A stretch of DNA of 64,000 nucleotides from Candidatus Hermodarchaeota archaeon (GTDB taxonomy: Archaea; Asgardarchaeota; Lokiarchaeia; Sigyniarchaeales; SOKP01). Shown here piece by piece: positions 1 through 64,000 of this stretch (its first letter is position 1; each line of letters begins with the position of its first letter). The notes under the pieces are model-generated. The model did not search any database. It was not told where the DNA came from and worked only from the letters and a program-made list of their open reading frames with translations. The stretch spans positions 1 to 64,000 of the forward strand of contig JBHLLP010000006.1 in assembly GCA_048885525.1 (NCBI GenBank), read 5' to 3'. A program made the translations under genes and the position numbers.

Positions 1-279
1 AGATTGGAAATTATTAAAAGCTTAAAAAATGTTAAGGATGCTAGATTAGGAAGGAGTGATAATGATACACTTAAAACTGTTGAAGAAATCAATCCAGATA
101 TAATTCTTTTAGGACCAGATCAGAAATATAGTATTGAAATTCTTAAAAAGAAGCTTAAAGAAAAGGATTTAGCGTACATAGAGATTAGGAGACTTGAAAC
201 TTATTATGAGAAATATGATTTGCATAGTTCAAGTCTAATAAAACAAAAAATAATTGAAAAGTATAAAGAAAATAAATAA
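1..279 (+). CDS. ribL: FAD synthetase (archaeal cytidylyltransferase family), C-terminal part; 5' end lies outside the window
   Basis: Frame is open from base 1. PDIILLGPDQ and SSSLIK match the C-terminal motifs of the RibL/cytidylyltransferase family. Lies directly upstream of riboflavin kinase. Confidence 0.8.
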   Translation, partial: RLEIIKSLKNVKDARLGRSDNDTLKTVEEINPDIILLGPDQKYSIEILKKKLKEKDLAYIEIRRLETYYEKYDLHSSSLIKQKIIEKYKENK

Positions 280-292
280 ATCAACTGTGATA

Positions 293-1015
293 ATGGAATA
301 TAAAGAGAAAATTTCTTCAAATAATTATGCTAATTGGTTTGCGCTTTTTCATCTCTGCCAAAATATCGGAAGTCAAAAAGCTATTCATATAAGCAGTATA
401 GAATTTGGTAAAGTGCTCAATTTATCCCAACAAACTGCATCTCGGAGGATAACACATTTAGAAGAAATTGGTTGGATTCAAAGAAAGATTGTCGGAAAAG
501 AACAGATAATTAGAATTACAAAAAAAGGTGCTGATGTAATGCTCGCAATGTATAAAGATCTAAAACAAATTCTCGAAGATATCTTAATTGTTGGTGAAGT
601 CACTGAAGGAATTGGAGAAGGTGGTTATTATGTCAGAATTAGGGAATATTTTGAACAATTTAAAGAAAAATTAGGGTTTAAACCATATTTTGGGACACTG
701 AATTTACAATTAAATGACCTTAATAAAGAGTTATTAGAAGAAAATCTAAAAAATCGAATACCTTTTAGAATTCTAGGATTTGAGAAGGAGGAGGAGGGAT
801 ATATGAAACGAAAATACGGCTCTGTAGATTGTTATGATTGTGTTGTGTCTCGTTTAGATGATCAAAATAACAAAATAAAAGGGGCAATATTAAAGATTAA
901 AAGGACCCACCATAAAAAAAATATCGTGGAAATTTTAGCAGAACCCTATTTAAGAGATAAGCTTAAATTAAAAGACGGTGAACGTGTTAGAATTGAATTA
1001 ATGAAAAAAGAATAA
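293..1015 (+). CDS. ribK: CTP-dependent riboflavin kinase with N-terminal winged HTH (RbkR-type)
   Basis: HTH SQQTASRRITHLE, kinase motifs GIGEGGYY, PYFGTLN, RTHH..NIVEILAEPYLRDKL. ATG at 293 preferred over the TTG at 254, which overlaps ribL. Confidence 0.92.
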   Translation: MEYKEKISSNNYANWFALFHLCQNIGSQKAIHISSIEFGKVLNLSQQTASRRITHLEEIGWIQRKIVGKEQIIRITKKGADVMLAMYKDLKQILEDILIVGEVTEGIGEGGYYVRIREYFEQFKEKLGFKPYFGTLNLQLNDLNKELLEENLKNRIPFRILGFEKEEEGYMKRKYGSVDCYDCVVSRLDDQNNKIKGAILKIKRTHHKKNIVEILAEPYLRDKLKLKDGERVRIELMKKE

Positions 1016-1025
1016 AGCTATTCAT

Positions 1026-1655
1026 TCAAATGTTTTTCAGATTTTCTTCTTGTTTAATTTGATTCGATATTTTTTTAGCTCTATAAACATAGGTAATTGC
1101 AACAAGACACATATAAATAAATAAAAATTCAGCCGTAAATCCATAGAAAAAAGAGAGTAACATCGTTATGAAGAGATAAAATAACCTTTCAGATCTAGCC
1201 ATCAAGCCTATATCAAAATCTCCTTTGAAAAATACTTCCGCTCTTGCTCTACAATAACTAATCATAAAAGAAATAAAATATGAAATTAAAAGTATTATTT
1301 TCATATCAAAAAAACCCCATAAATAGTAATTCCAATTAAAAATAATAAGTCCCAAAAAAATAATGAATTCTGATATTCTATCCATTACAGAATCAAAAAA
1401 ACCGCCAAATTTACTTATTTGATTTTTTAACCTAGCAATAGCTCCATCACATCCATCCATAATCCCCGTTGTAAACACGAAAATCGAAAAAATTAAAAGA
1501 TTTTGAAATATTGATATCCAAATAAAACTTAAAATAGCAAAACAAAGCATAAAAATTGTTGCTAAATTTGGGGTCACTCCAATTTTAATTAACCCTTTGG
1601 ACAATAACTTTATTAATGGTGCGAATAAATATCGTAACCTATATTTTGAGGGCAT
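1026..1655 (-). CDS. CDP-alcohol phosphatidyltransferase (archaetidylinositol-phosphate synthase-like)
   Basis: TPN motif plus DGCDGAIAR...GGFFDSVMDRISE signature; SYCRARAE and RSER; multiple TM helices. Confidence 0.9.
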   Translation of the reverse strand: MPSKYRLRYLFAPLIKLLSKGLIKIGVTPNLATIFMLCFAILSFIWISIFQNLLIFSIFVFTTGIMDGCDGAIARLKNQISKFGGFFDSVMDRISEFIIFLGLIIFNWNYYLWGFFDMKIILLISYFISFMISYCRARAEVFFKGDFDIGLMARSERLFYLFITMLLSFFYGFTAEFLFIYMCLVAITYVYRAKKISNQIKQEENLKNI

Positions 1656-1763
1656 AAATAATATATTTTTAAATATTTTTATAATTCTTAAAATTATAAA
1701 TTTTATTTTAGTTATTTTACTTATATAATTAACTTATTTACACAAAATAGAGATTGAATACTC

Positions 1764-2069
1764 TTGAAATTACGTTTAATTTTAAAAACAACTACAAAGA
1801 AAAAAAAAGATGTAAGTTTGAAGTTCAATATTGCTCCAAGTAAACATATTGGGTTTATTAATTTTATAAACTTAGCTCTAAGTCAAGAATTACCAATAGA
1901 ATTATCTTTCGAAAAAATATCAAAAACAGGTGACCGAGAAGAAAGTAAAATATTTGGACAATTTAAACTTCAAGGTAAAGTAGATTCACAACTATACGAG
2001 TTAGAAGAGGAAATTCAGAATGAAGAACGAAAAAAAAGGAAACTTCAACAAAAAAGAAAACACCATTAA
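1764..2069 (+). CDS. hypothetical protein
   Basis: 101-aa ORF filling an intergenic gap; basic C-terminus; no recognised motif. Confidence 0.65.
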   Translation: MKLRLILKTTTKKKKDVSLKFNIAPSKHIGFINFINLALSQELPIELSFEKISKTGDREESKIFGQFKLQGKVDSQLYELEEEIQNEERKKRKLQQKRKHH

Positions 2070-2166
2070 AATTTTCCTTTTTTAAGTTACTCTTATAAAA
2101 GTAACATAACATTTACGACAAGTTTAGTGATTAAAAAAATCAGGGATTTAAATTGAACTTTCTTTT

Positions 2167-2916
2167 TTAATTAAAAGAAATAAATCCAAGTTTAATGAGA
2201 TTTTTACATACATTATAAACTTGATTTTGATTTAAATTTAAATACTGAGCAATTTGATTAATTGATTTTTTTCCATTTATTTGCTCGTAAACCTTACAAG
2301 AAGAATCTCCTGTTAAGTAGTATTTAGGATTAATTTTTTTAGAGGTTGTGAAATTGGGAATATAACCATAGAATTCGGGAGTCTCTTCTACATATTCTAC
2401 CTCTTTTTTATACTCTAACGGTTTTATATCATCAACTACAAAACTATTGAAAAATTCAAATATTTTATTGTTTGTTTCATCTTGATTTTTTCTATTTTCT
2501 TCTTCAAGAAATCTTTTAACAACATTTTCAAATGGTTTAAAATAATCTAGCTTTCCATTCCAGTTTGAAATTTGATCAATACTGAACTCATTCAAAAAAC
2601 TATTGGAAATTTTATGTAGAGTTTGTTGAACTTCTGTTAATTCTGATTTACTGTCATATGTAGCAAGATAGATTAAATCTGGTATATTTGAATCTTTTAA
2701 GAACGATACATTTAAATTATTATTTGATAATTTCAACTCAGAAATGGTTCCCATTTCATCAAATGAATCTGAAAAAGAATTCAATGCTGAAAAAAATCCA
2801 GATATCATAATGAGATCATCTTCTTGAGAAAGAAGATTTTTAATATTTGAATTTGAAAAATTCTTTGAGAATAAAGGTAATCCATCTTTAATTATTATAA
2901 CGTCGCAAATCATCAA
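2167..2916 (-). CDS. longin-like domain plus C-terminal winged helix (NPRL2-like architecture)
   Basis: N-terminal IIKDGLPLFSK...MISGFFSALNSFS...NWNGKLDYFKPFE pattern typical of Asgard longin domains; C-terminal INGKKSINQIA...VCKNLIKLGFISF winged helix. Confidence 0.75.
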   Translation of the reverse strand: MMICDVIIIKDGLPLFSKNFSNSNIKNLLSQEDDLIMISGFFSALNSFSDSFDEMGTISELKLSNNNLNVSFLKDSNIPDLIYLATYDSKSELTEVQQTLHKISNSFLNEFSIDQISNWNGKLDYFKPFENVVKRFLEEENRKNQDETNNKIFEFFNSFVVDDIKPLEYKKEVEYVEETPEFYGYIPNFTTSKKINPKYYLTGDSSCKVYEQINGKKSINQIAQYLNLNQNQVYNVCKNLIKLGFISFN

Positions 2917-3051
2917 TCTCAGAAATTAATCTCTCATATATTTAAAAATGTTTAAAAGTCATTTAATGATTTATAAGTATCTATTTAATTGAAAAAAAAA
3001 AGAATTATAATACATCTGTGATATCAGTGTAATATAACTAATCAATATATT

Positions 3052-4158
3052 ATGATTCACATACGAGCCCCCGGACGGATTACTCTATTTGGCGAACACC
3101 AAGATTACTTGCTCTATCCTACAATTTCCATGGCAATATCGAAATACATATATTTAGAAGCAAAAAAGATATCTAGACCATATCTTTCAATAGAACTTTT
3201 AGATTTAAATGAAAGTTATGAAATCAAATTAAATAATAAAGAATTGGAATATTTATCATATAGAGATTATCTCAGGAGTGCATATAATCAATGTATACGA
3301 AAAGGTTTTAGATTTCAAAGTGGGTATAATATTAAAATTACTGGAGACATCCCTATTAATGCAGGAGCTGCAAGTTCCTCAGCACTAGTTATAGCTTGGT
3401 TATTTTTTCTAAATTTAATCAGCATGGATCGTAAAAGAATAAATAGATTTCAATTATCATTAATGGGTTATGATACAGAAGTAAAAGAATTTAATGAAGC
3501 CGGCGGAATGATGGATCATTTTACTTCTGTTTATGGTGGACTAATATATTTAGAACAAAAAAAAAATCGACCTACAGTAATTAATAAAAATATAAAATTT
3601 GATGGTTTTGTTCTGGGTAATTCCTTAGAAAAAAAAGAAACTGTGGAAGATCTATTTAGAGTTAAAGACATTACAAAAAAGGCATTTATGGCAATTAAAA
3701 GAGTTATGCCAAAATTTAACCGATACATCTCTTCATTAGAAGAAATAAAGGAATATTTACCTAATCTTAAAAAAGAATATCAGAAAAAAATAATTGGAAA
3801 TATCATTAATCGTGATATAACTATTGAGGCAAGAAAATTGATATTTAATGGCTTTTTTAATGAAGAAATTAAAGATAATAGGTTTAGAAACAATTTCTAT
3901 ATGAGACTAGGAACTTTATTGAATATGCATCATTATCAATTAAGAGAGAATATTGAAGTATCAACAGAAAAAATTGATAAAATGATATTAAATTGCGTAG
4001 AAACAGGTGCGTTAGGAGCAAAAATTAATGGTTCTGGCTTTGGAGGTACTATGTTTGCGTTTTTTCCTGATAATGAAGATCGACTTGTTAGGGTTATCGA
4101 AAAAATAGGTGGAGAAGCATTTAAAATAGAAACAAGTAGTGGTGTGGAGATCTATTGA
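3052..4158 (+). CDS. GHMP-family sugar kinase (galactokinase-like)
   Basis: APGRITLFGEHQDY, PINAGAASSSA, GMMDH and GAKINGSGFGG motifs. Confidence 0.9.
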   Translation: MIHIRAPGRITLFGEHQDYLLYPTISMAISKYIYLEAKKISRPYLSIELLDLNESYEIKLNNKELEYLSYRDYLRSAYNQCIRKGFRFQSGYNIKITGDIPINAGAASSSALVIAWLFFLNLISMDRKRINRFQLSLMGYDTEVKEFNEAGGMMDHFTSVYGGLIYLEQKKNRPTVINKNIKFDGFVLGNSLEKKETVEDLFRVKDITKKAFMAIKRVMPKFNRYISSLEEIKEYLPNLKKEYQKKIIGNIINRDITIEARKLIFNGFFNEEIKDNRFRNNFYMRLGTLLNMHHYQLRENIEVSTEKIDKMILNCVETGALGAKINGSGFGGTMFAFFPDNEDRLVRVIEKIGGEAFKIETSSGVEIY

Positions 4159-4910
4159 AAGCTGTTATATTATGTGCTGGTTTAGGAAAACGTTTAAGAC
4201 CTTATACAGAAGCAATCCAGAAATCAATGATATATATTCATGGTAAGCCATTACTAGAACATATCATTAATGGATTAATCTATACAGGTTTTAATAATCT
4301 AATAATTGTTGTGGGTTATCGAAAAGAGCAAATTATAGAATATTTTAATGATGGAAATAAGTGGGGGATAAAAATTGAATATATTGAACAAAAAACCCTT
4401 GACGGTACAGGTGGAGCAGTATTACTATGTGAGGATTTAATTAAAGATTCTCATTTTTTTTTAACTTGGGGTGATATCTTAGTACCATATTCTATATATA
4501 AAGAAATTTCTGAAATATTTAAAAAAAAGAACCAAGATTTTTTATTAGTTGCAAATTATACGAGAGATCCATATAAAGGTGGAGCTATTTACTGTAAAAA
4601 TGATTATTTACTAGATATTGTAGAAAAACCACCGAAAGGTAAATCTAAATCCAACCTTAATAATTGTGGAATTTTCATATTCTCATCAGAAATTTTTGAA
4701 GTCCTAAAAACTCTTAAACCTTCTAAACGAGGTGAAATTGAATTAACAGACGCAATAAGGAATGGAATTAATTTAAGGAAATGGAACATTAGAGTTATTA
4801 AAATGAAAAAGAATCAATTTAGAGGAGATTTTGGAAATAAATCAACTTATGAGAAATTATCTAAAGACTCAAATTGGCTGAGTGAATTAATTAATAATTC
4901 TAAGGATTAA
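4155..4910 (+). CDS. sugar-phosphate nucleotidyltransferase
   Basis: LCAGLGKRLRP, EQ..LDGTGGAV, EKP and RGEIELTDAI motifs. Its start overlaps the kinase stop (TTGA), implying translational coupling. Confidence 0.9.
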   Translation: MKAVILCAGLGKRLRPYTEAIQKSMIYIHGKPLLEHIINGLIYTGFNNLIIVVGYRKEQIIEYFNDGNKWGIKIEYIEQKTLDGTGGAVLLCEDLIKDSHFFLTWGDILVPYSIYKEISEIFKKKNQDFLLVANYTRDPYKGGAIYCKNDYLLDIVEKPPKGKSKSNLNNCGIFIFSSEIFEVLKTLKPSKRGEIELTDAIRNGINLRKWNIRVIKMKKNQFRGDFGNKSTYEKLSKDSNWLSELINNSKD

Positions 4911-5022
4911 TAATAATAATTCGAAATTAAAACATTTAATTCAAAACTTAAATAAAAAGAGATTAAAAATATATTAATAAACTAAATACATTCTAGATCC
5001 ATTTTTCACACAAATGGTTTAA

Positions 5023-6633
5023 ATGAGGATAAGAACCCGTAAGAATCTTAAGAAAAAAAATGCCGCAATAACTTTTTTATTCTTACTTCCGTTAATTGGA
5101 ATAGGGGCTTATGCGGGATTATGTCTTTACATAATAGATGATATAGCTTCTTTTACATTGAAATTAGATCCACCTAAAACAGAATATTTTTATAATTTAG
5201 ATGAGATCTTAGGAAATATAACTTATCTAGAGAAAATGGCTAATATTTATGATAATCAGATGGAACAATTTCATATGCCTACAAATATTAGCGTAGATAT
5301 AACATTTACAAACGATAATTATACTGAAGTTGATACTTGGCATATGACTGATAATGGTGCTTTAAAAATTGGTTATACTCTAGCCTCACAATGCTTTCGA
5401 TATCAAGCAGCTGTAAATGAAGGAGATAGTAATGAATTAATAAATGCGACTAGAATGGTTAAAAAATGTGTGTCCGCTTTTAGCAATATGCTTGCTGCTC
5501 CTAATGGAGGTATTGGTCCGAATTACCCGGGAACTCCTGCAAGGTTTGTTTGTGCTCCAGAAAACCGAAAATACCATCCTTGGATTTTTGAAAAAGATGA
5601 ACGACATTTCAATGGCACCGGAGAATACAAAAAATGGCGAGTTCGACTTCATACAAGTAGAGATGAACTTGCGGGTTATTATTTAGGTTTTGCGTGTGTT
5701 TTAAGATTTATTGATCCTAATATTAATCATGATAGTAAATGGTGTGTAGACCGCGTTAAATTGCTAGTTGAACAAATGATCGAAGGATTTAAAAAAACCA
5801 ATTGGTTGGTTTTAGGTGGAGAAGGTGAACCAGTTGGTTCTGATTTAAATCCATATGGTGAAGGCAGTGCTTGGCAGTTAACTCTACTTCGAATAGGTGC
5901 TACAGCCCTACCTGAGAAATATGATTCTTTATATCAATATGCAGCAACTAAAATGTTATCTATGAATGAAGCTGCTATGGGAGGGAAACAACATAGCTTT
6001 TATAATACATATGCACTTGCTTTTGGTATGGATGTTGAAATTGCTTTAATTATCCTGGAAGATAATCCTTTATTACAATATCATTATATCAAAAATTTTG
6101 AAAATAAGTTTTATAAATATATAAAATATCATCGTAACGCCTTTTTTAATATTGGACATCTAGTATTTATGACATTAATAGAAAATCCATCTAAATTTGA
6201 AAATCCGAATTATAGTGATGAAATGATAAGATGGGACATACTTGATCAGTTATGGAGATTCAACACTTCTGGATGGGGGAATGGGATTAGAAATTACAAT
6301 CTCACAGTAAGACCAAACTCTACACGAATGACCAGTCTTAATCCTGAAATTGCTAAAGGGGAAATTGAACTTAACAAGGAAAAGTGGCGAGACTTCTTTG
6401 ATAATAATGTTTATGGAAGTCTTTTTTCTTGGCTTGAAGATGAATTCGATTTTGAAGATGATTTGTACATTGTACCTTTAACAGTTTCGGAAAGGGGAAT
6501 AGATAGTTTCCTTTGGGAGAGTAGTAACTTCTATGACGAAGGAGGAAATCCCAGTGGAAATGGACTTAGTCAAGCTGTACCTACATCTTACCTTGTTGTG
6601 TATTGGATGGGAAAAGCATTCAATATTTTTTAG
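5023..6633 (+). CDS. N-terminally anchored extracellular protein, possibly an alpha/alpha-barrel enzyme
   Basis: Basic N-terminus plus one TM helix; several N-x-S/T sequons; aromatic/acidic motifs (DNGA, TSRDELAGY, FLWE). Confidence 0.7.
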   Translation: MRIRTRKNLKKKNAAITFLFLLPLIGIGAYAGLCLYIIDDIASFTLKLDPPKTEYFYNLDEILGNITYLEKMANIYDNQMEQFHMPTNISVDITFTNDNYTEVDTWHMTDNGALKIGYTLASQCFRYQAAVNEGDSNELINATRMVKKCVSAFSNMLAAPNGGIGPNYPGTPARFVCAPENRKYHPWIFEKDERHFNGTGEYKKWRVRLHTSRDELAGYYLGFACVLRFIDPNINHDSKWCVDRVKLLVEQMIEGFKKTNWLVLGGEGEPVGSDLNPYGEGSAWQLTLLRIGATALPEKYDSLYQYAATKMLSMNEAAMGGKQHSFYNTYALAFGMDVEIALIILEDNPLLQYHYIKNFENKFYKYIKYHRNAFFNIGHLVFMTLIENPSKFENPNYSDEMIRWDILDQLWRFNTSGWGNGIRNYNLTVRPNSTRMTSLNPEIAKGEIELNKEKWRDFFDNNVYGSLFSWLEDEFDFEDDLYIVPLTVSERGIDSFLWESSNFYDEGGNPSGNGLSQAVPTSYLVVYWMGKAFNIF

Positions 6634-6826
6634 TATATATAAATTAAAGGTCTTATTAAGCAAAACCCCTAGAGATTTAAATTTCTGATTGATATAATAA
6701 AAATCTTGGAAGAAAAATTTAGCCCTTTTTATATCAGATATTAGATTAGTATTTGAATTAACCATCTAAAGATCTTCATGTTAATTATTACTTAAAAATA
6801 ATTATATAAACAAAGGGAACTATAGG

Positions 6827-7342
6827 TTGGAACAAATTATAGAGAAAAAGAGAATGATTATCTTCTGTGATCATGCTAATTTATTTCATAACATTGAACA
6901 ACTAAAAATTAGGATTGATTATTTAAAATTAAAGAAACTTTTTACCCGAAATTATCATTTAATAGGTTTTATTATCTATATGGGAATTCCTGATAAAATT
7001 TTACCTAAAAAAATAAAATTTTTGAATTATTTAAAAGCTCAAGGATTTATAATTCAACCAAAACGGGTGATAATCTCTCCAACGGGAATAAAAAAGCAAA
7101 AGGGAGTAGATATTTTTATATATAAAGATATTGTAGAACTAGCTGAAGAAGACTCATATGATAAAGCTGTTTTAATAAGCGGTGACTCAGATTTTCTTGA
7201 CGTTATAAAAAAACTTAAAGAATTAAAGAAAGATATTGAGATTTGGAGTTTTAAGAAATCAATCTCGCGAGCTTTAATAGAAGAAGCCGGACAAGAAAAT
7301 GTTCATTATATTGACACAATCTTAGATGAAATTAAATATTAA
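6827..7342 (+). CDS. NYN/LabA-DUF88 family PIN-domain ribonuclease
   Basis: FCDHANL, KQKGVDI and ISGDSDF acidic PIN motifs. Confidence 0.9.
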   Translation: MEQIIEKKRMIIFCDHANLFHNIEQLKIRIDYLKLKKLFTRNYHLIGFIIYMGIPDKILPKKIKFLNYLKAQGFIIQPKRVIISPTGIKKQKGVDIFIYKDIVELAEEDSYDKAVLISGDSDFLDVIKKLKELKKDIEIWSFKKSISRALIEEAGQENVHYIDTILDEIKY

Positions 7343-7416
7343 CCCATAAAAAAGTTATGAGTTTAAAAATAAAAATTAAGAATAATGATCGTTTTTTTGA
7401 ACAATTTTCTCCTAAC

Positions 7417-7502
7417 AGAGAGAATGGTGAGAAGTTTTTCTAATTAAGTCATTCGCTAATCATCTTTTCCCTTCGAAAAAATTCTTCTCAAAAATTCTCT
7501 CT
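7417..7502. repeat. long imperfect inverted repeat (stem-loop)
   Basis: AGAGAGAAT-GG-TGAGAAG-TTTTTC pairs with GAAAAA-ATT-CTTCTCA-AAA-ATTCTCTCT around a loop of about 34 nt; a T-tract follows on the + strand. Confidence 0.6.
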
Positions 7503-7654
7503 CTTTTTTTCTGTTTTCAACTTTATTATGGCTATTTAGAGAAAGCTTTTTAAGTATTTAACTTGATAAAAATTGGACTCTTTAAATTATAATAGCAAAG
7601 ATTTATTATTTTCAAGTATAATAAAATCTAATACTAAAATTTTAACTGATAAAA

Positions 7655-8221
7655 ATGAGTGAAGATAAATATAGGCACCGATATTATTATAAAGAAACTT
7701 ATGAAGCAGCAATAGGAACTTTTGCCGTTGCAATTGTTTTTCTTTTTGTTGCGATTTTATCGTTGTTCTTAAGAGCTCTTAATAATCCATTCATAGGTCT
7801 CGCATGGTGGGGGTATTGGCTTTTTATTCCCGCTTTTTTCATCTTCATTGGAGGATTTGAGCAACTTTATAGGAACTATAAATATAAACAAATAGTTAAA
7901 AATGCTGTAGCTCAACGAAACTTCCAAGGCACATACAAACTTGAACATATCGCATTAGAAATAGGTATGAAACCTGGTATATTACTCCGAGTATTAGTAG
8001 ATCTAAGAAATCAAGGCTTTTTAAAATATAGTTTTGATCCTGATTCAGGACAAATTATCTTAGGCCAAGCAGTAACATATATTCCTTCAACTGAATACGT
8101 TCAACCTCCTAAAAAGATAGAAGAACCATTATCAACAGAAGGGAAAAACTTTTGCGTTTATTGTGGACAAAAACTTGAAACTAGTGGAAGCTTTTGTCCA
8201 AATTGTGGATCTAAACTCTAA
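7655..8221 (+). CDS. two-TM protein with PCI-like winged helix and C-terminal double zinc ribbon
   Basis: Two hydrophobic helices; YKLEHIALEIGM...LVDLRNQGFLKYSFDPDSGQII; CVYCG...CPNCG. Confidence 0.8.
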   Translation: MSEDKYRHRYYYKETYEAAIGTFAVAIVFLFVAILSLFLRALNNPFIGLAWWGYWLFIPAFFIFIGGFEQLYRNYKYKQIVKNAVAQRNFQGTYKLEHIALEIGMKPGILLRVLVDLRNQGFLKYSFDPDSGQIILGQAVTYIPSTEYVQPPKKIEEPLSTEGKNFCVYCGQKLETSGSFCPNCGSKL

Positions 8222-8364
8222 GTATTTTTAAAATTATTTTGTTTTTTCTTTTTATATAAGTCCTTTTGGTCATATTTAATCATTTAAATTGTTCCAGAAA
8301 TTATTAGTTCGTCTTAAAATGATAATATAAATAAATCAAAAAATCAAGAGTAACTCTTGTTAAA

Positions 8365-9390
8365 ATGAAAAATTTTCTTATCCCTAAACCAAAATCTGGA
8401 GGGTTAATCCTTTCTTATAAATGTAGTGGCAAATGTAAACATTGTATGTATTTTGGATCTCCTAAATGGAGCGGTGATTGGATTACTGTAAAAGATTTGG
8501 TAGAAATATTAACTCAATTATCAAATACAATACAAGAATCTCCATATGGTTCTGAAAATGTGAGTCTTAATTATGGAATTCATTTTACTGGTGGCGAACC
8601 ATTTCTAAATTATGATCTTTTATTAAAAGCTGTGGAAATTGGTAAAAGTCTAAATATACCATCAATATTTGTAGAAACAAATTGTTTTTGGTGCAAAAAT
8701 GATAATATTACAAAAGAAAGACTAGTTGAACTAAAAAAAAATGGATTAAATGGAATTTTAATAAGTGTAAACCCTTTCATCTTAGAATTCGTACCTTTTG
8801 AACACACAGAACGAGCAATAAGATTAAGTATGGAGGTTTTTAGAAGTAATTTAATGATATATCAATTATATTATTATAGTCAATTTAAAGAATTAAATAT
8901 TAAAGAAAAACTTCCTCTTGAAAAATATCTTCAATTAATTAGTATAGATGATTTGAAACGAAGAGTCGAGTTATTTAAGATGGGGCGGGCTGCTTATAAA
9001 CTTCAAAATTTATATAAAAAATATCAAATAAATTCCTTTTTTAATGAGAATTGTGCTACAGAGTTAGTACGAAATTGGCATTGTCATTTTGATAATTATG
9101 GAAATTATATGCCAGGTTATTGTGGTGGACTTTCTTGGGGCGATATTAGAAATCTGGATTCTCTTTCTACTGATGGGATTAACCTTGATGAATATCCTAT
9201 ATTAAGATCTTTAATTATTGGAAGATTTAAAGAACTCTATAAATTTTCAGTAAATAAATTTGGATATAATTATAAAAAAGAAGGATACATATCAAAATGC
9301 CATGCTTGTTTTGATATTAGAAGGCATTTAATATTAAAGAGTGATCAATTTAAAGAATTAAATCCCACTCAATATTACTTACATATTTAA
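8365..9390 (+). CDS. radical SAM protein
   Basis: CSGKCKHC, FTGGEPF, VETNCFW; C-terminal Cys cluster (CHAC). Confidence 0.9.
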   Translation: MKNFLIPKPKSGGLILSYKCSGKCKHCMYFGSPKWSGDWITVKDLVEILTQLSNTIQESPYGSENVSLNYGIHFTGGEPFLNYDLLLKAVEIGKSLNIPSIFVETNCFWCKNDNITKERLVELKKNGLNGILISVNPFILEFVPFEHTERAIRLSMEVFRSNLMIYQLYYYSQFKELNIKEKLPLEKYLQLISIDDLKRRVELFKMGRAAYKLQNLYKKYQINSFFNENCATELVRNWHCHFDNYGNYMPGYCGGLSWGDIRNLDSLSTDGINLDEYPILRSLIIGRFKELYKFSVNKFGYNYKKEGYISKCHACFDIRRHLILKSDQFKELNPTQYYLHI

Positions 9391-9429
9391 AAAAAAAAGT
9401 TTACTTAGTTTTTGAGATTATTTTTAGTG

Positions 9430-10830
9430 TTAGAAAGATTTTACTCTTTTTTTTTTTTCTAAATGCAATTTTCTAGCTTCTGTTGTTAATTTATCATATT
9501 TCTCTTTATTTATAGGAAAGAAGATCATACTTATAATACCTAGAACTAGAAAGATTGTTGGAAAAATAAACATTAAACTACGTAAGCCAAAAATATTTTC
9601 TGTTTCAATTGTAGTAGGGTCAAAGATAGCCCAATCTGTTCCAATAAACACAAGTGCAATTGTTGTATAAATTAACAAATTTGTTAGTTTTACAAAAAAA
9701 CCATTTATACCATAGTATCCTGCTTCTCTTCGAATGCCTATATTCAATTCATCTTCATCAATTATAGCTGAAATTGTAACATCTCTAACAATTAAAACTC
9801 CTGCTAATCCAAAACCCCAAATTAAAAATGTAATAAATCCACCCAATACATCGGAGATAAACATGAATGGTGCTAAAGTTGCTATAAATACTATTAATGC
9901 CGAGATGTATGCCATTTTGGCTCCAAGTTTATTAATAATAATCCGCCACGGGAATACAAAGATCATCGCCGCCACGAAACCTGTTCCAAGTATCAGTGAT
10001 TGAATAAGAGCATCTTGAATTCCTAATACAAAATCACCATAAAGAGGCCATACTGTAGGAAGCATACCAAATGAATACCAGAGAGAAAAATTTCCAACAA
10101 GATAAAGTCTAAAAGATTTGTTTTTAAATGTATATTTCAATGAAGTAATAAACGAGGGAGCATTTTCAGGATCCTTTGAAAATTCTTTTCTCTCTTTTAA
10201 ACCAAATTTTATAAAAATGAACCCCGAAAAGGCACATATTATAGAAATAACTATCGCAGCTATACTGAAATCATTGAAATACACCGGATTATCAAATTCT
10301 GAAATAAAAACTCCTGGTAAAATAAAAGCAATTAAAAGAGCAATAATTTGAAAGAATTGTATTGATGTATTTGCTTTTGCTCGTTGATCTAAATCTCGAA
10401 ACATTTCAGGAAATAATGAAGTTTGATTCAATGAGTACATGGTATAAAAAAATTCCCAAATGATAATAATGATTAAAAGATATAGAAATGAGGCAATATC
10501 ATTTCCTCTGGGTGGTGTCCAAAGTAATACATTTACTATAAGTAAAGGGACTAGTCCTATCAAAATAAATGGTTTTCTACGGCCCCACTTCGTGCTGGTA
10601 CGATCTGATATAGCCCCCAATAAAGGATCATTAATAGCATTCCAAATTGACCATATTATAAAAGCTAAAGTTATAGCGATTACATTTAATTGTACAACAG
10701 AATAGTAGAAAGTAAAAATCAAAAAAGTAAAGAATTGAAAAAGACTAACATCTGTAAAACCAGCGAAGCTATAATACACCGCTTTCTTTAAGGTATATTC
10801 TTCCTCTACTTCGAGTTTTTCTTGAGACAT
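9430..10830 (-). CDS. MFS transporter, GPH (Na+/melibiose-like) family
   Basis: WNAINDPLLGAISDRT..KWGRRKPF and IIDEDE...RREAGYYG; about 12 TM helices. Confidence 0.92.
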   Translation of the reverse strand: MSQEKLEVEEEYTLKKAVYYSFAGFTDVSLFQFFTFLIFTFYYSVVQLNVIAITLAFIIWSIWNAINDPLLGAISDRTSTKWGRRKPFILIGLVPLLIVNVLLWTPPRGNDIASFLYLLIIIIIWEFFYTMYSLNQTSLFPEMFRDLDQRAKANTSIQFFQIIALLIAFILPGVFISEFDNPVYFNDFSIAAIVISIICAFSGFIFIKFGLKERKEFSKDPENAPSFITSLKYTFKNKSFRLYLVGNFSLWYSFGMLPTVWPLYGDFVLGIQDALIQSLILGTGFVAAMIFVFPWRIIINKLGAKMAYISALIVFIATLAPFMFISDVLGGFITFLIWGFGLAGVLIVRDVTISAIIDEDELNIGIRREAGYYGINGFFVKLTNLLIYTTIALVFIGTDWAIFDPTTIETENIFGLRSLMFIFPTIFLVLGIISMIFFPINKEKYDKLTTEARKLHLEKKKRVKSF

Positions 10831-11138
10831 AATTTTTTCATCTTGATTTAGAATTATTAAAATGAAGCATATTATGAGTTAATAATATTTTGTTCTCAGT
10901 ATTTATAAAAATTCTTTAAAAAGAATAATTATTTCATTTTTAATATTCAATATCAATTTAGCGTATCACTCCGTTATTCAAATTTCCACTAAATTCAGAG
11001 AGGCTTTTTTTTTAAATAAGAGATCAGTTTAACATATTACAAATTCAAATTTCTTCGAGATGACCTATTATTTCAAAAGGATTTATTAATAAAGATCTCT
11101 CTATTATATCTTTTGAAAGAAATCCAAATTTAAGGAAT

Positions 11139-11543
11139 TTGAATCTTTTTGATCAGAATGATTTTCAAAATTCAACTAATAACGTAATTTCTAACCTTGT
11201 CTCAGAACTATTTAATCACATAAATTCAAAAGAATCATTTAGTTATATTTCTGATTTATTAATTACTTCTCTCAGTAAGTATAAAAGAAAAATTCCAATT
11301 GAAACTCAAACCGAGAATATTGAAAATAATTTTGTTAAAATTGAAAAAAATGATTATAACAACATAGAATACAAAATTAATGATTCAATAAATGAATATC
11401 TATCCATTTCAAATGATATACACTTGATTTTATCAAATTGTCAGGATTTAACTAACATACAGAAACTTGATTTTTGTAATACTCAAAGGTATTTTATGAA
11501 ATTATATTTAAAAGAACTATTACAAAAAATTAATAAAGCCTGA
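11139..11543 (+). CDS. hypothetical protein
   Basis: 134-aa ORF with TTG start in an otherwise empty gap; no motif. Confidence 0.45.
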   Translation: MNLFDQNDFQNSTNNVISNLVSELFNHINSKESFSYISDLLITSLSKYKRKIPIETQTENIENNFVKIEKNDYNNIEYKINDSINEYLSISNDIHLILSNCQDLTNIQKLDFCNTQRYFMKLYLKELLQKINKA

Positions 11544-11640
11544 TTATTTTGTAAGGAATTTGAGAAAAATCTTCAAAATATGTTCAGATATAATAATTAT
11601 TATTAAAACATTAAAAAAGGAAAAAATTAAATTATTTTTT

Positions 11641-12354
11641 TTAAGTCTTTAAGCCTAAATACATCCAGACAGCAAAACTAGCCATTACCACTCTTACAAC
11701 TCCAAGAAAGATGCCTACTGGAAGAATCGAATCTAAAGCTCCACATATAACGAAAATTATAAAACCAATCGATAAATAAGTAAACTTTTTTCTTAATGTT
11801 CCTGTTGCTTGTTTTGCTTTTACTGCCATTCCAATTCCCAAGAATATTAAAGCTGATACTAAAAATAAGGCGACCATAATAAATGTTGGATGAGTTCTAT
11901 TAAAACTTGCATCGATCAAACCATCAGTTATTCGAACCTCAATATATTGAAAAGAGTTTGTAGTATCAAAATAAAGAAAATATTCAAAAATAGCTCCTAA
12001 AACTATGAAAATTCCCACAAGCAGCCATTTATATTTTGGAATTAATAGTTCTCCACCTAAATACATAGAAAAAAACAGAGCTGGTGCAACCGATGTATAA
12101 CTCAAAAGAACATAAACATTTCTAGGATCAATGTTTTCATCTGTAATTAATTTTAAGAAGAAATCAATTGTTGGTCCCAACCATAAGAAACCAACGAAAA
12201 TCATAACGATACCTGCTATTGTAAGTAATTTTGCTTTCAATTTTATTGATTTATAGAGACTAAACAATCCAAAAATAACTGAGGAAAAAACTATTAGAGA
12301 AGCAGTTAATCCTTCCAACCAACCTTCAAGGACTAATACCATTAGTTTTATCAA
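11641..12354 (-). CDS. polytopic (about 7 TM) membrane protein of unknown function
   Basis: About seven hydrophobic segments; no soluble output domain. Confidence 0.75.
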   Translation of the reverse strand: MIKLMVLVLEGWLEGLTASLIVFSSVIFGLFSLYKSIKLKAKLLTIAGIVMIFVGFLWLGPTIDFFLKLITDENIDPRNVYVLLSYTSVAPALFFSMYLGGELLIPKYKWLLVGIFIVLGAIFEYFLYFDTTNSFQYIEVRITDGLIDASFNRTHPTFIMVALFLVSALIFLGIGMAVKAKQATGTLRKKFTYLSIGFIIFVICGALDSILPVGIFLGVVRVVMASFAVWMYLGLKT

Positions 12355-12506
12355 CCAATTTTTATTTATTTATAGTTCAATTTCAAAATTATATATTTAT
12401 TTATTTTGATTTTATTTATAATTATATTTTTTGAGATAATATAAGAATATAATATTTGGTGTACTATCAATTTAAAATTATTCCCTAAGCTATAAATCTC
12501 TAGATT

Positions 12507-13064
12507 TTATGAAATTTTTTTATAAAAAAAAGTAAACAATTGTTGTTTATCCATCTTATGGGTTAAAATGTATTCATTCTTCAGAATGGAGCTAAAATTT
12601 TCGAGTTTATACTTGTGAGATATAATGATTGCTCCTTTTTTTGCAGTTCTAAAGACGTGTTTAAGATATTTATGCATTGAAGGGAAGGAATATATGTAAA
12701 TATAATTATATTCTTCTAAATTATGCGTAAAAAAGTCTCCTTGTTTAACTTTTATTTTTTTATTTAGTCCTTTTTCATAATTCCCTTCCTGTTTCAATAA
12801 TTTTATGCGAATCTTAGTTTCTTTTACTAGATTGTGATCAATTTCAATTCCATAAGCTTTAATACAGTAGTTTATTGCAGTGAAAATAACGATACTTCCA
12901 TTTCCAGCTCCTAAATCAATTAATTTTTGATTAGAGGCACGTTTTAAACCAAATTTAAGTTCAAGTGTATTAAATATATCTCCCAATAACTTATAATCTG
13001 TTTCTGAAAAGGGTAGATCTAATTGTGAATGAAACTCGCTAAAATTCTTTAATTTCTCTTTCAA
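12507..13064 (-). CDS. class I SAM-dependent methyltransferase (aKMT/FAM173-like)
   Basis: LIDLGAGNG, YGIEID, GDFF, YIYIY, KGAIIISH. Confidence 0.85.
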   Translation of the reverse strand: MKEKLKNFSEFHSQLDLPFSETDYKLLGDIFNTLELKFGLKRASNQKLIDLGAGNGSIVIFTAINYCIKAYGIEIDHNLVKETKIRIKLLKQEGNYEKGLNKKIKVKQGDFFTHNLEEYNYIYIYSFPSMHKYLKHVFRTAKKGAIIISHKYKLENFSSILKNEYILTHKMDKQQLFTFFYKKIS

Positions 13065-13291
13065 TCTAATCTCAATATCTTTTTAGGTACAATTTTGGAA
13101 GATCTATAATATAATAAATACCGTTCTTTAATAAATGCCTTCTAAAATGGTTATAGAAATATATTATTATTTATTCCGAGGTTTCCTAATATTAAAAGAT
13201 GTAAAACCTTAATATCTTCAAGATTTAACTTTAATACGATGTAACTTTTTACTATTTTAAAATTTCTTTTTGATACAATAATAATCTTATT

Positions 13292-14290
13292 ATGACAAAA
13301 ATATTAATTACTGGTGGTACGGGTTTTATAGGAGTTCCATTGGCAAAGAAGCTACATGATTTAGGACATAAGTTAAAGTTATTAATCAGAGAGAGTAGTG
13401 ATATATCTCCTTTTGAAGGAATAAATAATATTGAATATATCACTGGAGATATTCGAGATATTAATTGTTTATATAAAGCAGCAGAAAATGTTGATATTAT
13501 TTATCACCTTGCGGCTTATACAGGAATATGGGCAAAAAAAAACTCAATTTATTATGACGTTAATGTTAAAGGAACTGAAAACATCGCCAATATTGCTCTG
13601 GAAAAAAACCTAAAATTATTTTATATTAGTTCTTTTACTGCATTAGGTCCTACTCCTGCAGAGCCTGTTGATGAAACTCATGAAAAAGATCATTTTTTTT
13701 TGGAATATGAAAAATCAAAATTTCAAGCAAAAAAATTAGTTAAAGGATTTATACCTAAAGGATTGAAAGTGGTATTACTTTATCCAGGAATTGTATATGG
13801 TCCAGGAGATTTTAACATATTTGGAAGAATGCTTTGTGATGTTATGAGGGGAAAGATCCTTCCTTTAGGTGTATGTCCTGGAAAGGGAGAATCTATAGCT
13901 TGTTTTTCATATATTTATGATTTAACAGATATCTTAGTAAGTTTAATCAATAGAGAAGATGTTTTTGGAGATGATTTTATTCTTGGTGGAGAGAATATCA
14001 AATTTAAAAAATATTTAGATTTAATTGCCGAAATTGGAAGAGGTGAAAAAGCTAAAAAACTTCCTTTCTGGGTTACCATGATTTATGCATGGCTACTAGA
14101 AGTAAAAGCATTTTTTAATAAAAAAATCCCTTATCTAACACGATCTACACTTAAAACCATTAAATATCATAGATCTTTTTCTTCAAAAAAAGCTATTGAA
14201 AAATTAGGTTATAAAATTACACCATTAAGAGAAGGTCTAGAACAAACCATAGAATGGTATAAGGATTATATTGAAAAAAGAAAAAAATGA
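13292..14290 (+). CDS. extended SDR, NAD-dependent (HpnA/farnesol dehydrogenase-like)
   Basis: TGGTGFIG, HLAA, SSFTALG, catalytic YEKSK, LLYPGIVYGPG. Confidence 0.9.
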   Translation: MTKILITGGTGFIGVPLAKKLHDLGHKLKLLIRESSDISPFEGINNIEYITGDIRDINCLYKAAENVDIIYHLAAYTGIWAKKNSIYYDVNVKGTENIANIALEKNLKLFYISSFTALGPTPAEPVDETHEKDHFFLEYEKSKFQAKKLVKGFIPKGLKVVLLYPGIVYGPGDFNIFGRMLCDVMRGKILPLGVCPGKGESIACFSYIYDLTDILVSLINREDVFGDDFILGGENIKFKKYLDLIAEIGRGEKAKKLPFWVTMIYAWLLEVKAFFNKKIPYLTRSTLKTIKYHRSFSSKKAIEKLGYKITPLREGLEQTIEWYKDYIEKRKK

Positions 14291-14308
14291 GGAAGGTAAT
14301 TTAATTTT

Positions 14309-14779
14309 ATGTTAGAAGAAGGAATGAAAAGTAAAATTATCGATAAAAAAGCTTACAACACAAAGATTGCCAAAAAATATACCTCATTTCTATCAAAATA
14401 TCCTGAAATTTTTTCAGATCTAGTAAGTGGATCAGATTTTGATTTTGCCCTTTATAATTCTCTTGAGGCATATGACAAGAGATCTCCTGTAGATATATTC
14501 CATGTGTATCGAAATGGAAATGGGATAGAAATAACACCTGGGAATGCTGTTGATTCAGATTTAGAATTAGCACTCTCATTAGATGCAGTAGAAAAATTAA
14601 TCCAAACAAATTCGAAGTTAAAATATGCACAGCTTTTGGGATCTTTTTACAACAATCCAGATGAGGAAAAAGGATGGATTGATTTTGTATTGCATAAAAG
14701 GACCCAAACCTTAATTGATATGGGTTATGGCAAGTTTGCTCAGACTGCGGGTATCCTTAAAGATGACGACGAGATATAA
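14309..14779 (+). CDS. hypothetical protein, possible SCP2-like lipid-binding fold
   Basis: FHVYRNGNGIEITPGNAVDSDLELALSLDAVEKLI resembles the SCP2 beta-hairpin/D-x-x-L/helix pattern; paralog of 16334..16744. Confidence 0.65.
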   Translation: MLEEGMKSKIIDKKAYNTKIAKKYTSFLSKYPEIFSDLVSGSDFDFALYNSLEAYDKRSPVDIFHVYRNGNGIEITPGNAVDSDLELALSLDAVEKLIQTNSKLKYAQLLGSFYNNPDEEKGWIDFVLHKRTQTLIDMGYGKFAQTAGILKDDDEI

Positions 14780-14830
14780 GCTTTGAACTTGTTATTTTGA
14801 AACTGAAAATAAAAAAGAAGAATAGTTATT

Positions 14831-16324
14831 ATGGCAAAATCACAAGAATTAGAAATAATAAACAAGTATACTGGTGAAATTATAGGAACTGTTCCTGCAG
14901 ACACACCAGAAACACTTAGAGAAAAAATAAAAAAAATACATAGGAATCAACATCTACTAAAAGAAATGGATTTTTTTGAACGTTCCCAACTTCTTTCTAA
15001 ATTTGCTACTAAATTACGATTTAATAAACCTAAATTAAAGGATTTGGTTGTAGCAGAGGGTGGATTACCAATCAAGTATTCTGAATGGGAATTAAATATT
15101 GTAATGAATGGTTTCAAATTTTGTGATTGGTATTACCAGTTCTTAGAAGAAAAGCCATTAACAAGTATAGAGGGAGAACAACTTGTTAGAATTAGGTATA
15201 TTCCGCATGGTTTAGCAGCGTGCATCTCACCTCGTAATACTCCTTTAAGTCTTCCTCTCTATCAATTGGGTGCTAACTACCTTGTTGGGAATGGAGCAAT
15301 AGTAAAACCATCCACCGCGTGTCCATTAACAATGCTTGAAGCTTATTCAATGATGGAAGAGATGGAATTACCTGCTCTTGAAGCTTTAGATTTAGTTATC
15401 GCTCCTGGAGAATGGGCTGTAGATGAATTCATTAAATCACCTTTAATTAAAACTTTAATGACGATTACAGCATCTCATACAGCAAAAGATATCTTAGCTC
15501 GTTATGGTAGATTCTTGAAAAAAACAGTTGATAGATCAATGGGAGTTCCCATGTATACTCAACCTTTTAAGAATTTTTTTTTCGAATGTGCTGGTAATGA
15601 TGCGGGTATAGTAATGGATGATGTGAATTTAGAAAATGTAGCAAAATGGAATGTAATGGCTAGTTATACAAATTCTGGACAACAATGCTTTTCGATGAAA
15701 AGAATTATTGTTCATAGAGACATATATGATGAATATAAAGAATGCCTTATAAGAGAAATTCAAAAATTAAAGTATGGAGATCCAACTGATCCAGCTGTAG
15801 ATATCGGACCTTTAGGAAGCAGAAGAATTTTGATGATGATGGAGGTAATGGTAGAGGATGCAAAAAAATATAATGCAAAGATTTTTACGGGAGGTGAAAA
15901 GGTCGATACAGGGGAAGACTATGGACTATTCTACAAACCAACTCTAGTTGAAATCAAACCAGAATTATGTGAAGATTTATCAAAAGCTCCCTTTCTATGG
16001 AAGGAGGAGGCTTTTGGGCCTGTTCGTTCTATCACTAAGGCTAATAACATGGATGATGCAATAAGATTAGCAAATGCGAGTAATTATGGTATGAGGGCAG
16101 TTGTTTACACATCAAATTTGAAAAATATAGAGATCTTTAAGAATGAATTAGAAGCTGCGAATATCTATATAAATGCTAGACCTATGCTTGTTGATATTAC
16201 CGTTTCTCTGGGCGGAATTAAAGATTCTGCTTATCCCGCAGGTTGTAAATATTATCCTCAGGAATTAGTTTATGGAAAATATATTTATGACGGGACCCCT
16301 ATAAATATAGAGAAAATTAAGTAG
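14831..16324 (+). CDS. aldehyde dehydrogenase family protein (divergent)
   Basis: VKPS, ECAGND (Glu), NSGQQC (catalytic Cys), EEAFGPV, ANASNYGM, GGIKDS. Confidence 0.92.
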   Translation: MAKSQELEIINKYTGEIIGTVPADTPETLREKIKKIHRNQHLLKEMDFFERSQLLSKFATKLRFNKPKLKDLVVAEGGLPIKYSEWELNIVMNGFKFCDWYYQFLEEKPLTSIEGEQLVRIRYIPHGLAACISPRNTPLSLPLYQLGANYLVGNGAIVKPSTACPLTMLEAYSMMEEMELPALEALDLVIAPGEWAVDEFIKSPLIKTLMTITASHTAKDILARYGRFLKKTVDRSMGVPMYTQPFKNFFFECAGNDAGIVMDDVNLENVAKWNVMASYTNSGQQCFSMKRIIVHRDIYDEYKECLIREIQKLKYGDPTDPAVDIGPLGSRRILMMMEVMVEDAKKYNAKIFTGGEKVDTGEDYGLFYKPTLVEIKPELCEDLSKAPFLWKEEAFGPVRSITKANNMDDAIRLANASNYGMRAVVYTSNLKNIEIFKNELEAANIYINARPMLVDITVSLGGIKDSAYPAGCKYYPQELVYGKYIYDGTPINIEKIK

Positions 16325-16333
16325 TTCCTATTC

Positions 16334-16744
16334 ATGATGGATACTGTAGAATTATATAAAAAATTGAAAGCTTATTTTTCAAAAAATTCAGATTTAATGA
16401 GACATCTTAATTTGCGCGCATGTTGGGAGTATTTCATTGCTGTAAATTCAACTAATGAAGATAATTTCAAACTACACTATTTCTTGTATAAAGAACAAGA
16501 GAAAAAATTAGAAATGACAAGAAACAATCCAAACATTAAGCCGGATTTGATATTATATTTCACCGAAATGGCAATTTTAGAATTAATTAAAGGGAATCCC
16601 AGTGCGGATGAATATTATTCTCGGTATCGTGAAATACTGAATAATCCCAAACCAAAAATTGAAGTGGATAATAAAGTGAATAAACCTCGACTGAAACTAT
16701 GGCAGATGGGATATAAGAAATGGCAATCTGATTTTAAATTTTAA
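16334..16744 (+). CDS. hypothetical protein, possible SCP2-like fold
   Basis: KPDLILYFTEMAILELIKG...NNP...KLWQMGY; paralog of 14309..14779. Confidence 0.65.
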   Translation: MMDTVELYKKLKAYFSKNSDLMRHLNLRACWEYFIAVNSTNEDNFKLHYFLYKEQEKKLEMTRNNPNIKPDLILYFTEMAILELIKGNPSADEYYSRYREILNNPKPKIEVDNKVNKPRLKLWQMGYKKWQSDFKF

Positions 16745-16762
16745 ATCAAGTCTTAAATTAAC

Positions 16763-18178
16763 ATGAATGAAGAAGAAATATATTATATGTCTGCCTGTGA
16801 AATGGCAGAGAAAATTAAAACACAAGAATTAACTTCTCTTGAAATAACAGAAGTTATAATAAAAAGAATAAAAGAGATTAATCCATTAATCAATGCTTAT
16901 TGTACGACAACATTCGAGTTAGCAAGAGAAATGGCAATAGAAGCGGATGAGAGGGTAAAAAAGAATGAAGATATACCCCTTTTAAATGGGGTTCCCACCT
17001 CCATAAAAGATTTAGAACTCATTAAAGGAGTGAGAACTACATTTGGATCAAAAATATTTGAGAATTACTTTCCAAGTGAAGATTCTATTGTTGTAAAGCG
17101 TTTAAAAGAGGCAGGTTGTGTGATCTTAGGTAAAACCAATACACCTGAATTTGGTTTTAAAGGAGTTACTGATAATCTAATTTTTGGTGCTACCCTCAAT
17201 CCCTGGAATCTTGAGAAGACATCTGGAGGATCGAGTGGTGGAGCAGCTGCTTCTGTTGTCTGTGGTATGGGACCTATAGCTCAAGGTTCGGATGGAGGTG
17301 GATCCATTCGGCATCCTGCTTGTTTTTGTGGAGCTTATGGTCTCAAACCTAGTCTTGGAAGGGTTCCTATATATCCAAGAAAACCAAGTCCTATTACAAA
17401 TTTATCTGTTATTGGTCCAATTACAAGGTATGTCTCAGACGCAGCTCTTATGCTTGATGTGATAAAGGGACCATTTGAAGGTGATAGATTTTCTCTACCA
17501 AAAGATTCAGCCAATTACTTTGCTCATATAAATGAAACCCCCAACAAATTAAAAATCGGTTATAGTTTAAATCTAGGTTACGCAAAAATCATTAATAATG
17601 AGATTGAAAAAGCAATTATTAAATCAGTTTATAAATTTGAATCTCTTGGATGGAATGTAGAGGAAGTGAAATTTCAAGGGATTGATCCATCAGTAGCTTT
17701 CAGTACTCATTGGCTAATAAATTTAGGATATAGCCTAGAACCATACTTAGATGAATGGAAAGATAAGATTGACCCTCTTTTAGTCTTTTGGGCTGAAACG
17801 GGATTAAAATCTTCATCACTTCTACCAGATGCTATGAAAATACGTAACGAATTTTATTATAGTATTTTTGAATCATTTAAAAATTATGATATTTTAATAA
17901 CTCCAACAACAACAGTTCCAGCTTTCGAAATAGGAATTGCAGCACCTACAAGTATAGAGGGAGTAGATGTTGGACCTACAGGATGGCAACCGTTTACTTT
18001 TCCTTTCAATTTTACTGGACACCCAGCAGCATCTATTCCCTGTGGATGGGCAAGTAATAATCTTCCTATTGGCATGCAGATTGTAGCCAAAAGATTTGAA
18101 GAATTATTAATTCTTCAAGTTTCAAAGGCTTTTGAGGAATTAGCTCCATGGCAAGACAAAAAACCACTATTCAACTAA
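16763..18178 (+). CDS. amidase signature family enzyme
   Basis: PTSIKD (Lys), GKTNTPEFG, SGGSSGG, GSDGGGSIR, FNFTGHPAASIP. Confidence 0.95.
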   Translation: MNEEEIYYMSACEMAEKIKTQELTSLEITEVIIKRIKEINPLINAYCTTTFELAREMAIEADERVKKNEDIPLLNGVPTSIKDLELIKGVRTTFGSKIFENYFPSEDSIVVKRLKEAGCVILGKTNTPEFGFKGVTDNLIFGATLNPWNLEKTSGGSSGGAAASVVCGMGPIAQGSDGGGSIRHPACFCGAYGLKPSLGRVPIYPRKPSPITNLSVIGPITRYVSDAALMLDVIKGPFEGDRFSLPKDSANYFAHINETPNKLKIGYSLNLGYAKIINNEIEKAIIKSVYKFESLGWNVEEVKFQGIDPSVAFSTHWLINLGYSLEPYLDEWKDKIDPLLVFWAETGLKSSSLLPDAMKIRNEFYYSIFESFKNYDILITPTTTVPAFEIGIAAPTSIEGVDVGPTGWQPFTFPFNFTGHPAASIPCGWASNNLPIGMQIVAKRFEELLILQVSKAFEELAPWQDKKPLFN

Positions 18179-18268
18179 TGTTAATCACAGTCTCATTTTA
18201 AAAAAAATTAAGCAATCATTTTTATTAATCTCCGTTACATCCTATATTATTAAGATAATTATTATAAA

Positions 18269-19696
18269 TTGATAAAAATGAATAAGGAAGATATATGTTT
18301 TTTACCTGCTTTTGAAATGAGAGAGAGAATAATTACCCAAGAAATGACTTCTCAAGAGATTACAGAAGCTATTATTGAGAGAATTGAGAAAATAAATCCT
18401 ATTATAAATGCCTACTGTACTACTACTTTCGATTTAGCTAGAGAAATGGCAAAAAAAGCGGATGAAGCAGTAAAAAAAGGTGAAAAATTGGGTCTATTAC
18501 ATGGAATTCCAACTTCGATAAAAGATTTAATGTTTACAAAAGGAATTAGAACGACATTTGGATCATTGATGTATGAAAATTTTATACCTGAAGAAGATGA
18601 TATTGCAGTAGAAAGGTTAAAAAGTGCTGGTTGTGTAATTTTAGGAAAAACAAATACTCCTGAATTGGGTTATGCTGGATCTACTCATAACCTCGTTTTT
18701 GGAGAGACTAAAAATCCTTGGAAACTAGATAGAACTTCTGGAGGTTCAACTGGTGGAGGAGGTGCTGCCGTAGTATGTCGTTTAGGTCCACTTGCATTAG
18801 GAAATGATGGGGGCGGTTCAATAAGACATCCTGCTTCTTTTTGTGGAGTTTATGGTATAAAGCCTAATCTAGGAAGAGTGCCAATATATCCAAAAATTAG
18901 TTTTCATGGAACGGGGTATGTTTCCTATGGTCCACTTACTAATTATGTTAAAGATGCTGCTTTAATGCTAGATGCCATGAAGGGACCTCATGATGCTGAC
19001 AGATTTAGTTTACCAGCTGAAAATGTTAACTATATAGAACATCTTGATGAGAAACCAACTAACCTAAAAATTGGATATTCATTAGATTTAGGTTTTGCCA
19101 AAGTTATTGATAAAGAAGTGGAGAAAAATGTAATAGATTCAATAGAAAAATTTGAACATTATGGATGGACTGTTGAAAAAATAAAAATTAAAATGCGGAA
19201 ACCTGAGATGTCTTTTTATACCTTTTATTCATCCGATTTTTATTATGACCTTAAACCAAAATTTAAAGAGTGGCGAGATAAATTAGATCCCGAATTAGTA
19301 AGAGTAGCAGAGGCTAGTATTGGATTTTCTGCAAATGAAGTGATGAGAGCTGCAGATCAACGTGAAAAGATTTATAGAGCAATTTATGAAATTTTTAAAA
19401 CTTATGATATCTTAATAACGCCAACAACAGCAATCCCTGCATTTAAATTAGGATTGATGTTCCCACCAAAAATAAATGGAATTAATGTATCACCTACTGG
19501 GTGGCAGCCTTTCAGTTTTCCGTTTAATTTAACAGGACATCCAGCAGCATCTATACCTTGTGGCTGGTCGAGTGAAAATCTACCTATTGGCATGCAGATA
19601 GTTGGAAACAGGTTCAATGAAATGCTTATACTTCAAGTTTCAAAAGCTTTCGAAGAAATTCAACCCTGGCAAGATAAAACACCAAAATTCGATTGA
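18269..19696 (+). CDS. amidase signature family enzyme (tandem paralog)
   Basis: PTSIKD, GKTNTPE, SGGSTGG, GNDGGGSIR. True start is probably the ATG at 18278. Confidence 0.95.
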   Translation: MIKMNKEDICFLPAFEMRERIITQEMTSQEITEAIIERIEKINPIINAYCTTTFDLAREMAKKADEAVKKGEKLGLLHGIPTSIKDLMFTKGIRTTFGSLMYENFIPEEDDIAVERLKSAGCVILGKTNTPELGYAGSTHNLVFGETKNPWKLDRTSGGSTGGGGAAVVCRLGPLALGNDGGGSIRHPASFCGVYGIKPNLGRVPIYPKISFHGTGYVSYGPLTNYVKDAALMLDAMKGPHDADRFSLPAENVNYIEHLDEKPTNLKIGYSLDLGFAKVIDKEVEKNVIDSIEKFEHYGWTVEKIKIKMRKPEMSFYTFYSSDFYYDLKPKFKEWRDKLDPELVRVAEASIGFSANEVMRAADQREKIYRAIYEIFKTYDILITPTTAIPAFKLGLMFPPKINGINVSPTGWQPFSFPFNLTGHPAASIPCGWSSENLPIGMQIVGNRFNEMLILQVSKAFEEIQPWQDKTPKFD

Positions 19697-19729
19697 GTTT
19701 TAAATTTCTTTTCTTATTTTATTCAAAAA

Positions 19730-20818
19730 CTAAAAAGATTTCATGTTAGAAGTAGTAATATAAGAGGAATCTCCTATTGTGATGCTTTTCTTGATTAGAT
19801 CTTCTAGAATTGAATAATCTCCCACAATACTCTCCGAAGATATAATTTTTTTTAAATTAGCGCCATCACCTATTACTGATTCAGATAAAATACATTTCTC
19901 TAAAATTACATCATCTCCTATAGATACATTTGGGCCTATAACAGAATCAGAAATTTTTGTATTATTACCAATAAAAACGGGTGGAACTATTTTTGAATCA
20001 ACTATATTACCAGATTGGAATAATTTCTCGTATGTGGGATCTTGTACTTTGGTCTCTGTCAATAACAGACGATTTCCTGCAATTAAAGTCTCAGGTCGAC
20101 CGAAATCTAATATTTCCCCTTTCATTTCGTTTATTTTTAATTTAAAACCTTCCTCAATTAATTTTTGAATGATTGGTGTTATATGATGCTCTTGTCCATT
20201 CTCTAGTGGAATTTTACTTTGTTCGTCTAATAATTCAAATAATCGAGGAGTCATACTCATTCCAAATAAATATGCTCCTGATACAGCATAATTCGACTTA
20301 GGATTTTCTGGTTTTTCGACGATATTTTTAACAGTTCCATTTTCATCTAATTCAATTACGCCGTAAAATTTTGGATTTTCTACTTGTTTAACATTAATTA
20401 CTCCATCACAGATATCTTGATGAAAATTTAATAAGATTTGTGAATAATCTTCGATAGGAAGTCTATCGCTCAAAAATAAGAAACAATCATCATTGTGGGC
20501 AAGTTTTTTAGCTAATAAAACAGCATCTCCAAGACCACTAAAGAATGGAGTATCTGCTTCATATCCTAATGGTTTTTGCTCAATAAAGTGGAGGTTAAAA
20601 TAATCTGAATGATTTTCCTTTAGATATTCAGTTATTTGTCTTTTCTTATATCCAACTATAAAACATATATTAGTTCCTTTAGGAAACGAGTTTTTCAATT
20701 TTATAAGAATATGATCAATTAACCGTTTACCAGCAATCTTCAGAAACGCTTTAGGCTTTGAATATGTAAAAGGTTGTAATCTTCTCCCTACACCAGCGAT
20801 TGGGCAAATAAGCCACAT
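19730..20818 (-). CDS. sugar-1-phosphate nucleotidyltransferase with C-terminal left-handed beta-helix (glucose-1-phosphate thymidylyltransferase long form-like)
   Basis: PIAGVGRRLQPFTYSKPK, GLGDAV, VEKP; hexapeptide repeats at the C-terminus. Confidence 0.9.
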   Translation of the reverse strand: MWLICPIAGVGRRLQPFTYSKPKAFLKIAGKRLIDHILIKLKNSFPKGTNICFIVGYKKRQITEYLKENHSDYFNLHFIEQKPLGYEADTPFFSGLGDAVLLAKKLAHNDDCFLFLSDRLPIEDYSQILLNFHQDICDGVINVKQVENPKFYGVIELDENGTVKNIVEKPENPKSNYAVSGAYLFGMSMTPRLFELLDEQSKIPLENGQEHHITPIIQKLIEEGFKLKINEMKGEILDFGRPETLIAGNRLLLTETKVQDPTYEKLFQSGNIVDSKIVPPVFIGNNTKISDSVIGPNVSIGDDVILEKCILSESVIGDGANLKKIISSESIVGDYSILEDLIKKSITIGDSSYITTSNMKSF

Positions 20819-20930
20819 TTATGTAACTCTTTAAAAAATAGTTTTTTTTTATCTTAAAAAATATAAAAATTGACTTTATAAAAAATATATTGATCATTTC
20901 TTGAGAATTTAAGATATTGCCTAGTAAATT

Positions 20931-21473
20931 TCATATTTTTAGTAATTTATTTAAAATCTGGTAATATTCTGCTTCTTTTAGTTTTTCTTGGACAAGACTT
21001 TTTAATTTTCTTAAGTAATAATTATCCGAATTTGTTCTTTTCGTGCCATAGATCTTCTTATTTATTGCAACTCTTATTTTCTCATCTAAAAGTTTAGGAG
21101 GAAGTTCTTTATATTTTTTAATTAATAACCTTTTTTCGTTAACATCTATCGACTTTTCTCTCTGCTCTGTTTCAAGATTAACTATTGAGTACAAATTTCT
21201 TATCCATGTTTCAATTTTATCAATATCTCCTTTTAAATAAGTTCTCTGGTTCAACCAATCCTTAAATTCAATCAACTTATTTAAAAATCTATCTTCCTCC
21301 AAAATTTCATTGGATCTATGAATTTCTTTTTTTACTATAGTTTGAAGTTTCTTTTTTTTTAACTCTTGAACTTCCTCCTTTGTAAGGCGTTTAAATGCGG
21401 CTTCTCTTTTCATTTTTTCTTCTTTTGAATCTTTATCAGAGAGCCATTTATCAATTGACATTTTATATCTCAC
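20931..21473 (-). CDS. hypothetical charged helical protein
   Basis: 180-aa K/E-rich ORF; no recognised motif. Confidence 0.7.
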   Translation of the reverse strand: MRYKMSIDKWLSDKDSKEEKMKREAAFKRLTKEEVQELKKKKLQTIVKKEIHRSNEILEEDRFLNKLIEFKDWLNQRTYLKGDIDKIETWIRNLYSIVNLETEQREKSIDVNEKRLLIKKYKELPPKLLDEKIRVAINKKIYGTKRTNSDNYYLRKLKSLVQEKLKEAEYYQILNKLLKI

Positions 21474-21600
21474 TAGTATTAAGTCCTTATGTTAATAATT
21501 TGTTTTTTATTAAGTATTTAACAGAAACGAAAGACATTACAGTTGCATTTTAATTTGGATAAATTAAAATTGAGAATCAGTCTTTATAAATATTAACACG

Positions 21601-22368
21601 ATGATAATAAAAGGAATTATTTTTGATTTTGGTTTTACATTATTCTATTTTGATAACCCTTCTGTTGAGAGATATTATGAATGTTTTAAGAAAGGATTAC
21701 TAAAATCAATAGGGATATTAAAAGAGAAGCATGTTTGGAACGATAGTTTAACGAATGAAGTTTTCATCAAGAAATTTAGTAAAGAAAGAGAACATTTCTT
21801 TAGAAAAAGCATTAAAACAAAATTGGAATTCCCGACCTCTTTCATTTTCCAAAGTGTTTTGGAATCGCTCAAGGATGAGAAAATAATTTATAATTTAGAT
21901 AATTTAACAGAATCAGCATATAAAGAATTAGCTGAACTCTATCATTCATGTGAAGAAGATGAATGGGAACCTTTTGAAAATACCAAAGAAACATTGAAAG
22001 AATTAGCTATTAAAAGTTTGAAAATTGCTCTAATCTCTAATCATCCTAATCATACAACCATCAAAAACATGTTGAAAAAACATGGTTTATTAAAATATTT
22101 TAATGTTGTTATAACATCTGCTAAATATGGAAAGAGAAAACCGGATCCAAATATTTTTTATTACACTCTTGAGAAGATGGGTTTAAAAAATCAAGGCAAT
22201 TCAGTTATTATGTGCGGAGATGAATATGCTGATATTATTGGTGCTCAAAGAGCGAACTTGCAGTCAATTTTATTAGAAAGAAAATATAAATTTCCCTTTG
22301 AAAGGGAAATTGATGTATCAAATTTAAGAAAGATTAAGAATATTTCTGAAATCTTAGATTATATTTAG
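21601..22368 (+). CDS. HAD-superfamily hydrolase
   Basis: FDFGFTL, ISN, KPDPNIF, GDEYADIIGA. Confidence 0.88.
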   Translation: MIIKGIIFDFGFTLFYFDNPSVERYYECFKKGLLKSIGILKEKHVWNDSLTNEVFIKKFSKEREHFFRKSIKTKLEFPTSFIFQSVLESLKDEKIIYNLDNLTESAYKELAELYHSCEEDEWEPFENTKETLKELAIKSLKIALISNHPNHTTIKNMLKKHGLLKYFNVVITSAKYGKRKPDPNIFYYTLEKMGLKNQGNSVIMCGDEYADIIGAQRANLQSILLERKYKFPFEREIDVSNLRKIKNISEILDYI

Positions 22369-22429
22369 TGAATTTAAAAGTTTATCCTTGATATAATTAT
22401 AAGCTTATACTTTTTAAAGTACACAATCA

Positions 22430-23101
22430 TTATTTTTCTCTTTGTATTCTAATTCCTCTTTTATTCAAATTTTTCAACACAAATGGATATTTAATTAAAG
22501 TTTCAAATTCTAAGTTTTGAATATTTAAACTCTTGATTTGGCTATCTGTAAAGAGATCATAAAGAATTGCTGCTCTATGACTGATTTTGTAATTTTTAAG
22601 AAGATTTAAAGCATTTATTTGACGTTGAAAAAAATTTCCCATTGCTCCTGTGATCATCTCAAATGTTTTCTCATCAACTCCTTTTAAAGAGACTCTTACA
22701 TAAAGATTTTCAAATTTACTTAATCCTTCAACATATTCTTCATCTAGCAATATACCATTAGTTTCAAGAATAAAAGTGATGTGTTTCGAAATTGATTCTA
22801 ATACTTTAAACAGATGTTTTTTATGTAACGTAGGTTCTCCACCACTAATCCTTACTAACGGCAGATTCATGGATATTAATTTTTTAGCTACTTCTTGGGC
22901 TGTATAAAAATTACCAAATCTTTCTGGTTCCCATACTTTTTTCTGTGCCCAACAATAGACACATCTTAGATTACACCCTAAACAATCAGCAGTAGCACAT
23001 CCACCATAAAATTGAGTCTTTCGGAACCTGTAGTACTTTTTTGAAATATTTTGACTTATTTTTTCTTCTTGGAGAGCAGCAAGATGAATTGGATCGATCA
23101 T
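22430..23101 (-). CDS. radical SAM protein (archaeal MJ0804-like)
   Basis: FYGGCATADCLGCNLRCVYCW, RISGGEPT, LETNG, VRVSLKG. Confidence 0.9.
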   Translation of the reverse strand: MIDPIHLAALQEEKISQNISKKYYRFRKTQFYGGCATADCLGCNLRCVYCWAQKKVWEPERFGNFYTAQEVAKKLISMNLPLVRISGGEPTLHKKHLFKVLESISKHITFILETNGILLDEEYVEGLSKFENLYVRVSLKGVDEKTFEMITGAMGNFFQRQINALNLLKNYKISHRAAILYDLFTDSQIKSLNIQNLEFETLIKYPFVLKNLNKRGIRIQREK

Positions 23102-23151
23102 TTTTAAATATAAATTATTAAAAATTATGTGAGTTTTATACCGATTTTATT

Positions 23152-23256
23152 TAGCCCAGGGGGGATTTTTTCTTTTAATAGGAATTCTATTAAAAATTTG
23201 AACCCCCGACATCTGGCTCCGCAAGCCAGCGCCCTATCCAACTAGACCACTGGGCT
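23152..23256 (-). tRNA. tRNA-Arg(GCG) with a 31-nt insertion (probable intron) in the T-loop
   Basis: Acceptor AGCCCAG/CTGGGCT; anticodon arm CTGGC-TTGCGGA-GCCAG; T stem GGGGG/CCCCC enclosing 38 nt instead of 7; no encoded CCA. Confidence 0.9.
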
Positions 23257-23494
23257 ATTCAAATATATATCAATAATGATTGTTCAACTAAAATATACTT
23301 CTATAAAAAATTTCATTTTTCAATCATAATAATCTAATTATCCTTATTAGTTAAAATTATGTTAGGGCCTAATATTTCAATTTAAAGTTTTAATAAGCAA
23401 AAAATAAAACAAAATCATTTTTTATCAAAAAATCAAATAAAATAAAAAATAATTATAATTATTCTCTCATAATTTCTTAAACTTAATTATAATA

Positions 23495-24175
23495 TTGCCT
23501 GAAATAATTTATTCTCATTTTTGCATTATTTTTGATGTGGATGGTGTTCTTGCTGACACAGGACCTATTCATTTTGAAAGTTGGATTAAATTAGGAAGAG
23601 AGATCGGGATTGAGTTTACAAGAAAGTTTTTCGAACAAACATTTGGTCAACAATCTCCTACAATTACTCGAAAATTAGTAGGTCCAGAAGCAGATGAAGC
23701 TCTTATAGAAGAATGGGCTAACTTAAAAGAAAAATATTATCGTGAAATGGTTAAGGACAAATTAGAACCCTTACCGGGAGTATTAAAAATATTATCTGAT
23801 CTAAAATCTGAAGGTTTTAAATTAGCTGTAGGTTCGAGCGGTCCTTCTGAAAATGTAGAACTGTTACTAACTAGTTTAAAGATAAAACAATATTTTGATG
23901 TTATTATTACCGCAGCTGAGGTTAAAAAAGGGAAACCTGAACCAGATGTTTTCCTAATTGCTGCTAAGGTTTTAAATGTTAATACAGAAAATTGTATTGT
24001 TATTGAGGATGCACCAGTTGGTATAGAAGCAGCTAAGAGAGCAGGAATGGTATCGATTGCCCTTACAACAACACATAATAAGGAAGATCTTCTGGATGCT
24101 GATTTAATTATAAACGATTTATCTGAAATTGTAATTGAAGATCTAATGAGGTTGTTTAAATTAAAACAAAAATAA
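23495..24175 (+). CDS. HAD phosphatase (beta-phosphoglucomutase-like)
   Basis: FDVDGVLADT, GSS, KPEPDVF, IEDAPVGIEAA. Confidence 0.92.
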   Translation: MPEIIYSHFCIIFDVDGVLADTGPIHFESWIKLGREIGIEFTRKFFEQTFGQQSPTITRKLVGPEADEALIEEWANLKEKYYREMVKDKLEPLPGVLKILSDLKSEGFKLAVGSSGPSENVELLLTSLKIKQYFDVIITAAEVKKGKPEPDVFLIAAKVLNVNTENCIVIEDAPVGIEAAKRAGMVSIALTTTHNKEDLLDADLIINDLSEIVIEDLMRLFKLKQK

Positions 24176-24283
24176 CCTAGAAAATGAAATTTTTTATTTT
24201 TAACTATAATAGATTCTATTAATCAAATTAAATTAAATTCAAACACTATTTTAAAAAGAAGTAGAAATTTTAAGGAAAATATA

Positions 24284-25564
24284 ATGAGCTCAACTGAAGA
24301 CGCGATGGATAAATGGTTCGGTAATTTTCCATCCAAGAGATTTGCAGACGATACTTGTTATCTTATTGGAGCTTGGGCTAACGTTAGTGTGATAAAAACT
24401 AACGAGGGCTTAGTTCTGTTTGATCTATCTAACAGGATATTTCATCGTCGTATATTTAATAAAATTCGAAAGTTTTCAGATAAGCAAATAAGATATATCA
24501 TCTATTCTCATGGGCATTTTGATCATTGCTTTGGATATGCTTCGATCTTTAAAGAAATCAAGAATAAAGGCTGGGAGATGCCTCATATTATTGCCCACGA
24601 AAACATTTTAAATAGATTTGAGAAATATAAAGAATTAGATAGGTATCATAGTTGGATTAATAACCAACAATTCTCTTCATTGTGGAATATTCCAAAAGAG
24701 GGAGTTTCAGCGCATGATACACTCGACCCAACAATAATTATTCATGGAAATAAGAATTATGAGTTTAAATTAGGAAATTATTTCTTTGAAATTTATCATG
24801 ATAAAGGAGAAACAGATGATAGTTTATGGATGTTTTTTCCTGAAAAGGAAGTTTTATTCCCTGGAGAACTTGTATCAAATCCAACATTCCCTAATGTAGG
24901 CAATCCATTTAAAGTACAACGTTACCCTAAACAATGGGCATTAGCTATGGAAAGAATGCTAGAAAAAGATGCGAAGTACTTGGCGCCAGGTCATGGACCA
25001 CTTATAGAAGGGAAAAAAAATGTTCAAGAAGCTTTATCAATTAGAGCAGAAGTTATACATTTTGTTTATGATGAGGTAGTAAAAAGATTAAATGAGGGAA
25101 AATGGTTCGAACAAATTTATCATGAGATGCTTGATATTTATCCTGAAAAATTTAAAATGCATAAATATTTGACTCCATCGTATGGTTGTTATCGATTTGC
25201 AATACATGCTGTTTATAGACTTTTTCATGGGTGGTACATTACAGGAAATCCAACTGATCTCTTCCCTGCTAAGTCTAATGAGATTGCAGAAGAGTTTTTA
25301 GCGATAAATAATGAAAAAAAATATTTATCTCATGCTGAAAAACTATATAGACAAGGAAAACTTCAATTAGCTTTACATATTCTTGATATTATAATTAAAG
25401 GTTCAAGTTCAAATAATAAAACTAGCCTTTTAGGAGCATATTCTTTAAAATCAAGGATTCTAAAGCAAAAGCAAGCAGAGGAATCGTCATTTATAGCAAA
25501 AAACATACTACGAAATGGTATTCATGAATTAGAAAGCAAGATAGAAAAATTGAAAAATTTATAA
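24284..25564 (+). CDS. metallo-beta-lactamase fold alkyl sulfatase-like hydrolase
   Basis: SHGHFDH, GETDD, PNVGNPFKVQRY, PGHG; dimerisation-type C-terminus (GWYITGNPTDL). Confidence 0.88.
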   Translation: MSSTEDAMDKWFGNFPSKRFADDTCYLIGAWANVSVIKTNEGLVLFDLSNRIFHRRIFNKIRKFSDKQIRYIIYSHGHFDHCFGYASIFKEIKNKGWEMPHIIAHENILNRFEKYKELDRYHSWINNQQFSSLWNIPKEGVSAHDTLDPTIIIHGNKNYEFKLGNYFFEIYHDKGETDDSLWMFFPEKEVLFPGELVSNPTFPNVGNPFKVQRYPKQWALAMERMLEKDAKYLAPGHGPLIEGKKNVQEALSIRAEVIHFVYDEVVKRLNEGKWFEQIYHEMLDIYPEKFKMHKYLTPSYGCYRFAIHAVYRLFHGWYITGNPTDLFPAKSNEIAEEFLAINNEKKYLSHAEKLYRQGKLQLALHILDIIIKGSSSNNKTSLLGAYSLKSRILKQKQAEESSFIAKNILRNGIHELESKIEKLKNL

Positions 25565-25587
25565 AATTAACTAGATGAAGAAATTAA

Positions 25588-27348
25588 ATGAATGTTGAAG
25601 AAATAAGAAAGATAATATTATTAAGTGGTCTGAAAAATGCAGTTAAATTTAATGGCAAGCCAAATAAGAAAGCCATTATGGGAAAACTTATGGCAACAAG
25701 ACCTGATATGCGATCCCAAGCTAAAATAATTATTCCTATATTGGATAACATCATTTCTGAAATCTTAAAATTAAATATCGAAGAACAAAAAGAAAAATTA
25801 TTAGAATTAGATCCTCACGCATTAGACAAAAAAGAAAGAATTGAAGAAGAAAAAGAATTACCAGACTTACCTAACCTTTCTAAATTTGATAAAGTTGTAA
25901 TGCGTTTAGCTCCTTATCCTAGCGGTGCATTACATATTGGAAACGCAAGGATGATTGTTCTTAATGAAGAATATGTTAAACGATATAATGGCGACCTTAT
26001 TCTTTTTTATGATGATACTATCGGAAGCCCAAAATCATTACGAGATAGCCCTAAGGCTAAATATGTTTTACCAGAAGCGTATAATTTAATTAAGGAAGGA
26101 TTGAAATGGTTAGGAGTAAATTACAGTAAAATTTATTATAAAAGTGATCGATTAGAAATTTTTTATGAATATTGTGAGAAATTAATTAAAGATAATATTG
26201 CTTATGTATGTTTTTGTTCTGCTGATGAATTTCGGGAAAGATTTAAGAAACAAAAGAGAGATTGTCCTCATAGAGATCAAAGAATAGAAAGGAACATAGA
26301 AGAATGGAAAGCTATGCTAAATAGGAAATACCATGAAGGCGAAGCTGTTGTAAGATTAAAAACAGGAATGGATCAAAAAGATCCTGCTTTAAGAGATCAA
26401 ATAATTATGAGGATTTCTGAAGCAGAACATCCAAGAGTGGGTAAAAAATATGTAGTATGGCCAATGTTAGAATATTCATGGGCTATTGATGACTATTTAA
26501 TTGGAGCATCTCATATATTAAGAGGGATAGATTTAGTTAAAGAAGGTATTATTGAAGAATTTATATGGGATCATTTTGGATGGAAAAAAGCTGAATTACT
26601 TTATTATGGAAGGCTAAATTTTACTGATATGAAATTAAGTAAAACAGAATCAAGGAATAATATTCAGAATGGAATATATGAAGGATGGGAAGATCCGAGA
26701 ACATGGAGCTTACAATCTTTAAAAAAACGTGGAATAAAACCAGAGGCATTACGCAACACTTTACTAAGTCTTGGTATGTCTCAATCTGGAATAAACTTTT
26801 CTGTAAATTGGCTGTATTCAAAAAATCAAGATATAATAGATCAAATCTCTAATAGATACTTTTATGTTGAAGATCCAATATTAACTGTTATTGATAAAAT
26901 TCCCGAAAAAGAATATATTGCAGAACCTCTTCTCCTTCCAACAGAACCAAAAAAAGGAAAACGAAGCATAAAATGTATTACAAAAAACAATCAATTGAAC
27001 CTATTGATTTCTTTATCTGATGGAAAAAATTTAGAAAAAGATCAAATAATCCGGTTAAAGGATTTAATGAATATTAAGATTAGATCTATTGATTTGAATA
27101 ATAAAAAGATATTTTCTTCCTTTTATAGTAAGAAGTTAGATAGAGATTTCCCAATTTTTCAATGGGTGCCTAAAGAACAAAATGTAGGAGTATCAATTTT
27201 AAAACCCGATGGGACTATATCAAAAGGGAATGGAGAAATAAATCTTTTAAAAATACCGATGAATAAAACTATTCAATTCGAACGGTATGGATTCGTTAAT
27301 CCCATATTTCTTGAAAAAAACAATCTTTTCTGCTATTTTACTCATTAA
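25588..27348 (+). CDS. gltX: glutamyl-tRNA synthetase (archaeal type)
   Basis: RLAPYPSGALHIGNAR (HIGH), LSKT (KMSKS equivalent), WEDPRTWSL, QFERYGF. Confidence 0.97.
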   Translation: MNVEEIRKIILLSGLKNAVKFNGKPNKKAIMGKLMATRPDMRSQAKIIIPILDNIISEILKLNIEEQKEKLLELDPHALDKKERIEEEKELPDLPNLSKFDKVVMRLAPYPSGALHIGNARMIVLNEEYVKRYNGDLILFYDDTIGSPKSLRDSPKAKYVLPEAYNLIKEGLKWLGVNYSKIYYKSDRLEIFYEYCEKLIKDNIAYVCFCSADEFRERFKKQKRDCPHRDQRIERNIEEWKAMLNRKYHEGEAVVRLKTGMDQKDPALRDQIIMRISEAEHPRVGKKYVVWPMLEYSWAIDDYLIGASHILRGIDLVKEGIIEEFIWDHFGWKKAELLYYGRLNFTDMKLSKTESRNNIQNGIYEGWEDPRTWSLQSLKKRGIKPEALRNTLLSLGMSQSGINFSVNWLYSKNQDIIDQISNRYFYVEDPILTVIDKIPEKEYIAEPLLLPTEPKKGKRSIKCITKNNQLNLLISLSDGKNLEKDQIIRLKDLMNIKIRSIDLNNKKIFSSFYSKKLDRDFPIFQWVPKEQNVGVSILKPDGTISKGNGEINLLKIPMNKTIQFERYGFVNPIFLEKNNLFCYFTH

Positions 27349-27539
27349 TTATTTTATTTTTGAAAATTTAGACAAAAATGGCTTCCATTACTTAATATTA
27401 GATTTAATATTACATATCAAAAACACATCAAAATATTCTGATAAAACAGACTTAAAGGATAAAATTTTAATAATTAATTAGCAATTTGTAACTCTGAAAG
27501 AATATTTATGATATAAAATTTGAGAGAACGTTTATTTTT

Positions 27540-29456
27540 ATGATTTCATATAAGCCTTGTAAGAAATGTGGGTGTGGTTTGCCCATTATAAAGGGATCTG
27601 CTGTTCAGTGCCCTTATTGTGGGTCAAAGACATTATATATGGAATCAATGTATTCCCTCAAATATTATTTATCTGAAATTCTAGACATTACATTATCTAA
27701 AACTGAAAAGAAAGTTAAAAATTCCGAACTTGAAAGAAGAAAATCTTTAATTGAATCTTTTTTTTATAATCTTAATTCGAATTTTAACGAATATAGACAT
27801 CTAATTATTACTAAACTAGATGATATCGAAATAAATCCTGTAAAATTATTCAATTCAATTCGTGCTGCTGGTAATTTTGAGATCATTGTAGAGGAATTTT
27901 TAATACCTCACATAAAAGATATTCAAATTAAAAGAAAGTATGAAGAATTCAGAGATCGCTCATATATTATTAATAAATCATTATTAGGATTATATTATAG
28001 TTATCTGGCGAAAAATTCATTATATCTTGAAAATTGCGCAAATTACTATCAATTAGCTGAGACGAATTATCAAAATATTGTAGATTATATAAATATTATA
28101 AACCTAGAAAATAGCAAGTGTAAAATCTATGACAAAAAAAATATATATATAATTCTTTCTGAATTCGCTGCAATATTGAGAGAAATTCTAAATAGGAATC
28201 CAAAATATTATTCTGATAAGTTAGAAGATTTGCTTGAGAAATTAATCAATATCAAAGCAGATGATTTTCAGAAAATAAATTTGTACACACAAATAGAAAA
28301 AATATATCAATTAGAGCGAAATACAAGCGTAGTATTAGAAAAAGTAAAAATTGATTGTCCATTGTTATCTTCAGATATTTTAGAAGAAAATATTATATTC
28401 AATAAAGAGGAAAATCTTGAGAAATTAGATAGTTTTAGTAATTGGATAAAAATGGTTTCTGAAAAATATCAAAACTATCAAAGAAATCTTTTAAAATTAC
28501 ATTCTGGAAAATTAGTAAAATATTTAGAATTATACCGAGAAGAATTCATCAATTATAAAAATAAGAGTGTTGAAAAGTTCAATAGTTTATTAGAAGCTAT
28601 GATAATAAAGGCTTTTGATACATATAACTCTGAAGCAATTGAAGTTTTAACTACATTAAGCGATTTTATAAAAGGGGATGTCTTTAATGAAAATATTATT
28701 GAGAGATTTGAAATTGAACATAAAGACTTAATAGAATTAGACGATCTATTGAAGAATTTTATCACCGATATTTTTAAAAAACCTTTACTTCATAATTTTA
28801 AATCAGAGTATTGTAAAAAATTAATCTCACTCATATCTGTTAAACATACTGAATTTGATGAATACATCTTAAAATATATTAATCGTATATTTCAAAATTT
28901 TGAGGAAATTAGAAGTAGGAAAGTTCTGTCGCTAGAAGAACAGAAACATCAATTTAGTCTAGAACTAAAACCTAATCTTCAAAAACTCATAAATTTAAGT
29001 TTTAACTTGAATGAAAAAGCTTTACCGTATCCTCTTTTCATAGATATTAAAGTCCAAGATAGGAAATTAAAGTTAAATAATTCAGAAACTATAACTATTC
29101 TGATTGAGAATCCAAATTTAACTGATATTAAAGATATAAAGATTTACTTCTTTATGCCAAATTCATTCCATTCAAAATTACAGTCTACAAGTATTAAAAA
29201 GCTAAGAGCTAACGAATCTAAAAAAATAAAGACAAAAGTTATCCCAAAGAAAGTAGGAGCCTTTCTCTATATGGTAATGGCAGAATATCAGCATTCAAAT
29301 AAGACTTTTTGGATGCCCTCTATAAAACTTGAATTAGAAGTTGAAAGAATTGAAGAAATTGTTAATTACAGTTTTTATCAGGTAAATCCAGGAATTTATC
29401 GTAATGCACTTGAAGCAATTAGAATTCAGAGATATATAGGAAGTTATATTTGTTAA
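27540..29456 (+). CDS. hypothetical protein: N-terminal zinc ribbon, helical core, C-terminal Ig-like beta-sandwich
   Basis: CKKC...CPYC; ETITILIENP..DIKDIKIYF...LRANESKKIKTKVIP..VG pattern at the C-terminus. Confidence 0.75.
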   Translation: MISYKPCKKCGCGLPIIKGSAVQCPYCGSKTLYMESMYSLKYYLSEILDITLSKTEKKVKNSELERRKSLIESFFYNLNSNFNEYRHLIITKLDDIEINPVKLFNSIRAAGNFEIIVEEFLIPHIKDIQIKRKYEEFRDRSYIINKSLLGLYYSYLAKNSLYLENCANYYQLAETNYQNIVDYINIINLENSKCKIYDKKNIYIILSEFAAILREILNRNPKYYSDKLEDLLEKLINIKADDFQKINLYTQIEKIYQLERNTSVVLEKVKIDCPLLSSDILEENIIFNKEENLEKLDSFSNWIKMVSEKYQNYQRNLLKLHSGKLVKYLELYREEFINYKNKSVEKFNSLLEAMIIKAFDTYNSEAIEVLTTLSDFIKGDVFNENIIERFEIEHKDLIELDDLLKNFITDIFKKPLLHNFKSEYCKKLISLISVKHTEFDEYILKYINRIFQNFEEIRSRKVLSLEEQKHQFSLELKPNLQKLINLSFNLNEKALPYPLFIDIKVQDRKLKLNNSETITILIENPNLTDIKDIKIYFFMPNSFHSKLQSTSIKKLRANESKKIKTKVIPKKVGAFLYMVMAEYQHSNKTFWMPSIKLELEVERIEEIVNYSFYQVNPGIYRNALEAIRIQRYIGSYIC

Positions 29457-29525
29457 CTAATCCAAAAGATCTTTTTCACTAATTTCTAATTAGAAATGTA
29501 AAGCTTTTTGTAATTTAATATATTT

Positions 29526-30677
29526 TTGTATTTTGAAATGAACGATAAAGAAGTTCAAGATCTTGATAAAAAACAACCAACAACCCCATCTAAAGATGGA
29601 ACAGAATCAAATAATGAAATTTGGTCATTTTGTCCAGTTTGTGGGGTAAAAATTCCACATATTCAGAGACTCATGTTTTGTATGAATTGTGGGACTAATC
29701 TTGAATATCTCAAAGAACATAGAAAATTAGAACAGCAAAAAATAATAAATCCATATATTAAACCTTCACTTTATCCACCAACTTATCCTCCTCCAATTAT
29801 TTATAGACCTAAAAAACTTTCAGATGATGAAATAATTGATACAAAAAATCATAAATTATGGGGGACTATGGCTTCTATTGGAGTTCCTTTAGGGGCTTTT
29901 CTTTTGATGAATTTTTTATCTGCGGGGATTATAATGGCTATAATAATTTATTTTCCCTTTAATTTTGAAGCTCTATATAATTTCCTATTAAATCCATATT
30001 TCATAATCATTAGTTCCTTCTTCGAATTAATATTTATTTTAATCCCGGTATTATATGTTGCAAAATATCTTCAAAATCCTAGTATAGAAAATAGATTAGC
30101 TTTATTAGGATTTACAATAAGGGGATTTGAAAGAAAACGGATATTTAAAGAGATCTTAATAGGACTGGGATTTGCTGTAATAGCAGTTTTACTAGTTACA
30201 TTAGTTTCATTTTTAACAGAGATTATTGTCGAGATCCTTTTTGGAATTGATATTGTAGGTGAGATCAGTGGTACTACTGGTGATGTTGAGTTTATCATAA
30301 AATCCTCTGACATCCTTGATATTGTTCTCTTGTCACTTGTCATGATCTTAATTATAGGAACATCTGAAGAGATCTTATTTAGAGGCTTTATGCAAAAAGG
30401 ATTAATGCATAATTTAGGTAATAAAGCTGGTATTATAATTACCGCTTTTACCTTTGCAATAATTCATGTAGTAGGAATAATTCTGATGTTATTAGATGCC
30501 CCATTAATATTACTTATTTCTTTTCTATTATCCTTTATTCCTTATTTTGCAATTTCACTTTTATTAGGTTTAATATATTATTGGAGAAATGAAAATTTAA
30601 TAGCTGTCATAATAACCCATGGCTTATATAATGCCTTAACAATAATTCAAGCTTTCTTTTTTTATAATTTATTTTAA
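29526..30677 (+). CDS. CPBP (Abi/Rce1-like) intramembrane metalloprotease with N-terminal zinc ribbon
   Basis: EEILFRG, FAIIH and HGLYN motifs; CPVC...CMNC. Confidence 0.92.
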   Translation: MYFEMNDKEVQDLDKKQPTTPSKDGTESNNEIWSFCPVCGVKIPHIQRLMFCMNCGTNLEYLKEHRKLEQQKIINPYIKPSLYPPTYPPPIIYRPKKLSDDEIIDTKNHKLWGTMASIGVPLGAFLLMNFLSAGIIMAIIIYFPFNFEALYNFLLNPYFIIISSFFELIFILIPVLYVAKYLQNPSIENRLALLGFTIRGFERKRIFKEILIGLGFAVIAVLLVTLVSFLTEIIVEILFGIDIVGEISGTTGDVEFIIKSSDILDIVLLSLVMILIIGTSEEILFRGFMQKGLMHNLGNKAGIIITAFTFAIIHVVGIILMLLDAPLILLISFLLSFIPYFAISLLLGLIYYWRNENLIAVIITHGLYNALTIIQAFFFYNLF

Positions 30678-30695
30678 CTGCCATTCATCGTAACA

Positions 30696-31553
30696 ATGAT
30701 AATACAGAAATTTGAAAGAGTAGCAAAAGAAAAGAAAAGAAATATTGGAATTGGATTAGGGGATATTGATTATCATAACCAAAAAATCCTAAAGGCAAGT
30801 CTAAGCTTCATAGAAGAATATAAATCAGATGTCTATTTATTCGGGAAAACAGATTTTATGAATAAACTTCTTAAAGAAATTGCAGGAGTTAATATTAAAT
30901 CGAGAGTGAAATTTATTGAATGTCAAGACCCCGAAGTTTCTATTTTTGAATATTTGGGAAACAAATCTATTCATTCTATTATAAGGGGTTCTTTAAGTTC
31001 TTATAAATTCTTAAAAAATGTTAAAATTTACTGTAATTGTGAAAAAATTAACCGATTAGCATTGTTGGAAACATTTAATGGTCATCAATTCTTCTTTGGT
31101 CCAGTCGGTATTGATGAATGTACCAGTCTTAAAAATAAAACTTTATTTCTGGAATCCGCTGTAAAGGAATTATATAAACTCAATATCATTCCTATAGTAA
31201 GTATTCTAAGTGGAGGAAGAATAGCCGATATTGGAAGAGATACTATAGTTGACCAAACAATACAGGAAGCAATGAAACTCGTAGAATTTGCAAAGGAAAA
31301 ATTTTCAAATCTAAAGATATCTCACGATGAAATTTTGATAGAAAATGCTGTTGAAAAAAAATCAAATTTAATTATAGCCCCTAATGGCATTTCTGGAAAT
31401 TTAATTTATCGTACATTAGTTCATTTAGGTGGAGGTAAAGCATACGGGGCTATTTATATGGGTTTGGAAGGTAAGATTATTGATACATCTAGAGTTGGCA
31501 ACTTTTCTGAAATTTATGGCGCTTTAGTTTTAGCAGTTGCTTTATCTAATTAA
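30696..31553 (+). CDS. mtxX: MtxX / methanogenesis marker protein 4 family (phosphotransacetylase-like fold)
   Basis: RGSL, PVGIDE, LSGGR..DIGR, APNGISGNLIYRTL..LGGG, DTSR. Confidence 0.85.
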   Translation: MIIQKFERVAKEKKRNIGIGLGDIDYHNQKILKASLSFIEEYKSDVYLFGKTDFMNKLLKEIAGVNIKSRVKFIECQDPEVSIFEYLGNKSIHSIIRGSLSSYKFLKNVKIYCNCEKINRLALLETFNGHQFFFGPVGIDECTSLKNKTLFLESAVKELYKLNIIPIVSILSGGRIADIGRDTIVDQTIQEAMKLVEFAKEKFSNLKISHDEILIENAVEKKSNLIIAPNGISGNLIYRTLVHLGGGKAYGAIYMGLEGKIIDTSRVGNFSEIYGALVLAVALSN

Positions 31554-31607
31554 TTTTAATGTCCCTTATTTACATAAAACAAATTTTCTCTATTATTAAA
31601 TAAACTA

Positions 31608-32480
31608 TTAACTATTCTCAAATTTTTTAATTAAAGCAGAATAGTCCTTTTCTTGGTCTGAAGCATTTAAGAAAGCAAGGATCTCCTTTAATTCATTGAC
31701 ACTTTTTACTCCTGGTACAGTGGTTGAAACTCCTGTCTGAGAAAGAGTATAACTTAAACATTTTATTGGAGTAATTTCACTTGGAATCTTTTTTTTTAAA
31801 CTTATCCCTCCAGATTGATACTTTGCTATAGTTACCGTTCTATTTCTTTGTAATAATTTTCCCCCTGCAAATGGTTTAATAGCTACAAGACCTACGCCTT
31901 CTTTTTTACATATTTTTAAAAAATCTTCTCTCCCAGGCAACCCATTATTTGCGATACTAATTTGATTCATTATTATATCAAAATAACCGCTTTTAACTGC
32001 CTTTTGACCTACAGAAATGCTATGAGTACTTAATCCTATAAAATTCACTTTTCCTTCTTGTTGTAATTTCTTTGATAATGTTAATAATCCCCCTTGAGTG
32101 AATATCGAATCGTATTCTTTTTCTTTAACAAATTGTAAATTTGCAATGTCAATATATCCCTTTCCAAATTTTTTAATGGTATTTAAAAAAGTCCGTTCAC
32201 ATTCGTTAATATTGCGAGATCTACGAATTTTACCCTCTTGTTCTATTGATCCTAAATGACAGGTAAGTATTATTTCATCTCTATAATTCTCAATCGCAGC
32301 ACTAATATTTTCGATGAAATTAGATACATTGAAAACAATATCGAAATAATTAATTCCATTTTTAATAGCTTCATAAATTATTGATTTGACAACATCTTTA
32401 GGCTGTCTAAATAGATATTCAGTTCCTAACCCGATTTCACTAACTTTTAAATTTGTTCTTCCCAATTTTCGGAATTTCAT
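31608..32480 (-). CDS. aldo/keto reductase
   Basis: RKLGRTNLKVSEIGLG, GINYFD, GLSTH, IKPFAGG, VPG. Confidence 0.9.
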   Translation of the reverse strand: MKFRKLGRTNLKVSEIGLGTEYLFRQPKDVVKSIIYEAIKNGINYFDIVFNVSNFIENISAAIENYRDEIILTCHLGSIEQEGKIRRSRNINECERTFLNTIKKFGKGYIDIANLQFVKEKEYDSIFTQGGLLTLSKKLQQEGKVNFIGLSTHSISVGQKAVKSGYFDIIMNQISIANNGLPGREDFLKICKKEGVGLVAIKPFAGGKLLQRNRTVTIAKYQSGGISLKKKIPSEITPIKCLSYTLSQTGVSTTVPGVKSVNELKEILAFLNASDQEKDYSALIKKFENS

Positions 32481-32508
32481 AAAAAAATAAGAAAAAATTA
32501 TTTAATTG

Positions 32509-32811
32509 TTAAGTAATAATCCCAATGGCTGCCGCGAGAAGTACAATTATTCCCCCAATCCAACTCCCAAATACCAATATTAAAATCCCCATGACTAATA
32601 TGATAGAAGGGGTATAATGTATTGGCTTTACTCCTAATAGAAAAACTAGAATTGCTAGCACTACCGCAATAATCTCAGTGATTATACCAAAACTCCAAAC
32701 TTCCAAAAAATCAAAAAAATGAAGTACCGTTTCTATTAGAGCAACGATTCCTCCAATCATTGCTACACCACACATAGCCTTATCTGATGCTTGCAACTCG
32801 CTCCATGGCAC
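32509..32811 (-). CDS. small polytopic membrane protein
   Basis: 100 aa, 3-4 hydrophobic helices; GTG start with an AGGTGA Shine-Dalgarno-like sequence upstream. Confidence 0.7.
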   Translation of the reverse strand: MPWSELQASDKAMCGVAMIGGIVALIETVLHFFDFLEVWSFGIITEIIAVVLAILVFLLGVKPIHYTPSIILVMGILILVFGSWIGGIIVLLAAAIGIIT

Positions 32812-32943
32812 TTTTTACTCACCTTTATTTTTTTATATATTTTTTATCAGAAAATAGATTAGACCACTTTATAAATTTTAACAAAATAAATAAAATTACC
32901 TTAATAAATGGGAATGGGATTTTTTATTTTTTCTGAAAGTAAA

Positions 32944-33120
32944 TTAAGAATATTTCTCAATTATATAGTTTTGTAAAGAACATATATACTTTTCAAGATA
33001 TAACAGTAAATTTCTCTGTTCTAATTCACGAAGGTATGTGACATCTAAGTGATTAAATAACTCTTTCAATCTATCAGTTACATCGAATAATTTAACAATA
33101 GTATTCCAATCATTTGCCAT
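32944..33120 (-). CDS. small hypothetical protein (58 aa), not in the ORF track
   Basis: ATG..TAA frame MANDWNTIVKLFDVTDRLKELFNHLDVTYLRELEQRNLLLYLEKYICSLQNYIIEKYS; amphipathic two-helix pattern. Confidence 0.55.
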   Translation of the reverse strand: MANDWNTIVKLFDVTDRLKELFNHLDVTYLRELEQRNLLLYLEKYICSLQNYIIEKYS

Positions 33121-33571
33121 TCATAATCTTGAATATATTCTATTTGTATAATTTTTACCAACCACTTTGTTCGCTTTTAATAATTTTTGAGTAAATCACA
33201 ATAATGCTTAATAAAAAATGTGTAGATACTAAAAGAAAAGTAATTTATAGAAGCTAGGAATTGTTAAAATTCTTAATCTGAAGTTCGGATAATTAAAATA
33301 GTTAGAATTATAATAACAACGAGCCATTTTAATATTTCTAAAAATGGGATATTAAAAAGAAACATAAAAGAAATTTAGTACATAACAATAAAAACTAATA
33401 TGATTAATAAGATACAATCTATTTTAGAAACGTAAGGCTTTTTTTTTTCTGGTTCTTCCTTACTGGTCAAATTAAACACTTAATATTGAATTTCCTTCAA
33501 TTCAAATTAATATTTTTTTTTAAATTTTTCCTCATTAAATAATTTATATAATTATACCAAAGTTTCAACAA

Positions 33572-33645
33572 TGGGAGAGGGGGGATTTGAACCCCCGACC
33601 ACTCGGCCCCCAGCCGAGTATCATACCAATCTAGACTACCCTCCC
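33572..33645 (-). tRNA. tRNA-Pro(GGG)
   Basis: Acceptor GGGAGGG/CTCTCCC; anticodon arm CTCGG-CTGGGGG-CCGAG; T arm GGGGG-TTCAAAT-CCCCC; no intron; no encoded CCA. Confidence 0.95.
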
Positions 33646-33899
33646 AGTTTAAAGATCATTCTTCTTGATATGTAGAGAATAGTGAAAACTTGTAATTAAA
33701 TTTTATTTGTAATTACGCTTTAATGAAAATCATTGATTAAATTAAGAAAAAATAGAAAATAATAAATTTATTTAATATTTAGCTAATTTTTTCTTTTTCT
33801 AAAATCATTATAAATAATTTAAACCAATAATTTTTAAATTGCTTAAAGAGTTTTTATTCATATCATTTCTATTTGAAAATTTATTTATTTAGTAAATTC

Positions 33900-34196
33900 A
33901 TGAGGTCAAGGAAACCTTTTTTAATATTTTGGCCGCAATATTTTGAAGCAAAGAGAAGTAGGAGTAATGGGAGACGGCTTCCCAGAAAATTCGCTTTAGA
34001 AAAAGTGAGTTTAGAGGAGATCGCCAGCGCTGCTAGAAATTTAGGTTATAATGCTGAGATTGAGAGGAATTACAGATATTCTAGAACATGGTGGGACGAT
34101 CCTGGAAGAGTTATCATTGATACTAAAGGAAAAACGAAACCAAAAGTCCTAATTGAAGTTGCTAAAGAAATTAAAAAATCACCTCCAAAAATTTAA
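33900..34196 (+). CDS. srp19: signal recognition particle 19 kDa protein
   Basis: IFWPQYFEAKRSRSNGRRLP, YSRTWW..PGRVII, K.KVLIEVA. ATG at 33900 preferred as start. Confidence 0.95.
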   Translation: MRSRKPFLIFWPQYFEAKRSRSNGRRLPRKFALEKVSLEEIASAARNLGYNAEIERNYRYSRTWWDDPGRVIIDTKGKTKPKVLIEVAKEIKKSPPKI

Positions 34197-34206
34197 TTTT
34201 CCAATT

Positions 34207-34578
34207 ATGCATGAATTTGCTTTTGCCTATAATATTTTTAAAGTAGCTGAGGCTACAGCATTAAAATATAAAGCGAAAAAAATAACAGAAGTATTACTAG
34301 AAATTGGAGAGTTGACACTTATAGTTCCTGAGTTACTTCAACGGTCTTTTGAAATGGCCACTAAAGGATCAATTGCCGAAGGCGCTAAATTAGTAATTAC
34401 TATGACTCCTGGTAAAATTAAATGCCGAGAATGTAGTAAAACCTCAGAAGTTTCTTTAACTCGGGAAGCACAGTTGACAGGACTTCAATTATTCAAATGT
34501 TCAAACTGCGGAAGTAATAATACTGAGATTGTTGATGGTAAAAAAGCGAATGTAAAAAATATCAAAATTCAAGAATAA
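34207..34578 (+). CDS. hypA: hydrogenase maturation nickel metallochaperone HypA
   Basis: MHE N-terminus at ATG 34207; IGELT; CREC...CSNC. Confidence 0.93.
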   Translation: MHEFAFAYNIFKVAEATALKYKAKKITEVLLEIGELTLIVPELLQRSFEMATKGSIAEGAKLVITMTPGKIKCRECSKTSEVSLTREAQLTGLQLFKCSNCGSNNTEIVDGKKANVKNIKIQE

Positions 34579-34590
34579 GTACTAATTCTA

Positions 34591-34971
34591 TTAAGAAATA
34601 AGGACACCATTCAATACACCATGTTGCCCTGGTCTTGAACTAACTCTCACATTACCTAATTCTGTTTCAACAATTGCTCCTTTTGTTAAGATGTGCCTTC
34701 GATTCAAATCTTTTGATGCAAGATTCTCTTCAAAACGTAATATTTTAACTTTTTGAGTTTTATTTGTACTAGGATCAGTGACGTTAATGAATTTGGTTGA
34801 AAATAATTTAAGTTTAAAATTGCCTCCCATAACTCGCTGCTTTTTCTTTTTCTCCTCACCGATTTCTGTATCGATTCTAGGACGTTCAAGTTCTCTTTTT
34901 CTTTTCTTTCTAAAATATCTGTATTTTTTCCCAGTATATCTTCGCTTACTTCGAGCTTGACTTCTTGCCAT
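34591..34971 (-). CDS. rps8e: 30S ribosomal protein S8e
   Basis: RKKRKRELER, RVMGGN.K, ILTKGAIVETELG, SRPGQHGVLNG. Confidence 0.97.
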   Translation of the reverse strand: MARSQARSKRRYTGKKYRYFRKKRKRELERPRIDTEIGEEKKKKQRVMGGNFKLKLFSTKFINVTDPSTNKTQKVKILRFEENLASKDLNRRHILTKGAIVETELGNVRVSSRPGQHGVLNGVLIS

Positions 34972-35151
34972 AAAAGATTTACCAAATTATATCTAAATTA
35001 TTAGATAAGATAAGAAAGTATATCTTTAAAATTTTTTTAAAAATCCTTTTAATTATGATTTATTAAAGCAAAATAAATATAGACAAAATTTTTATTTAAT
35101 ATATAACATTAACATAGCTATAAATTATAATTGTTTCTTCTTTAAAGCAAA

Positions 35152-35793
35152 ATGATGGAAAATAATCATAACCTTAAACAATTAGATAACCAACAAATTG
35201 AAAAAATGCATCAAACAGGAACAACCACAGTCGGGATTATAATTAAAGATGGAGTAGTAATTGCCACTGATTCACAAGCAACTGCTGGAACTTTTGTAGT
35301 ATCTAAACAAGCACAAAAATTATTTGAAATAAATAAATATACAGCTGCAACCATCGCTGGGGGAGTTGCAGATTGTCAGTACGTTGTTAACCAACTAAAA
35401 GCTTTATCTCGGTTAAAAGAAGTTGAAGAAGAGAGAGTACCTGAACCTAAATATATTGCTAGTATAACGAGAAATATACTCTTCTCGGGGAGAACCTACT
35501 TTTTAAGCATGATGATTGTAGGGGGTTATTCACTAAAAGAACAATGCGGTAAACTTTATGGAATTGATTTATTAGGTACCCTCTATGAAGAAAATGAGTA
35601 TATCTCATTTGGAAGTGGTAGTCCCTTCAGTCTTGGTGTGTTGGAAGCAGATTGGAAACCTAACATGACTAAAGCTAAGGGTATTGATCTTATAAAAACA
35701 GCGATTTCAAGTTCACGAGAAAGGGATGCTGCTTCTGGATATGACCTACAAATATGTACTATAAGAAAAGATGGTTTCAAACAAGTTGAATAA
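35152..35793 (+). CDS. psmB: proteasome beta subunit
   Basis: Propeptide followed by TG|TTTVG, DSQAT, AGGVADCQ, GSGS, RDAASG. Confidence 0.96.
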   Translation: MMENNHNLKQLDNQQIEKMHQTGTTTVGIIIKDGVVIATDSQATAGTFVVSKQAQKLFEINKYTAATIAGGVADCQYVVNQLKALSRLKEVEEERVPEPKYIASITRNILFSGRTYFLSMMIVGGYSLKEQCGKLYGIDLLGTLYEENEYISFGSGSPFSLGVLEADWKPNMTKAKGIDLIKTAISSSRERDAASGYDLQICTIRKDGFKQVE

Positions 35794-35802
35794 CTTATTA
35801 AT

Positions 35803-36294
35803 TTAAATATTATTTTCTGTAATCTCAATTGAAATTTGTTTAAGCTCATTAAAAATAATTATAAATCCATTTAGTTCCTGGCTTTTTGCATCAATTATGG
35901 TCCAAATTAAATGTTTAAACTTATTAATTCCACTTATATAATAATATTTCATGTACGGAATATCAATGCCACTAGGATATGCACTACTGGGGTGAGAATG
36001 GAAAATACTGAGTAGTTGCAAGTTTTTGGAATGTTTTCTAGAGATTTCAATTAATTTTTCATAATCATCCATTAAAAAAGCGACAGGACTCTTGAGTGAA
36101 GATTCAATGCATTCAAACTTATAACTATGATAATAATAAGAATATTCATTTTTATTTGGAAGTTTTTGATGTTCTTGAATTTTCCCAAAAATTAACCCAC
36201 AAGCTTCATTAGGGAGAGCTTTCTCAACACATGTATAAATTTCTGTTAGAAGTTCTTTATTTATAAATAAAATTATATCTTTCTCATATTTCAT
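35803..36294 (-). CDS. JAMM/MPN+ metalloprotease
   Basis: PNEACGLIFG and FHSHPSSAYPSGID (E...HxH-x7-D JAMM motif). Confidence 0.92.
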   Translation of the reverse strand: MKYEKDIILFINKELLTEIYTCVEKALPNEACGLIFGKIQEHQKLPNKNEYSYYYHSYKFECIESSLKSPVAFLMDDYEKLIEISRKHSKNLQLLSIFHSHPSSAYPSGIDIPYMKYYYISGINKFKHLIWTIIDAKSQELNGFIIIFNELKQISIEITENNI

Positions 36295-36318
36295 TTGAGA
36301 GATATCTAACCCCCATTA

Positions 36319-36993
36319 TTATAGTATTGTTAAAGCAGCATTTAAAGCAGCTAACCTTGCCTTTTCTGGCTTTTCCCCTAACCCTATGATGATAACATCA
36401 TTTTCTCTTAATTCAGAATTTTTAGCATTAATATGTGTGCGAAAATAGTCAAAAATATTATCATCAACTCTCATCTGTTCTTTTCCGTTCTCAGAAAAAA
36501 TATGAGACGGAAAAATTAATTCATTTCCATTATAAAGTAAACATGTCGCCCCAGCACCTCCGATTTTAATAGCAGCATCTCTTTGTTCAATACCGTTTGA
36601 GATTTTACTAGCAGCATTCTTAACTAAGCAAAAATAGGAACTAATTCCTTCTGATTTAATAATAATATCTTTTAATATAGCTAGATTCCCGAATTCTATC
36701 AATGGGATTTTTTGTTTAAGTTTCTTTAAAAATTCAAAACCATTTTTAGTGAGAATATGACCTTTTCTAACATTTTCATCAGTTAAAACTTGTATAAATT
36801 TTATAGCTTCATTTAATTTTTTAATAAGAGACCTTGCTGTACCAGAACCAATTAATAACTCTTTTTGTAAACGATATCTGCCAATTCCTTCTTTATTTTC
36901 CTCAAATATAAATAAGGCTAAAATAACATGAACAATTTCAAATGATGGCTTAATTGTAGGACTCTGAAATAAAGAGTCTAATTCTTCAAACAT
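36319..36993 (-). CDS. winged-HTH plus DUF4443-like protein
   Basis: IGRYRLQKELLIGSGTARSLI HTH; GIEQRDAAIKIGGAGAT. Confidence 0.8.
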   Translation of the reverse strand: MFEELDSLFQSPTIKPSFEIVHVILALFIFEENKEGIGRYRLQKELLIGSGTARSLIKKLNEAIKFIQVLTDENVRKGHILTKNGFEFLKKLKQKIPLIEFGNLAILKDIIIKSEGISSYFCLVKNAASKISNGIEQRDAAIKIGGAGATCLLYNGNELIFPSHIFSENGKEQMRVDDNIFDYFRTHINAKNSELRENDVIIIGLGEKPEKARLAALNAALTIL

Positions 36994-37124
36994 ATTACAT
37001 TCAAGTATAATATATTATTAATATAAGCTAAAAAAAAATATAAATCAGAATGTAATTTTATTAACTATCTAATTCCCGAAAATTCAAAACTGATATCCAC
37101 AAATAGAATTTTTTGTAAAATAAA

Positions 37125-38114
37125 ATGGCTAAAAAGGAGAATGAAAAAAGCTCTTATCACCCTCATGATTTAGTTTACTTTAAAACTGAAGAGGATAATG
37201 AAAGTAAGGCGATTAAAAGCTATTCATTTGAAAAGATTGACCAAGAAGATAAAATCAAACTTGTCAACAATTTTCAACCATTTGGAAGTCATTTTCAATT
37301 TTCAATACTTTTAGATAACCAAAGTTTTGCCCCTATAACAGATTTAAAAATTAAAATAAACATACCTAATTTCTTAACACTTTCAAGAGTGTATCCTCCT
37401 ACGATAGCTCTACCTCGTTTAATTTCTAACAAAGATTCTAATCATTTAACTCTAGAATTCGATGAGTTAAATGAGAAAAGTAATAAACAAATCCATCTAC
37501 ATTTTAATCCTAATGCTTTAGATAGGAAAGGAGAAATAAGAACAATTGTTTCTTATGTCAATAATAAGGATACTATACGAGTTCTTGATAGTAGACCTGC
37601 AGAAATAACCGTTGACAATATAAGCATTGAACCTAAGGTTGTTCCATCTAGTTTTATTAGAGATTTTTCTCAAACACCAGGGATTAAAAAAGCAATTAAA
37701 AGTATGGGTATTGCTATTGACCATGAAATTGATCCAGATATACATTTTGATATTTTAGAAAAAATCTTTTTGTTTAATAATTTTCAATTAGTCACTAAGG
37801 ATATAGAGAAAAAGATTTTATGGTATTTTGGAACTGAATCCTTATTAAAAGAAGATATCCTTGCTATTGGGCAAATTGTATCAAATAAAGTTGAAATTAT
37901 CGCCACATCTTTAAATCATTACCTTCTTGTTTCTTTTTTGACCTTAATCTCAAACGATTTTAAAGAGGGTTTATTATTAAATGGTATAATAAAATCAAAA
38001 GAACAAATTTTTGATTTAGAATGTAAATTTTGTGGAGCAACACTTCCATATTTACCAAATCAAGGTATTTCAATTGAATGTAAAAACTGTAATAATGAAC
38101 AAATCGTCTGGTAA
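37125..38114 (+). CDS. hypothetical protein: Ig-like sandwich, alpha/beta platform-like region, C-terminal zinc ribbon
   Basis: FSILLDNQSFAPITDLKIKINIP...EIRTIVSYVN; IEPKVVPSSFIRDF; CKFC...CKNC. Confidence 0.75.
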   Translation: MAKKENEKSSYHPHDLVYFKTEEDNESKAIKSYSFEKIDQEDKIKLVNNFQPFGSHFQFSILLDNQSFAPITDLKIKINIPNFLTLSRVYPPTIALPRLISNKDSNHLTLEFDELNEKSNKQIHLHFNPNALDRKGEIRTIVSYVNNKDTIRVLDSRPAEITVDNISIEPKVVPSSFIRDFSQTPGIKKAIKSMGIAIDHEIDPDIHFDILEKIFLFNNFQLVTKDIEKKILWYFGTESLLKEDILAIGQIVSNKVEIIATSLNHYLLVSFLTLISNDFKEGLLLNGIIKSKEQIFDLECKFCGATLPYLPNQGISIECKNCNNEQIVW

Positions 38115-38157
38115 GATTATTAATATTAATATCCAAATTTATTTGCTATGAGAAAAA

Positions 38158-38601
38158 ATGGATTATAAAGATATATTAAAAATACTTGCTCCATGTGGGC
38201 TTAATTGTTATAAGTGTTTTGCTAACTCTAATGGTCCAATAAGAAAGACTAGCTTAAAGCTGCTAGAATCCTTAGGTTCATTCGATATATATGCTGAAAG
38301 ATTTTCATCGTTTCTTCCCATATTCAAGGAATATCCATCTTTTAAAGCATTACTACAATATTTATCTGAAAAGAATTGTCAAGGATGTCGAGAGGGATCT
38401 TGTTTATACCCTGACTGTGGGGTAAGAGATTGCTATAAAGCTAAAAATGTCGATTTTTGTTACCAATGTAATGAGTTTCCTTGCCAAAAAACTAATTTCG
38501 ATCCTCATCTTGAGCAACGATGGAAACAAATAAATAATCGAATGAAAGAAATTGGAATTGAAGCATATTACCAAGAGACTAAGGATTTACCGAGATATTG
38601 A
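38158..38601 (+). CDS. DUF3795-like Cys-rich (Fe-S/metal-binding) protein
   Basis: APCGLNCYKC, CQGCR, C..RDC, FCYQCNEFPC. Confidence 0.88.
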   Translation: MDYKDILKILAPCGLNCYKCFANSNGPIRKTSLKLLESLGSFDIYAERFSSFLPIFKEYPSFKALLQYLSEKNCQGCREGSCLYPDCGVRDCYKAKNVDFCYQCNEFPCQKTNFDPHLEQRWKQINNRMKEIGIEAYYQETKDLPRY

Positions 38602-39106
38602 TTAGATAAGATTAACTGTTTTTTCATGAAAATTAATATCTAATTAATTTATTTATTCTAAACTTTATTTTATTTACTATAAAACGGGTTATAGTTTATT
38701 TAATCAATAAAAATTATTTTATTGCTACAATATTTAATAATAAAATTATATTTTTTATGTTATATAATATAAAAAAAATTATAATGCTACGTTTCAGAAT
38801 TTAATTCTTTTTTCTTTATTTTTTTCATATTTACCTTTTTTTAATAACTGAAAGATTATTGATAAGATAATACTACTTATACTTTCAATTTCATGCAAAA
38901 ATAATATTTCTATAAAAAAATCCTAACTTTCACGAGATTGATCATCTCAATAATTCTGAATTTTGTCGTTCAATTTTTTTCATTTTATTCTCCATAAAAC
39001 TAAGTATGAATGAAAATCTTTAAATATCTAAAAGATGTATATCTATATAACAAACTCTTAAAAAATAACAAATTTCTATAAAAATTATCAAAAATTATAA
39101 TATAGT

Positions 39107-39111
39107 GGAGG
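39107..39111 (+). promoter_or_regulatory. Shine-Dalgarno site of the histone gene
   Basis: GGAGG 8 nt upstream of the ATG at 39120. Confidence 0.7.
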
Positions 39112-39119
39112 AATAAAAA

Positions 39120-39329
39120 ATGTCCGAATATATTAGTTGGAGTCCTATTCGAAGATTAATGAAACACAATGGTGCAATTATTGTTGCTCGTGACGCAGTC
39201 GATGAATTAGTTGATTGGATGGGTCAATCAGCTGAAAAAATTACAAAAACTGCTTTAACTTTAACCAAGCATGCCAAGAGAAAGAAAGTAACTCGGGACG
39301 ACATTCTTTTAGCTATTAAATACTTCTAA
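39120..39329 (+). CDS. archaeal histone (tailless)
   Basis: PIRRLMK..GA..VARDA and HAKRKKVTRDDI histone-fold motifs; 69 aa. Confidence 0.95.
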   Translation: MSEYISWSPIRRLMKHNGAIIVARDAVDELVDWMGQSAEKITKTALTLTKHAKRKKVTRDDILLAIKYF

Positions 39330-39335
39330 ATAGGT

Positions 39336-39371
39336 AGATTTTTTAAAAAATCTCAATATATCTTTTTTTTT
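39336..39371 (+). terminator. palindrome plus T-tract downstream of the histone gene
   Basis: Perfect palindrome AGATTTTTT-AAAAAATCT (39336-39353) followed by a T9 run. Confidence 0.5.
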
Positions 39372-39489
39372 AATTCTATTCTGTTCCTCTAAATTTCTTC
39401 TATTTCCAACCCATTAATAAATAATACCTAAGGAAGTTTTAAATAATTATAAATTCAATATAATTTACAAATTTAATTTGTGATAAAAA

Positions 39490-40218
39490 TTGGATATAGA
39501 AGAGAAAATTGATCAATATTTAAAACTTAAACGAGGATTTAAACCACCAATTAATCCTCGTGAATCTGCTCTCATAATAATTGATATGCAAAATTATCAA
39601 GTGAGGGAAACATCTGCCGTCGTAGAATCCTTTGAAAAATCAATCCCGGGTTTAATTCAATATTTCATAAAGCGTGTCAATGAAATGGTGACTCCAAATA
39701 TAATAAGATTGTTAGAGTTCTTTAGAGAAAACAAAATCCCAATATATTATACCAAATTTGCTTCTCGTAGAAAGGATCGTAAAGATTATCATAATAATAT
39801 ACATGCATATAATCAAATCTTCGAAAATATGTTTGGAAAATATATTTTTCCATCTATTCAAGAACCCATTGCAGATATTGTCCCTGAATTAAAACCAGAA
39901 GAAGATGATATCATTATTCTTAAAACCACCAATGGAACATTTAGTTCAACCGATTTAGAGCATCAATTAAGAAATTTAGGAATTAAGACAGTAATAATTG
40001 TTGGAGTTGTTACACATATATGTGTTGAGAATACAGCAAGAAGCGCATTTGATTTAGGATTTAATGTTTATGTCGTTGATGATGCCTGTGCGGGATGGTC
40101 TCCAAATTTACACAATGCCGCATTGAGAGGGATGGAGTTATTCTTTACGAATATTATTAATACTGATGAGCTTCTCAAGACTTTAAACAAACAGTTGAAA
40201 AAGCTTAAAAAAAGCTAA
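39490..40218 (+). CDS. isochorismatase-family cysteine hydrolase
   Basis: IIDMQN, K...GTFSST, GVVTHICVENTARSAFD, DDAC. Confidence 0.93.
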   Translation: MDIEEKIDQYLKLKRGFKPPINPRESALIIIDMQNYQVRETSAVVESFEKSIPGLIQYFIKRVNEMVTPNIIRLLEFFRENKIPIYYTKFASRRKDRKDYHNNIHAYNQIFENMFGKYIFPSIQEPIADIVPELKPEEDDIIILKTTNGTFSSTDLEHQLRNLGIKTVIIVGVVTHICVENTARSAFDLGFNVYVVDDACAGWSPNLHNAALRGMELFFTNIINTDELLKTLNKQLKKLKKS

Positions 40219-40688
40219 TTTTCTTTATTCTTGAATTTTATTTTTTTATAAAATATCTTTCTAATAACTATAATCATATAACCAGCTGGAATTGAAATAC
40301 CCAATCCCCAAAATGGAGTTTTAAATATTAATATGATACTTCCAATTGGATAGAGAAACCGAATCAGGAATTTTATTTTTCGATTTCTAAATGCTTTTTT
40401 TCTCATAATTTGAATTGAATATTGTAAAATTGAAGGAATCCAGCAAACTAAAAAAATTGTGAGAATTATTGGTAAATTAATAAAATTTATAATATAAAAA
40501 TAAAATATATTGCAAAATACTAATGCTAGAACAGCACCTAAACCAAAAGAAAAGCATCCTATACAGATCGCAAGGTTAAATATATAAAGAACATGATCAT
40601 TGAAATCTGGGCGATTTGGGTTATGGTGTGCTAACCAATTGATTATTATTCTTTTATCCTCTTGAATATCTTCTTTTTCGTTATGCAT
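40215..40688 (-). CDS. DUF2085-like membrane protein
   Basis: AHH.P....H...ICIGC motif followed by TM helices. Confidence 0.65.
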   Translation of the reverse strand: MHNEKEDIQEDKRIIINWLAHHNPNRPDFNDHVLYIFNLAICIGCFSFGLGAVLALVFCNIFYFYIINFINLPIILTIFLVCWIPSILQYSIQIMRKKAFRNRKIKFLIRFLYPIGSIILIFKTPFWGLGISIPAGYMIIVIRKIFYKKIKFKNKEN

Positions 40689-40778
40689 GTTTCTATTTAA
40701 TCTGAGTTATGATTAATATAATGATAATTTAGTAGCAAAAAAGAGATTGGTTTTTTTTAAACGGTGGGAAAAATATAA

Positions 40779-41195
40779 TTACGAGCAATCACAATCACCA
40801 CAATCGCAACCACTACAATCACAACCTCCTCCCCCATATGATCTTCCTCGCCGTCTCCCAGTTCCGCATGCAGTAGATGCTATACAACAAATTACAACAG
40901 CACCTATAACAAGTAAGGTTATTCCTGTGCTAGGTGATCCATATAGTGTTTGAGTTCCAAAATAAATTAAGATAATTCCGACAACTACAACAAGAAGAAC
41001 AGCTATAGCAACTCCACCCGTGTTTTTTATTGGTTTTGAAGGGATATAAGGGGTTTCTGGATATGGTGCTTGTGGTGTTGGTGTTGATTCTGTTTGGCTA
41101 AAATAAGGGCTAGTGGTATTACCAGTTGGTTTGGCGCAAAAAGGACAAAATTTTGCTTCATCGGGTATTTCTGTGCCACAATTAGTACAATACAT
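40779..41195 (-). CDS. zinc-ribbon two-TM protein with Cys-rich C-terminal tail
   Basis: CTNCG...CPFC; Pro-rich linker; two TM helices; tail GGGGCDCSGCDCGDCDCS. Confidence 0.85.
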   Translation of the reverse strand: MYCTNCGTEIPDEAKFCPFCAKPTGNTTSPYFSQTESTPTPQAPYPETPYIPSKPIKNTGGVAIAVLLVVVVGIILIYFGTQTLYGSPSTGITLLVIGAVVICCIASTACGTGRRRGRSYGGGGCDCSGCDCGDCDCS

Positions 41196-41309
41196 TTTAT
41201 TTTCTCATTATTTTATCAAATTTGATATAAAATAAAAGAAGATACACAATAAATTAAATATAAATGAATTAATGTTATGCTAATTGAATTTCTATAAATA
41301 AGTAATAGT

Positions 41310-41858
41310 TCATTTTTTAAGCTTATAATCTAACCACCAATCAATTTTTAGAGGATCTCTTTTAAATTTAACAAAAGAAATTGCTTCTCCAGTAATATAA
41401 TAAGGTTTTTCTTCTGTTATTAAAATCTCTTCTTTGATAATATCAATTGCTCTAGGTAAATTTTCCATTTGAATGTTTATTCCTAAAGTACAATGTGGAA
41501 TCCATGTTATCGGAGAAGATTTAGTTTTAAAATTTTTAAAGAGATTATATGCTTTTTGTTGAAAATTTAATAACTCTATAGATGCTTTCGGATTTAAAAA
41601 TAGGACACTTTCTTCAGAAGGGAAGTATCCAATACTACTTATTTGAATTTTAAATGGTTTTGTTTCAATAGAAAAAAGAAGTAATCTTTCTTTAACGATA
41701 TTAATATCAATATTTTCATAGATAGATAGAGTTATATGAGGTTTCATTTTTACATCATGAAGTATTGGACTAATATTTTCATTCTTAAACCGCCTAAAAA
41801 TATAAGTTATGATATGATTACTCTCTTCATCAAAAGTTAGAACAATTGCATATGGCAT
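41310..41858 (-). CDS. 2H phosphoesterase (2'-5' RNA ligase superfamily)
   Basis: Two HxT motifs: PHITL and PHCTL. Confidence 0.88.
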   Translation of the reverse strand: MPYAIVLTFDEESNHIITYIFRRFKNENISPILHDVKMKPHITLSIYENIDINIVKERLLLFSIETKPFKIQISSIGYFPSEESVLFLNPKASIELLNFQQKAYNLFKNFKTKSSPITWIPHCTLGINIQMENLPRAIDIIKEEILITEEKPYYITGEAISFVKFKRDPLKIDWWLDYKLKK

Positions 41859-42105
41859 AATTATACACTCTATAAGACCAATTAATAAATATTTTGGAAA
41901 TATAGAAAGATTGAATGAAATACATTAAATATTTCTAAATAAGTAGATTTTTTGAGCTTTTTTCTGCCTATGGTTTTTCTTTATTTGTTCTTTTAAAATT
42001 TTCCAAGGATACAAAAATTAATAGATTTCAATATCTTATTTTATTATACAATATTGTAAATATTGGAATCCAATTTATTAAAATTAATTAAAATGAATAT
42101 GTGAA

Positions 42106-42552
42106 TTGAATATGAATGTTAAAGAAAGATTTTTGGATATTGCTGCCATCTTGCTTTTATATACTATTGCAACTATGTTAATTTTTGGCTTTATTGATGC
42201 AATTTCTGGGACATTAATGCCTTATGAATTTACTTATTTGGGACAGACGGAAGCTAGCATAATTGCTTTTGATCCAGAAGTTTGGGAGATTCTTAGCGGT
42301 TATATCAGAATAGTAGGATATACTTTTATTAGCTTTGGAGTTATTCTTGTGATTGTGATTTTATTTGCTTTTCGAAAGAAAGAGAAATGGGCTTGGATAG
42401 TAGCTGTTTGGGGGTCTCTGTCATTAGATATTCCTTTCTTGATAATTCTTGCTACTACAATGAATCTTCCATTTTATCTTATACTGACTAATCTGATCGT
42501 CCAAGTAGTAGCCTTGGGTATTTCTTTTAAAGAATTTTTTGGAGCTGAATAA
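42106..42552 (+). CDS. four-TM hypothetical membrane protein
   Basis: Hydrophobic helices; FRKKEKWAW motif. Confidence 0.75.
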   Translation: MNMNVKERFLDIAAILLLYTIATMLIFGFIDAISGTLMPYEFTYLGQTEASIIAFDPEVWEILSGYIRIVGYTFISFGVILVIVILFAFRKKEKWAWIVAVWGSLSLDIPFLIILATTMNLPFYLILTNLIVQVVALGISFKEFFGAE

Positions 42553-42631
42553 AAAATTAAAGATATTGGTATTTCACCATAATTTAACAATATCAAAAAT
42601 TTTTTTTTTTATTAATATTTTTTAAAGTTGA

Positions 42632-43645
42632 ATGAGAGAAGTTTATCCCAATATTTTTCTAATAAAGGAAAAAGGGACTTTTGGAGCAATAAAACCACCG
42701 GAAAATATTTATGTTTTAGCTGGTTCAGATGGTATAATTTTTGATGCTGGATACGGAACCAAAAAAGCTGTAAAGCATTTAATTACAGAAATTAAAAAAA
42801 TAGAAAAAATCTATAAAGAACAACACAAACAGTTTAAACTTACAAGGATTATCGTATCGCATTGCCACCCAGATCATTTTAGTGGTTTAAAAAGAATAAG
42901 AGAGGCTTTAGGAATAAAGATCTCGCTCACAAAAAAAAGTGCTGAAATTATAAAGGATAAAAATAGTTTCATAAAAAGTTTTGAAACAGATGCATACAAA
43001 GATTACATGAGAGTTAGGAAAAAGTTAACTCGAAGAATAATAAATGTATTAAGAAACGTTGGTTCAAGACTATTTTATCAACGTATATATGGTGTTTCTT
43101 ATATAGATAATCCGGAAGAAATTGTCGATAGCAATACAGAGATCATAATAAATGGAGAGGTATGGCAAATTTTTCCTTCACCTGGACATGCTATTGATCA
43201 TATTTCTCTTTATAATAAGGAAAAAGGTGTATTATTCTCTGGAGATAATATTTTAAAGTCTATTACTACTTGGCTTGGCCCTCCAAATTGTGATTTAGCA
43301 GAATATGTTAATTCTATTAAAAAGATCCAGAAATTATCTAACCTCAAATTAGTACTTGCAGCTCATGGAAGCCCTATAGAAAATCCTAAAGACAGGATTG
43401 CAGAAATTTTATCACATAGAAAGGAGAGAGAAGAACAAGTTCTCGATATAATTCATGATAATTCAACCAATGGAATTACTCCAAAAGATATAATTAAAGC
43501 TATTTATCCTCAGGATAGTAGATTTCTACATCAAGTTGCTCGTGGTTGGATTGTTTTAACTTTAAAAATGTTAGAAGAGAAGGGCTTAATAAAACGGCAA
43601 GATACAAAAAGAGAGATACTATTTTTCCCGGTTGAAAAGAATTAA
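42632..43645 (+). CDS. MBL-fold metallo-hydrolase with C-terminal winged helix (LACTB2-like)
   Basis: SHCHPDH, PGHAIDH, SGD, AHG. Confidence 0.9.
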   Translation: MREVYPNIFLIKEKGTFGAIKPPENIYVLAGSDGIIFDAGYGTKKAVKHLITEIKKIEKIYKEQHKQFKLTRIIVSHCHPDHFSGLKRIREALGIKISLTKKSAEIIKDKNSFIKSFETDAYKDYMRVRKKLTRRIINVLRNVGSRLFYQRIYGVSYIDNPEEIVDSNTEIIINGEVWQIFPSPGHAIDHISLYNKEKGVLFSGDNILKSITTWLGPPNCDLAEYVNSIKKIQKLSNLKLVLAAHGSPIENPKDRIAEILSHRKEREEQVLDIIHDNSTNGITPKDIIKAIYPQDSRFLHQVARGWIVLTLKMLEEKGLIKRQDTKREILFFPVEKN

Positions 43646-43792
43646 ATTTTTCATATCCTTAATTAAAATAGAAATTACTAGCTTATTGCTAAATTAATAA
43701 ATAAATTCTATAAATTAGAAGTCAAAATAATATTATAAAAATTTTACAGCGATATTATTTTTAAAAGTAATTATTCTATAGTAAATTTTAAT

Positions 43793-45946
43793 ATGCAAAA
43801 AGAGCCTCTACAATATATAAATGGACTATTTTTAAAAAAAAATCAAATTTTGTGGAGAGATTATCAAAGAAATATTGTTAATAGCTGTAAAAATAAAAAT
43901 TCTTTAGTTGTTTTACCAACAGGTTTAGGAAAAACAATTATAGGTATTTTATTAATTTCTCATTGCTTGAAAAAATATTCAAAAGCAAAAATTATTATTC
44001 TTGCTCCTACGCGACCATTAGTTTCACAGCATAGGGCTTCATGTAAGAGATTTCTTGACATTGATTTAGAAAATATTACTTCATTTACAGGAAAAATATC
44101 TCCAGAAAAAAGAATCCTATTATTTAAAAGTTCAAGAATAATAATATCTACACCACAAGTAATCAAAAATGATTTGATGAGAGGCAGATATGAATTAAGT
44201 AAAGTATCATTAATAATATTCGATGAAGCTCATAAGACTAAAGGAAATTATGCGTACAATTTTATTTCAGAAGAATATATTAATAATTGTACAGATCCCT
44301 TAATCTTAGGATTAACAGCCTCACCAGGAAAGGATTATGAACACATTCAACAAATATGTGATAACTTATATATTGAGAATATCGTTTTTAAAAGTTATCA
44401 AGATAAAGACGTTAAGGATTATATTTATGACATCGATACTTATATCAATTTAATTGATTTACCCGTTAAAATAAGGGAATTAAGTGCTGTTTGGTATAAT
44501 TTATTTGAAATTTATTTAAGATTTTTTATAAAGAATAATTTAATTCCCCCAAATAAACCATTTTATTCAAAATTAGATTTTTTAGGAATATCTCGTGATT
44601 TAACAATTTCTTTACACTATGAAAAAGATAATCAATTTGATTTATCTGAAGATGAATATTTAGATTGTTTATATTACAAATCTCCAAAAATAATTGATAT
44701 CGTTAAAGAAAATCAACTTGATATTCCTTCTGTATACTCTTATTGTTCAAGTTGTATATCCATACTTCATGCTAAAGATTTGTTAGAAACACAAGATATA
44801 TCTCTCTTTAAATCTTTTTTAGATAAAATTAAGTATAAAACAGATAAAGATATCTTATCAGCTAAAAGAATTGTGAATTCAGAGCATTTTAATCACATCA
44901 TTTCTGTAATTGAAAATGAAGAACAAATTACTCTTTCTCATCCTAAATTAAAACAGATTAATTCCATAATTAAAGAGGAAATTGAAGAATTTAGTAATAA
45001 AAAAATTCTGATCTTTACACAATACCGTGAAATGGCAGAACTTCTTAAGAAAAAGTTGCAAAAGGACTTTTATGGACAACTTAAAATTGAAAAATTTATT
45101 GGCCAAGCAACTAAAAAAGAAGATTATGGATTTCCCCAAAGTTTACAAATAGAGATCTTACAAAAATTCAGAGATGGAGATATAAATATATTGATTGCCA
45201 CAAGTGTCGCTGAAGAAGGATTAGATATCCCAAATGTGGATGCCATTATTTTTTTCGAACCTATTCCTTCAGAAATCCGATTAATTCAAAGACGAGGAAG
45301 AACTGGAAGATATTCTCCGGGAAGGTGTTATATACTTATAACTGAAGAATCAGTTGATATCCCATTTCATATTGTTGCTAGACGAAAAGAACATTCAATG
45401 AACTCAGTATTATCTAATCAAAAGCAATTGAAATTAATAAGTACTTTAGAACGCGAAAGAATTGATTTCTCTATCCAAAAAAATCAATATGTTGACTCAC
45501 AATTTACAAAAAATTTTAGAGAAAGAAAAGATTTAGAAGAAATTTATTTAGCAAACCATTCTATCGAAGAAATTATTACCCAAATAGATAATTTCTGTAA
45601 TAGTGAAGATTATAAAAATCTTAGAGATTGTGGAATAACATTTTATTCAGATTTTATAAAGTTTGATAAACATTTCTTAAAAGAAAAAATTATAAAATTT
45701 AAAAAAAGAAGATTAAAGTCACCTAATCACCAAAAAGTCTATTTAAATAAACATATAAAAGCATTGATAAATATAGTTAAAATCTTTGGCATTAATGGAT
45801 TATTAGACTACAAAAAATTTCAAGAACTTGCACGTGATGAAGATATCATTGATCAAAAGTTTAATACCCATTTCAACCAAGCATGTTTTCTTGGATATCT
45901 TAGAAAACTAGATAATTCTGTCCAATTTATTATGGATTATGATTAA
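43793..45946 (+). CDS. hef: Hef/FANCM/Mph1-family SF2 helicase
   Basis: LPTGLGKT, DEAH, GLTASPG, ATSVAEEGLDIP, QRRGRTGR. Confidence 0.92.
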   Translation: MQKEPLQYINGLFLKKNQILWRDYQRNIVNSCKNKNSLVVLPTGLGKTIIGILLISHCLKKYSKAKIIILAPTRPLVSQHRASCKRFLDIDLENITSFTGKISPEKRILLFKSSRIIISTPQVIKNDLMRGRYELSKVSLIIFDEAHKTKGNYAYNFISEEYINNCTDPLILGLTASPGKDYEHIQQICDNLYIENIVFKSYQDKDVKDYIYDIDTYINLIDLPVKIRELSAVWYNLFEIYLRFFIKNNLIPPNKPFYSKLDFLGISRDLTISLHYEKDNQFDLSEDEYLDCLYYKSPKIIDIVKENQLDIPSVYSYCSSCISILHAKDLLETQDISLFKSFLDKIKYKTDKDILSAKRIVNSEHFNHIISVIENEEQITLSHPKLKQINSIIKEEIEEFSNKKILIFTQYREMAELLKKKLQKDFYGQLKIEKFIGQATKKEDYGFPQSLQIEILQKFRDGDINILIATSVAEEGLDIPNVDAIIFFEPIPSEIRLIQRRGRTGRYSPGRCYILITEESVDIPFHIVARRKEHSMNSVLSNQKQLKLISTLERERIDFSIQKNQYVDSQFTKNFRERKDLEEIYLANHSIEEIITQIDNFCNSEDYKNLRDCGITFYSDFIKFDKHFLKEKIIKFKKRRLKSPNHQKVYLNKHIKALINIVKIFGINGLLDYKKFQELARDEDIIDQKFNTHFNQACFLGYLRKLDNSVQFIMDYD

Positions 45947-45997
45947 ATGTTCAGAAAGTGGAATATTTAAAAATCTAAATCAATAAAATTTTAATTA

Positions 45998-48900
45998 CTA
46001 TTTTATTTTACCTTCTTTTCCTTTTCTCAAGAAATAAAATATTAGGATAAGAGTTGTAATTATTATCGGAATAGTTATAATTACTGGATTACCCCCACTA
46101 AAAAGGAATAAATAATATGAAATAGTAACAATTGAGGCAAAAAATGCGATGATACTACCATATTGACTCGCAAAATTCCTTAAATGCCGTAAAATCATAT
46201 TTAGTTTATAATTGGTATTTTTGATTACTTCCAATTCAGTTTCATCAATTTCATCTAATACATCTGGATTTTCATAATATATTGATAACAGTGGATTATA
46301 TTTTCCCTTTATTTCTCCAGCACTTATTAGAAATAATAGATGATCTTGTATATTTTGTTTTTTTATTTTAAGTTCATTGTTCAAGAATCCAACTGTTAAA
46401 TATTCATTTGCAACGGCCTTTATAGTCATATTGATGTATGATTTTAATATAAACCGCTCTAATGCTTTAACTTTTTCATTTAGAATTTCTGAAAATTCAT
46501 CTATAAATCTGTTAAAATCTTCAAGAATAAATTTTGATATTTGACTAAAATTTTTTGATTGCTTAGAAAAATCTTTGAATGTTGTTTCCATGTCTCTTTT
46601 AATCTTATTTATCTCGGAATCAATACTTTTTGCTCTTTTTTGAATCAAAATATTACTTTTCTTAAATTCTTTAATTTCTATATTATCCTCCACTTTTCTT
46701 TCTAAATTACCCAGTAATTGACTTAAATATATTTTATTTTTATTAACAAGAGTCAATAATTGTTCACGGAATGATTCATTCTTCATTGATATTATCTGGT
46801 CACTAATCTTTTGAATTTTGCTGTTATACTCATTAGAAAAATTATTTTTTGCTTTCACATACAACTCTCTAATTTCAGGTACTAATTTAGCTAAATCTCC
46901 AGTATTGCGTAATAAAGCATTTATTTTAACTTCAATTTTTTCTTGAGATTGTTTCAGATTATCCTTAAAGTCTTGCTCCCTATTTTCAAAGTTTTCCTGA
47001 ATCTTTATATAGTCCTCGTGATCTTCCGCTCTTTTAAAAACTTTAGTAGTATATTCCTTTAATTCAATATTTAAGGAATTAAATTTCTGGTCTATAAATG
47101 ATTGTATTTTATTGAATTGCTTTAAATTATTTTTAATATTTTTTATAGCAGCTCTTTCATTCTCTAAAATTGATTCAAAATATTCTTTAGTCTCAAAGAA
47201 TTCTTCTCTTTCTTGATTTATCTGAAGTTCTTTTACTTTTTCATAGAATTGTTTCGGTAGAACATCTTCAAAAATCTTTAAATCCTTAATTCTGTTTTGA
47301 AGCTCTAACATATTTATATTTAGTGTTCTATTTCTAATACTCGAATCATATAAGGAAAGAATTTTTCCGATTCTTGCCCTATTTAATTTTAATAAATTAT
47401 TATCTATATAATTTTTAAGTTCTTTATTCAAGTAATAAAAATCTGTGAATATCAAAATATATTTTTCCTTTTCGTTAAGTTCTGCATTGATTTTTGAAAT
47501 TTCAATCATAGTTTTTAACTGATCAATAAGAACTTTACATGATAATTTAACTTCATCCTTTAAATCGCTTAATTTTATATTATTAGTCCTTTTCTCAATT
47601 GCCAATGCATTTATTTTATTTGAGATGATATTGTTTATAGCTTCGTTTTTTAATTCTGAAATTTCATTAATAAAAAAATCATTAAATTTTTCCCATTGAA
47701 TAATGCTTAATTCTGATTCTCCATTAAAGTTCTCAATATTTTTACGACATTCATTTAACTTTTTTTGGTATATCTTATTTATTTTATTGAAATCAGTTTG
47801 GAGTGAGTCAAATTCTTTCATAGCTTCTTCGATTTTTAAACTTTTATAACGATCTAAATTTTTCTTAACCTCATTTAATTGAGATTTAAATTTTAGACTC
47901 TCTTGAGAAATAAAATTATCAAAATCTTCTATTCTCGCTCGATTTCTTTCTTCTATAATTTTTTTCTTTAAATTTTTTACTTGATTTGCAATTATTTCGA
48001 TTATATTGGATTCTAACTTTTCCAGGCTATCTTGAAGATGGTGAAAGAGTAAATATAACTTCTGCTTTTTTTTAATTTCTTGCTTTATTATGGATTGAAG
48101 TTCTTTAATTTCATTTAACCTCTCGTTCATTAAAATTTCTGACTCTTTCTTAGTAAAACTAAAAGCATCCTGAAATTCATTTTCTAAAATTTTGTTTTTA
48201 GCCTTTTCCTCAATTTGTTTAATATCAATTTGTATTTTATGATTAATCTCTTCAATCTTCTTTAAATTAACATTGAAAAATTGAAAACCGTCAGTATAGA
48301 AACTGAATTCATTATCAAACTGATCTTTAATTCTTAACCACTTATCAATTACCTTTTTATGTTTTTTTACTACTTTTCTTTCTTTAGGGGTAATTTTTTG
48401 AGAGATTTTATAAATTTTATCATCATATTTCCTAATATTTTGAGAGATGCTATCCAGATTATGAATTATGAGACTTAATTTTTCGGGATCATATTCTTTT
48501 TCAAGAATTTCGCAAAAAACCCTTCTAAAGGAATCCAGCTTTTTATCTATATCTTCATCAATGATATCTATTTTTTCTTGAAGATTTTCTAGTAGAATCT
48601 TTAAATTTCTTACTTTCTCTTTTTCCTGGATCTTACTTTTTAAATATGATTCTACTTCTGATAACCTTTTTTGTAAAATCGAGTATACTTTGTTCCATTT
48701 TGAAATTTCTGAGCCTAAACTAGTTTGCATGTTAATATAATAAAATTCCTCATAAAATGAGTTTTCAATGTTCTCATTCAAAAAATCTGCTTCCATTAAT
48801 GCATTTCTAATGACAAATTTTAATCTCTCTTTAGCATACTCAATCTCATTAATTAAAAGATAACTATCTATTTCTTCTCGTATCTGAGAAGTTGCTCTTT

Positions 48901-50467
48901 CTAATTTTAACGTCATATTAAAAATATCATTTTTAATATCCTCCAATTTTTCTTTTTCTTCATATAATCTCTCAACATTCAAATCCATATCAGATACAAT
49001 TATTCTTTTAAAAAAATAATTTAAATAGAAGAAATATTTAGTTTTAATACCTAGGAACACTTTTTTCGTTCTAATATCACCGTTAAAAAACCTTTTCTCA
49101 ACCATATCTTTAATTATTGGAAAGACCTCTTCCTTTAACTTCAAGGGTTCATAATAGAGGGCTCTATATCTTTTATGAATATCAGAAAGAGAAACTATAC
49201 TATTATTTATTAGTTTATTATAGAAATTTTGAAAAAATTCTTTTTTTCCATGACTAAAATTACTAATATAATTCTTAAATTCAATTTCATTGTTTAAAAT
49301 GCGTAAATTAAAATTATAGTTTAAATTAATATATGAAATAAGGTCATTAGTATATTCTTCTAAACCGAAGGTGGATTTTAATTGATTTACATCAATAAAT
49401 TTATCTTTTTCTATTTGCTTAAAAAGTAATCTTTCAATTTCGCCAATAAATTTCTTCCAAATAAGCGATAGAAGAATTATTAACTTAGATACATCACATA
49501 ATTTGTCAGAATTCCAGTTATCGCGATTATTAAGTACTTCTTTTAATTTTTTATTTATGAAAGAAAAAATTCCAGCAGGATTATAATCCAACATCCAAGA
49601 ATATAACTCTAGGATATAAACTACCCAAAAAGTGATTTCTATATTATCTGATTGATTAAAACTAAATCCACCATTCTCTTTCTGAAATTGTTGAAGGGAT
49701 TGGATTTCTTTCTCTTTTATTTCTAAATCTAAATCTAAAAACTTAAGACAAAGAAATCTAAAAATTAAAGAGGTTCCTCTTTTTTTATCTCCTAGATATA
49801 ATCTAAATTGGTTCTTATTAATGCGTATGTCTATATTCAGAAGTGAAAAGATTTCCAAGGCGTAGTATAGTGTTCGAGCAGGGGAAATATTTTTATCGAT
49901 TTCACATTCATTATCATGGCAATGTAGAAATTTATTACTTTTCTTATGGGATAAGATAAAATTTTTAATTTCTCCTTTTTTTTGATCCTGACCCTCAGAA
50001 CTCAGATATTGTTTTAATAATCCTAAATTCTTTAGACAAGTTAAGGCTAGATATGTAGAAAATATATCGGGAAGTTTATCAGATTGTGGAGTTTGTTTGA
50101 ATCCTAATTGTTCGTTTTGATGAATTTCACATTTCTTTATGAAATTAAAGATTTCATCTCTATTTATTCTTTTTTCTTCTTTAAGATATTTCCTTAGTAA
50201 TAAAAACCAAAAAATAGTCTCTAAATTTACGTTAGGGGTATTTAACAAGTTTTTATTAAAATATTCATAGAATTCAACTAGTCTATCATGTTCTTTATAA
50301 TAAAAATTCCTAATATCTCTTTTTTTAACTCTTATAAATGACTTAAATGGTTCTTTTTTAAATTTTGTAATATATGGATAAGCAGATTTCTCTTCCACAT
50401 TAAACAATATTAAACAAATCCCTAGAATGATTATACTAATTTTTGTAAATAATGAAAATATAAACAT
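45998..50467 (-). CDS. giant membrane-anchored protein: prenyltransferase-like repeats, coiled coil, PCI-like winged helices
   Basis: N-terminal TM; QKENGGF-type repeats; long K/E/L heptad region; winged-helix segments; two C-terminal TM helices. Confidence 0.8.
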   Translation of the reverse strand: MFIFSLFTKISIIILGICLILFNVEEKSAYPYITKFKKEPFKSFIRVKKRDIRNFYYKEHDRLVEFYEYFNKNLLNTPNVNLETIFWFLLLRKYLKEEKRINRDEIFNFIKKCEIHQNEQLGFKQTPQSDKLPDIFSTYLALTCLKNLGLLKQYLSSEGQDQKKGEIKNFILSHKKSNKFLHCHDNECEIDKNISPARTLYYALEIFSLLNIDIRINKNQFRLYLGDKKRGTSLIFRFLCLKFLDLDLEIKEKEIQSLQQFQKENGGFSFNQSDNIEITFWVVYILELYSWMLDYNPAGIFSFINKKLKEVLNNRDNWNSDKLCDVSKLIILLSLIWKKFIGEIERLLFKQIEKDKFIDVNQLKSTFGLEEYTNDLISYINLNYNFNLRILNNEIEFKNYISNFSHGKKEFFQNFYNKLINNSIVSLSDIHKRYRALYYEPLKLKEEVFPIIKDMVEKRFFNGDIRTKKVFLGIKTKYFFYLNYFFKRIIVSDMDLNVERLYEEKEKLEDIKNDIFNMTLKLERATSQIREEIDSYLLINEIEYAKERLKFVIRNALMEADFLNENIENSFYEEFYYINMQTSLGSEISKWNKVYSILQKRLSEVESYLKSKIQEKEKVRNLKILLENLQEKIDIIDEDIDKKLDSFRRVFCEILEKEYDPEKLSLIIHNLDSISQNIRKYDDKIYKISQKITPKERKVVKKHKKVIDKWLRIKDQFDNEFSFYTDGFQFFNVNLKKIEEINHKIQIDIKQIEEKAKNKILENEFQDAFSFTKKESEILMNERLNEIKELQSIIKQEIKKKQKLYLLFHHLQDSLEKLESNIIEIIANQVKNLKKKIIEERNRARIEDFDNFISQESLKFKSQLNEVKKNLDRYKSLKIEEAMKEFDSLQTDFNKINKIYQKKLNECRKNIENFNGESELSIIQWEKFNDFFINEISELKNEAINNIISNKINALAIEKRTNNIKLSDLKDEVKLSCKVLIDQLKTMIEISKINAELNEKEKYILIFTDFYYLNKELKNYIDNNLLKLNRARIGKILSLYDSSIRNRTLNINMLELQNRIKDLKIFEDVLPKQFYEKVKELQINQEREEFFETKEYFESILENERAAIKNIKNNLKQFNKIQSFIDQKFNSLNIELKEYTTKVFKRAEDHEDYIKIQENFENREQDFKDNLKQSQEKIEVKINALLRNTGDLAKLVPEIRELYVKAKNNFSNEYNSKIQKISDQIISMKNESFREQLLTLVNKNKIYLSQLLGNLERKVEDNIEIKEFKKSNILIQKRAKSIDSEINKIKRDMETTFKDFSKQSKNFSQISKFILEDFNRFIDEFSEILNEKVKALERFILKSYINMTIKAVANEYLTVGFLNNELKIKKQNIQDHLLFLISAGEIKGKYNPLLSIYYENPDVLDEIDETELEVIKNTNYKLNMILRHLRNFASQYGSIIAFFASIVTISYYLFLFSGGNPVIITIPIIITTLILIFYFLRKGKEGKIK

Positions 50468-50636
50468 TTATTTTTTTGGCAACAAAAATGTCAGATTTAA
50501 GGATAGGTCTCTAAAGACAATTACTAAAATTTAGTTTGATATTCATCAATCATATTTATTACAAGTTATTATAGGGAAAATCCATAACAATCTTGTTAAT
50601 ATTTGCTAAAAAATCCTTTTAATTTTACCTTTTTGA

Positions 50637-51248
50637 TTAACGAAAGTGTTTTTTATTTAGATACACAGTTACAGCAGCAAATATAATACCCACAATGATG
50701 AAATAAATAATCATAAGTAATAATGGTGGAGTACTGCTGATATTTAGAAATATATAGAATTCTTTAGACCAACTATTATTTTCATTCAAAGAGGAATCTT
50801 TAGCCCAAACTTGAAAGATATATACTATTCGATTTTGATATAAACTTATATTATTCCAGTTAAAACTCCACTGACTTTCTCCATTATAAATCATAGTTGC
50901 ATTAAATAAGAAACTGGTAGAATTTGATATCTGAATTGTAACATTGCCAAACAAAGGAGGATTATCATCACTTACATTAGCAATAATTTTATAAACTTTC
51001 TTATTTATTACTGAATTGTTGCTGGATGGTTGGAGGAATGTAATAATTGGAGCAGTTGTATCATTCGTAGGACCTTGAGCAAAATATATAGCATTATTAT
51101 TTACATATCCAACAGCTTCCTTTTTAAAATTAAGTAAATGACCGCTAGAATAAGTAATTGTAATTATTATAAACAGAGTTATAATGATAAATGTTTTAAT
51201 TGAACACTTTTTCTTATAATCTTTAAATGCTATTTTCATTATAATCAT
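50637..51248 (-). CDS. membrane-anchored Ig-like surface (glyco)protein
   Basis: N-terminal hydrophobic helix; DTTAPIITF...ANVSD...WAKDSS; many N-x-S/T sequons; C-terminal TM with basic tail. Confidence 0.8.
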   Translation of the reverse strand: MIIMKIAFKDYKKKCSIKTFIIITLFIIITITYSSGHLLNFKKEAVGYVNNNAIYFAQGPTNDTTAPIITFLQPSSNNSVINKKVYKIIANVSDDNPPLFGNVTIQISNSTSFLFNATMIYNGESQWSFNWNNISLYQNRIVYIFQVWAKDSSLNENNSWSKEFYIFLNISSTPPLLLMIIYFIIVGIIFAAVTVYLNKKHFR

Positions 51249-51389
51249 AAGTAGCTGGCTATATTAAATTAGAATTAATTCTAACTGTAATTTAAATTTA
51301 AGTGAAGAATACAGCAATTGTTTGGAAATTTGTATCATATCAAAAATTATTTAGTTTCTTTAAAAAAAGTATATTTTGATATCATTTGT

Positions 51390-52904
51390 TTACAATTGAG
51401 GATTGCCATTAAAACCCCAAGTTTTATTAATTCCTAAATTATCTTGGATTAAGGGTGCTTGAATATCATTTACAGACATCCCTAGTCCTGAAGGGATGAA
51501 ATTTTTAGCATTATTAAAAGCTGTTTCTATAGTCTCACTTTTATTTAATTGATCCCAAAATTGATGAAAAAACCATGATCCCGCAAAGCCATCAGCATTC
51601 AAATTGTCTCGCCAATACCATGAAAAAATATCTGTTGTCGATGTAATTAATATTGAATTGGGTATATTATACCAACTTAGTCCTATACTTGAGTTTTGAT
51701 TTAAAAAATTTCCACTATAACATATATCTATATTGATCAATATACGTCTACAATTAATCTCTTTAACGAGATTAAAAAACTCAATTTCAGTTATATAATT
51801 GCTGTCAGCTTCGAAATGGAAAGTTGCATTCCCATCACCAAGTACTCTATTTGAACCATGGTCTACCATATAAATTATCAGTTGATCTTTTGAATTTATC
51901 TTAGATGCAAAAGAACCGATGACACTAACATTCAATTCTTGCTTAAATCTACTCGAATTCACATCGTCGTTTTCTACATCAATGATAGCACCAGCTAAAT
52001 CATTTGATATTCCATCATTTGCCTTTATATCTATTGTATTATCATCCGTGTGATAGAGCATCAAAAATATATCATCATCAGTATATCCATGATTCTTTAA
52101 AATCCAGTAAACTTGAAGTGCTTGAGCAGGAAAGCCATCTGAATCTATATTACTAGGAAGAGGGCTCGGAATTGGGGGAGGGAACCAATATTCTATCTTT
52201 ACATCATCAAAAAGTACCATGTCGCCCCCAGTCATATTCCCTTCAACTGCTAATACTAAATGTAGTTGAGTTATCTCATTTTGAGTGGAATTATCTGCAA
52301 TACCAGTTGAATTAAGAGATTTCCAACCAATGAAACCTCCTAATGTACCATCTGACCAATCTGTTCTTATTACATCATTACTAGAATTTAACCATCTTAA
52401 TCCTATCCTAGCTCCTGCTCCTGTGCCCGGTAAAATTATAGCGGGATTTATTGGGGGGAAATTAATATTAGTTGTTATATTAACCCAAGCAGAAAGATTA
52501 TATGCGGCAGACTTTATTAATGGATAATACTTTGTCCAATTATAAACCAATTCCATATCAACATATCCTCCCCAAGGTTTAGCAATAAATTGTACAACCC
52601 CAGGAGTATGATAACCTGGTATATTAGCATCAGTTACTATATACCCATTTGGGAAATCTTCGAAAGAGGGCCATCGACCCGTTTCATTACTAAACGTTGA
52701 ATCATCTCCATCATTAAAATCGGGTTGACTATCCTTTCTATAGAAATCATTTGCACTGCATAGGATAATTGCTTTTCGGGCTCCTGGAATTGGTTCTCTT
52801 CGCATGGTAGGAAGATATATTATCCATAAAGAAAGAACTAATACTATACCTATAATAAATGCAAGTAAAGGAATATATTTCTTTGCATTCTTCTTTAAAT
52901 CCAT
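51390..52904 (-). CDS. C13 (legumain/GPI8-like, caspase-fold) peptidase with an inserted beta-sandwich domain
   Basis: YMVDHGS (His) and IDICYSG (Cys) dyad; VYWILKNHGYTDDDIFLMLY; N-terminal TM. Confidence 0.85.
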   Translation of the reverse strand: MDLKKNAKKYIPLLAFIIGIVLVLSLWIIYLPTMRREPIPGARKAIILCSANDFYRKDSQPDFNDGDDSTFSNETGRWPSFEDFPNGYIVTDANIPGYHTPGVVQFIAKPWGGYVDMELVYNWTKYYPLIKSAAYNLSAWVNITTNINFPPINPAIILPGTGAGARIGLRWLNSSNDVIRTDWSDGTLGGFIGWKSLNSTGIADNSTQNEITQLHLVLAVEGNMTGGDMVLFDDVKIEYWFPPPIPSPLPSNIDSDGFPAQALQVYWILKNHGYTDDDIFLMLYHTDDNTIDIKANDGISNDLAGAIIDVENDDVNSSRFKQELNVSVIGSFASKINSKDQLIIYMVDHGSNRVLGDGNATFHFEADSNYITEIEFFNLVKEINCRRILINIDICYSGNFLNQNSSIGLSWYNIPNSILITSTTDIFSWYWRDNLNADGFAGSWFFHQFWDQLNKSETIETAFNNAKNFIPSGLGMSVNDIQAPLIQDNLGINKTWGFNGNPQL

Positions 52905-53106
52905 TAAATCTCAACTTTTTTGGTATTTTTATTCTTTTAAAAAGTAATTTCTACAAAAGATATATATAAAGGAGAATTACACGATATTATAATTTAAATC
53001 TTACTTTTCTTTATTAAATGAATATGTTTCTCTTAACATATAATATATAATATTCTTAAAATGAAAATAAAAAAAATTTTATAAAATGATTAGAAAGCTT
53101 ATTAGC

Positions 53107-54507
53107 TCACTCTTTCATTTTTAATATTTCTTCTAATGTGGGTTTTTCTTTAATATCTAAAAGTTTAAACTCATCAATCATTTGAATCAAACCATATACT
53201 ACTACACCATGATTGTATTGCTCGTTTGCATCATATAAATTCCGGTAACAAAATGGACATTCAGTTGTTACTATATCTGCACCTATTGCATTTGCTTCAT
53301 CCAACCGTAAGCTTGATGTCCTTAATGAAAAATCAGCATAGCCTGCTCTCACTCCTCCACCGGCTCCACAACAGAAGCTATCGAGTTTTATTCGGTACAT
53401 TTCTTTAAATTTTATACCAACATCTTGTTCCAATTGTCTTAACACAATTCGAGGAACTTCATACCATTCATCAATCGCTTCTCTAATTTTTCGACTATCC
53501 ATCATTAGATTTTTAGATTCTTCTATTATTTTTTGCTCAATTTCTAAAGCCATGTGTCTTCCGAGATGGCATGGATCATGGTATGTAACTACTTTTCCTT
53601 TTAATTCCTTATTAGGCTTAAATTTGATTTTTCCCTCGGTGATTAATCGAGAAACTAATTCAAATGCATGCATGGTTTTAAAAGGAATTTTACCCTCAGA
53701 TGACCATTTAGGATAATCATTTGTAAAAGTCTTGTAACATCCCGCACAACTAAAGAATATTAAATCCAAGTCTTTAAAGGCTTCAATATTTTTATTCATT
53801 AATTCTTGAGCCGTATCGACAGCACCTACTCTAAAGAATGGACTTCCACAACATACTTCATCCTCAACTAATCTGAAATTAATTCCTAACTGTTCAAAAA
53901 TCTTGCAAGTTGCTATAGCAATCTCAATTTGGCGATAACTTGCTGTACAACCTACAAAATAACCAATCTTTGCATCTTTATTATCTATATATTTCTCTAA
54001 ACCAGCATCTTTTGCCCATTTAAAGCGTTCTTCTGCTTTTCCACCATATGGATTGTTTAATTCCTTTGTTAAACGTTCAACTAACTGATGTTTCTCAATC
54101 ATCGGGATTCCCGCCTCTTTACATGCAGCACGGAGAGCTTCTATAATATCAACGGTTCGCACTTTGTTTTCACATTGGGCTGAACATTGACCACATGTAA
54201 TACAAGGCATAATAACATCCCTAACTTCTTCAGAAAACTCTAAATCCCCACTTAAAATAGAACGAGCAATCCAAATCTTACCAGCATTCCAAAAAGCTTC
54301 CCATCCATGTTCTATACCGGCTGGACATGCATCCACCATACCCTCATAAAGTACAGAACCTTGTTTTCCAGTAAATTCTCCAATTCCTTTTTTATCAGGT
54401 TCTCCTGAGTACGCAAATCTACATGCTTTACAATGAATGCATCTATATACATCCTTTTTAAGCTCTTCGAGCCTTTCCATTCCTGTTTTTGACATTTTCT
54501 TTATCAA
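53107..54507 (-). CDS. Fe-S oxidoreductase with CCG domains (HdrD/GlcF-like)
   Basis: CIHCKAC..CP, CITCGQCSAQC, FVGC, CCGSP, CAGC, YHDPCHLGR, CCGAGGG, CPFC. SD GGAGGTTGA suggests the ATG at 54495 as start. Confidence 0.93.
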   Translation of the reverse strand: MIKKMSKTGMERLEELKKDVYRCIHCKACRFAYSGEPDKKGIGEFTGKQGSVLYEGMVDACPAGIEHGWEAFWNAGKIWIARSILSGDLEFSEEVRDVIMPCITCGQCSAQCENKVRTVDIIEALRAACKEAGIPMIEKHQLVERLTKELNNPYGGKAEERFKWAKDAGLEKYIDNKDAKIGYFVGCTASYRQIEIAIATCKIFEQLGINFRLVEDEVCCGSPFFRVGAVDTAQELMNKNIEAFKDLDLIFFSCAGCYKTFTNDYPKWSSEGKIPFKTMHAFELVSRLITEGKIKFKPNKELKGKVVTYHDPCHLGRHMALEIEQKIIEESKNLMMDSRKIREAIDEWYEVPRIVLRQLEQDVGIKFKEMYRIKLDSFCCGAGGGVRAGYADFSLRTSSLRLDEANAIGADIVTTECPFCYRNLYDANEQYNHGVVVYGLIQMIDEFKLLDIKEKPTLEEILKMKE

Positions 54508-54517
54508 CCTCCTTTAT

Positions 54518-56008
54518 TTATGGAAGAGCAAGTCTTCCTGGATGCATTATAAAATTAGGATCTACGAGCTTTTTGAAAGCCCTCAAATATTTCCAGTACA
54601 TTCCAGCCTGATAATATGCTTGAATATGGATGTAGGGATCTGGTCTATAATTAAGCCAACCTTGTTTTAAAGCATATTCAGTAGTTTCACTGTTTAATTG
54701 TTGAACTTTTTCAAAATCACTTTGTTTTGTACTGTCAAAGCATACAATGGGCATACAAATTGCTTGTCTACATCGTTCAATACTTGCAATCCAAATTACG
54801 GGAGGAAATCCATGTTCTTCCATCTTTTTTGTATACATGTCAGCAAAATGTGCGCATTCTGGCCAAGGAGTATACCAGGTAATAAATAAAAAGCCAGCTT
54901 CCCAGAAGCTATAAGGAATAGCTATTTTATTAGGTTTTTTCATTCTACTGGCAATTTGCTTAGGATGAAGTTCCTGCTTTATAATTGCATCTGGATTTTT
55001 AGCTCTTTTCTTAAAATCTTCGGCCATTTTATCAATTCTATTAGTTACATAATCAAGTTCTTCTTGAGTTTGAGCCCACGTTTCCCAATTCATCCACCAT
55101 TGAGAAATACCAATTTCTTTATAGAAATTATAATCATGTGGGATTTTATCCTTTGGCCATCTAGCCATTACAAGAGGATAATTACCTCCTTGAACCATAA
55201 CGGTATGGTGGCTAATTCCAAACTCCTGTTTAGCAACTTCAAGAGTTAAGTTCTGCATATCGTAAGGATTATCCATACCCCATACAACAACTGTCTTAAA
55301 CTTCGGATGGGGGAATATTTTCACAGCAGCTTTAGTAACTACTCCAAAAGCACCTTGTGAACCCATCAGAAAACTCCACATATCAGGGCCTATACCATAT
55401 TTATAAAAGGGTTTTGCAAATGGAAGTGCCCATGAACCAGTTCGTACTACATCTCCATTTGGGAAAACAATTTCCCCACACATAAAATTATCTCCTTGTG
55501 GACCTACTGAAGATGTATATAACGAAAATCCACGATCAATTGCATCCCCCATAACGGTTGCTGCTGGAGGAGCTCCATCAGGAATTGGAGGTGCCCAATC
55601 TGGATGATATTTATGCATATAACTCCAAAGTTGTCCATTTGTGACCCCTGGTTCTATTATACAATAACGGTTTTCTTCGTCTATTTCAAGAATCCTATTC
55701 ATCCTTCCCAAATCGAGAAGAACTCCACCAGGTTTGATTGTAGGGCATGCAAAACCACCTGACAAACCAGCAGACACGGGACTAACAGCAATCTTTTCTG
55801 CAGAACAATATATTAATATTTTTCGAATTTCTTCAACGTATTTTGGTCGGACAACAATATCTGGAATTTGGGATTCTAACCCCATTACAGATTTAGCTAG
55901 ATATGATGCAGTAATGGCTTTATTATTGGTAGCATACTCTTTCCCGACAATTCCGATCATAGCTTCTAAATCTTTTTCATCCGGTAATTTATAGCTCATA
56001 ATCTCCAA
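54518..56008 (-). CDS. FAD-binding oxidoreductase (GlcD/vanillyl-alcohol oxidase family)
   Basis: PDIVVRP, LDLGRMNRILEID, IEPGVT, GSQGAFGVVT, KKLVDPNFIMHPG. Likely start is the ATG at 55999. Confidence 0.92.
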   Translation of the reverse strand: MEIMSYKLPDEKDLEAMIGIVGKEYATNNKAITASYLAKSVMGLESQIPDIVVRPKYVEEIRKILIYCSAEKIAVSPVSAGLSGGFACPTIKPGGVLLDLGRMNRILEIDEENRYCIIEPGVTNGQLWSYMHKYHPDWAPPIPDGAPPAATVMGDAIDRGFSLYTSSVGPQGDNFMCGEIVFPNGDVVRTGSWALPFAKPFYKYGIGPDMWSFLMGSQGAFGVVTKAAVKIFPHPKFKTVVVWGMDNPYDMQNLTLEVAKQEFGISHHTVMVQGGNYPLVMARWPKDKIPHDYNFYKEIGISQWWMNWETWAQTQEELDYVTNRIDKMAEDFKKRAKNPDAIIKQELHPKQIASRMKKPNKIAIPYSFWEAGFLFITWYTPWPECAHFADMYTKKMEEHGFPPVIWIASIERCRQAICMPIVCFDSTKQSDFEKVQQLNSETTEYALKQGWLNYRPDPYIHIQAYYQAGMYWKYLRAFKKLVDPNFIMHPGRLALP

Positions 56009-56135
56009 CCTATTAAATAATCTTCAAATTTTTGTTTTTATATAATTTAATGTATTATTTTGGAAAATTAAGTACTGCATTTTAAATTTTCTTATGACAT
56101 TTTCATACAAAATATGATTTTTTCTTATAGAAATT

Positions 56136-56162
56136 ATGTTTCATTTCTAGAGGGTGAAACAT
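56136..56162. promoter_or_regulatory. inverted repeat, candidate operator or terminator
   Basis: ATGTTTCA-N11-TGAAACAT upstream of the FAD/Fe-S oxidoreductase pair. Confidence 0.35.
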
Positions 56163-56231
56163 CTTTTTAAAAAAGAAGCGTTAATCAATAATTTAAAGAA
56201 GAACCTTATAATGAAAATCTTTCTATTCATT

Positions 56232-56771
56232 CTAGATGGTTATAAATTCTCTTATTTTTGAATTTATTGAAGATTTTTGACGCCTATTATCTTTAATTAT
56301 AAATTCATGAAAAATTTCGTTATTTTCATCAATAAATTCCCAAAATTCTTCATAAATTTCTTTTGAGGTCATCTTTTTCTTTCTAGAATTAATATTTTGT
56401 TTTAACCTATTTTCTTTCTGGAATTCATCATGATTAAATGGTTTATATTTAACTTTTTCTCCATTAAGTATTAACTTTTCGAAAAGCTCGTTATTCCGTT
56501 TCTCAGTTAGGTTAAAAGTTTTCACACCATTCCTTAACTTTCTGGCAGTCGCTTGATTCAATTCCAAATCCACTTTCTGATATCCTCGAATTTGGAAATT
56601 ATTGTCCATGAAAAATTGGAAGTGATGTGGGCAAATTAATCCTTTATGGACAGAAATTGTAGTTAATTTGGATTTATTGTTTAATCTCGAAGGAGGTATT
56701 CCTACGATATCTCTTGTTTTACAAATTGGGCAAATAACTTCAATTTTATTTGTCCTAGCAAGGATAACCAT
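56232..56771 (-). CDS. zinc-finger hypothetical protein
   Basis: CPIC...TISVHKGLICPHHFQFFMDNNFQIRGYQKVD (C2-C-H ligand pattern). Confidence 0.75.
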   Translation of the reverse strand: MVILARTNKIEVICPICKTRDIVGIPPSRLNNKSKLTTISVHKGLICPHHFQFFMDNNFQIRGYQKVDLELNQATARKLRNGVKTFNLTEKRNNELFEKLILNGEKVKYKPFNHDEFQKENRLKQNINSRKKKMTSKEIYEEFWEFIDENNEIFHEFIIKDNRRQKSSINSKIREFITI

Positions 56772-56935
56772 TAGATTCTCACATAATTAAAATAAATCTA
56801 AACCCTACAAAAATCTCTAGAATTTTCTATTTAAACTAAGCTTTTTTATTGTTTATGACCGAATCTTTAAGTTCAATAAATAATTTTTCCAATTATTATA
56901 CTAGTTCTAATTCTATTTTAAAATAAGATGATATC

Positions 56936-58354
56936 ATGTCAGAAATGGATATTTTTTTTCACCCAAAATCCATAGCAATAATTGGAGCATCAGACAGTTT
57001 TAAATTTGGATATACTACGACAAAATACTTGTTAGAATCAAAATTTAAAACTTTTCCTGTTAACATCAAGAAGCAAGAAATTCATGGACATAAAGCTTAT
57101 AAAAATGTAAAAGATATTCCTGAAGAAATAGATTTGGCAATCATTCTCATTGGAAATGAATTTGTTCTTCAAGCAGTAAAAGATTGTATTGAAAAGGGAG
57201 TAAAAGGGATAATAATAGAATCAGCAGGTTTTGCAGAGACAGGTGTAGAAAAATATATAAAAATTCAAAATGAGATTGAAAAAATAGCTAAAGAGACTAA
57301 AGTTCGAATTATAGGACCTAATTGTATTGGTGTTACTGATTTTAACAATCAATTCACTACAGCAGACATGAGCTTTGATCAAGCTTTAAGTGGTAAAGTA
57401 GCAGTTATAGCGCAATCAGGTGTACTTGGAAATATTTTTATAGATTGGGCAACTGATAAAGGGATTGGATTTTCTAAAACTATTACAATAGGAAACAAGG
57501 TGGATGTTGATGAGATTGATTTACTCAAGTATTTAAATAAAGATCCTGAAACAGAAGTTATAACTCTTTACCTAGAAGGTACAAAACGAGGTAGAGAACT
57601 AATACAAGCTTTTAAAAACATGGATAAACCAGTTATAATACTTAAAAACGGAAAAAGTGAAATAGGTTCAAAAGCAGTTAATAGTCACACGGGGTCAATG
57701 GCAGGAAATAACAAAATTTATGATACTCTCTTTAAACAGAATAGTAAAATATTTAGGGTTAACAATTTTTATGAATTATTTAACATAGCTCATGTATTTG
57801 CAAGTCAACCTTTACCTGTAGGTAAAAACGTTGCTATTATTACAGGTTCGGGAAGCTTAGGAGCGCTTGCGTGTGATCAGATTGAGGAACAAGGATTAAA
57901 TCTTGCGAATTTAAGCGAAAACACTATCTCTCGTATTAAATCGGTAATTCCAAATTGGGTTTCAATTAGAGGTACTATAGATTTAGGTCCTTCTATATTT
58001 CAGACATTTGAGTCATCTGCAAAAGCAATTTTCGAAGATAAGAATGTGGATTGCATCTTATATATTTTTTCAGTTCCTCGATGGCCACTCCAAATGATGG
58101 GTTCAATGTCTACAAATTGGGCTAAACAACATTTTGCTCTCATTAAAGATTTAACACAAAAGTTTAAAAAACCATGCGTGTGTGTATGTTTTGGTTCTAG
58201 CTGGACATTTGATTTTCTTAGAAAAGCAGCATCTTCATCGAATTCAGAAATTAAGATTCCAATAATGAGTAGAATAAAACATGCAATAAAAGCCTTTAAA
58301 ATGATGTATCAGTTTGGAAAAAAACAAAATAAAATGAGTTTAAATTTAAACTAA
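56936..58354 (+). CDS. ADP-forming acyl-CoA synthetase alpha subunit
   Basis: PKSIAIIGAS, SAGFAE, GPNCIG, QSG, SHTGS (phospho-His). Confidence 0.92.
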   Translation: MSEMDIFFHPKSIAIIGASDSFKFGYTTTKYLLESKFKTFPVNIKKQEIHGHKAYKNVKDIPEEIDLAIILIGNEFVLQAVKDCIEKGVKGIIIESAGFAETGVEKYIKIQNEIEKIAKETKVRIIGPNCIGVTDFNNQFTTADMSFDQALSGKVAVIAQSGVLGNIFIDWATDKGIGFSKTITIGNKVDVDEIDLLKYLNKDPETEVITLYLEGTKRGRELIQAFKNMDKPVIILKNGKSEIGSKAVNSHTGSMAGNNKIYDTLFKQNSKIFRVNNFYELFNIAHVFASQPLPVGKNVAIITGSGSLGALACDQIEEQGLNLANLSENTISRIKSVIPNWVSIRGTIDLGPSIFQTFESSAKAIFEDKNVDCILYIFSVPRWPLQMMGSMSTNWAKQHFALIKDLTQKFKKPCVCVCFGSSWTFDFLRKAASSSNSEIKIPIMSRIKHAIKAFKMMYQFGKKQNKMSLNLN

Positions 58355-58507
58355 TAAGTAGTATTTATTTTTAAATTCTATTTTAAATTTAAGTTCTTCT
58401 TATCGTTGTTCATAAGTTTATTTCAAAAATTGGACTCCAAATTTTTTTAATTCTATTAAAATCTCCTTTTAATTAAGTAAAAATATTAAAATTTGGAGTG
58501 ATAAAAA

Positions 58508-59023
58508 ATGAGTGAAGTTTATGTTTTTAATATTGCCTGGCAAGAGATTGTCAATTGGTTTTTAGCTCAACCGATCTACGCACAAGTTCTTGTTTTGATA
58601 GGAGTTTTTGCAGTATTAACACTTGCGGTAATTTTAGTTTATTACATACTGAAAGGTGTTGCTTATCTGGTTTATTATATATTAAAAGGAATATATTATC
58701 TTTTGAAGGGAATTGGTTTACTCTTTTATAAGATATTCGAAGCATTATATTACGCTATTTCAGGTAAGCCAAAACCTAATAAATGCTGTGCTCCCCCACA
58801 ACAAGCCCAAATTCCACCTGAAATACAACAGCAAGAAGAACCAATAGTACAACATCAAAAAAGCATACAAATAATCAGACCTGAAGTCGCTTATTGCAGT
58901 GAATGTGGTAATAAATTTACAGGTTCAATGCTTCAGACTTTACAAGAAAGAGGAGTTGCCTTCTGTATTCATTGTGGAAATAAGAAAACTCAAAATTACC
59001 AAATTGGTATCGAAAGTCAATAA
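58508..59023 (+). CDS. membrane protein with YYILKG repeats and C-terminal zinc ribbon
   Basis: TM helix; repeated YY(I/L)LKG; P/Q-rich linker; CSECG...CIHCG; GGAGTGA SD upstream. Confidence 0.8.
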   Translation: MSEVYVFNIAWQEIVNWFLAQPIYAQVLVLIGVFAVLTLAVILVYYILKGVAYLVYYILKGIYYLLKGIGLLFYKIFEALYYAISGKPKPNKCCAPPQQAQIPPEIQQQEEPIVQHQKSIQIIRPEVAYCSECGNKFTGSMLQTLQERGVAFCIHCGNKKTQNYQIGIESQ

Positions 59024-59045
59024 TTTTTTTTATTCTTTTTCTATT

Positions 59046-59912
59046 TTATATTAAAGATTTCTCAAATAATATAACACCAAAGCGTTCATCTTCATAATAA
59101 GCAAATCCGATCTTTTTTAGGAGATTTGCTACTTCAAGTTTACAAAAAACTTCAAATACTATAGATTTATTTGCCTCTAACTCTTTTTGAATAGTGTATT
59201 TAATTAATTCTAAGGCAGCTTTTGGTTTTCCGTAAGTTATAATCCAAATTTCATTTTTTAAAGGAATTTCATAAGTAACAAAACTTCTATTTTCCATTTT
59301 ATGTAAAATGGCATCTTGATTGTAAATCCATGAACCCCTTTCATTGGTTAGATACCTTAATGGAATATAAGACCACCCAACACAAATTTCTGTCCCTGGA
59401 CCAATATCAAATTCTTCATAATATTCCTTTACTTGTTCAGCTGTTAACTTTTCGAATTCAGAAGTTTCTTTTCTAGTTATTTTGATATCATCCAAATTTG
59501 CTTCTACAAGGTCCATACATTTCTTCTGTTTAAAACCAAACTTTTTAGCAAGTGAAATTGATGCGAAATTTTTTGATCCTGTATCATATTGAGCTACTTT
59601 AGCACCCATTTTTTTAGAATATTCTATAGCATAATTCAATTGTAATTTACCAATACCTTGTCCTTGATATGATACCTTTATTCTCCCACCTTCTAACCAC
59701 GCAATTTCCTTATTATATAACTTTACTCTGCCGAATCCGATTAATTCTGTTTTATTTTCATCTTTAAAAGTTCCATAATTCATACAATCTTTCTCTTGGA
59801 GCCACTCTTCGATAACATATGGAATATAGTCATTCCCTTCCCATATATCTTTACTAATATCTTTTATAGCTGGAATGTCTTCATGTATTAACTCGCGGAA
59901 ATATACCTTCAT
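59046..59912 (-). CDS. GNAT N-acetyltransferase
   Basis: IWEGNDY, WLEGGRI..YQGQGIG, N.ASI.LAKKFGF. Confidence 0.88.
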   Translation of the reverse strand: MKVYFRELIHEDIPAIKDISKDIWEGNDYIPYVIEEWLQEKDCMNYGTFKDENKTELIGFGRVKLYNKEIAWLEGGRIKVSYQGQGIGKLQLNYAIEYSKKMGAKVAQYDTGSKNFASISLAKKFGFKQKKCMDLVEANLDDIKITRKETSEFEKLTAEQVKEYYEEFDIGPGTEICVGWSYIPLRYLTNERGSWIYNQDAILHKMENRSFVTYEIPLKNEIWIITYGKPKAALELIKYTIQKELEANKSIVFEVFCKLEVANLLKKIGFAYYEDERFGVILFEKSLI

Positions 59913-60090
59913 CTCAGCTCTTTCAAAACCTCTAATCTATGAAATTTGTTAATTAAAAACCCATAAAAAAATTTTACTTTTTTTAATTTATATTACGAAC
60001 CATATAAATAATTTTAAATATAGATCTGTCAATAAGAATACTATTAAAAGTAGTTAAATCTATGTTAAAAATTTTTAAAATTGATCAAAA

Positions 60091-61821
60091 ATGACAGAAA
60101 AAATGGTGGAAGGTAGTCCATATTCAGAAAAAATATGGTTAAAATCATATGATGAGCATGTTAAGCCGGAGATTGATATTGAAGTTTATTCCTTAGCCGA
60201 AATGTTTAAGAGGGTTGTAAAAAAATTCCCTGATAGCCTTTGTTATGACTTTCAAGGATCAAGAGCAACATTCAAGGAAACTGAAAAATTGGTAATCAGT
60301 TTTGCTAATTGTCTTATTGAGAATGGATTAGAAAAAGGTGATAGAGTTGCTATAAATTTACCAAATATTCCTCAATTTATTGTGGCATTGTTTGGAACAT
60401 TTTATGCTGGATGTGCTGTGTCAGGGGTGAATTTTCTACTACAATCAAATGAAATTGTATATCAATTAAAAGATTGTGGAGCAAAAGCGGTTGTTACTCT
60501 TGATTCCTTCTATGAAGAAAAAGTTAGAAAAGCTTTACAAACTGGTCAAACCGATGTAAAGATAGTGATTACTACTAATGTTTCTGATGTTTTAGATCTT
60601 GAACCTGCTATGAAAGACCAATTGATTAAAATTGGAAAAGTTCCAATAGGAAAAGTTGAACCCCTTGAAGGTTTTAAATATTATACATATAATGAGATTT
60701 TAGAAAAATATACTGGTGATAAAGATCCAGATGTTAAAATTGATCCAGATGATCTCCTATTACTTCAATATACAGGAGGAACAACTGGTCCACCCAAGGG
60801 AGCCATTTTGACTCACAGAAATCTAATATCTTTATTACAAATAGTAGACCATTGGTTTGAGCCTGGTACACATCCAGGAAATGCTGTTTATATCTCAGGT
60901 TTTCCATTTTTTCATTTAGCTGGACTCCAATTTTGTCTACAAACTACTTTTTTAGGAGCAACACAGATTTTAGTCCCTGATCCAAGAGATACTAATTACA
61001 TGATAAGTAAAATAAAAGAGTATGAGGATAAAATTTCACTCTTTTATAATGTACCCACTCTATATCTTCTTTTATTAAATAACCGAAGGTTTAAAAAGTT
61101 AAATTTAAGTGATGTACAAGGATATATCTCCGGTGCAGCTCCTTTTCCTACAGAAAGTATTAAAGAGTTTGAAGAAGTAGTTGGTAAGGGAAAAGTTATA
61201 GAAGCTTATGGAATGACTGAAAATAGTCCAGGAGTAACTATGAATCCTTATCTTGGCCCTAAAAAAATTGGAACTGTAGGAGTTCCTTTGCCAAATACAG
61301 AAGTAAAACTTGTAGATGTTTCTGATAAAAGGCGAGAAGTACCTATAGGAGAACCTGGTGAAATTGCTATAAGAGGGCCTCAAACCTTTAAAGGTTATTG
61401 GAATAAACCCAAAGAAACAGAAAATGCACTTCAAGAGGGGTGGTTTTATTCTGGAGATGTGGGTGTTATGGATGAGGATGGTTATATAAGAATAGTAGAC
61501 CGTACAAAAGATATGATTATTGTGAGTGGGTATAAAGTATTTAGTGTTGAAGTAGATGATAAAATGAATAAACATCCAGCAATTGAACTCTGTTCATCTG
61601 TGGGAATTCCTGATCCTGAACGTCCTGGTTCTGAAGTAGTTAAATTATATGTATTGTTAAAAGAGGGACATAAACCTTCTGAAGAAATTAAAGCAGATAT
61701 ACTAAAATTTGCTCAAGAAAATCTAGCTAAATATAAAATACCAAAAATCATCGAAATCGTCAAGGAAATGCCATTAACTTCAATAGGTAAAGTAGACAAA
61801 AAACTCTTAAGAAATAAATAA
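60091..61821 (+). CDS. long-chain fatty acid-CoA ligase
   Basis: YTGGTTGPPKG, YGMTE, SGDVG..DEDGY, DRTKDMI, GKVDK. Confidence 0.95.
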   Translation: MTEKMVEGSPYSEKIWLKSYDEHVKPEIDIEVYSLAEMFKRVVKKFPDSLCYDFQGSRATFKETEKLVISFANCLIENGLEKGDRVAINLPNIPQFIVALFGTFYAGCAVSGVNFLLQSNEIVYQLKDCGAKAVVTLDSFYEEKVRKALQTGQTDVKIVITTNVSDVLDLEPAMKDQLIKIGKVPIGKVEPLEGFKYYTYNEILEKYTGDKDPDVKIDPDDLLLLQYTGGTTGPPKGAILTHRNLISLLQIVDHWFEPGTHPGNAVYISGFPFFHLAGLQFCLQTTFLGATQILVPDPRDTNYMISKIKEYEDKISLFYNVPTLYLLLLNNRRFKKLNLSDVQGYISGAAPFPTESIKEFEEVVGKGKVIEAYGMTENSPGVTMNPYLGPKKIGTVGVPLPNTEVKLVDVSDKRREVPIGEPGEIAIRGPQTFKGYWNKPKETENALQEGWFYSGDVGVMDEDGYIRIVDRTKDMIIVSGYKVFSVEVDDKMNKHPAIELCSSVGIPDPERPGSEVVKLYVLLKEGHKPSEEIKADILKFAQENLAKYKIPKIIEIVKEMPLTSIGKVDKKLLRNK

Positions 61822-61849
61822 CTTTTTAATTTTTTTTTAAATTTTGTTC

Positions 61850-62443
61850 CTAAATTTCTTTTTTGAAATATCTTCTATAAATATTATAGTATGAAGTGAG
61901 AGCTATAATAAAATGTATTAAAATACATGATATAATCCCTATTTTTAAAAATATATAACCAAGATATAATCCCATTAAAAAGGGATATCCAAGATTGATT
62001 AGTAGAATAGTTAAATTCTTATAACGAAACCAAGTGTGAATATGAAAAAGAGAAAAAATCAAACTCGATATAAATATAACTGTAAATGATTTCAATTTTA
62101 ACAAATCGAATAAAACGCCAATTGTATAATATCTAAAAACTAATTCTTCTAATATTATTATTATTGGAAAGAAAAACCAGATGATTTCTCTGTTCTTTCT
62201 ATATATAAAAGCATTTAATACATCCTGCTTCTTAAATACTTCAAGATTTTTATCCTTATAGCCGAAAATTTCGACTTTTTTAGCCAAAAATAAAAAGAAT
62301 ATTAAACCTGTGATGAAAATAAGGATTATAAACCAATTTAATTCTCTTATCATGAAATATTCAAAAAAAACTCCAAAAAATATTGGGATAATTAATAAAG
62401 TTAATAAAATGCTAAGAGTAATGTATTTCTTTGCTTTAATCAA
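61850..62443 (-). CDS. CPBP family intramembrane metalloprotease
   Basis: EELVFR, FSLFH, LIHF motifs. Confidence 0.85.
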   Translation of the reverse strand: MIKAKKYITLSILLTLLIIPIFFGVFFEYFMIRELNWFIILIFITGLIFFLFLAKKVEIFGYKDKNLEVFKKQDVLNAFIYRKNREIIWFFFPIIIILEELVFRYYTIGVLFDLLKLKSFTVIFISSLIFSLFHIHTWFRYKNLTILLINLGYPFLMGLYLGYIFLKIGIISCILIHFIIALTSYYNIYRRYFKKEI

Positions 62444-62486
62444 AATATAATATACCCGATTTTATTAAAATCCATAAAAAATTAAG

Positions 62487-62771
62487 TTAACCAGGGTAAT
62501 CATTTTTGGAACCCATGAGTGTAGTTGTTTCCTCGATCCACTGAGATAATTCTTTATCCATTCTGCAAAAAGTGACAATTTTATCGATATCTCTTAACTT
62601 AGAAAAAGAACATTCAACAATTACATCCCAACCTCCATAAATAGGTGTAGCGTATGTGATTTTCCAATCTTCATCTGGTTCAGTAGATTTTAAATTAATT
62701 AATTTATCAACAACTTTCCATTCTGAACCAATTACTTTCAAACGGATTAAAATGTATCCACGATAATAAAT
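62487..62771 (-). CDS. Lrp/AsnC ligand-binding (RAM)-like domain protein, probable ATT start
   Basis: YGGWDVIV and ETTTL motifs. The first beta-strand GYILIRL lies upstream of the TTG at 62741. The frame is closed by TAA at 62777-62775. Confidence 0.75.
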   Translation of the reverse strand: MYYRGYILIRLKVIGSEWKVVDKLINLKSTEPDEDWKITYATPIYGGWDVIVECSFSKLRDIDKIVTFCRMDKELSQWIEETTTLMGSKNDYPG

Positions 62772-62914
62772 TTCTTACAACCTTGATTTCCATTTATTTA
62801 GGTTTAAAATGCTCTAACGAGTAACAAACTTTAATTTAAATTTAAATATATTTAAGTAATTTAATGTTTCTATTATAAATTGTTCTATTAAAAAAATAAA
62901 GGGATATTATAGAT

Positions 62915-64000
62915 ATGTCAGATTTATATAAGAAATTAGAGAAGATTGTTTCTGATAAATATATTTCTAATGATATTTATGTACGCCACGCCTATTCACG
63001 AAATGTAGACATTGTTTTACAAGGCGTTCCCGATATTGTAATAAGACCAAAAGATGCTCAAGAAATCTCAGAAATTCTTAAGATTGCAAATGAAGAAAAT
63101 ATTCCTGTAATACCACGTGGTGGAGGCGATTGTGAATTTGGTGGAAGTAAGCCAATTAACGATGAGGGCATTGTTTTAGATTTGAAGAGAATGGACAATA
63201 TTATAAATTTAGATCAAGAAAATTTGATAGTTACAGTCGAGGCAGGTATTTCTTGGGGAAAATTGAATGAATATTTATGCCATTATGGACTATATACCGG
63301 ATGTATGGGACCTGGATCAGGAATGACAGCTTCAATTGGAGGTGGTATTTCACATCAATCAGTTGGAGGTGGAGGATGTGCAAAGTATGGTTCATGTACT
63401 AACCAATTAGTTTCTTTAGAAGTGGTTTTACCAACAGGTGAAATAATTCAAACAGGGTCTCAAGCTAATAAATTTTCTAAGTTTCCTTTTAATAGATTTG
63501 GAAATGGACCTGATTTATCAGGACTTTTTTGTGGTGATAATGGTATTTTTGGGATAAAAACAAAAATATCGCTTAAAGTATTTCCTAAACCGGAGTTTGC
63601 TGATTACAAAACTTTTTTACTTCCTCGAAAATCTGCTGAAACTGCTGCTCAAATTATGACGGAGATTCGAAGAAAAGGAATTAATGTATATGATACAATG
63701 TTTATTACTGATGTTGTTATTGAACTTGGGTCAAAGCAAGGATTTTTTCCTTTATGGGAGCATATAAAAAAGAAAAAAGGAATGCTTTTTTATACAATTG
63801 AAGCGAATTCGGAGGTTGAGTTAAAAGAAAATGTCAGAATCTTAGATGAGATTATTTTAAGTAAGAAATCTGAATATCTAGGTCCAGAAATCTCCGATGG
63901 TAATATAGCTAAGTGGCATTATACGGAACAAGGGCATTGGCAATTTTATCATAATTTATGGGGTATGTTTCCTTCCATGCAACCACTCTCAGCGGAATGT
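62915..64000 (+). CDS. FAD-binding oxidoreductase (GlcD-like), truncated by the window end
   Basis: ATG at 62915, frame open to the end; PDIVIRP, PRGGG, LDLKRMDNI, VEAGISW, LEVVLPTGEI, GDNGIFGIKT. Confidence 0.9.
   Translation, partial: MSDLYKKLEKIVSDKYISNDIYVRHAYSRNVDIVLQGVPDIVIRPKDAQEISEILKIANEENIPVIPRGGGDCEFGGSKPINDEGIVLDLKRMDNIINLDQENLIVTVEAGISWGKLNEYLCHYGLYTGCMGPGSGMTASIGGGISHQSVGGGGCAKYGSCTNQLVSLEVVLPTGEIIQTGSQANKFSKFPFNRFGNGPDLSGLFCGDNGIFGIKTKISLKVFPKPEFADYKTFLLPRKSAETAAQIMTEIRRKGINVYDTMFITDVVIELGSKQGFFPLWEHIKKKKGMLFYTIEANSEVELKENVRILDEIILSKKSEYLGPEISDGNIAKWHYTEQGHWQFYHNLWGMFPSMQPLSAEC

Follow-up and report, generated by a model that had tools for sequence, protein, structure and literature searches.

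Six neighbouring genes in a Candidatus Hermodarchaeota archaeon encode an extended SDR, a small protein (A), an aldehyde dehydrogenase (ALDH), a second small protein (B) and two amidases. They raise the question of whether the whole set forms a single system that turns hydrophobic alcohols into acids. This had been proposed from a first reading of the window, i.e. the entire stretch of 64,000 nucleotides that was analysed, in which A and B were regarded as SCP2-like orphans and as dedicated carriers or accessory subunits.

Organization of the locus

The co-orientation of the six genes (Table 1) and the gaps first described between them were confirmed, the latter being 18, 51, 9, 18 and 90 bp in order. 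The Pfam families recognized on these ORFs were Epimerase/3Beta_HSD, Aldedh and, twice, Amidase. The AT-rich region in front of the SDR is presumed to be the promoter region of the cluster, and a Shine-Dalgarno-like motif (GGAAGGT) is located 11 nt upstream of the ATG of A. For amidase 2, the ATG at position 18278 is a likelier start than the TTG, as the alignment with amidase 1 begins at residue 4 (sequence TTGATAAAAATG).

Table 1 Features of the locus and its boundaries
Feature	Position	Strand	Basis
DOT1-like methyltransferase, upstream boundary of the block	12507-13064	opposite	
AT-rich divergent intergenic region, 227 bp, between DOT1-like methyltransferase and SDR	13065-13291		sequence read
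Extended SDR, 332 aa	13292-14290	+	ORF
Small protein A, 156 aa	14309-14779	+	ORF
ALDH, 497 aa	14831-16324	+	ORF
Small protein B, 136 aa	16334-16744	+	ORF
Amidase 1, 471 aa	16763-18178	+	ORF
Amidase 2, 475 aa counted from TTG	18269-19696	+	ORF
NTP-transferase, downstream boundary of the block	19730-20818	opposite	

The SDR and the aldehyde dehydrogenase

The SDR contains the glycine motif of extended SDRs (ITGGTGFIG, for TGxxGxxG), the catalytic serine in SSFTALG and the YxxxK motif as YEKSK, and all the motifs originally cited for it (SSFTALG, EYEKSK, LLYPGIVYGPG and GEN) were found in the translation. It matched Pfam Epimerase with 92 bits and 3Beta_HSD with 80 bits. The best NCBIfam match was HpnA (TIGR03466), to the model of which the protein aligns over its full length (residues 3-325 of 332), but its score of 184.1 bits is half the cut-off of 367.65. 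SdmB (114 bits) and OleD (82-90 bits) were further matches, GalE reached just 45 bits, and the SDR fell below every curated cut-off. The nearest solved structure was 3wj7 (E 2e-34). The four best curated matches are lipid enzymes and the nearest curated families (HpnA, SdmB and OleD) are lipid-handling ones rather than enzymes of NDP-sugars, in agreement with the HpnA part of the affinity first suggested (plant farnesol dehydrogenase/HpnA-type enzymes). The SDR shares with these families the glycine motif and the Ser-Tyr-Lys triad but is found without a hopanoid or sterol context. Its dN/dS was 0.19.

The ALDH is a divergent aldehyde dehydrogenase with intact catalytic residues. It matched Pfam Aldedh (PF00171) with 297 bits; the best NCBIfam match was lactaldehyde dehydrogenase (NF040648), with 240.5 bits against a cut-off of 650, and the best PDB match was 6j75 (E 3e-46). 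The nearest curated or solved relatives (lactaldehyde dehydrogenase, AldA and SSADH) act on small polar aldehydes, all of these matches being far below cut-off. Alignment with 6j75 and 3k2w puts Cys286, Glu252 and Asn136 at the catalytic positions, and all three residues are unchanged throughout 10 orthologs; the motifs are conserved among orthologs of 37-88% identity, and dN/dS was 0.05. An insert of about 15 residues precedes the catalytic Glu. The GxTxxG motif of the cofactor loop is not preserved, the corresponding sequence being TASHTAK in the window's class and GSSHVGK in distant orthologs. Since this motif has degenerated in the window's clade, the cofactor itself is uncertain.

Small proteins A and B

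The view of the two small proteins as orphans was refuted, as 403 close homologs of A and 324 of B were found, all labelled Asgard; B gave just 20 clusters among 1.84 billion representatives. With dN/dS values of 0.14 for A and 0.17 for B, and synonymous sites near saturation, the genes are not decaying; they are functional and under purifying selection. Their paralogy, also predicted, is solid despite a BLASTP E value of merely 0.27, since the richer profile comparison by hhalign of A4 (A) with A5 (B) gave 97.9% and E 6.3e-13 over 136 columns.

A likeness to SCP2 is suggested by the predicted folds and was not seen at the level of sequence families. The models had moderate confidence (pLDDT 76 for A and 67 for B), and the top 18 VIA entries were in both cases SCP2-fold chains or domains, except for the SpnK methyltransferase at rank 5 for A and rank 8 for B. 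Foldseek likewise placed SCP2-type structures on top. The best Z of A was 7.1, at an rmsd of 4.2 across 102 residues, and that of B was 5.9, at an rmsd of 3.1 across 82 residues; both are under 8 and so below the level of a secure shared fold, and for unrelated folds Z drops to about 3. Judged by these models, A and B look SCP2-like in fold. In these models they resemble the SCP2 proteins used for comparison (human SCP2, MFE-2 SCP2-L, insect SCP-2, AF1534, UbiJ, SdsA1/YjcS and the Eis C-terminal domains) in a predicted alpha/beta fold that has helices at either end and a sheet of four to five strands between them. In addition, the A domain occurs either free or fused to enzymes, as SCP2 does in MFE-2, SCPx, SdsA1 and UbiJ; B is always free-standing. 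The C-terminal half of A and B differs from that of SCP2 in being longer and helical and in ending with a conserved MGYGKF/GYKKW motif.

On the sequence side, neither protein had a Pfam match, nor a match to PF02036 even at E 10. None of 20 members of the A family matched PF02036 at E 1, and a scan of the archaeon's own genome with this model found seven other genes, A and B not being among them. Profile comparison with the SCP2 alignment was weak for A4 (E 0.004 over 29 columns) and gave E 0.15 for A5, and the invariant glycines of SCP2 (C-terminal Gly-x-L-K-x-x-G strand) have no counterpart in A4 or A5. It was also observed that a distant homolog of B adjoins a true PF02036 SCP2 gene.

Origin of A from a larger Asgard module

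In the majority of other Asgard families, A forms the C-terminal domain of an iron-sulfur protein (Fer4/CCG) of about 550 amino acids, which has as neighbours a GlcD-like flavoprotein (FADox), the same divergent ALDH and B. The parent-module loci compared were L039, L040, L041, L042, L044-L047, L077 and L078. FADox and the CCG-A fusion were adjacent in all 10 distant loci. Eight of these also had an ALDH ortholog (37-78% identity) next to the pair or close by, and five had B there, with differing orientations. Despite this rearrangement, at least nine families have the ALDH, the A domain and B together, and B was found in exactly the families that bear A, one family (f31) excepted. The ALDH of the module is orthologous to that of the window and shares with it PRNTP, SHTAK/SHVGK, the insert before the Glu and SGQQCFSMKR; the A domain and B, linked to this ALDH, are orthologous as well, and the loci from the window's family further agree with it in the SDR and in the methyltransferase flank. 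In the window, by contrast, the GlcD-like flavoprotein is missing, as is the Fer4/CCG part in its entirety; A is a separate gene, and amidases have been added downstream.

The same locus, with the same flanks, has the arrangement SDR-FADox-CCG.A-ALDH-B in three members of the window's family (L039, L077 and L078) and SDR-A-ALDH-B in other members. All 14 A proteins that stand alone group in a single clade (100/99), which lies within fused forms. No ortholog of the lost flavoprotein or of the Fe-S/CCG part was found in the archaeon's own genome, where the best matches to them are paralogs 41% and 38% identical, respectively; true orthologs are 53-77% identical for the flavoprotein and 42-65% for the Fe-S/CCG part. 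One deletion of about 2.6 kb in the ancestor of the window's clade removed the flavoprotein gene together with the Fe-S/CCG part, and A is the surviving C-terminal domain of the deleted Fe-S/CCG subunit. By origin it is a leftover domain and not the dedicated carrier gene of the original prediction, and SDR-A-ALDH-B is a cut-down version of a larger, uncharacterised Asgard gene set.

The deleted partners belong to the class of two-subunit FAD/CCG dehydrogenases (GlcD/GlcF, D-lactate dehydrogenase with an HdrD-like partner, LctD and TfrB), of which the window retains no part. The best match of the parent FADox was glcD (151 bits) and its nearest PDB entries were LDHD (8jdb) and LctD (7qh2), while the CCG part best matched TfrB and LdhH. 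Unlike the known members, none of which is known to have an A domain, the parent module scores far below cut-off, and in its flavoprotein PYWTG takes the place of the GEHG of D-lactate dehydrogenase, which indicates that it is not an ordinary 2-hydroxyacid enzyme. As a separate observation, true SCP2 genes are paired in genomes of the window's own type with GlcD-like flavoproteins other than this one, a hint of a lipid theme.

Conservation and variation of the locus

In 14 further loci that were examined, drawn from at least three genera and from metagenome contigs, the genes again stand as SDR-A-ALDH-B, an order that is thus more than chance; synteny of the first four genes across Asgard genomes had been proposed as a check. 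Within one family, three allelic forms occupy one site, namely SDR-FADox-CCG.A-ALDH-B, SDR-A-ALDH-B and SDR-ALDH'-amidase, and the methyltransferase flank is common to all of them. The last form, without A and without B, occurs in sister genomes of the same genus and is tightly packed: the SDR and ALDH' lie 4-12 bp apart, and some 50 bp separate ALDH' from the first amidase in L080.

About 40% of genomes in the genus, among them 100%-complete ones, are without A and B. An ALDH of 83-94% identity was found in 31 genomes of the genus, and these coincide, bar a few contig-end cases, with the genomes that have A and/or B. In 14 others an ALDH of 56-58% identity was the sole match; B was found in none of these and A only in G180, at a contig end. 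A and B are kept or lost jointly, and the type of ALDH tracks their presence. In the sister genomes the same ALDH subfamily does without A and B. Allele replacement is indicated by the SDR tree, which follows neither the locus forms nor the genera, and by ALDH', whose branch lies outside the clade of the family.

The amidases

The two amidases are 61% identical to each other. They matched Pfam Amidase (PF01425) with 357 bits (amidase 1) and 368 bits (amidase 2), and the best NCBIfam match of both was PRK06169 (437 and 414 bits against a cut-off of 506), every cut-off being missed. In common with amidase-signature enzymes they have the PF01425 match, the GGSSGG loop and the Ser-cisSer-Lys pattern, the signature being intact (GGSSGG, GGGSIR and the Lys in SIKDL). 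Their assignment to a family containing FAAH was right with regard to the superfamily, but among solved structures aryl acylamidase (4yj6; E 9e-65 for amidase 1), GatA and NylA are closest, and FAAH (E 2e-41) ranked after these. Copy number varies from 0 to 3 across relatives, and amidases were found neither in loci outside the window's subclade nor in L076 inside it. They are lineage-specific variable neighbours; hence, of the single six-gene system first proposed, the conserved part is SDR-A-ALDH-B.

Possible function

Our best explanation, put forward tentatively, is that SDR-A-ALDH-B is a trimmed Asgard module that now oxidises a poorly soluble alcohol in two NAD(P)-linked steps, with A and B assisting. 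The ancestral module comprised the GlcD-like flavoprotein, the Fer4/CCG protein with A at its C-terminus, the ALDH and B, with the SDR in front of it in the window's family, and the deletion turned domain A into a separate gene right behind the SDR. The SDR would presumably convert the alcohol into the aldehyde and the ALDH the aldehyde into the acid, while A and B may hold a hydrophobic substrate or present it to the ALDH. In the window's genus, the unit is probably co-transcribed with one to three amidases, whose target might be a substrate or product that bears an amide. This reading accords with the deep conservation of the module, the purifying selection on A and B and their SCP2-like models, the tie between the ALDH type and the presence of A and B, the lipid enzymes nearest to the SDR and the invariant catalytic residues of the ALDH. 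It is weakened by the small polar aldehydes on which the nearest relatives of the ALDH act, by the degenerate cofactor motif, by the moderate confidence of the models and the weak profile match to SCP2, and by the sister genomes in which the ALDH subfamily does without A and B.

It is also conceivable, albeit unlikely, that A and B are protein-protein adaptors rather than lipid binders and that the substrate is small and polar, e.g. a hydroxy-aldehyde such as lactaldehyde or glycolaldehyde. Domain A, with B, would then have docked the ALDH onto the flavoprotein/Fe-S dehydrogenase, the aldehyde passing between active sites, and both would have persisted after the deletion as stabilisers or regulators of the ALDH oligomer. 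A fusion of A to the Fe-S subunit beside the ALDH fits such a tether; the fold matches include Eis-type acetyltransferases, in which the SCP2 fold has a structural use; SCP2 sequence hallmarks are missing from A and B; and the best curated matches of the ALDH are lactaldehyde dehydrogenase, succinic semialdehyde dehydrogenase and AldA. These matches are, however, all far under cut-off (240 vs 650 bits), and the PYWTG of the parent flavoprotein in place of GEHG, the lipid enzymes nearest to the SDR and the pairing of true SCP2 genes with other GlcD-like flavoproteins in these genomes likewise speak against this reading.

Rather improbable is a variable, recombining accessory locus in which the SDR, ALDH and amidases serve detoxification or scavenging independently of one another and stay together through local synteny, and A and B are being lost. 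Their loss is already complete in the SDR-ALDH'-amidase form and in some 40% of the genus, and the three allelic forms at one site, the allele replacement seen from the SDR tree and ALDH', and the 0-3 amidase copies are all consistent with this. Against it stand the low dN/dS of A and B with saturated synonymous sites, the short gaps (9-51 bp) with the Shine-Dalgarno-like motif ahead of A, and the persistence of ALDH, A domain and B together in at least nine rearranged families. Least probable of all is the degradation by all six genes of a lipid amide, such as an N-acylated amino alcohol, in which the SDR and ALDH would oxidise a terminal alcohol to the carboxylate, A and B would hold the acyl chain and the amidases would then split the amide. 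Mammalian alcohol and aldehyde dehydrogenases convert N-acylethanolamines into N-acylglycines, the gap between B and amidase 1 is 18 bp, the SDR, ALDH' and amidases are closely packed in the form devoid of A and B, and the intact amidase signature belongs to the superfamily of FAAH. Yet amidases are absent outside the subclade and from L076, several relatives have an opposite-strand gene between B and the amidase, and aryl acylamidase, GatA and NylA are closer than FAAH.

The oxidation of a lipid alcohol to an acid by SDR-A-ALDH-B is a possible reading that fits the data, the isoprenoid and ether-lipid chains first named being hypothetical substrates. The trimmed SDR-A-ALDH-B form and the three allelic states of this Asgard locus are new here.

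Organization of the gene block

The block consists of six co-oriented open reading frames separated by gaps of 18, 51, 9, 18 and 90 bp, and its coordinates are exactly those first noted. It is bordered by a divergent gene for a DOT1-like methyltransferase and a convergent gene for an NTP-transferase. The best-supported account is that the core conserved unit is SDR-A-ALDH-B, a trimmed version of an uncharacterised Asgard module. The proposal that all six genes form one conserved system did not hold, since the amidases lie outside the conserved core and were found in no locus outside the subclade of the window. In the window itself, the 18-bp gap suggests that they are probably co-transcribed with the upstream genes.

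Genes of the block and other features discussed in the text (C15 and C40 are contigs of the same genome; L numbers are loci of other genomes)
Feature	Position	Strand	Length	Description
SDR		+	332 aa	extended SDR
A		+	156 aa	no Pfam family
ALDH		+	497 aa	aldehyde dehydrogenase
B		+	136 aa	no Pfam family
Amidase 1		+	471 aa	amidase-signature enzyme
Amidase 2		+	475 aa	amidase-signature enzyme; 61% identity to amidase 1
CCG matches of second pair	window 53197-54372	-		within 53197-55954
FADox match of second pair	window 55277-55954	-		GlcD-like flavoprotein
Paired closest paralogs	window 62924-64000, continuing to contig position 65601	+		flavoprotein (41%) and CCG (38%)
True SCP2 gene	C40:17662-17943			GlcD-like flavoprotein paralog at C40:18277-19671
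True SCP2 gene	C15:9255-9485			flavoprotein paralog at C15:7662-9062, CCG gene at C15:6495-7574
Additional ORF	L002 10440-11120; L003 3881-4561	opposite	226 aa	no Pfam family
Distant B homolog and neighbors	L005 107-1982			metagenome contig
Split redox genes	L071 (G129:C28) 1922-4845			345+159 aa (flavoprotein), 249+212 aa (CCG-A)

Both amidases carry the full signature of the amidase family, which includes FAAH. FAAH is not the nearest relative and comes behind aryl acylamidase, GatA and NylA. In the stretch 18269-18280, amidase 2 was called from a TTG codon, and its alignment with amidase 1 begins at an ATG three codons on (18278), which is likelier to be the start. In two other loci (L002 and L003), an opposite-strand ORF is located between B and the amidase and overlaps the last ~10 bp of B.

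All the SDR motifs quoted in the original prediction were found in the translation. The best curated matches of the SDR were HpnA (184 bits, against a cut-off of 368), SdmB and OleD, and the scores against NDP-sugar enzymes were far lower. Aligned with solved ALDHs, the ALDH has the EEAFGP motif and the three catalytic residues (Cys, Glu and Asn) in place, together with the cofactor loop TASHTAK and about 15 additional residues before the catalytic Glu. All these features persist in orthologs sharing as little as 37% identity, the loop reading GSSHVGK in distant ones. Among curated families, lactaldehyde and semialdehyde dehydrogenases come closest, with scores far below the cut-off.

The small proteins A and B

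Searches for near-length homologs returned 403 proteins for A and 324 for B, mostly with 65-90% identity to the copies in the window; the close homologs are labelled as Lokiarchaeota/Promethearchaeota-type, which marks the genome as that of a Loki-type Asgard archaeon, and in the homolog records A and B lie two genes apart by NCBI locus tags. The family has hundreds of members and no annotation, and B itself is very rare: a set of 1.84 billion representatives contained 20 clusters of it. On comparing A with B, BLASTP gave an E value of 0.27 and shallow profiles gave 0.004 with a probability of 8%. When the fused and distant members described below were added to the profiles, these aligned in hhalign over 136 columns with a probability of 97.9% and an E value of 6.3e-13, and it was concluded from this that A and B are paralogs, a relationship resolved by these profiles only.

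The description of A and B as SCP2-like holds only at the level of a predicted fold. A structure search other than Foldseek, made with the AlphaFold models (pLDDT 76 for A and 67 for B), gave SCP2 proteins or domains in all of the top 18 rows for each model except for the methyltransferase SpnK, the best Z scores being 7.1 for A and 5.9 for B and those of unrelated folds near 3. Foldseek agreed weakly with the SCP2 fold for both models and taken alone gave no match at E ≤ 0.001. The predicted fold and the paralogy agree with the original description, but by sequence neither protein is an SCP2: A and B gave no match to PF02036, their sequences do not contain the SCP2 glycine strand and their profile links to SCP2 are weak. 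PDB sequence searches with the two profiles returned nothing usable, and no similarity was found between A or B and the single true SCP2 gene of the locus L005.

Origin of A and the parent module

A profile scan detected A in 133 of 400 genomes of the phylum, and outside the subclade of the window the matching stretch is part of a longer open frame of 520-590 aa. In the locus L039, the minus strand encodes, in order, the SDR, a FAD_binding_4/FAD-oxidase_C protein, a 550-aa Fer4/CCG protein, the ALDH and B; the last ~155 residues of the Fer4/CCG protein are 58% identical to A, and the ALDH and B share 78% and 67% identity with those of the window. In public records such fused CCG-A proteins are named HdrD or (Fe-S)-binding protein. 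The pair of flavoprotein and CCG-A was present in all ten distant loci compared, with an ALDH ortholog beside or near it in eight and B in five, in collinear or divergent arrangements. The families with B are exactly those with A, with one exception, and in at least nine Asgard families the A/B family is linked to the divergent ALDH.

In the parent flavoprotein, PYWTG takes the place of the GEHG of mouse D-lactate dehydrogenase, which weakens a reading of the parent module as a route from lactaldehyde through lactate to pyruvate. In L005, the distant B homolog directly follows a true SCP2 gene and a gene for a family-III CoA-transferase; it is convergent with a FADox/CCG-A pair, with the ALDH beyond. 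In the locus L071, which belongs to another family, the flavoprotein and CCG-A genes are each split, and the ALDH and B are intact beside them; either the redox part has decayed here a second time and independently, or the assembly is at fault.

Three forms at one site

In the family of the window, a single site with common flanks carries the locus in three forms. The full form, SDR-FADox-CCG.A-ALDH-B, occurs in three genera (L039, L077, L078). The trimmed form, SDR-A-ALDH-B with zero to three amidases, is found in the window and in 14 other loci, which bears out the predicted synteny of the first four genes. The third form, SDR-ALDH'-amidase(s) without A or B, was found in three examined genomes of the genus of the window (L079-L081).

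All 14 free-standing A proteins compared fall in one clade (100/99) that is nested among the fused forms, indicating that one deletion of ~2.6 kb gave rise to the trimmed form. A search of the genome of the window for the lost FADox and CCG genes found only paralogs, at 38-41% identity; the closest form a pair that runs beyond the window, and these are paralogs and not orthologs of the lost genes. A second pair of GlcD-like flavoprotein and CCG iron-sulfur protein lies in the most GC-rich part of the window (0.375 at 54-56 kb). In nine loci of the trimmed form, with synonymous sites near saturation, dN/dS was 0.14 for A, 0.17 for B, 0.19 for the SDR and 0.05 for the ALDH. On this measure, the freed domain A is a working gene.

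Within the genus, an ALDH of 83-94% identity accompanies A and B, save for a few cases at contig ends, and the ALDH type of 56-58% identity occurs without B and also without A, except in one genome (G180) where A is at a contig end; 14 genomes have the ALDH' type alone. ALDH' retains all the hallmarks of the subfamily. A possible origin as a copy that evolved fast in situ was rejected, since in the tree (FastTree, midpoint root) ALDH' falls outside the clade of the families f5, f7 and f1. This position, together with an SDR tree that does not track the three forms, indicates that the site exchanges alleles. A trimmed-form cluster with 53-81% identity to that of the window was also observed on a 4651-bp contig (L070, G057:C51) of a genome assigned to another family, f16; its A groups within the f1 clade, and the cluster could reflect binning contamination or recent transfer.

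Proposed role and significance

The three forms point to the A domain being required alongside the ALDH and not alongside the iron-sulfur enzyme. A and B would be accessory proteins of the ALDH, given that A stayed beside it after the deletion of its host enzyme and that A and B are retained as a pair or lost as a pair. In complex prediction for ALDH, B and A, with A as the partner, the real complex scored lower than a control with a substitute for the ALDH, a result that counts neither for nor against binding. Several clues, which do not amount to proof, suggest that the substrate is hydrophobic: the predicted fold of A and B, the relationship of the SDR to lipid-type enzymes, the true SCP2 gene beside the distant B homolog in L005 and the seven true SCP2 genes (PF02036) of the genome, at least two of which adjoin GlcD-like flavoprotein paralogs, making this pairing a recurring theme in the genome. 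It is conceivable, if rather doubtful, that A and B are an undescribed, Asgard-restricted branch of SCP2-fold lipid-binding proteins, a pair that supplies a dedicated ALDH with hydrophobic aldehydes of isoprenoid or acyl type.

No known organisms are more closely related to eukaryotes than the Asgard archaea, whose lipid metabolism is poorly understood. Literature searches on Asgard ALDH and sterol carrier proteins, Lokiarchaeota GlcD/HdrD and Asgard SCP2 returned no description of the module or of the A/B family. New here are the trimmed form and its origin in a single event, the evidence that the freed domain is under selection, and the third form without carriers. The full, trimmed and carrier-less forms act as a ready-made natural deletion series and name the proteins for joint expression in a first biochemical test. 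If A and B are indeed such a lipid-binding pair, the window shows a natural experiment, in which a carrier domain outlived the redox enzyme to which it was fused, and this would prove the ALDH to be the partner of that domain. The ALDH would then be the first to have dedicated subunits for carrying lipids, and the system would offer a way into the turnover of membrane lipids in the archaea related to eukaryotes.

Follow-up and report, generated by a model that had tools for sequence, protein, structure and literature searches.

The window analysed here, a stretch of 64,000 nucleotides, contains on its minus strand a long open reading frame that is rich in Lys, Glu, Ile and Asn (45998..50467; GC content 24-25%) and that encodes 1489 amino acids in its longest form. 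All peptides quoted in the initial annotation of this DNA are present in the translation. The most likely coding sequence is 45998..50398 (minus strand), which yields 1466 amino acids from the GTG codon at 50398, or 1469 if translation starts from the TTG codon at 50407, with the stop codon at 45998-46000. The window's own protein corresponds to a 1466-residue database record (P0002; six-frame match 46001-50398), whose numbering is used below unless stated otherwise. Nearly all of the about 115 full-length homologs start 1-6 residues ahead of a conserved KSAYPYIT motif, and their N-termini cluster at M-x-N-V-E-E-K-S-A-Y or M-E-E-K-S-A-Y. The 23 in-frame codons further upstream (50399..50467, minus strand) are missing, of another length or polar in the homologs (e.g., ...TKNKIIINGN...) and appear, as read from the DNA, to include an A/T-rich TATA-like stretch; they are probably non-coding and represent a 5' UTR or promoter. 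The N-terminal transmembrane helix previously read from residues 1-23 is therefore an artefact of extending the frame beyond the homolog starts just before AYPYIT, and the protein is not doubly anchored by transmembrane helices, as had been proposed, but singly. The genuine N-terminus carries a conserved peptide motif (50333..50392, minus strand; residues 3-22, K-S-A-Y-P-Y-I-T-x-F-K-K-E-P-F-K-S-F), which, of the regions compared, ranks first in mean top-residue frequency (0.76) and has the lowest mean entropy; many members with 20-28% identity still carry it in recognisable form. In the AF2 model, residues 1-13 have a pLDDT below 50.

Full-length collinear orthologs of 1417-1511 amino acids occur in the window's own family (f1) and in the families f3, f5, f6 and f7. 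Among genomes that are at least 85% complete, they were detected in 105 of 105 genomes of f1, in 8 of 9 of f3 and in 5 of 5 of f5-f7, and in 0 of 148 genomes of other Asgard families. There is usually one copy of the gene per genome. Across genera, the proteins share 48-78% identity and are of nearly fixed length (1460-1475 amino acids), and collinear relatives extend down to 20% identity. The gene is real and under strong constraint, near-universal in one Asgard class, the Lokiarchaeia, and absent elsewhere. When 5.8 and 1.84 billion proteins were searched, the only matches were members of the same family, which databases annotate as hypothetical or as 'prenyltransferase/squalene oxidase repeat-containing'; the earlier statement that no characterised protein has this architecture still stands.

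The N-terminal part of the protein forms a protein-prenyltransferase-beta-like alpha/alpha toroid (49442..50302, minus strand; residues ~33-319). The toroid matches Pfam PF00432 with 41.3 bits (cut-off 26.5) and was modelled by AF2 with a pLDDT of 90.3 and a pTM of 0.87; 30 of 31 homologs also match PF00432. The top Foldseek matches were GGTase-II/III, GGTase-I and FTase beta, and the nearest shapes in the ESM-Atlas were GGTase-II beta clusters. VIA comparisons placed the beta subunits of CaaX prenyltransferases at Z 20-22 (rmsd 2.8-3.4 over 258-269 residues, 17-18% identity) and terpene cyclases in the next tier at Z 15; of these GGTase-I and FTase beta subunits, 3dra_B gave a Z of 22.3 (rmsd 3.4, 269 aligned), and 1n4p_B and 2zir_B gave 21.8 and 21.5, respectively. 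The alpha/alpha repeats recognised in the initial annotation are thus borne out by AF2, VIA and PF00432 alike. It had also correctly noted that a D-x-C-Y zinc site is lacking. The positions of the prenyltransferase Zn triad are not conserved: in the family alignment, the columns matching D-x-C vary between N, D, S and E, and the second half of the toroid has no conserved His or Cys. Moreover, no PPTA alpha-subunit repeats were found in the 99.3%-complete genome. A loop of the toroid contains a candidate metal site, H159-C160-x4-C165-x2-C/D168 (49895..49924, minus strand), which is distinct from the prenyltransferase Zn triad. The His and the first two Cys residues are present in 137, 137 and 136 of 139 members, respectively, and position 168 is a Cys in 104 and an Asp in 28 of them. 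The cluster is kept in most members at 20-28% identity; among the 22%-identity members, two lack it altogether and one has only part of it. This conserved cluster would be compatible with catalysis or with the sensing of a metal. The toroid is followed by a long connecting helix and a small helix/strand subdomain (49265..49441, minus strand; residues ~320-378), which AF2 models with pLDDT above 90 (helices 297-332, 337-344, 347-360 and 370-378, strand 365-369).

Three winged helices are distributed along the chain, all with the H-S-H-H-S-S fold in the AF2 models. The first one, WH1 (48992..49252, minus strand; residues 383-469), consists of the helices 383-398, 404-413 and 421-434 and the strands 401-403, 438-446, 453-462 and 465-469. 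Its profile gave just a weak match (E 0.003), namely to residues 195-239 of the DDRGK1-UFL1 fusion chain 8b9x_A, and a PCI match at E<=1 was obtained in 4 of 41 members. WH2 (47444..47581, minus strand; residues 940-985) is of the PCI/DDRGK1 type. Searching PDB sequences with its profile retrieved DDRGK1 (2.9e-7; 8c0d_B and 1wi9_A are also among the DDRGK1 matches), Rpn6 (3e-4), eIF3e (2e-3) and CSN2 (9e-3), and the same position in the ortholog P0118 matches Pfam PCI with 35.6 bits. WH3 (46274..46402, minus strand; residues 1333-1375) is PCI-type as well and is paired with WH2 by hhalign at 96%. At this position, Pfam PCI is above cut-off in orthologs (26-41 bits) and matches 37 of 41 members at E<=1 (best 9.5e-7); with 13.4 bits, the copy in the window itself stays below the cut-off. 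The multiple PCI-like winged helices of the initial annotation could thus be confirmed as three winged helices by AF2, the PCI type holding for WH2 and WH3, whose counterparts in orthologs match PF01399 above cut-off.

The regions between the winged helices are two rods, Rod 1 with the repeats R1-R4 (47591..48979, minus strand; residues 474-936) and Rod 2 with the repeats R5-R7 (46424..47443, minus strand; residues 986-1325). The long coiled coil that had been proposed for this part is rejected because, in the AF2 model (pLDDT 82.7), long (60-74 amino acids) and short (30-36 amino acids) helices alternate as in tandem three-helix bundles, and because these superpose on members of the spectrin family. 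There are seven spectrin-like bundles of ~108 amino acids each, arranged in two arrays (4 + 3) and joined by continuous helices. In VIA comparisons, Rod 1 aligned with plectin SR7-8 (Z 13.5, 215/229 aligned), with SR7-9 (305 aligned) and with the alpha-actinin rod (423 aligned, model 5-459), and Rod 2 with beta2-spectrin R14-16 (Z 14.0, 312/321 aligned, rmsd 11.5, model 516-845) and alpha-spectrin R15-17 (Z 13.6, 307/317 aligned, rmsd 6.5), whereby Z scores of 13-14 can be reached by helical repeats without kinship. With the single spectrin repeat R16, 98 of 98 residues aligned at an rmsd of 3.3. The likeness to spectrin is a structural one, since there was no match to Pfam Spectrin and a profile search of PDB sequences gave no spectrin. 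Judged by sequence, the repeats are homologous to each other: hhalign related R2 to R4 (92%), R4 to R7 (95%), R3 to R7 (93%) and R6 to R7 (86%), with in-register homology over ~105 columns and Trp/Phe in phase in helix C. The unusually high sequence conservation of the rod suggests that it may be more than a passive spacer. As the pTM of the rod model is 0.37, the orientation of the repeats, the true length and the shape (straight, arched or folded back) are not fixed by the model.

The C-terminus is a hydrophobic hairpin of two ~20-residue helices with a G-G-N-P turn (46028..46162, minus strand), followed by the basic tail R-K-G-K-E-G-K-I-K (46001..46027, minus strand), as read from the translation. 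Kyte-Doolittle windows exceed 1.6 at residues 1436-1482 of P0001, where AF2 also predicts helices. The two C-terminal transmembrane helices that had been noted before are supported by this conserved pair, which is kept in all members, including those with 20% identity, and the tail is rich in Lys and Arg throughout the family. The family N-termini have neither a signal nor a transmembrane segment, so the bulk of the protein should be cytoplasmic; applying the positive-inside rule to the basic tail likewise suggests that tail and bulk reside in the cytoplasm.

Domain order, folds (from AF2 together with fold and HMM matches), repeat homology and the single C-terminal anchor of this uncharacterised family are established, and from here on its function is inferred. 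We give about even chances to a hairpin-anchored cytoplasmic scaffold or tether of ~40-50 nm with a non-catalytic ligand-binding head. The ~165-kDa protein would be held in the cell membrane by its C-terminal two-helix hairpin, and from the membrane outwards WH3, three bundles, WH2, four bundles and the head would follow, the latter comprising WH1 and the toroid with the conserved N-terminal peptide ahead of it. In alpha-actinin and spectrin, a spectrin-type repeat spans ~5 nm; assuming this value, the scaffold might reach ~40-50 nm into the cytoplasm. Because the Zn triad is not conserved and the alpha subunit is absent, the toroid is probably a non-catalytic binding module, the ligand of which could be a hydrophobic molecule such as an isoprenoid or a protein, and the winged helices may provide partner proteins with docking sites or hinges. 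A long scaffold or tether attached to the membrane, bearing a prenyltransferase-like head and PCI-type winged helices, had already been put forward in the initial annotation; this overall picture fits the anatomy and was retained, the isoprenoid binding and the PCI-type oligomerisation hubs proposed along with it are conjectural, and the double anchor and the coiled coil were abandoned.

In an unlikely alternative, the protein would serve as the membrane receptor arm in a UFL1/DDRGK1-like machine of Asgard archaea. By winged-helix pairing and independently of UFM1, it would bring to the membrane a separately encoded UFL1-like protein with multiple winged helices and perhaps also ribosomes or another large cargo. 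In eukaryotes, DDRGK1 combines a membrane anchor, a long helix and a PCI-like winged helix. Among PDB sequences, WH2 matches the DDRGK1 winged helix best, and the weak WH1 match to 8b9x_A points the same way. Moreover, the genome encodes an 807-amino-acid protein with a PF09743 E3_UFM1_ligase match of 60.8 bits and DDRGK and PCI matches, and such UFL1-like proteins are concentrated in the same class (114 of 134 genomes in f1, 7 of 14 in f3 and 6 of 7 in f5-f7). The work by Picchianti et al. was also counted in favour of this alternative. However, the genes are unlinked, and a distribution that both share among close relatives carries no independent weight. PF09756 (DDRGK) missed the rod-protein gene in a six-frame search of the genome and matched just 3 of 41 WH3 segments at E<=1, the WH2 signal is generic PCI-type because it extends to Rpn6, eIF3e and CSN2, the anchor is C-terminal and not N-terminal as in DDRGK1, and Ufm1 was not found in the genome. 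Quite improbable, too, is a head that acts as a membrane-tethered, metal-dependent isoprenoid enzyme, such as a prenyl transferase or cyclase working on lipids or proteins, with the rod positioning it. Archaeal membranes are isoprenoid-based, the closest structures of the toroid are catalytic beta subunits, and the nearly invariant His/Cys cluster appears, from the motif register, to occupy the same position within a repeat as the D-x-C ligands of FTase beta, but in a different repeat. Apart from the non-conserved Zn triad, the missing alpha subunit and the 22%-identity members with no or a partial cluster, inspection of the family consensus and of the invariant residues revealed no DxDD or other cyclase motif, and a conserved 1100-residue rod is hard to account for in a simple enzyme.

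C-terminal anchoring is common among archaeal surface proteins, and in the window the rod-protein gene lies near genes for a C13 peptidase and a small membrane protein. Nevertheless, an extracellular stalk or S-layer-associated surface protein is very improbable: signal peptides and N-terminal transmembrane segments are lacking in the family, the basic flanks on both sides of the hairpin and its four-residue loop place the bulk in the cytoplasm, and modules such as PCI-type winged helices and spectrin-like bundles belong in the cytoplasm. Furthermore, in a comparison of 15 loci, the C13 peptidase gene adjoins the rod-protein gene in just one (the close relative L014) and lies ~5.7 kb away in L017, the small membrane protein occurs in two (L014 and L027), and the remaining loci have neither. 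The low GC content and the length and composition of the frame might suggest a chimera of the assembly or, in such AT-rich DNA, a frame that is open by chance. The chance of this is practically negligible, given collinear full-length orthologs in more than 115 independent genomes, single-contig ones included, identities of up to 78%, conserved motifs kept down to 20% identity and confident AF2 models.

Several known systems resemble parts of the proposed scaffold. With the beta subunits of GGTase-I, FTase and RabGGTase/GGTase-III, the toroid shares the alpha/alpha fold and Gly-Gly-Phe-type hairpin loops, of which, however, only three are recognisable; it also differs by its own His/Cys cluster and by being fused to a rod, winged helices and a membrane anchor that together span ~1100 residues. 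This likeness is not specifically eukaryotic, as similar standalone toroids exist in prokaryotes (Bathyarchaeota and Planctomycetota clusters). Spectrin-repeat proteins have units of ~106-110 amino acids, three-helix bundles and continuous-helix linkers in common with the rods, and end-to-end superpositions relate the 3- and 4-repeat arrays to spectrin R14-16 and R15-17, to plectin SR7-9 and to the alpha-actinin rod. Nesprins (KASH proteins), which consist of a C-terminal membrane anchor, a spectrin-repeat rod and a distal binding head, even have the same overall plan. In contrast to nesprins, spectrin, alpha-actinin and plakins, the archaeal protein is confined to one class and lacks CH, EF-hand, SH3 and KASH domains; its rods are interrupted by PCI-type winged helices and match neither Spectrin profiles nor spectrin-family PDB chains by sequence, and its anchor is a two-helix hairpin. 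A comparable prokaryotic membrane-tethered rod is EzrA, a bacterial membrane-anchored regulator of FtsZ, which reportedly consists of cytoplasmic tandem spectrin-like triple-helix bundles with a terminal transmembrane tether. EzrA differs by its N-terminal anchor, its five repeats and the lack of a toroid and winged helices; it was absent from the best 50 VIA matches of the rod, and no sequence similarity was found. The DDRGK1/UFBP1-UFL1 pair, the UFM1 E3 scaffold at the ER, shares the membrane anchor, long helix and PCI-like winged helix, whereas the archaeal anchor is at the opposite end and three winged helices are set apart by long rods. The winged-helix subdomain is also common to the PCI subunits of the proteasome lid, the COP9 signalosome and eIF3 (PF01399; Rpn6, eIF3e, CSN2), and CSN2, CSN3 and Rpn proteins are over-represented among the weak Foldseek matches. 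In contrast to these subunits, the archaeal protein is membrane-anchored, carries three winged helices per chain that are preceded by spectrin-like bundles instead of a TPR-like solenoid, and has no evident MPN partners or lid-like context. In its genomic context, the rod-protein gene is on its own: a Hef helicase-nuclease gene in convergent orientation is the one neighbour that recurs, and this probably reflects plain synteny.

The open reading frame at positions 45998-50467 on the reverse strand is present as proposed in the initial annotation: it translates without a stop into 1489 residues (P0001), and all of the peptides that had been quoted from it are found in this translation. The GC content over the giant gene is only 24-25%, and since the window is AT-rich, a long open frame is by itself weak evidence for a gene. 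When 5.8 billion proteins were searched with a word index, 200 relatives of the giant protein were obtained. Of the best 120 among these 200, nearly all have 1460-1504 residues, share 48-78% identity with the query and are collinear with it over 97-100% of its length, which excludes an assembly chimera. The relatives come from metagenome bins of Lokiarchaeota/Promethearchaeota and are annotated only as 'hypothetical protein' or as 'prenyltransferase/squalene oxidase repeat-containing protein'. Moreover, a literature search on Asgard archaea yielded no description of the family.

In the databases, the protein of the window is recorded with 1466 residues beginning at Val24 (P0002). Among about 115 full-length homologs, almost all N-termini lie 1-6 residues ahead of a K-S-A-Y-P-Y-I-T motif, for instance as M-E-E-K-S-A-Y, M-I-N-V-E-E-K-S-A-Y, M-T-N-I-E-H-K-T-A-Y and others alike. 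The few longer homolog records carry extensions of variable length and polar content, such as ...T-K-N-K-I-I-I-N-G-N... in P0004 (78% identical), and a six-frame search of the genomes revealed that the frame stays open for 0 to about 40 codons upstream of the match, differing between genomes. In the DNA of the window, the codons TTG (50407) and GTG (50398) give M-F-N-V-E-E-K... or M-E-E-K..., the two common starts of the homologs, while the ATG at 50467 is located within an A/T-rich stretch that may represent promoter-like sequence. Judged by the homolog starts and the variable polar extensions, the N-terminal transmembrane helix that had been assigned to the protein is an artefact of choosing the longest open reading frame. 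Thus, the giant protein is not doubly anchored by transmembrane helices. The first about 20 residues are the most conserved stretch of the protein (A-Y-P-Y-I-T-x-F-K-K-E-P-F); residues 1-13 are predicted to be disordered, and the A-Y-P-Y-I-T motif is recognisable in many distant members.

The family is confined to the class Lokiarchaeia. A HMMER search with residues 380-1489 against 1.84 billion cluster representatives identified 83 proteins only; the full-length matches (1417-1499 aa) are collinear in every case, with identities down to 20%, and all named matches belong to Promethearchaeota/Lokiarchaeota. The genomes of the phylum were searched in six frames with a profile of the rod and the winged helices, counting only genomes that are at least 85% complete. 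Matches were found in 105/105 genomes of the window's own family (f1), in 8/9, 1/1, 2/2 and 2/2 genomes of the families f3, f5, f6 and f7 of the same class, in 0/1 genomes of f4 and in 0/148 genomes of all other families of the phylum. Within this set of genomes, the giant protein is present in four further families of the class besides its own and in none of the rest of the phylum. The window's genome carries a single copy, as is usual for the other genomes. Full-length orthologs of 1510, 1497 and 1487 aa are encoded by three single-contig f3 genomes of 4.3, 4.4 and 6.0 Mb, which may include those of cultured Lokiarchaeia. A few orthologs are interrupted by stop codons, namely those at G163:C10:76769-81186 (8 mixed stops), on G154:C338 (1 TAG) and on G165:C262 (3 TAA); they show no single-codon pattern and are pseudogenes or assembly errors.

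The only strongly hydrophobic part of the protein in a Kyte-Doolittle analysis, the spurious N-terminal extension aside, is located at residues 1436-1482 of P0001. It consists of two adjacent stretches that are linked by G-G-N-P, followed by a Lys-rich tail and modelled by AF2 as two helices. These two C-terminal hydrophobic helices are conserved in every member, and this half of the proposed double membrane anchorage therefore stands. The features of the giant protein are those of C-terminally hairpin-anchored membrane proteins, i.e. two predicted helices, no other transmembrane segment and basic flanks. As there is no signal peptide, both flanks are basic and the loop comprises only four residues, the 1400-residue N-terminal part should be cytoplasmic according to the positive-inside rule.

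The N-terminal head is an alpha/alpha toroid, as had been proposed from its repeats: PF00432 matches residues 69-213 with 41.3 bits (cut-off 26.5) and also matches 30/31 homologs. For residues 1-500 of P0002, an AF2 model that was built from a 68-sequence alignment reaches a mean pLDDT of 90.3 and a pTM of 0.87. A Foldseek search of the PDB ranked the beta subunits of RabGGTase/GGTase-III, GGTase-I and FTase first (E 3e-5 to 1e-3), with TM scores normalised by target of up to 0.64. Likewise, a comparison with 48,161 chains by VIA-align revealed the closest similarity to GGTase-I beta (3dra_B, Z 22.3, rmsd 3.4, 269 aligned residues; 1n4p_B, Z 21.8) and FTase beta (2zir_B, Z 21.5; 4l9p_B, Z 20.1), with a clear gap to the terpene cyclases at Z about 15 and the thioester domains at Z 13-14. 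A shape search of the ESM Atlas agrees on the toroid and uncovered similar standalone toroids in Bathyarchaeota and Planctomycetota; given these prokaryotic toroids of like shape, the likeness of the head is not specifically eukaryotic. A feature search of the ESM Atlas returned nothing beyond the giant protein's own cluster, and a search for standalone relatives with a 41-sequence toroid profile gave only fragments of the giant-protein family and one weak 553-aa match.

The head shares the fold of the protein prenyltransferase beta subunits, but neither their zinc ligands nor an alpha-subunit partner were found here. At the columns of the G-G-F...T-F-W repeat that correspond to the D-x-C ligands, N/D/S/R/E and N/D/S/E/T occur and Cys never does, where the register follows from the motif and from matching the VIA-align ranges linearly, and not from a structural alignment at the level of residues. 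No conserved His or Cys occurs in the second half of the toroid, and the PPTA repeats of alpha subunits (PF01239) have no match at E<=0.01 in the window's own genome, which is 99.3% complete. The near-invariant His and Cys residues of the toroid are C90, H159, C160 and C165 only, all of which lie in the first half. Of 139 sequences, 136-137 retain H159, C160 and C165 (P0002 numbering), and 104 have Cys and 28 have Asp at position 168; most members at 20-28% identity still show the pattern H-C-x3-4-C-x2-C. The H159/C160/C165 cluster is a candidate metal site of the head's own. The simplest reading of the head is that of a binding module without catalytic function. Beyond the toroid, a helix of 36 residues leads to a small helix/strand subdomain, after which a canonical winged helix (383-469) follows. 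The same genome encodes two more PF00432 toroid proteins of unrelated architecture (loci L030-L034), at G000:C72:2574-3164 (reverse strand, open frame of 971 aa) and at G000:C9:80072-80767 (forward strand, open frame of 384 aa).

The long coiled coil that had been assigned to the central region does not appear in the AF2 model of residues 470-1466 (pLDDT 82.7, helices about 80-90; pTM 0.37, as expected of a rod). Instead of a two-stranded coiled coil, helices of 60-74 and 30-36 residues alternate and are joined by short turns. Such an alternation in the model is typical of three-helix bundles arranged in tandem, with helix C of each one extending into helix A of the bundle that follows. Four repeats (R1-R4, rod 1) are followed by a winged helix, three further repeats (R5-R7, rod 2) and another winged helix. 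Aligned with VIA-align, a method by which helical repeats can reach Z about 13 without kinship, the three-repeat array (model residues 516-848) superimposes end to end on repeats 14-16 of beta2-spectrin (3edv_B, Z 14.0, 312/321 residues, rmsd 11.5) and on repeats 15-17 of alpha-spectrin (1u4q_B, Z 13.6, 307/317 residues, rmsd 6.5). The four-repeat array fits the plectin repeats SR7-8 and SR7-9 with Z 13.5 (5j1g_B) and 12.9, and 423 residues of it could be aligned with the alpha-actinin rod (1hci_A). Single repeats fit individual repeats of spectrin or utrophin, or three-helix bundles obtained by design, with rmsd values of 2.0-3.9. Thus, the modelled rod has the tandem three-helix bundles of about 106 aa that characterise spectrin-repeat proteins.

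At the sequence level, the Spectrin profile (PF00435) has no match in 31 members at E<=0.05, and comparison of the rod profile with PDB sequences returned generic helical proteins but no spectrin-family chain at E<=1. The sequence therefore offers no support for homology to spectrin. Neither CH nor EF-hand domains were detected by Pfam in the giant protein or its homologs, and Foldseek found nothing at E<=1e-3 for the 997-residue rod model. The seven repeats themselves are mutually homologous: hhalign of the seven sub-alignments gave probabilities of 95% for R4 and R7, 93% for R3 and R7, 92% for R2 and R4 and 86% for R6 and R7 over about 100 in-register columns, and in 5/7 repeats a conserved Trp or Phe falls at the same phase where helix C begins. 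The winged helices after rod 1 and rod 2, WH2 and WH3, are related to each other as well, as judged from a probability of 96% in hhalign. It follows from these relationships that the rod grew by duplication of a unit of about 108 residues, possibly in blocks of a repeat plus winged helix. Furthermore, conservation is unusually strong along the whole rod, which suggests extensive contacts, be they between rods or with partner molecules. Two copies of rod 1 (A3 residues 1-470), modelled as a homodimer, scored 0.00, which is evidence neither way.

The winged-helix fold is supported for all three proposed domains, while the PCI-like subtype is not supported for WH1, the winged helix of the head. 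PCI (PF01399) was detected in 16/31 full-length homologs (best 1.1e-8), and in individual orthologs it is located at the position of WH2 (P0118, 35.6 bits) or WH3 (26-41 bits; cut-off 22). A C-terminal winged-helix PCI match is thus shared by orthologs of the family with PCI-domain proteins. WH3 matches PCI at E<=1 in 37/41 members; the window's own copy reaches 13.4 bits, which is below the cut-off, and a Pfam scan of the window's protein gave no PCI match. The affinities of WH1 are weak (8b9x_A residues 195-239 at E 0.003; PCI in 4/41 members). In PCI-domain proteins, the winged helix follows a helical-repeat subdomain of TPR/HAM-like type; in the AF2 model of the giant protein, three-helix bundles precede the winged helices, and the Foldseek matches to CSN2, CSN3 and Rpn proteins are weak (E >1e-3, TM <0.2).

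The best match of the WH2 profile is the winged helix of DDRGK1 (8b9x_A, E 2.9e-7; also 8c0d_B and 1wi9_A), followed by Rpn6 (3e-4), eIF3e (2e-3) and CSN2. In view of this resemblance, the giant protein might act at the membrane as the receptor of a UFL1-like protein. The genome encodes a UFL1-like multi-winged-helix protein with an open frame of 807 aa (contig C70, about 2552-3433, reverse strand; loci L035-L039, L041 and L043), which matches PF09743 (E3_UFM1_ligase) with 60.8 bits, DDRGK with 30 bits and PCI with 35 bits. Such proteins of about 790-810 aa are concentrated in the class of the giant protein, occurring in 114/134 genomes of the window's family and in sister families of the class, and are sporadic elsewhere in the phylum. 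However, the similarity of WH2 is of a generic PCI type, and the two genes are unlinked, being located on different contigs. Moreover, although the similarity to DDRGK1 is real at the level of the winged helix, the DDRGK profile (PF09756) matches only another gene, on C70, in the window's genome and 3/41 WH3 segments at E<=1, and Ufm1 (PF03671) has no match in this genome. A role as receptor for the UFL1-like protein is therefore considered quite improbable.

Most likely, the giant protein serves in the cytoplasm as a scaffold or tether that is anchored by its hairpin. Its plan, with a membrane anchor at one terminus, a rod of spectrin-like repeats and a binding head at the far end, recurs in nesprins and, among prokaryotes, in EzrA. 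A spectrin-type repeat is about 5 nm long, and the four repeats of alpha-actinin span about 24 nm; seven repeats, three winged helices and a head of 6-7 nm would give a reach of about 40-50 nm if the protein were extended. Given the low pTM, the rod could be straight, arched or folded. To our knowledge, Lokiarchaeia are the sole Asgard class with cultured members, and we know of no explanation for how their actin-filled protrusions are attached to the membrane. It is conceivable, but rather unlikely, that the family acts as a skeleton or linker of spectrin type in archaea, joining the Lokiarchaeial cell membrane to an internal structure, be it Lokiactin filaments, the nucleoid or ribosomes, and that it helps to form or stabilise the long protrusions characteristic of cultured Lokiarchaeia. 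In that case, the family would correspond in prokaryotes to linkers of the nesprin/spectrin type, whether by common descent or by convergence, and would combine such a rod with winged helices of the PCI/DDRGK1 type, modules that were later to become signatures of eukaryotes.

It can be stated that the anatomy of the giant protein is solid. All of its parts are known folds; their combination and its restriction to one class are new. A single-copy protein of ~165 kDa joins three fold types that are otherwise best known from eukaryotes, namely the toroid of prenyltransferase beta subunits, repeats like those of spectrin and winged helices of the PCI/DDRGK1 type. With its class-wide occurrence, it is a concrete candidate for a scaffold close to the membrane, and one that is open to testing. 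It also shows that a single archaeal protein can unite spectrin-like bundles in tandem with PCI-type winged helices, which is relevant to the way in which modules of this kind were available before eukaryotes arose. If the single-contig f3 genomes represent cultured strains, localisation and interaction studies would be feasible; if the protein is a passive spacer, its interest would be chiefly structural.

The giant gene appears to stand alone. Upstream of it on the reverse strand, a small membrane protein without family match is encoded at 50637-51248 and a Peptidase_C13 protein (41 bits) at 51390-52904. In a comparison of 15 loci, the peptidase gene directly adjoins the giant gene at L014 alone, a locus of a close relative, and lies ~5.7 kb off at L017, and the small membrane-protein gene was found at L014 and L027; the upstream side of the remaining loci carries a CCG/FAD-binding pair or unrelated genes. 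Both genes thus make up an insert that varies between loci, placed between the CCG/FAD-binding pair and the giant gene, and do not form a conserved module with the latter. In the distant family, unrelated genes of the housekeeping type (amylase, RsmB-like, CBS, FMN reductase, GDPD and Roadblock) are the neighbours. The Roadblock/LC7 gene, seen at L022:6588-7043 (forward strand) in the distant genome G132 and at no other locus examined, is located about 0.7 kb upstream of the ortholog. Several large open reading frames in Lokiarchaeia match the profile of repeats and winged helices in part (E 1e-9 to 1e-20) and may encode paralogous rod/winged-helix proteins; they were found on G125:C315 (1338 aa), G128:C3 (1272 aa), G128:C2 (1291 aa), G174:C2 (1251 aa) and G258:C215 (970 aa). 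Downstream of the giant gene and convergent with it, a DNA-repair gene for a Hef-type helicase-nuclease is located on the opposite strand at 43793-45946 (NF010337, 541 bits, just under the cut-off of 610). It adjoins the ortholog at 10/15 loci, including those of the 25%-identity family, and lies a few kilobases off at two more, a conserved synteny that is probably incidental.
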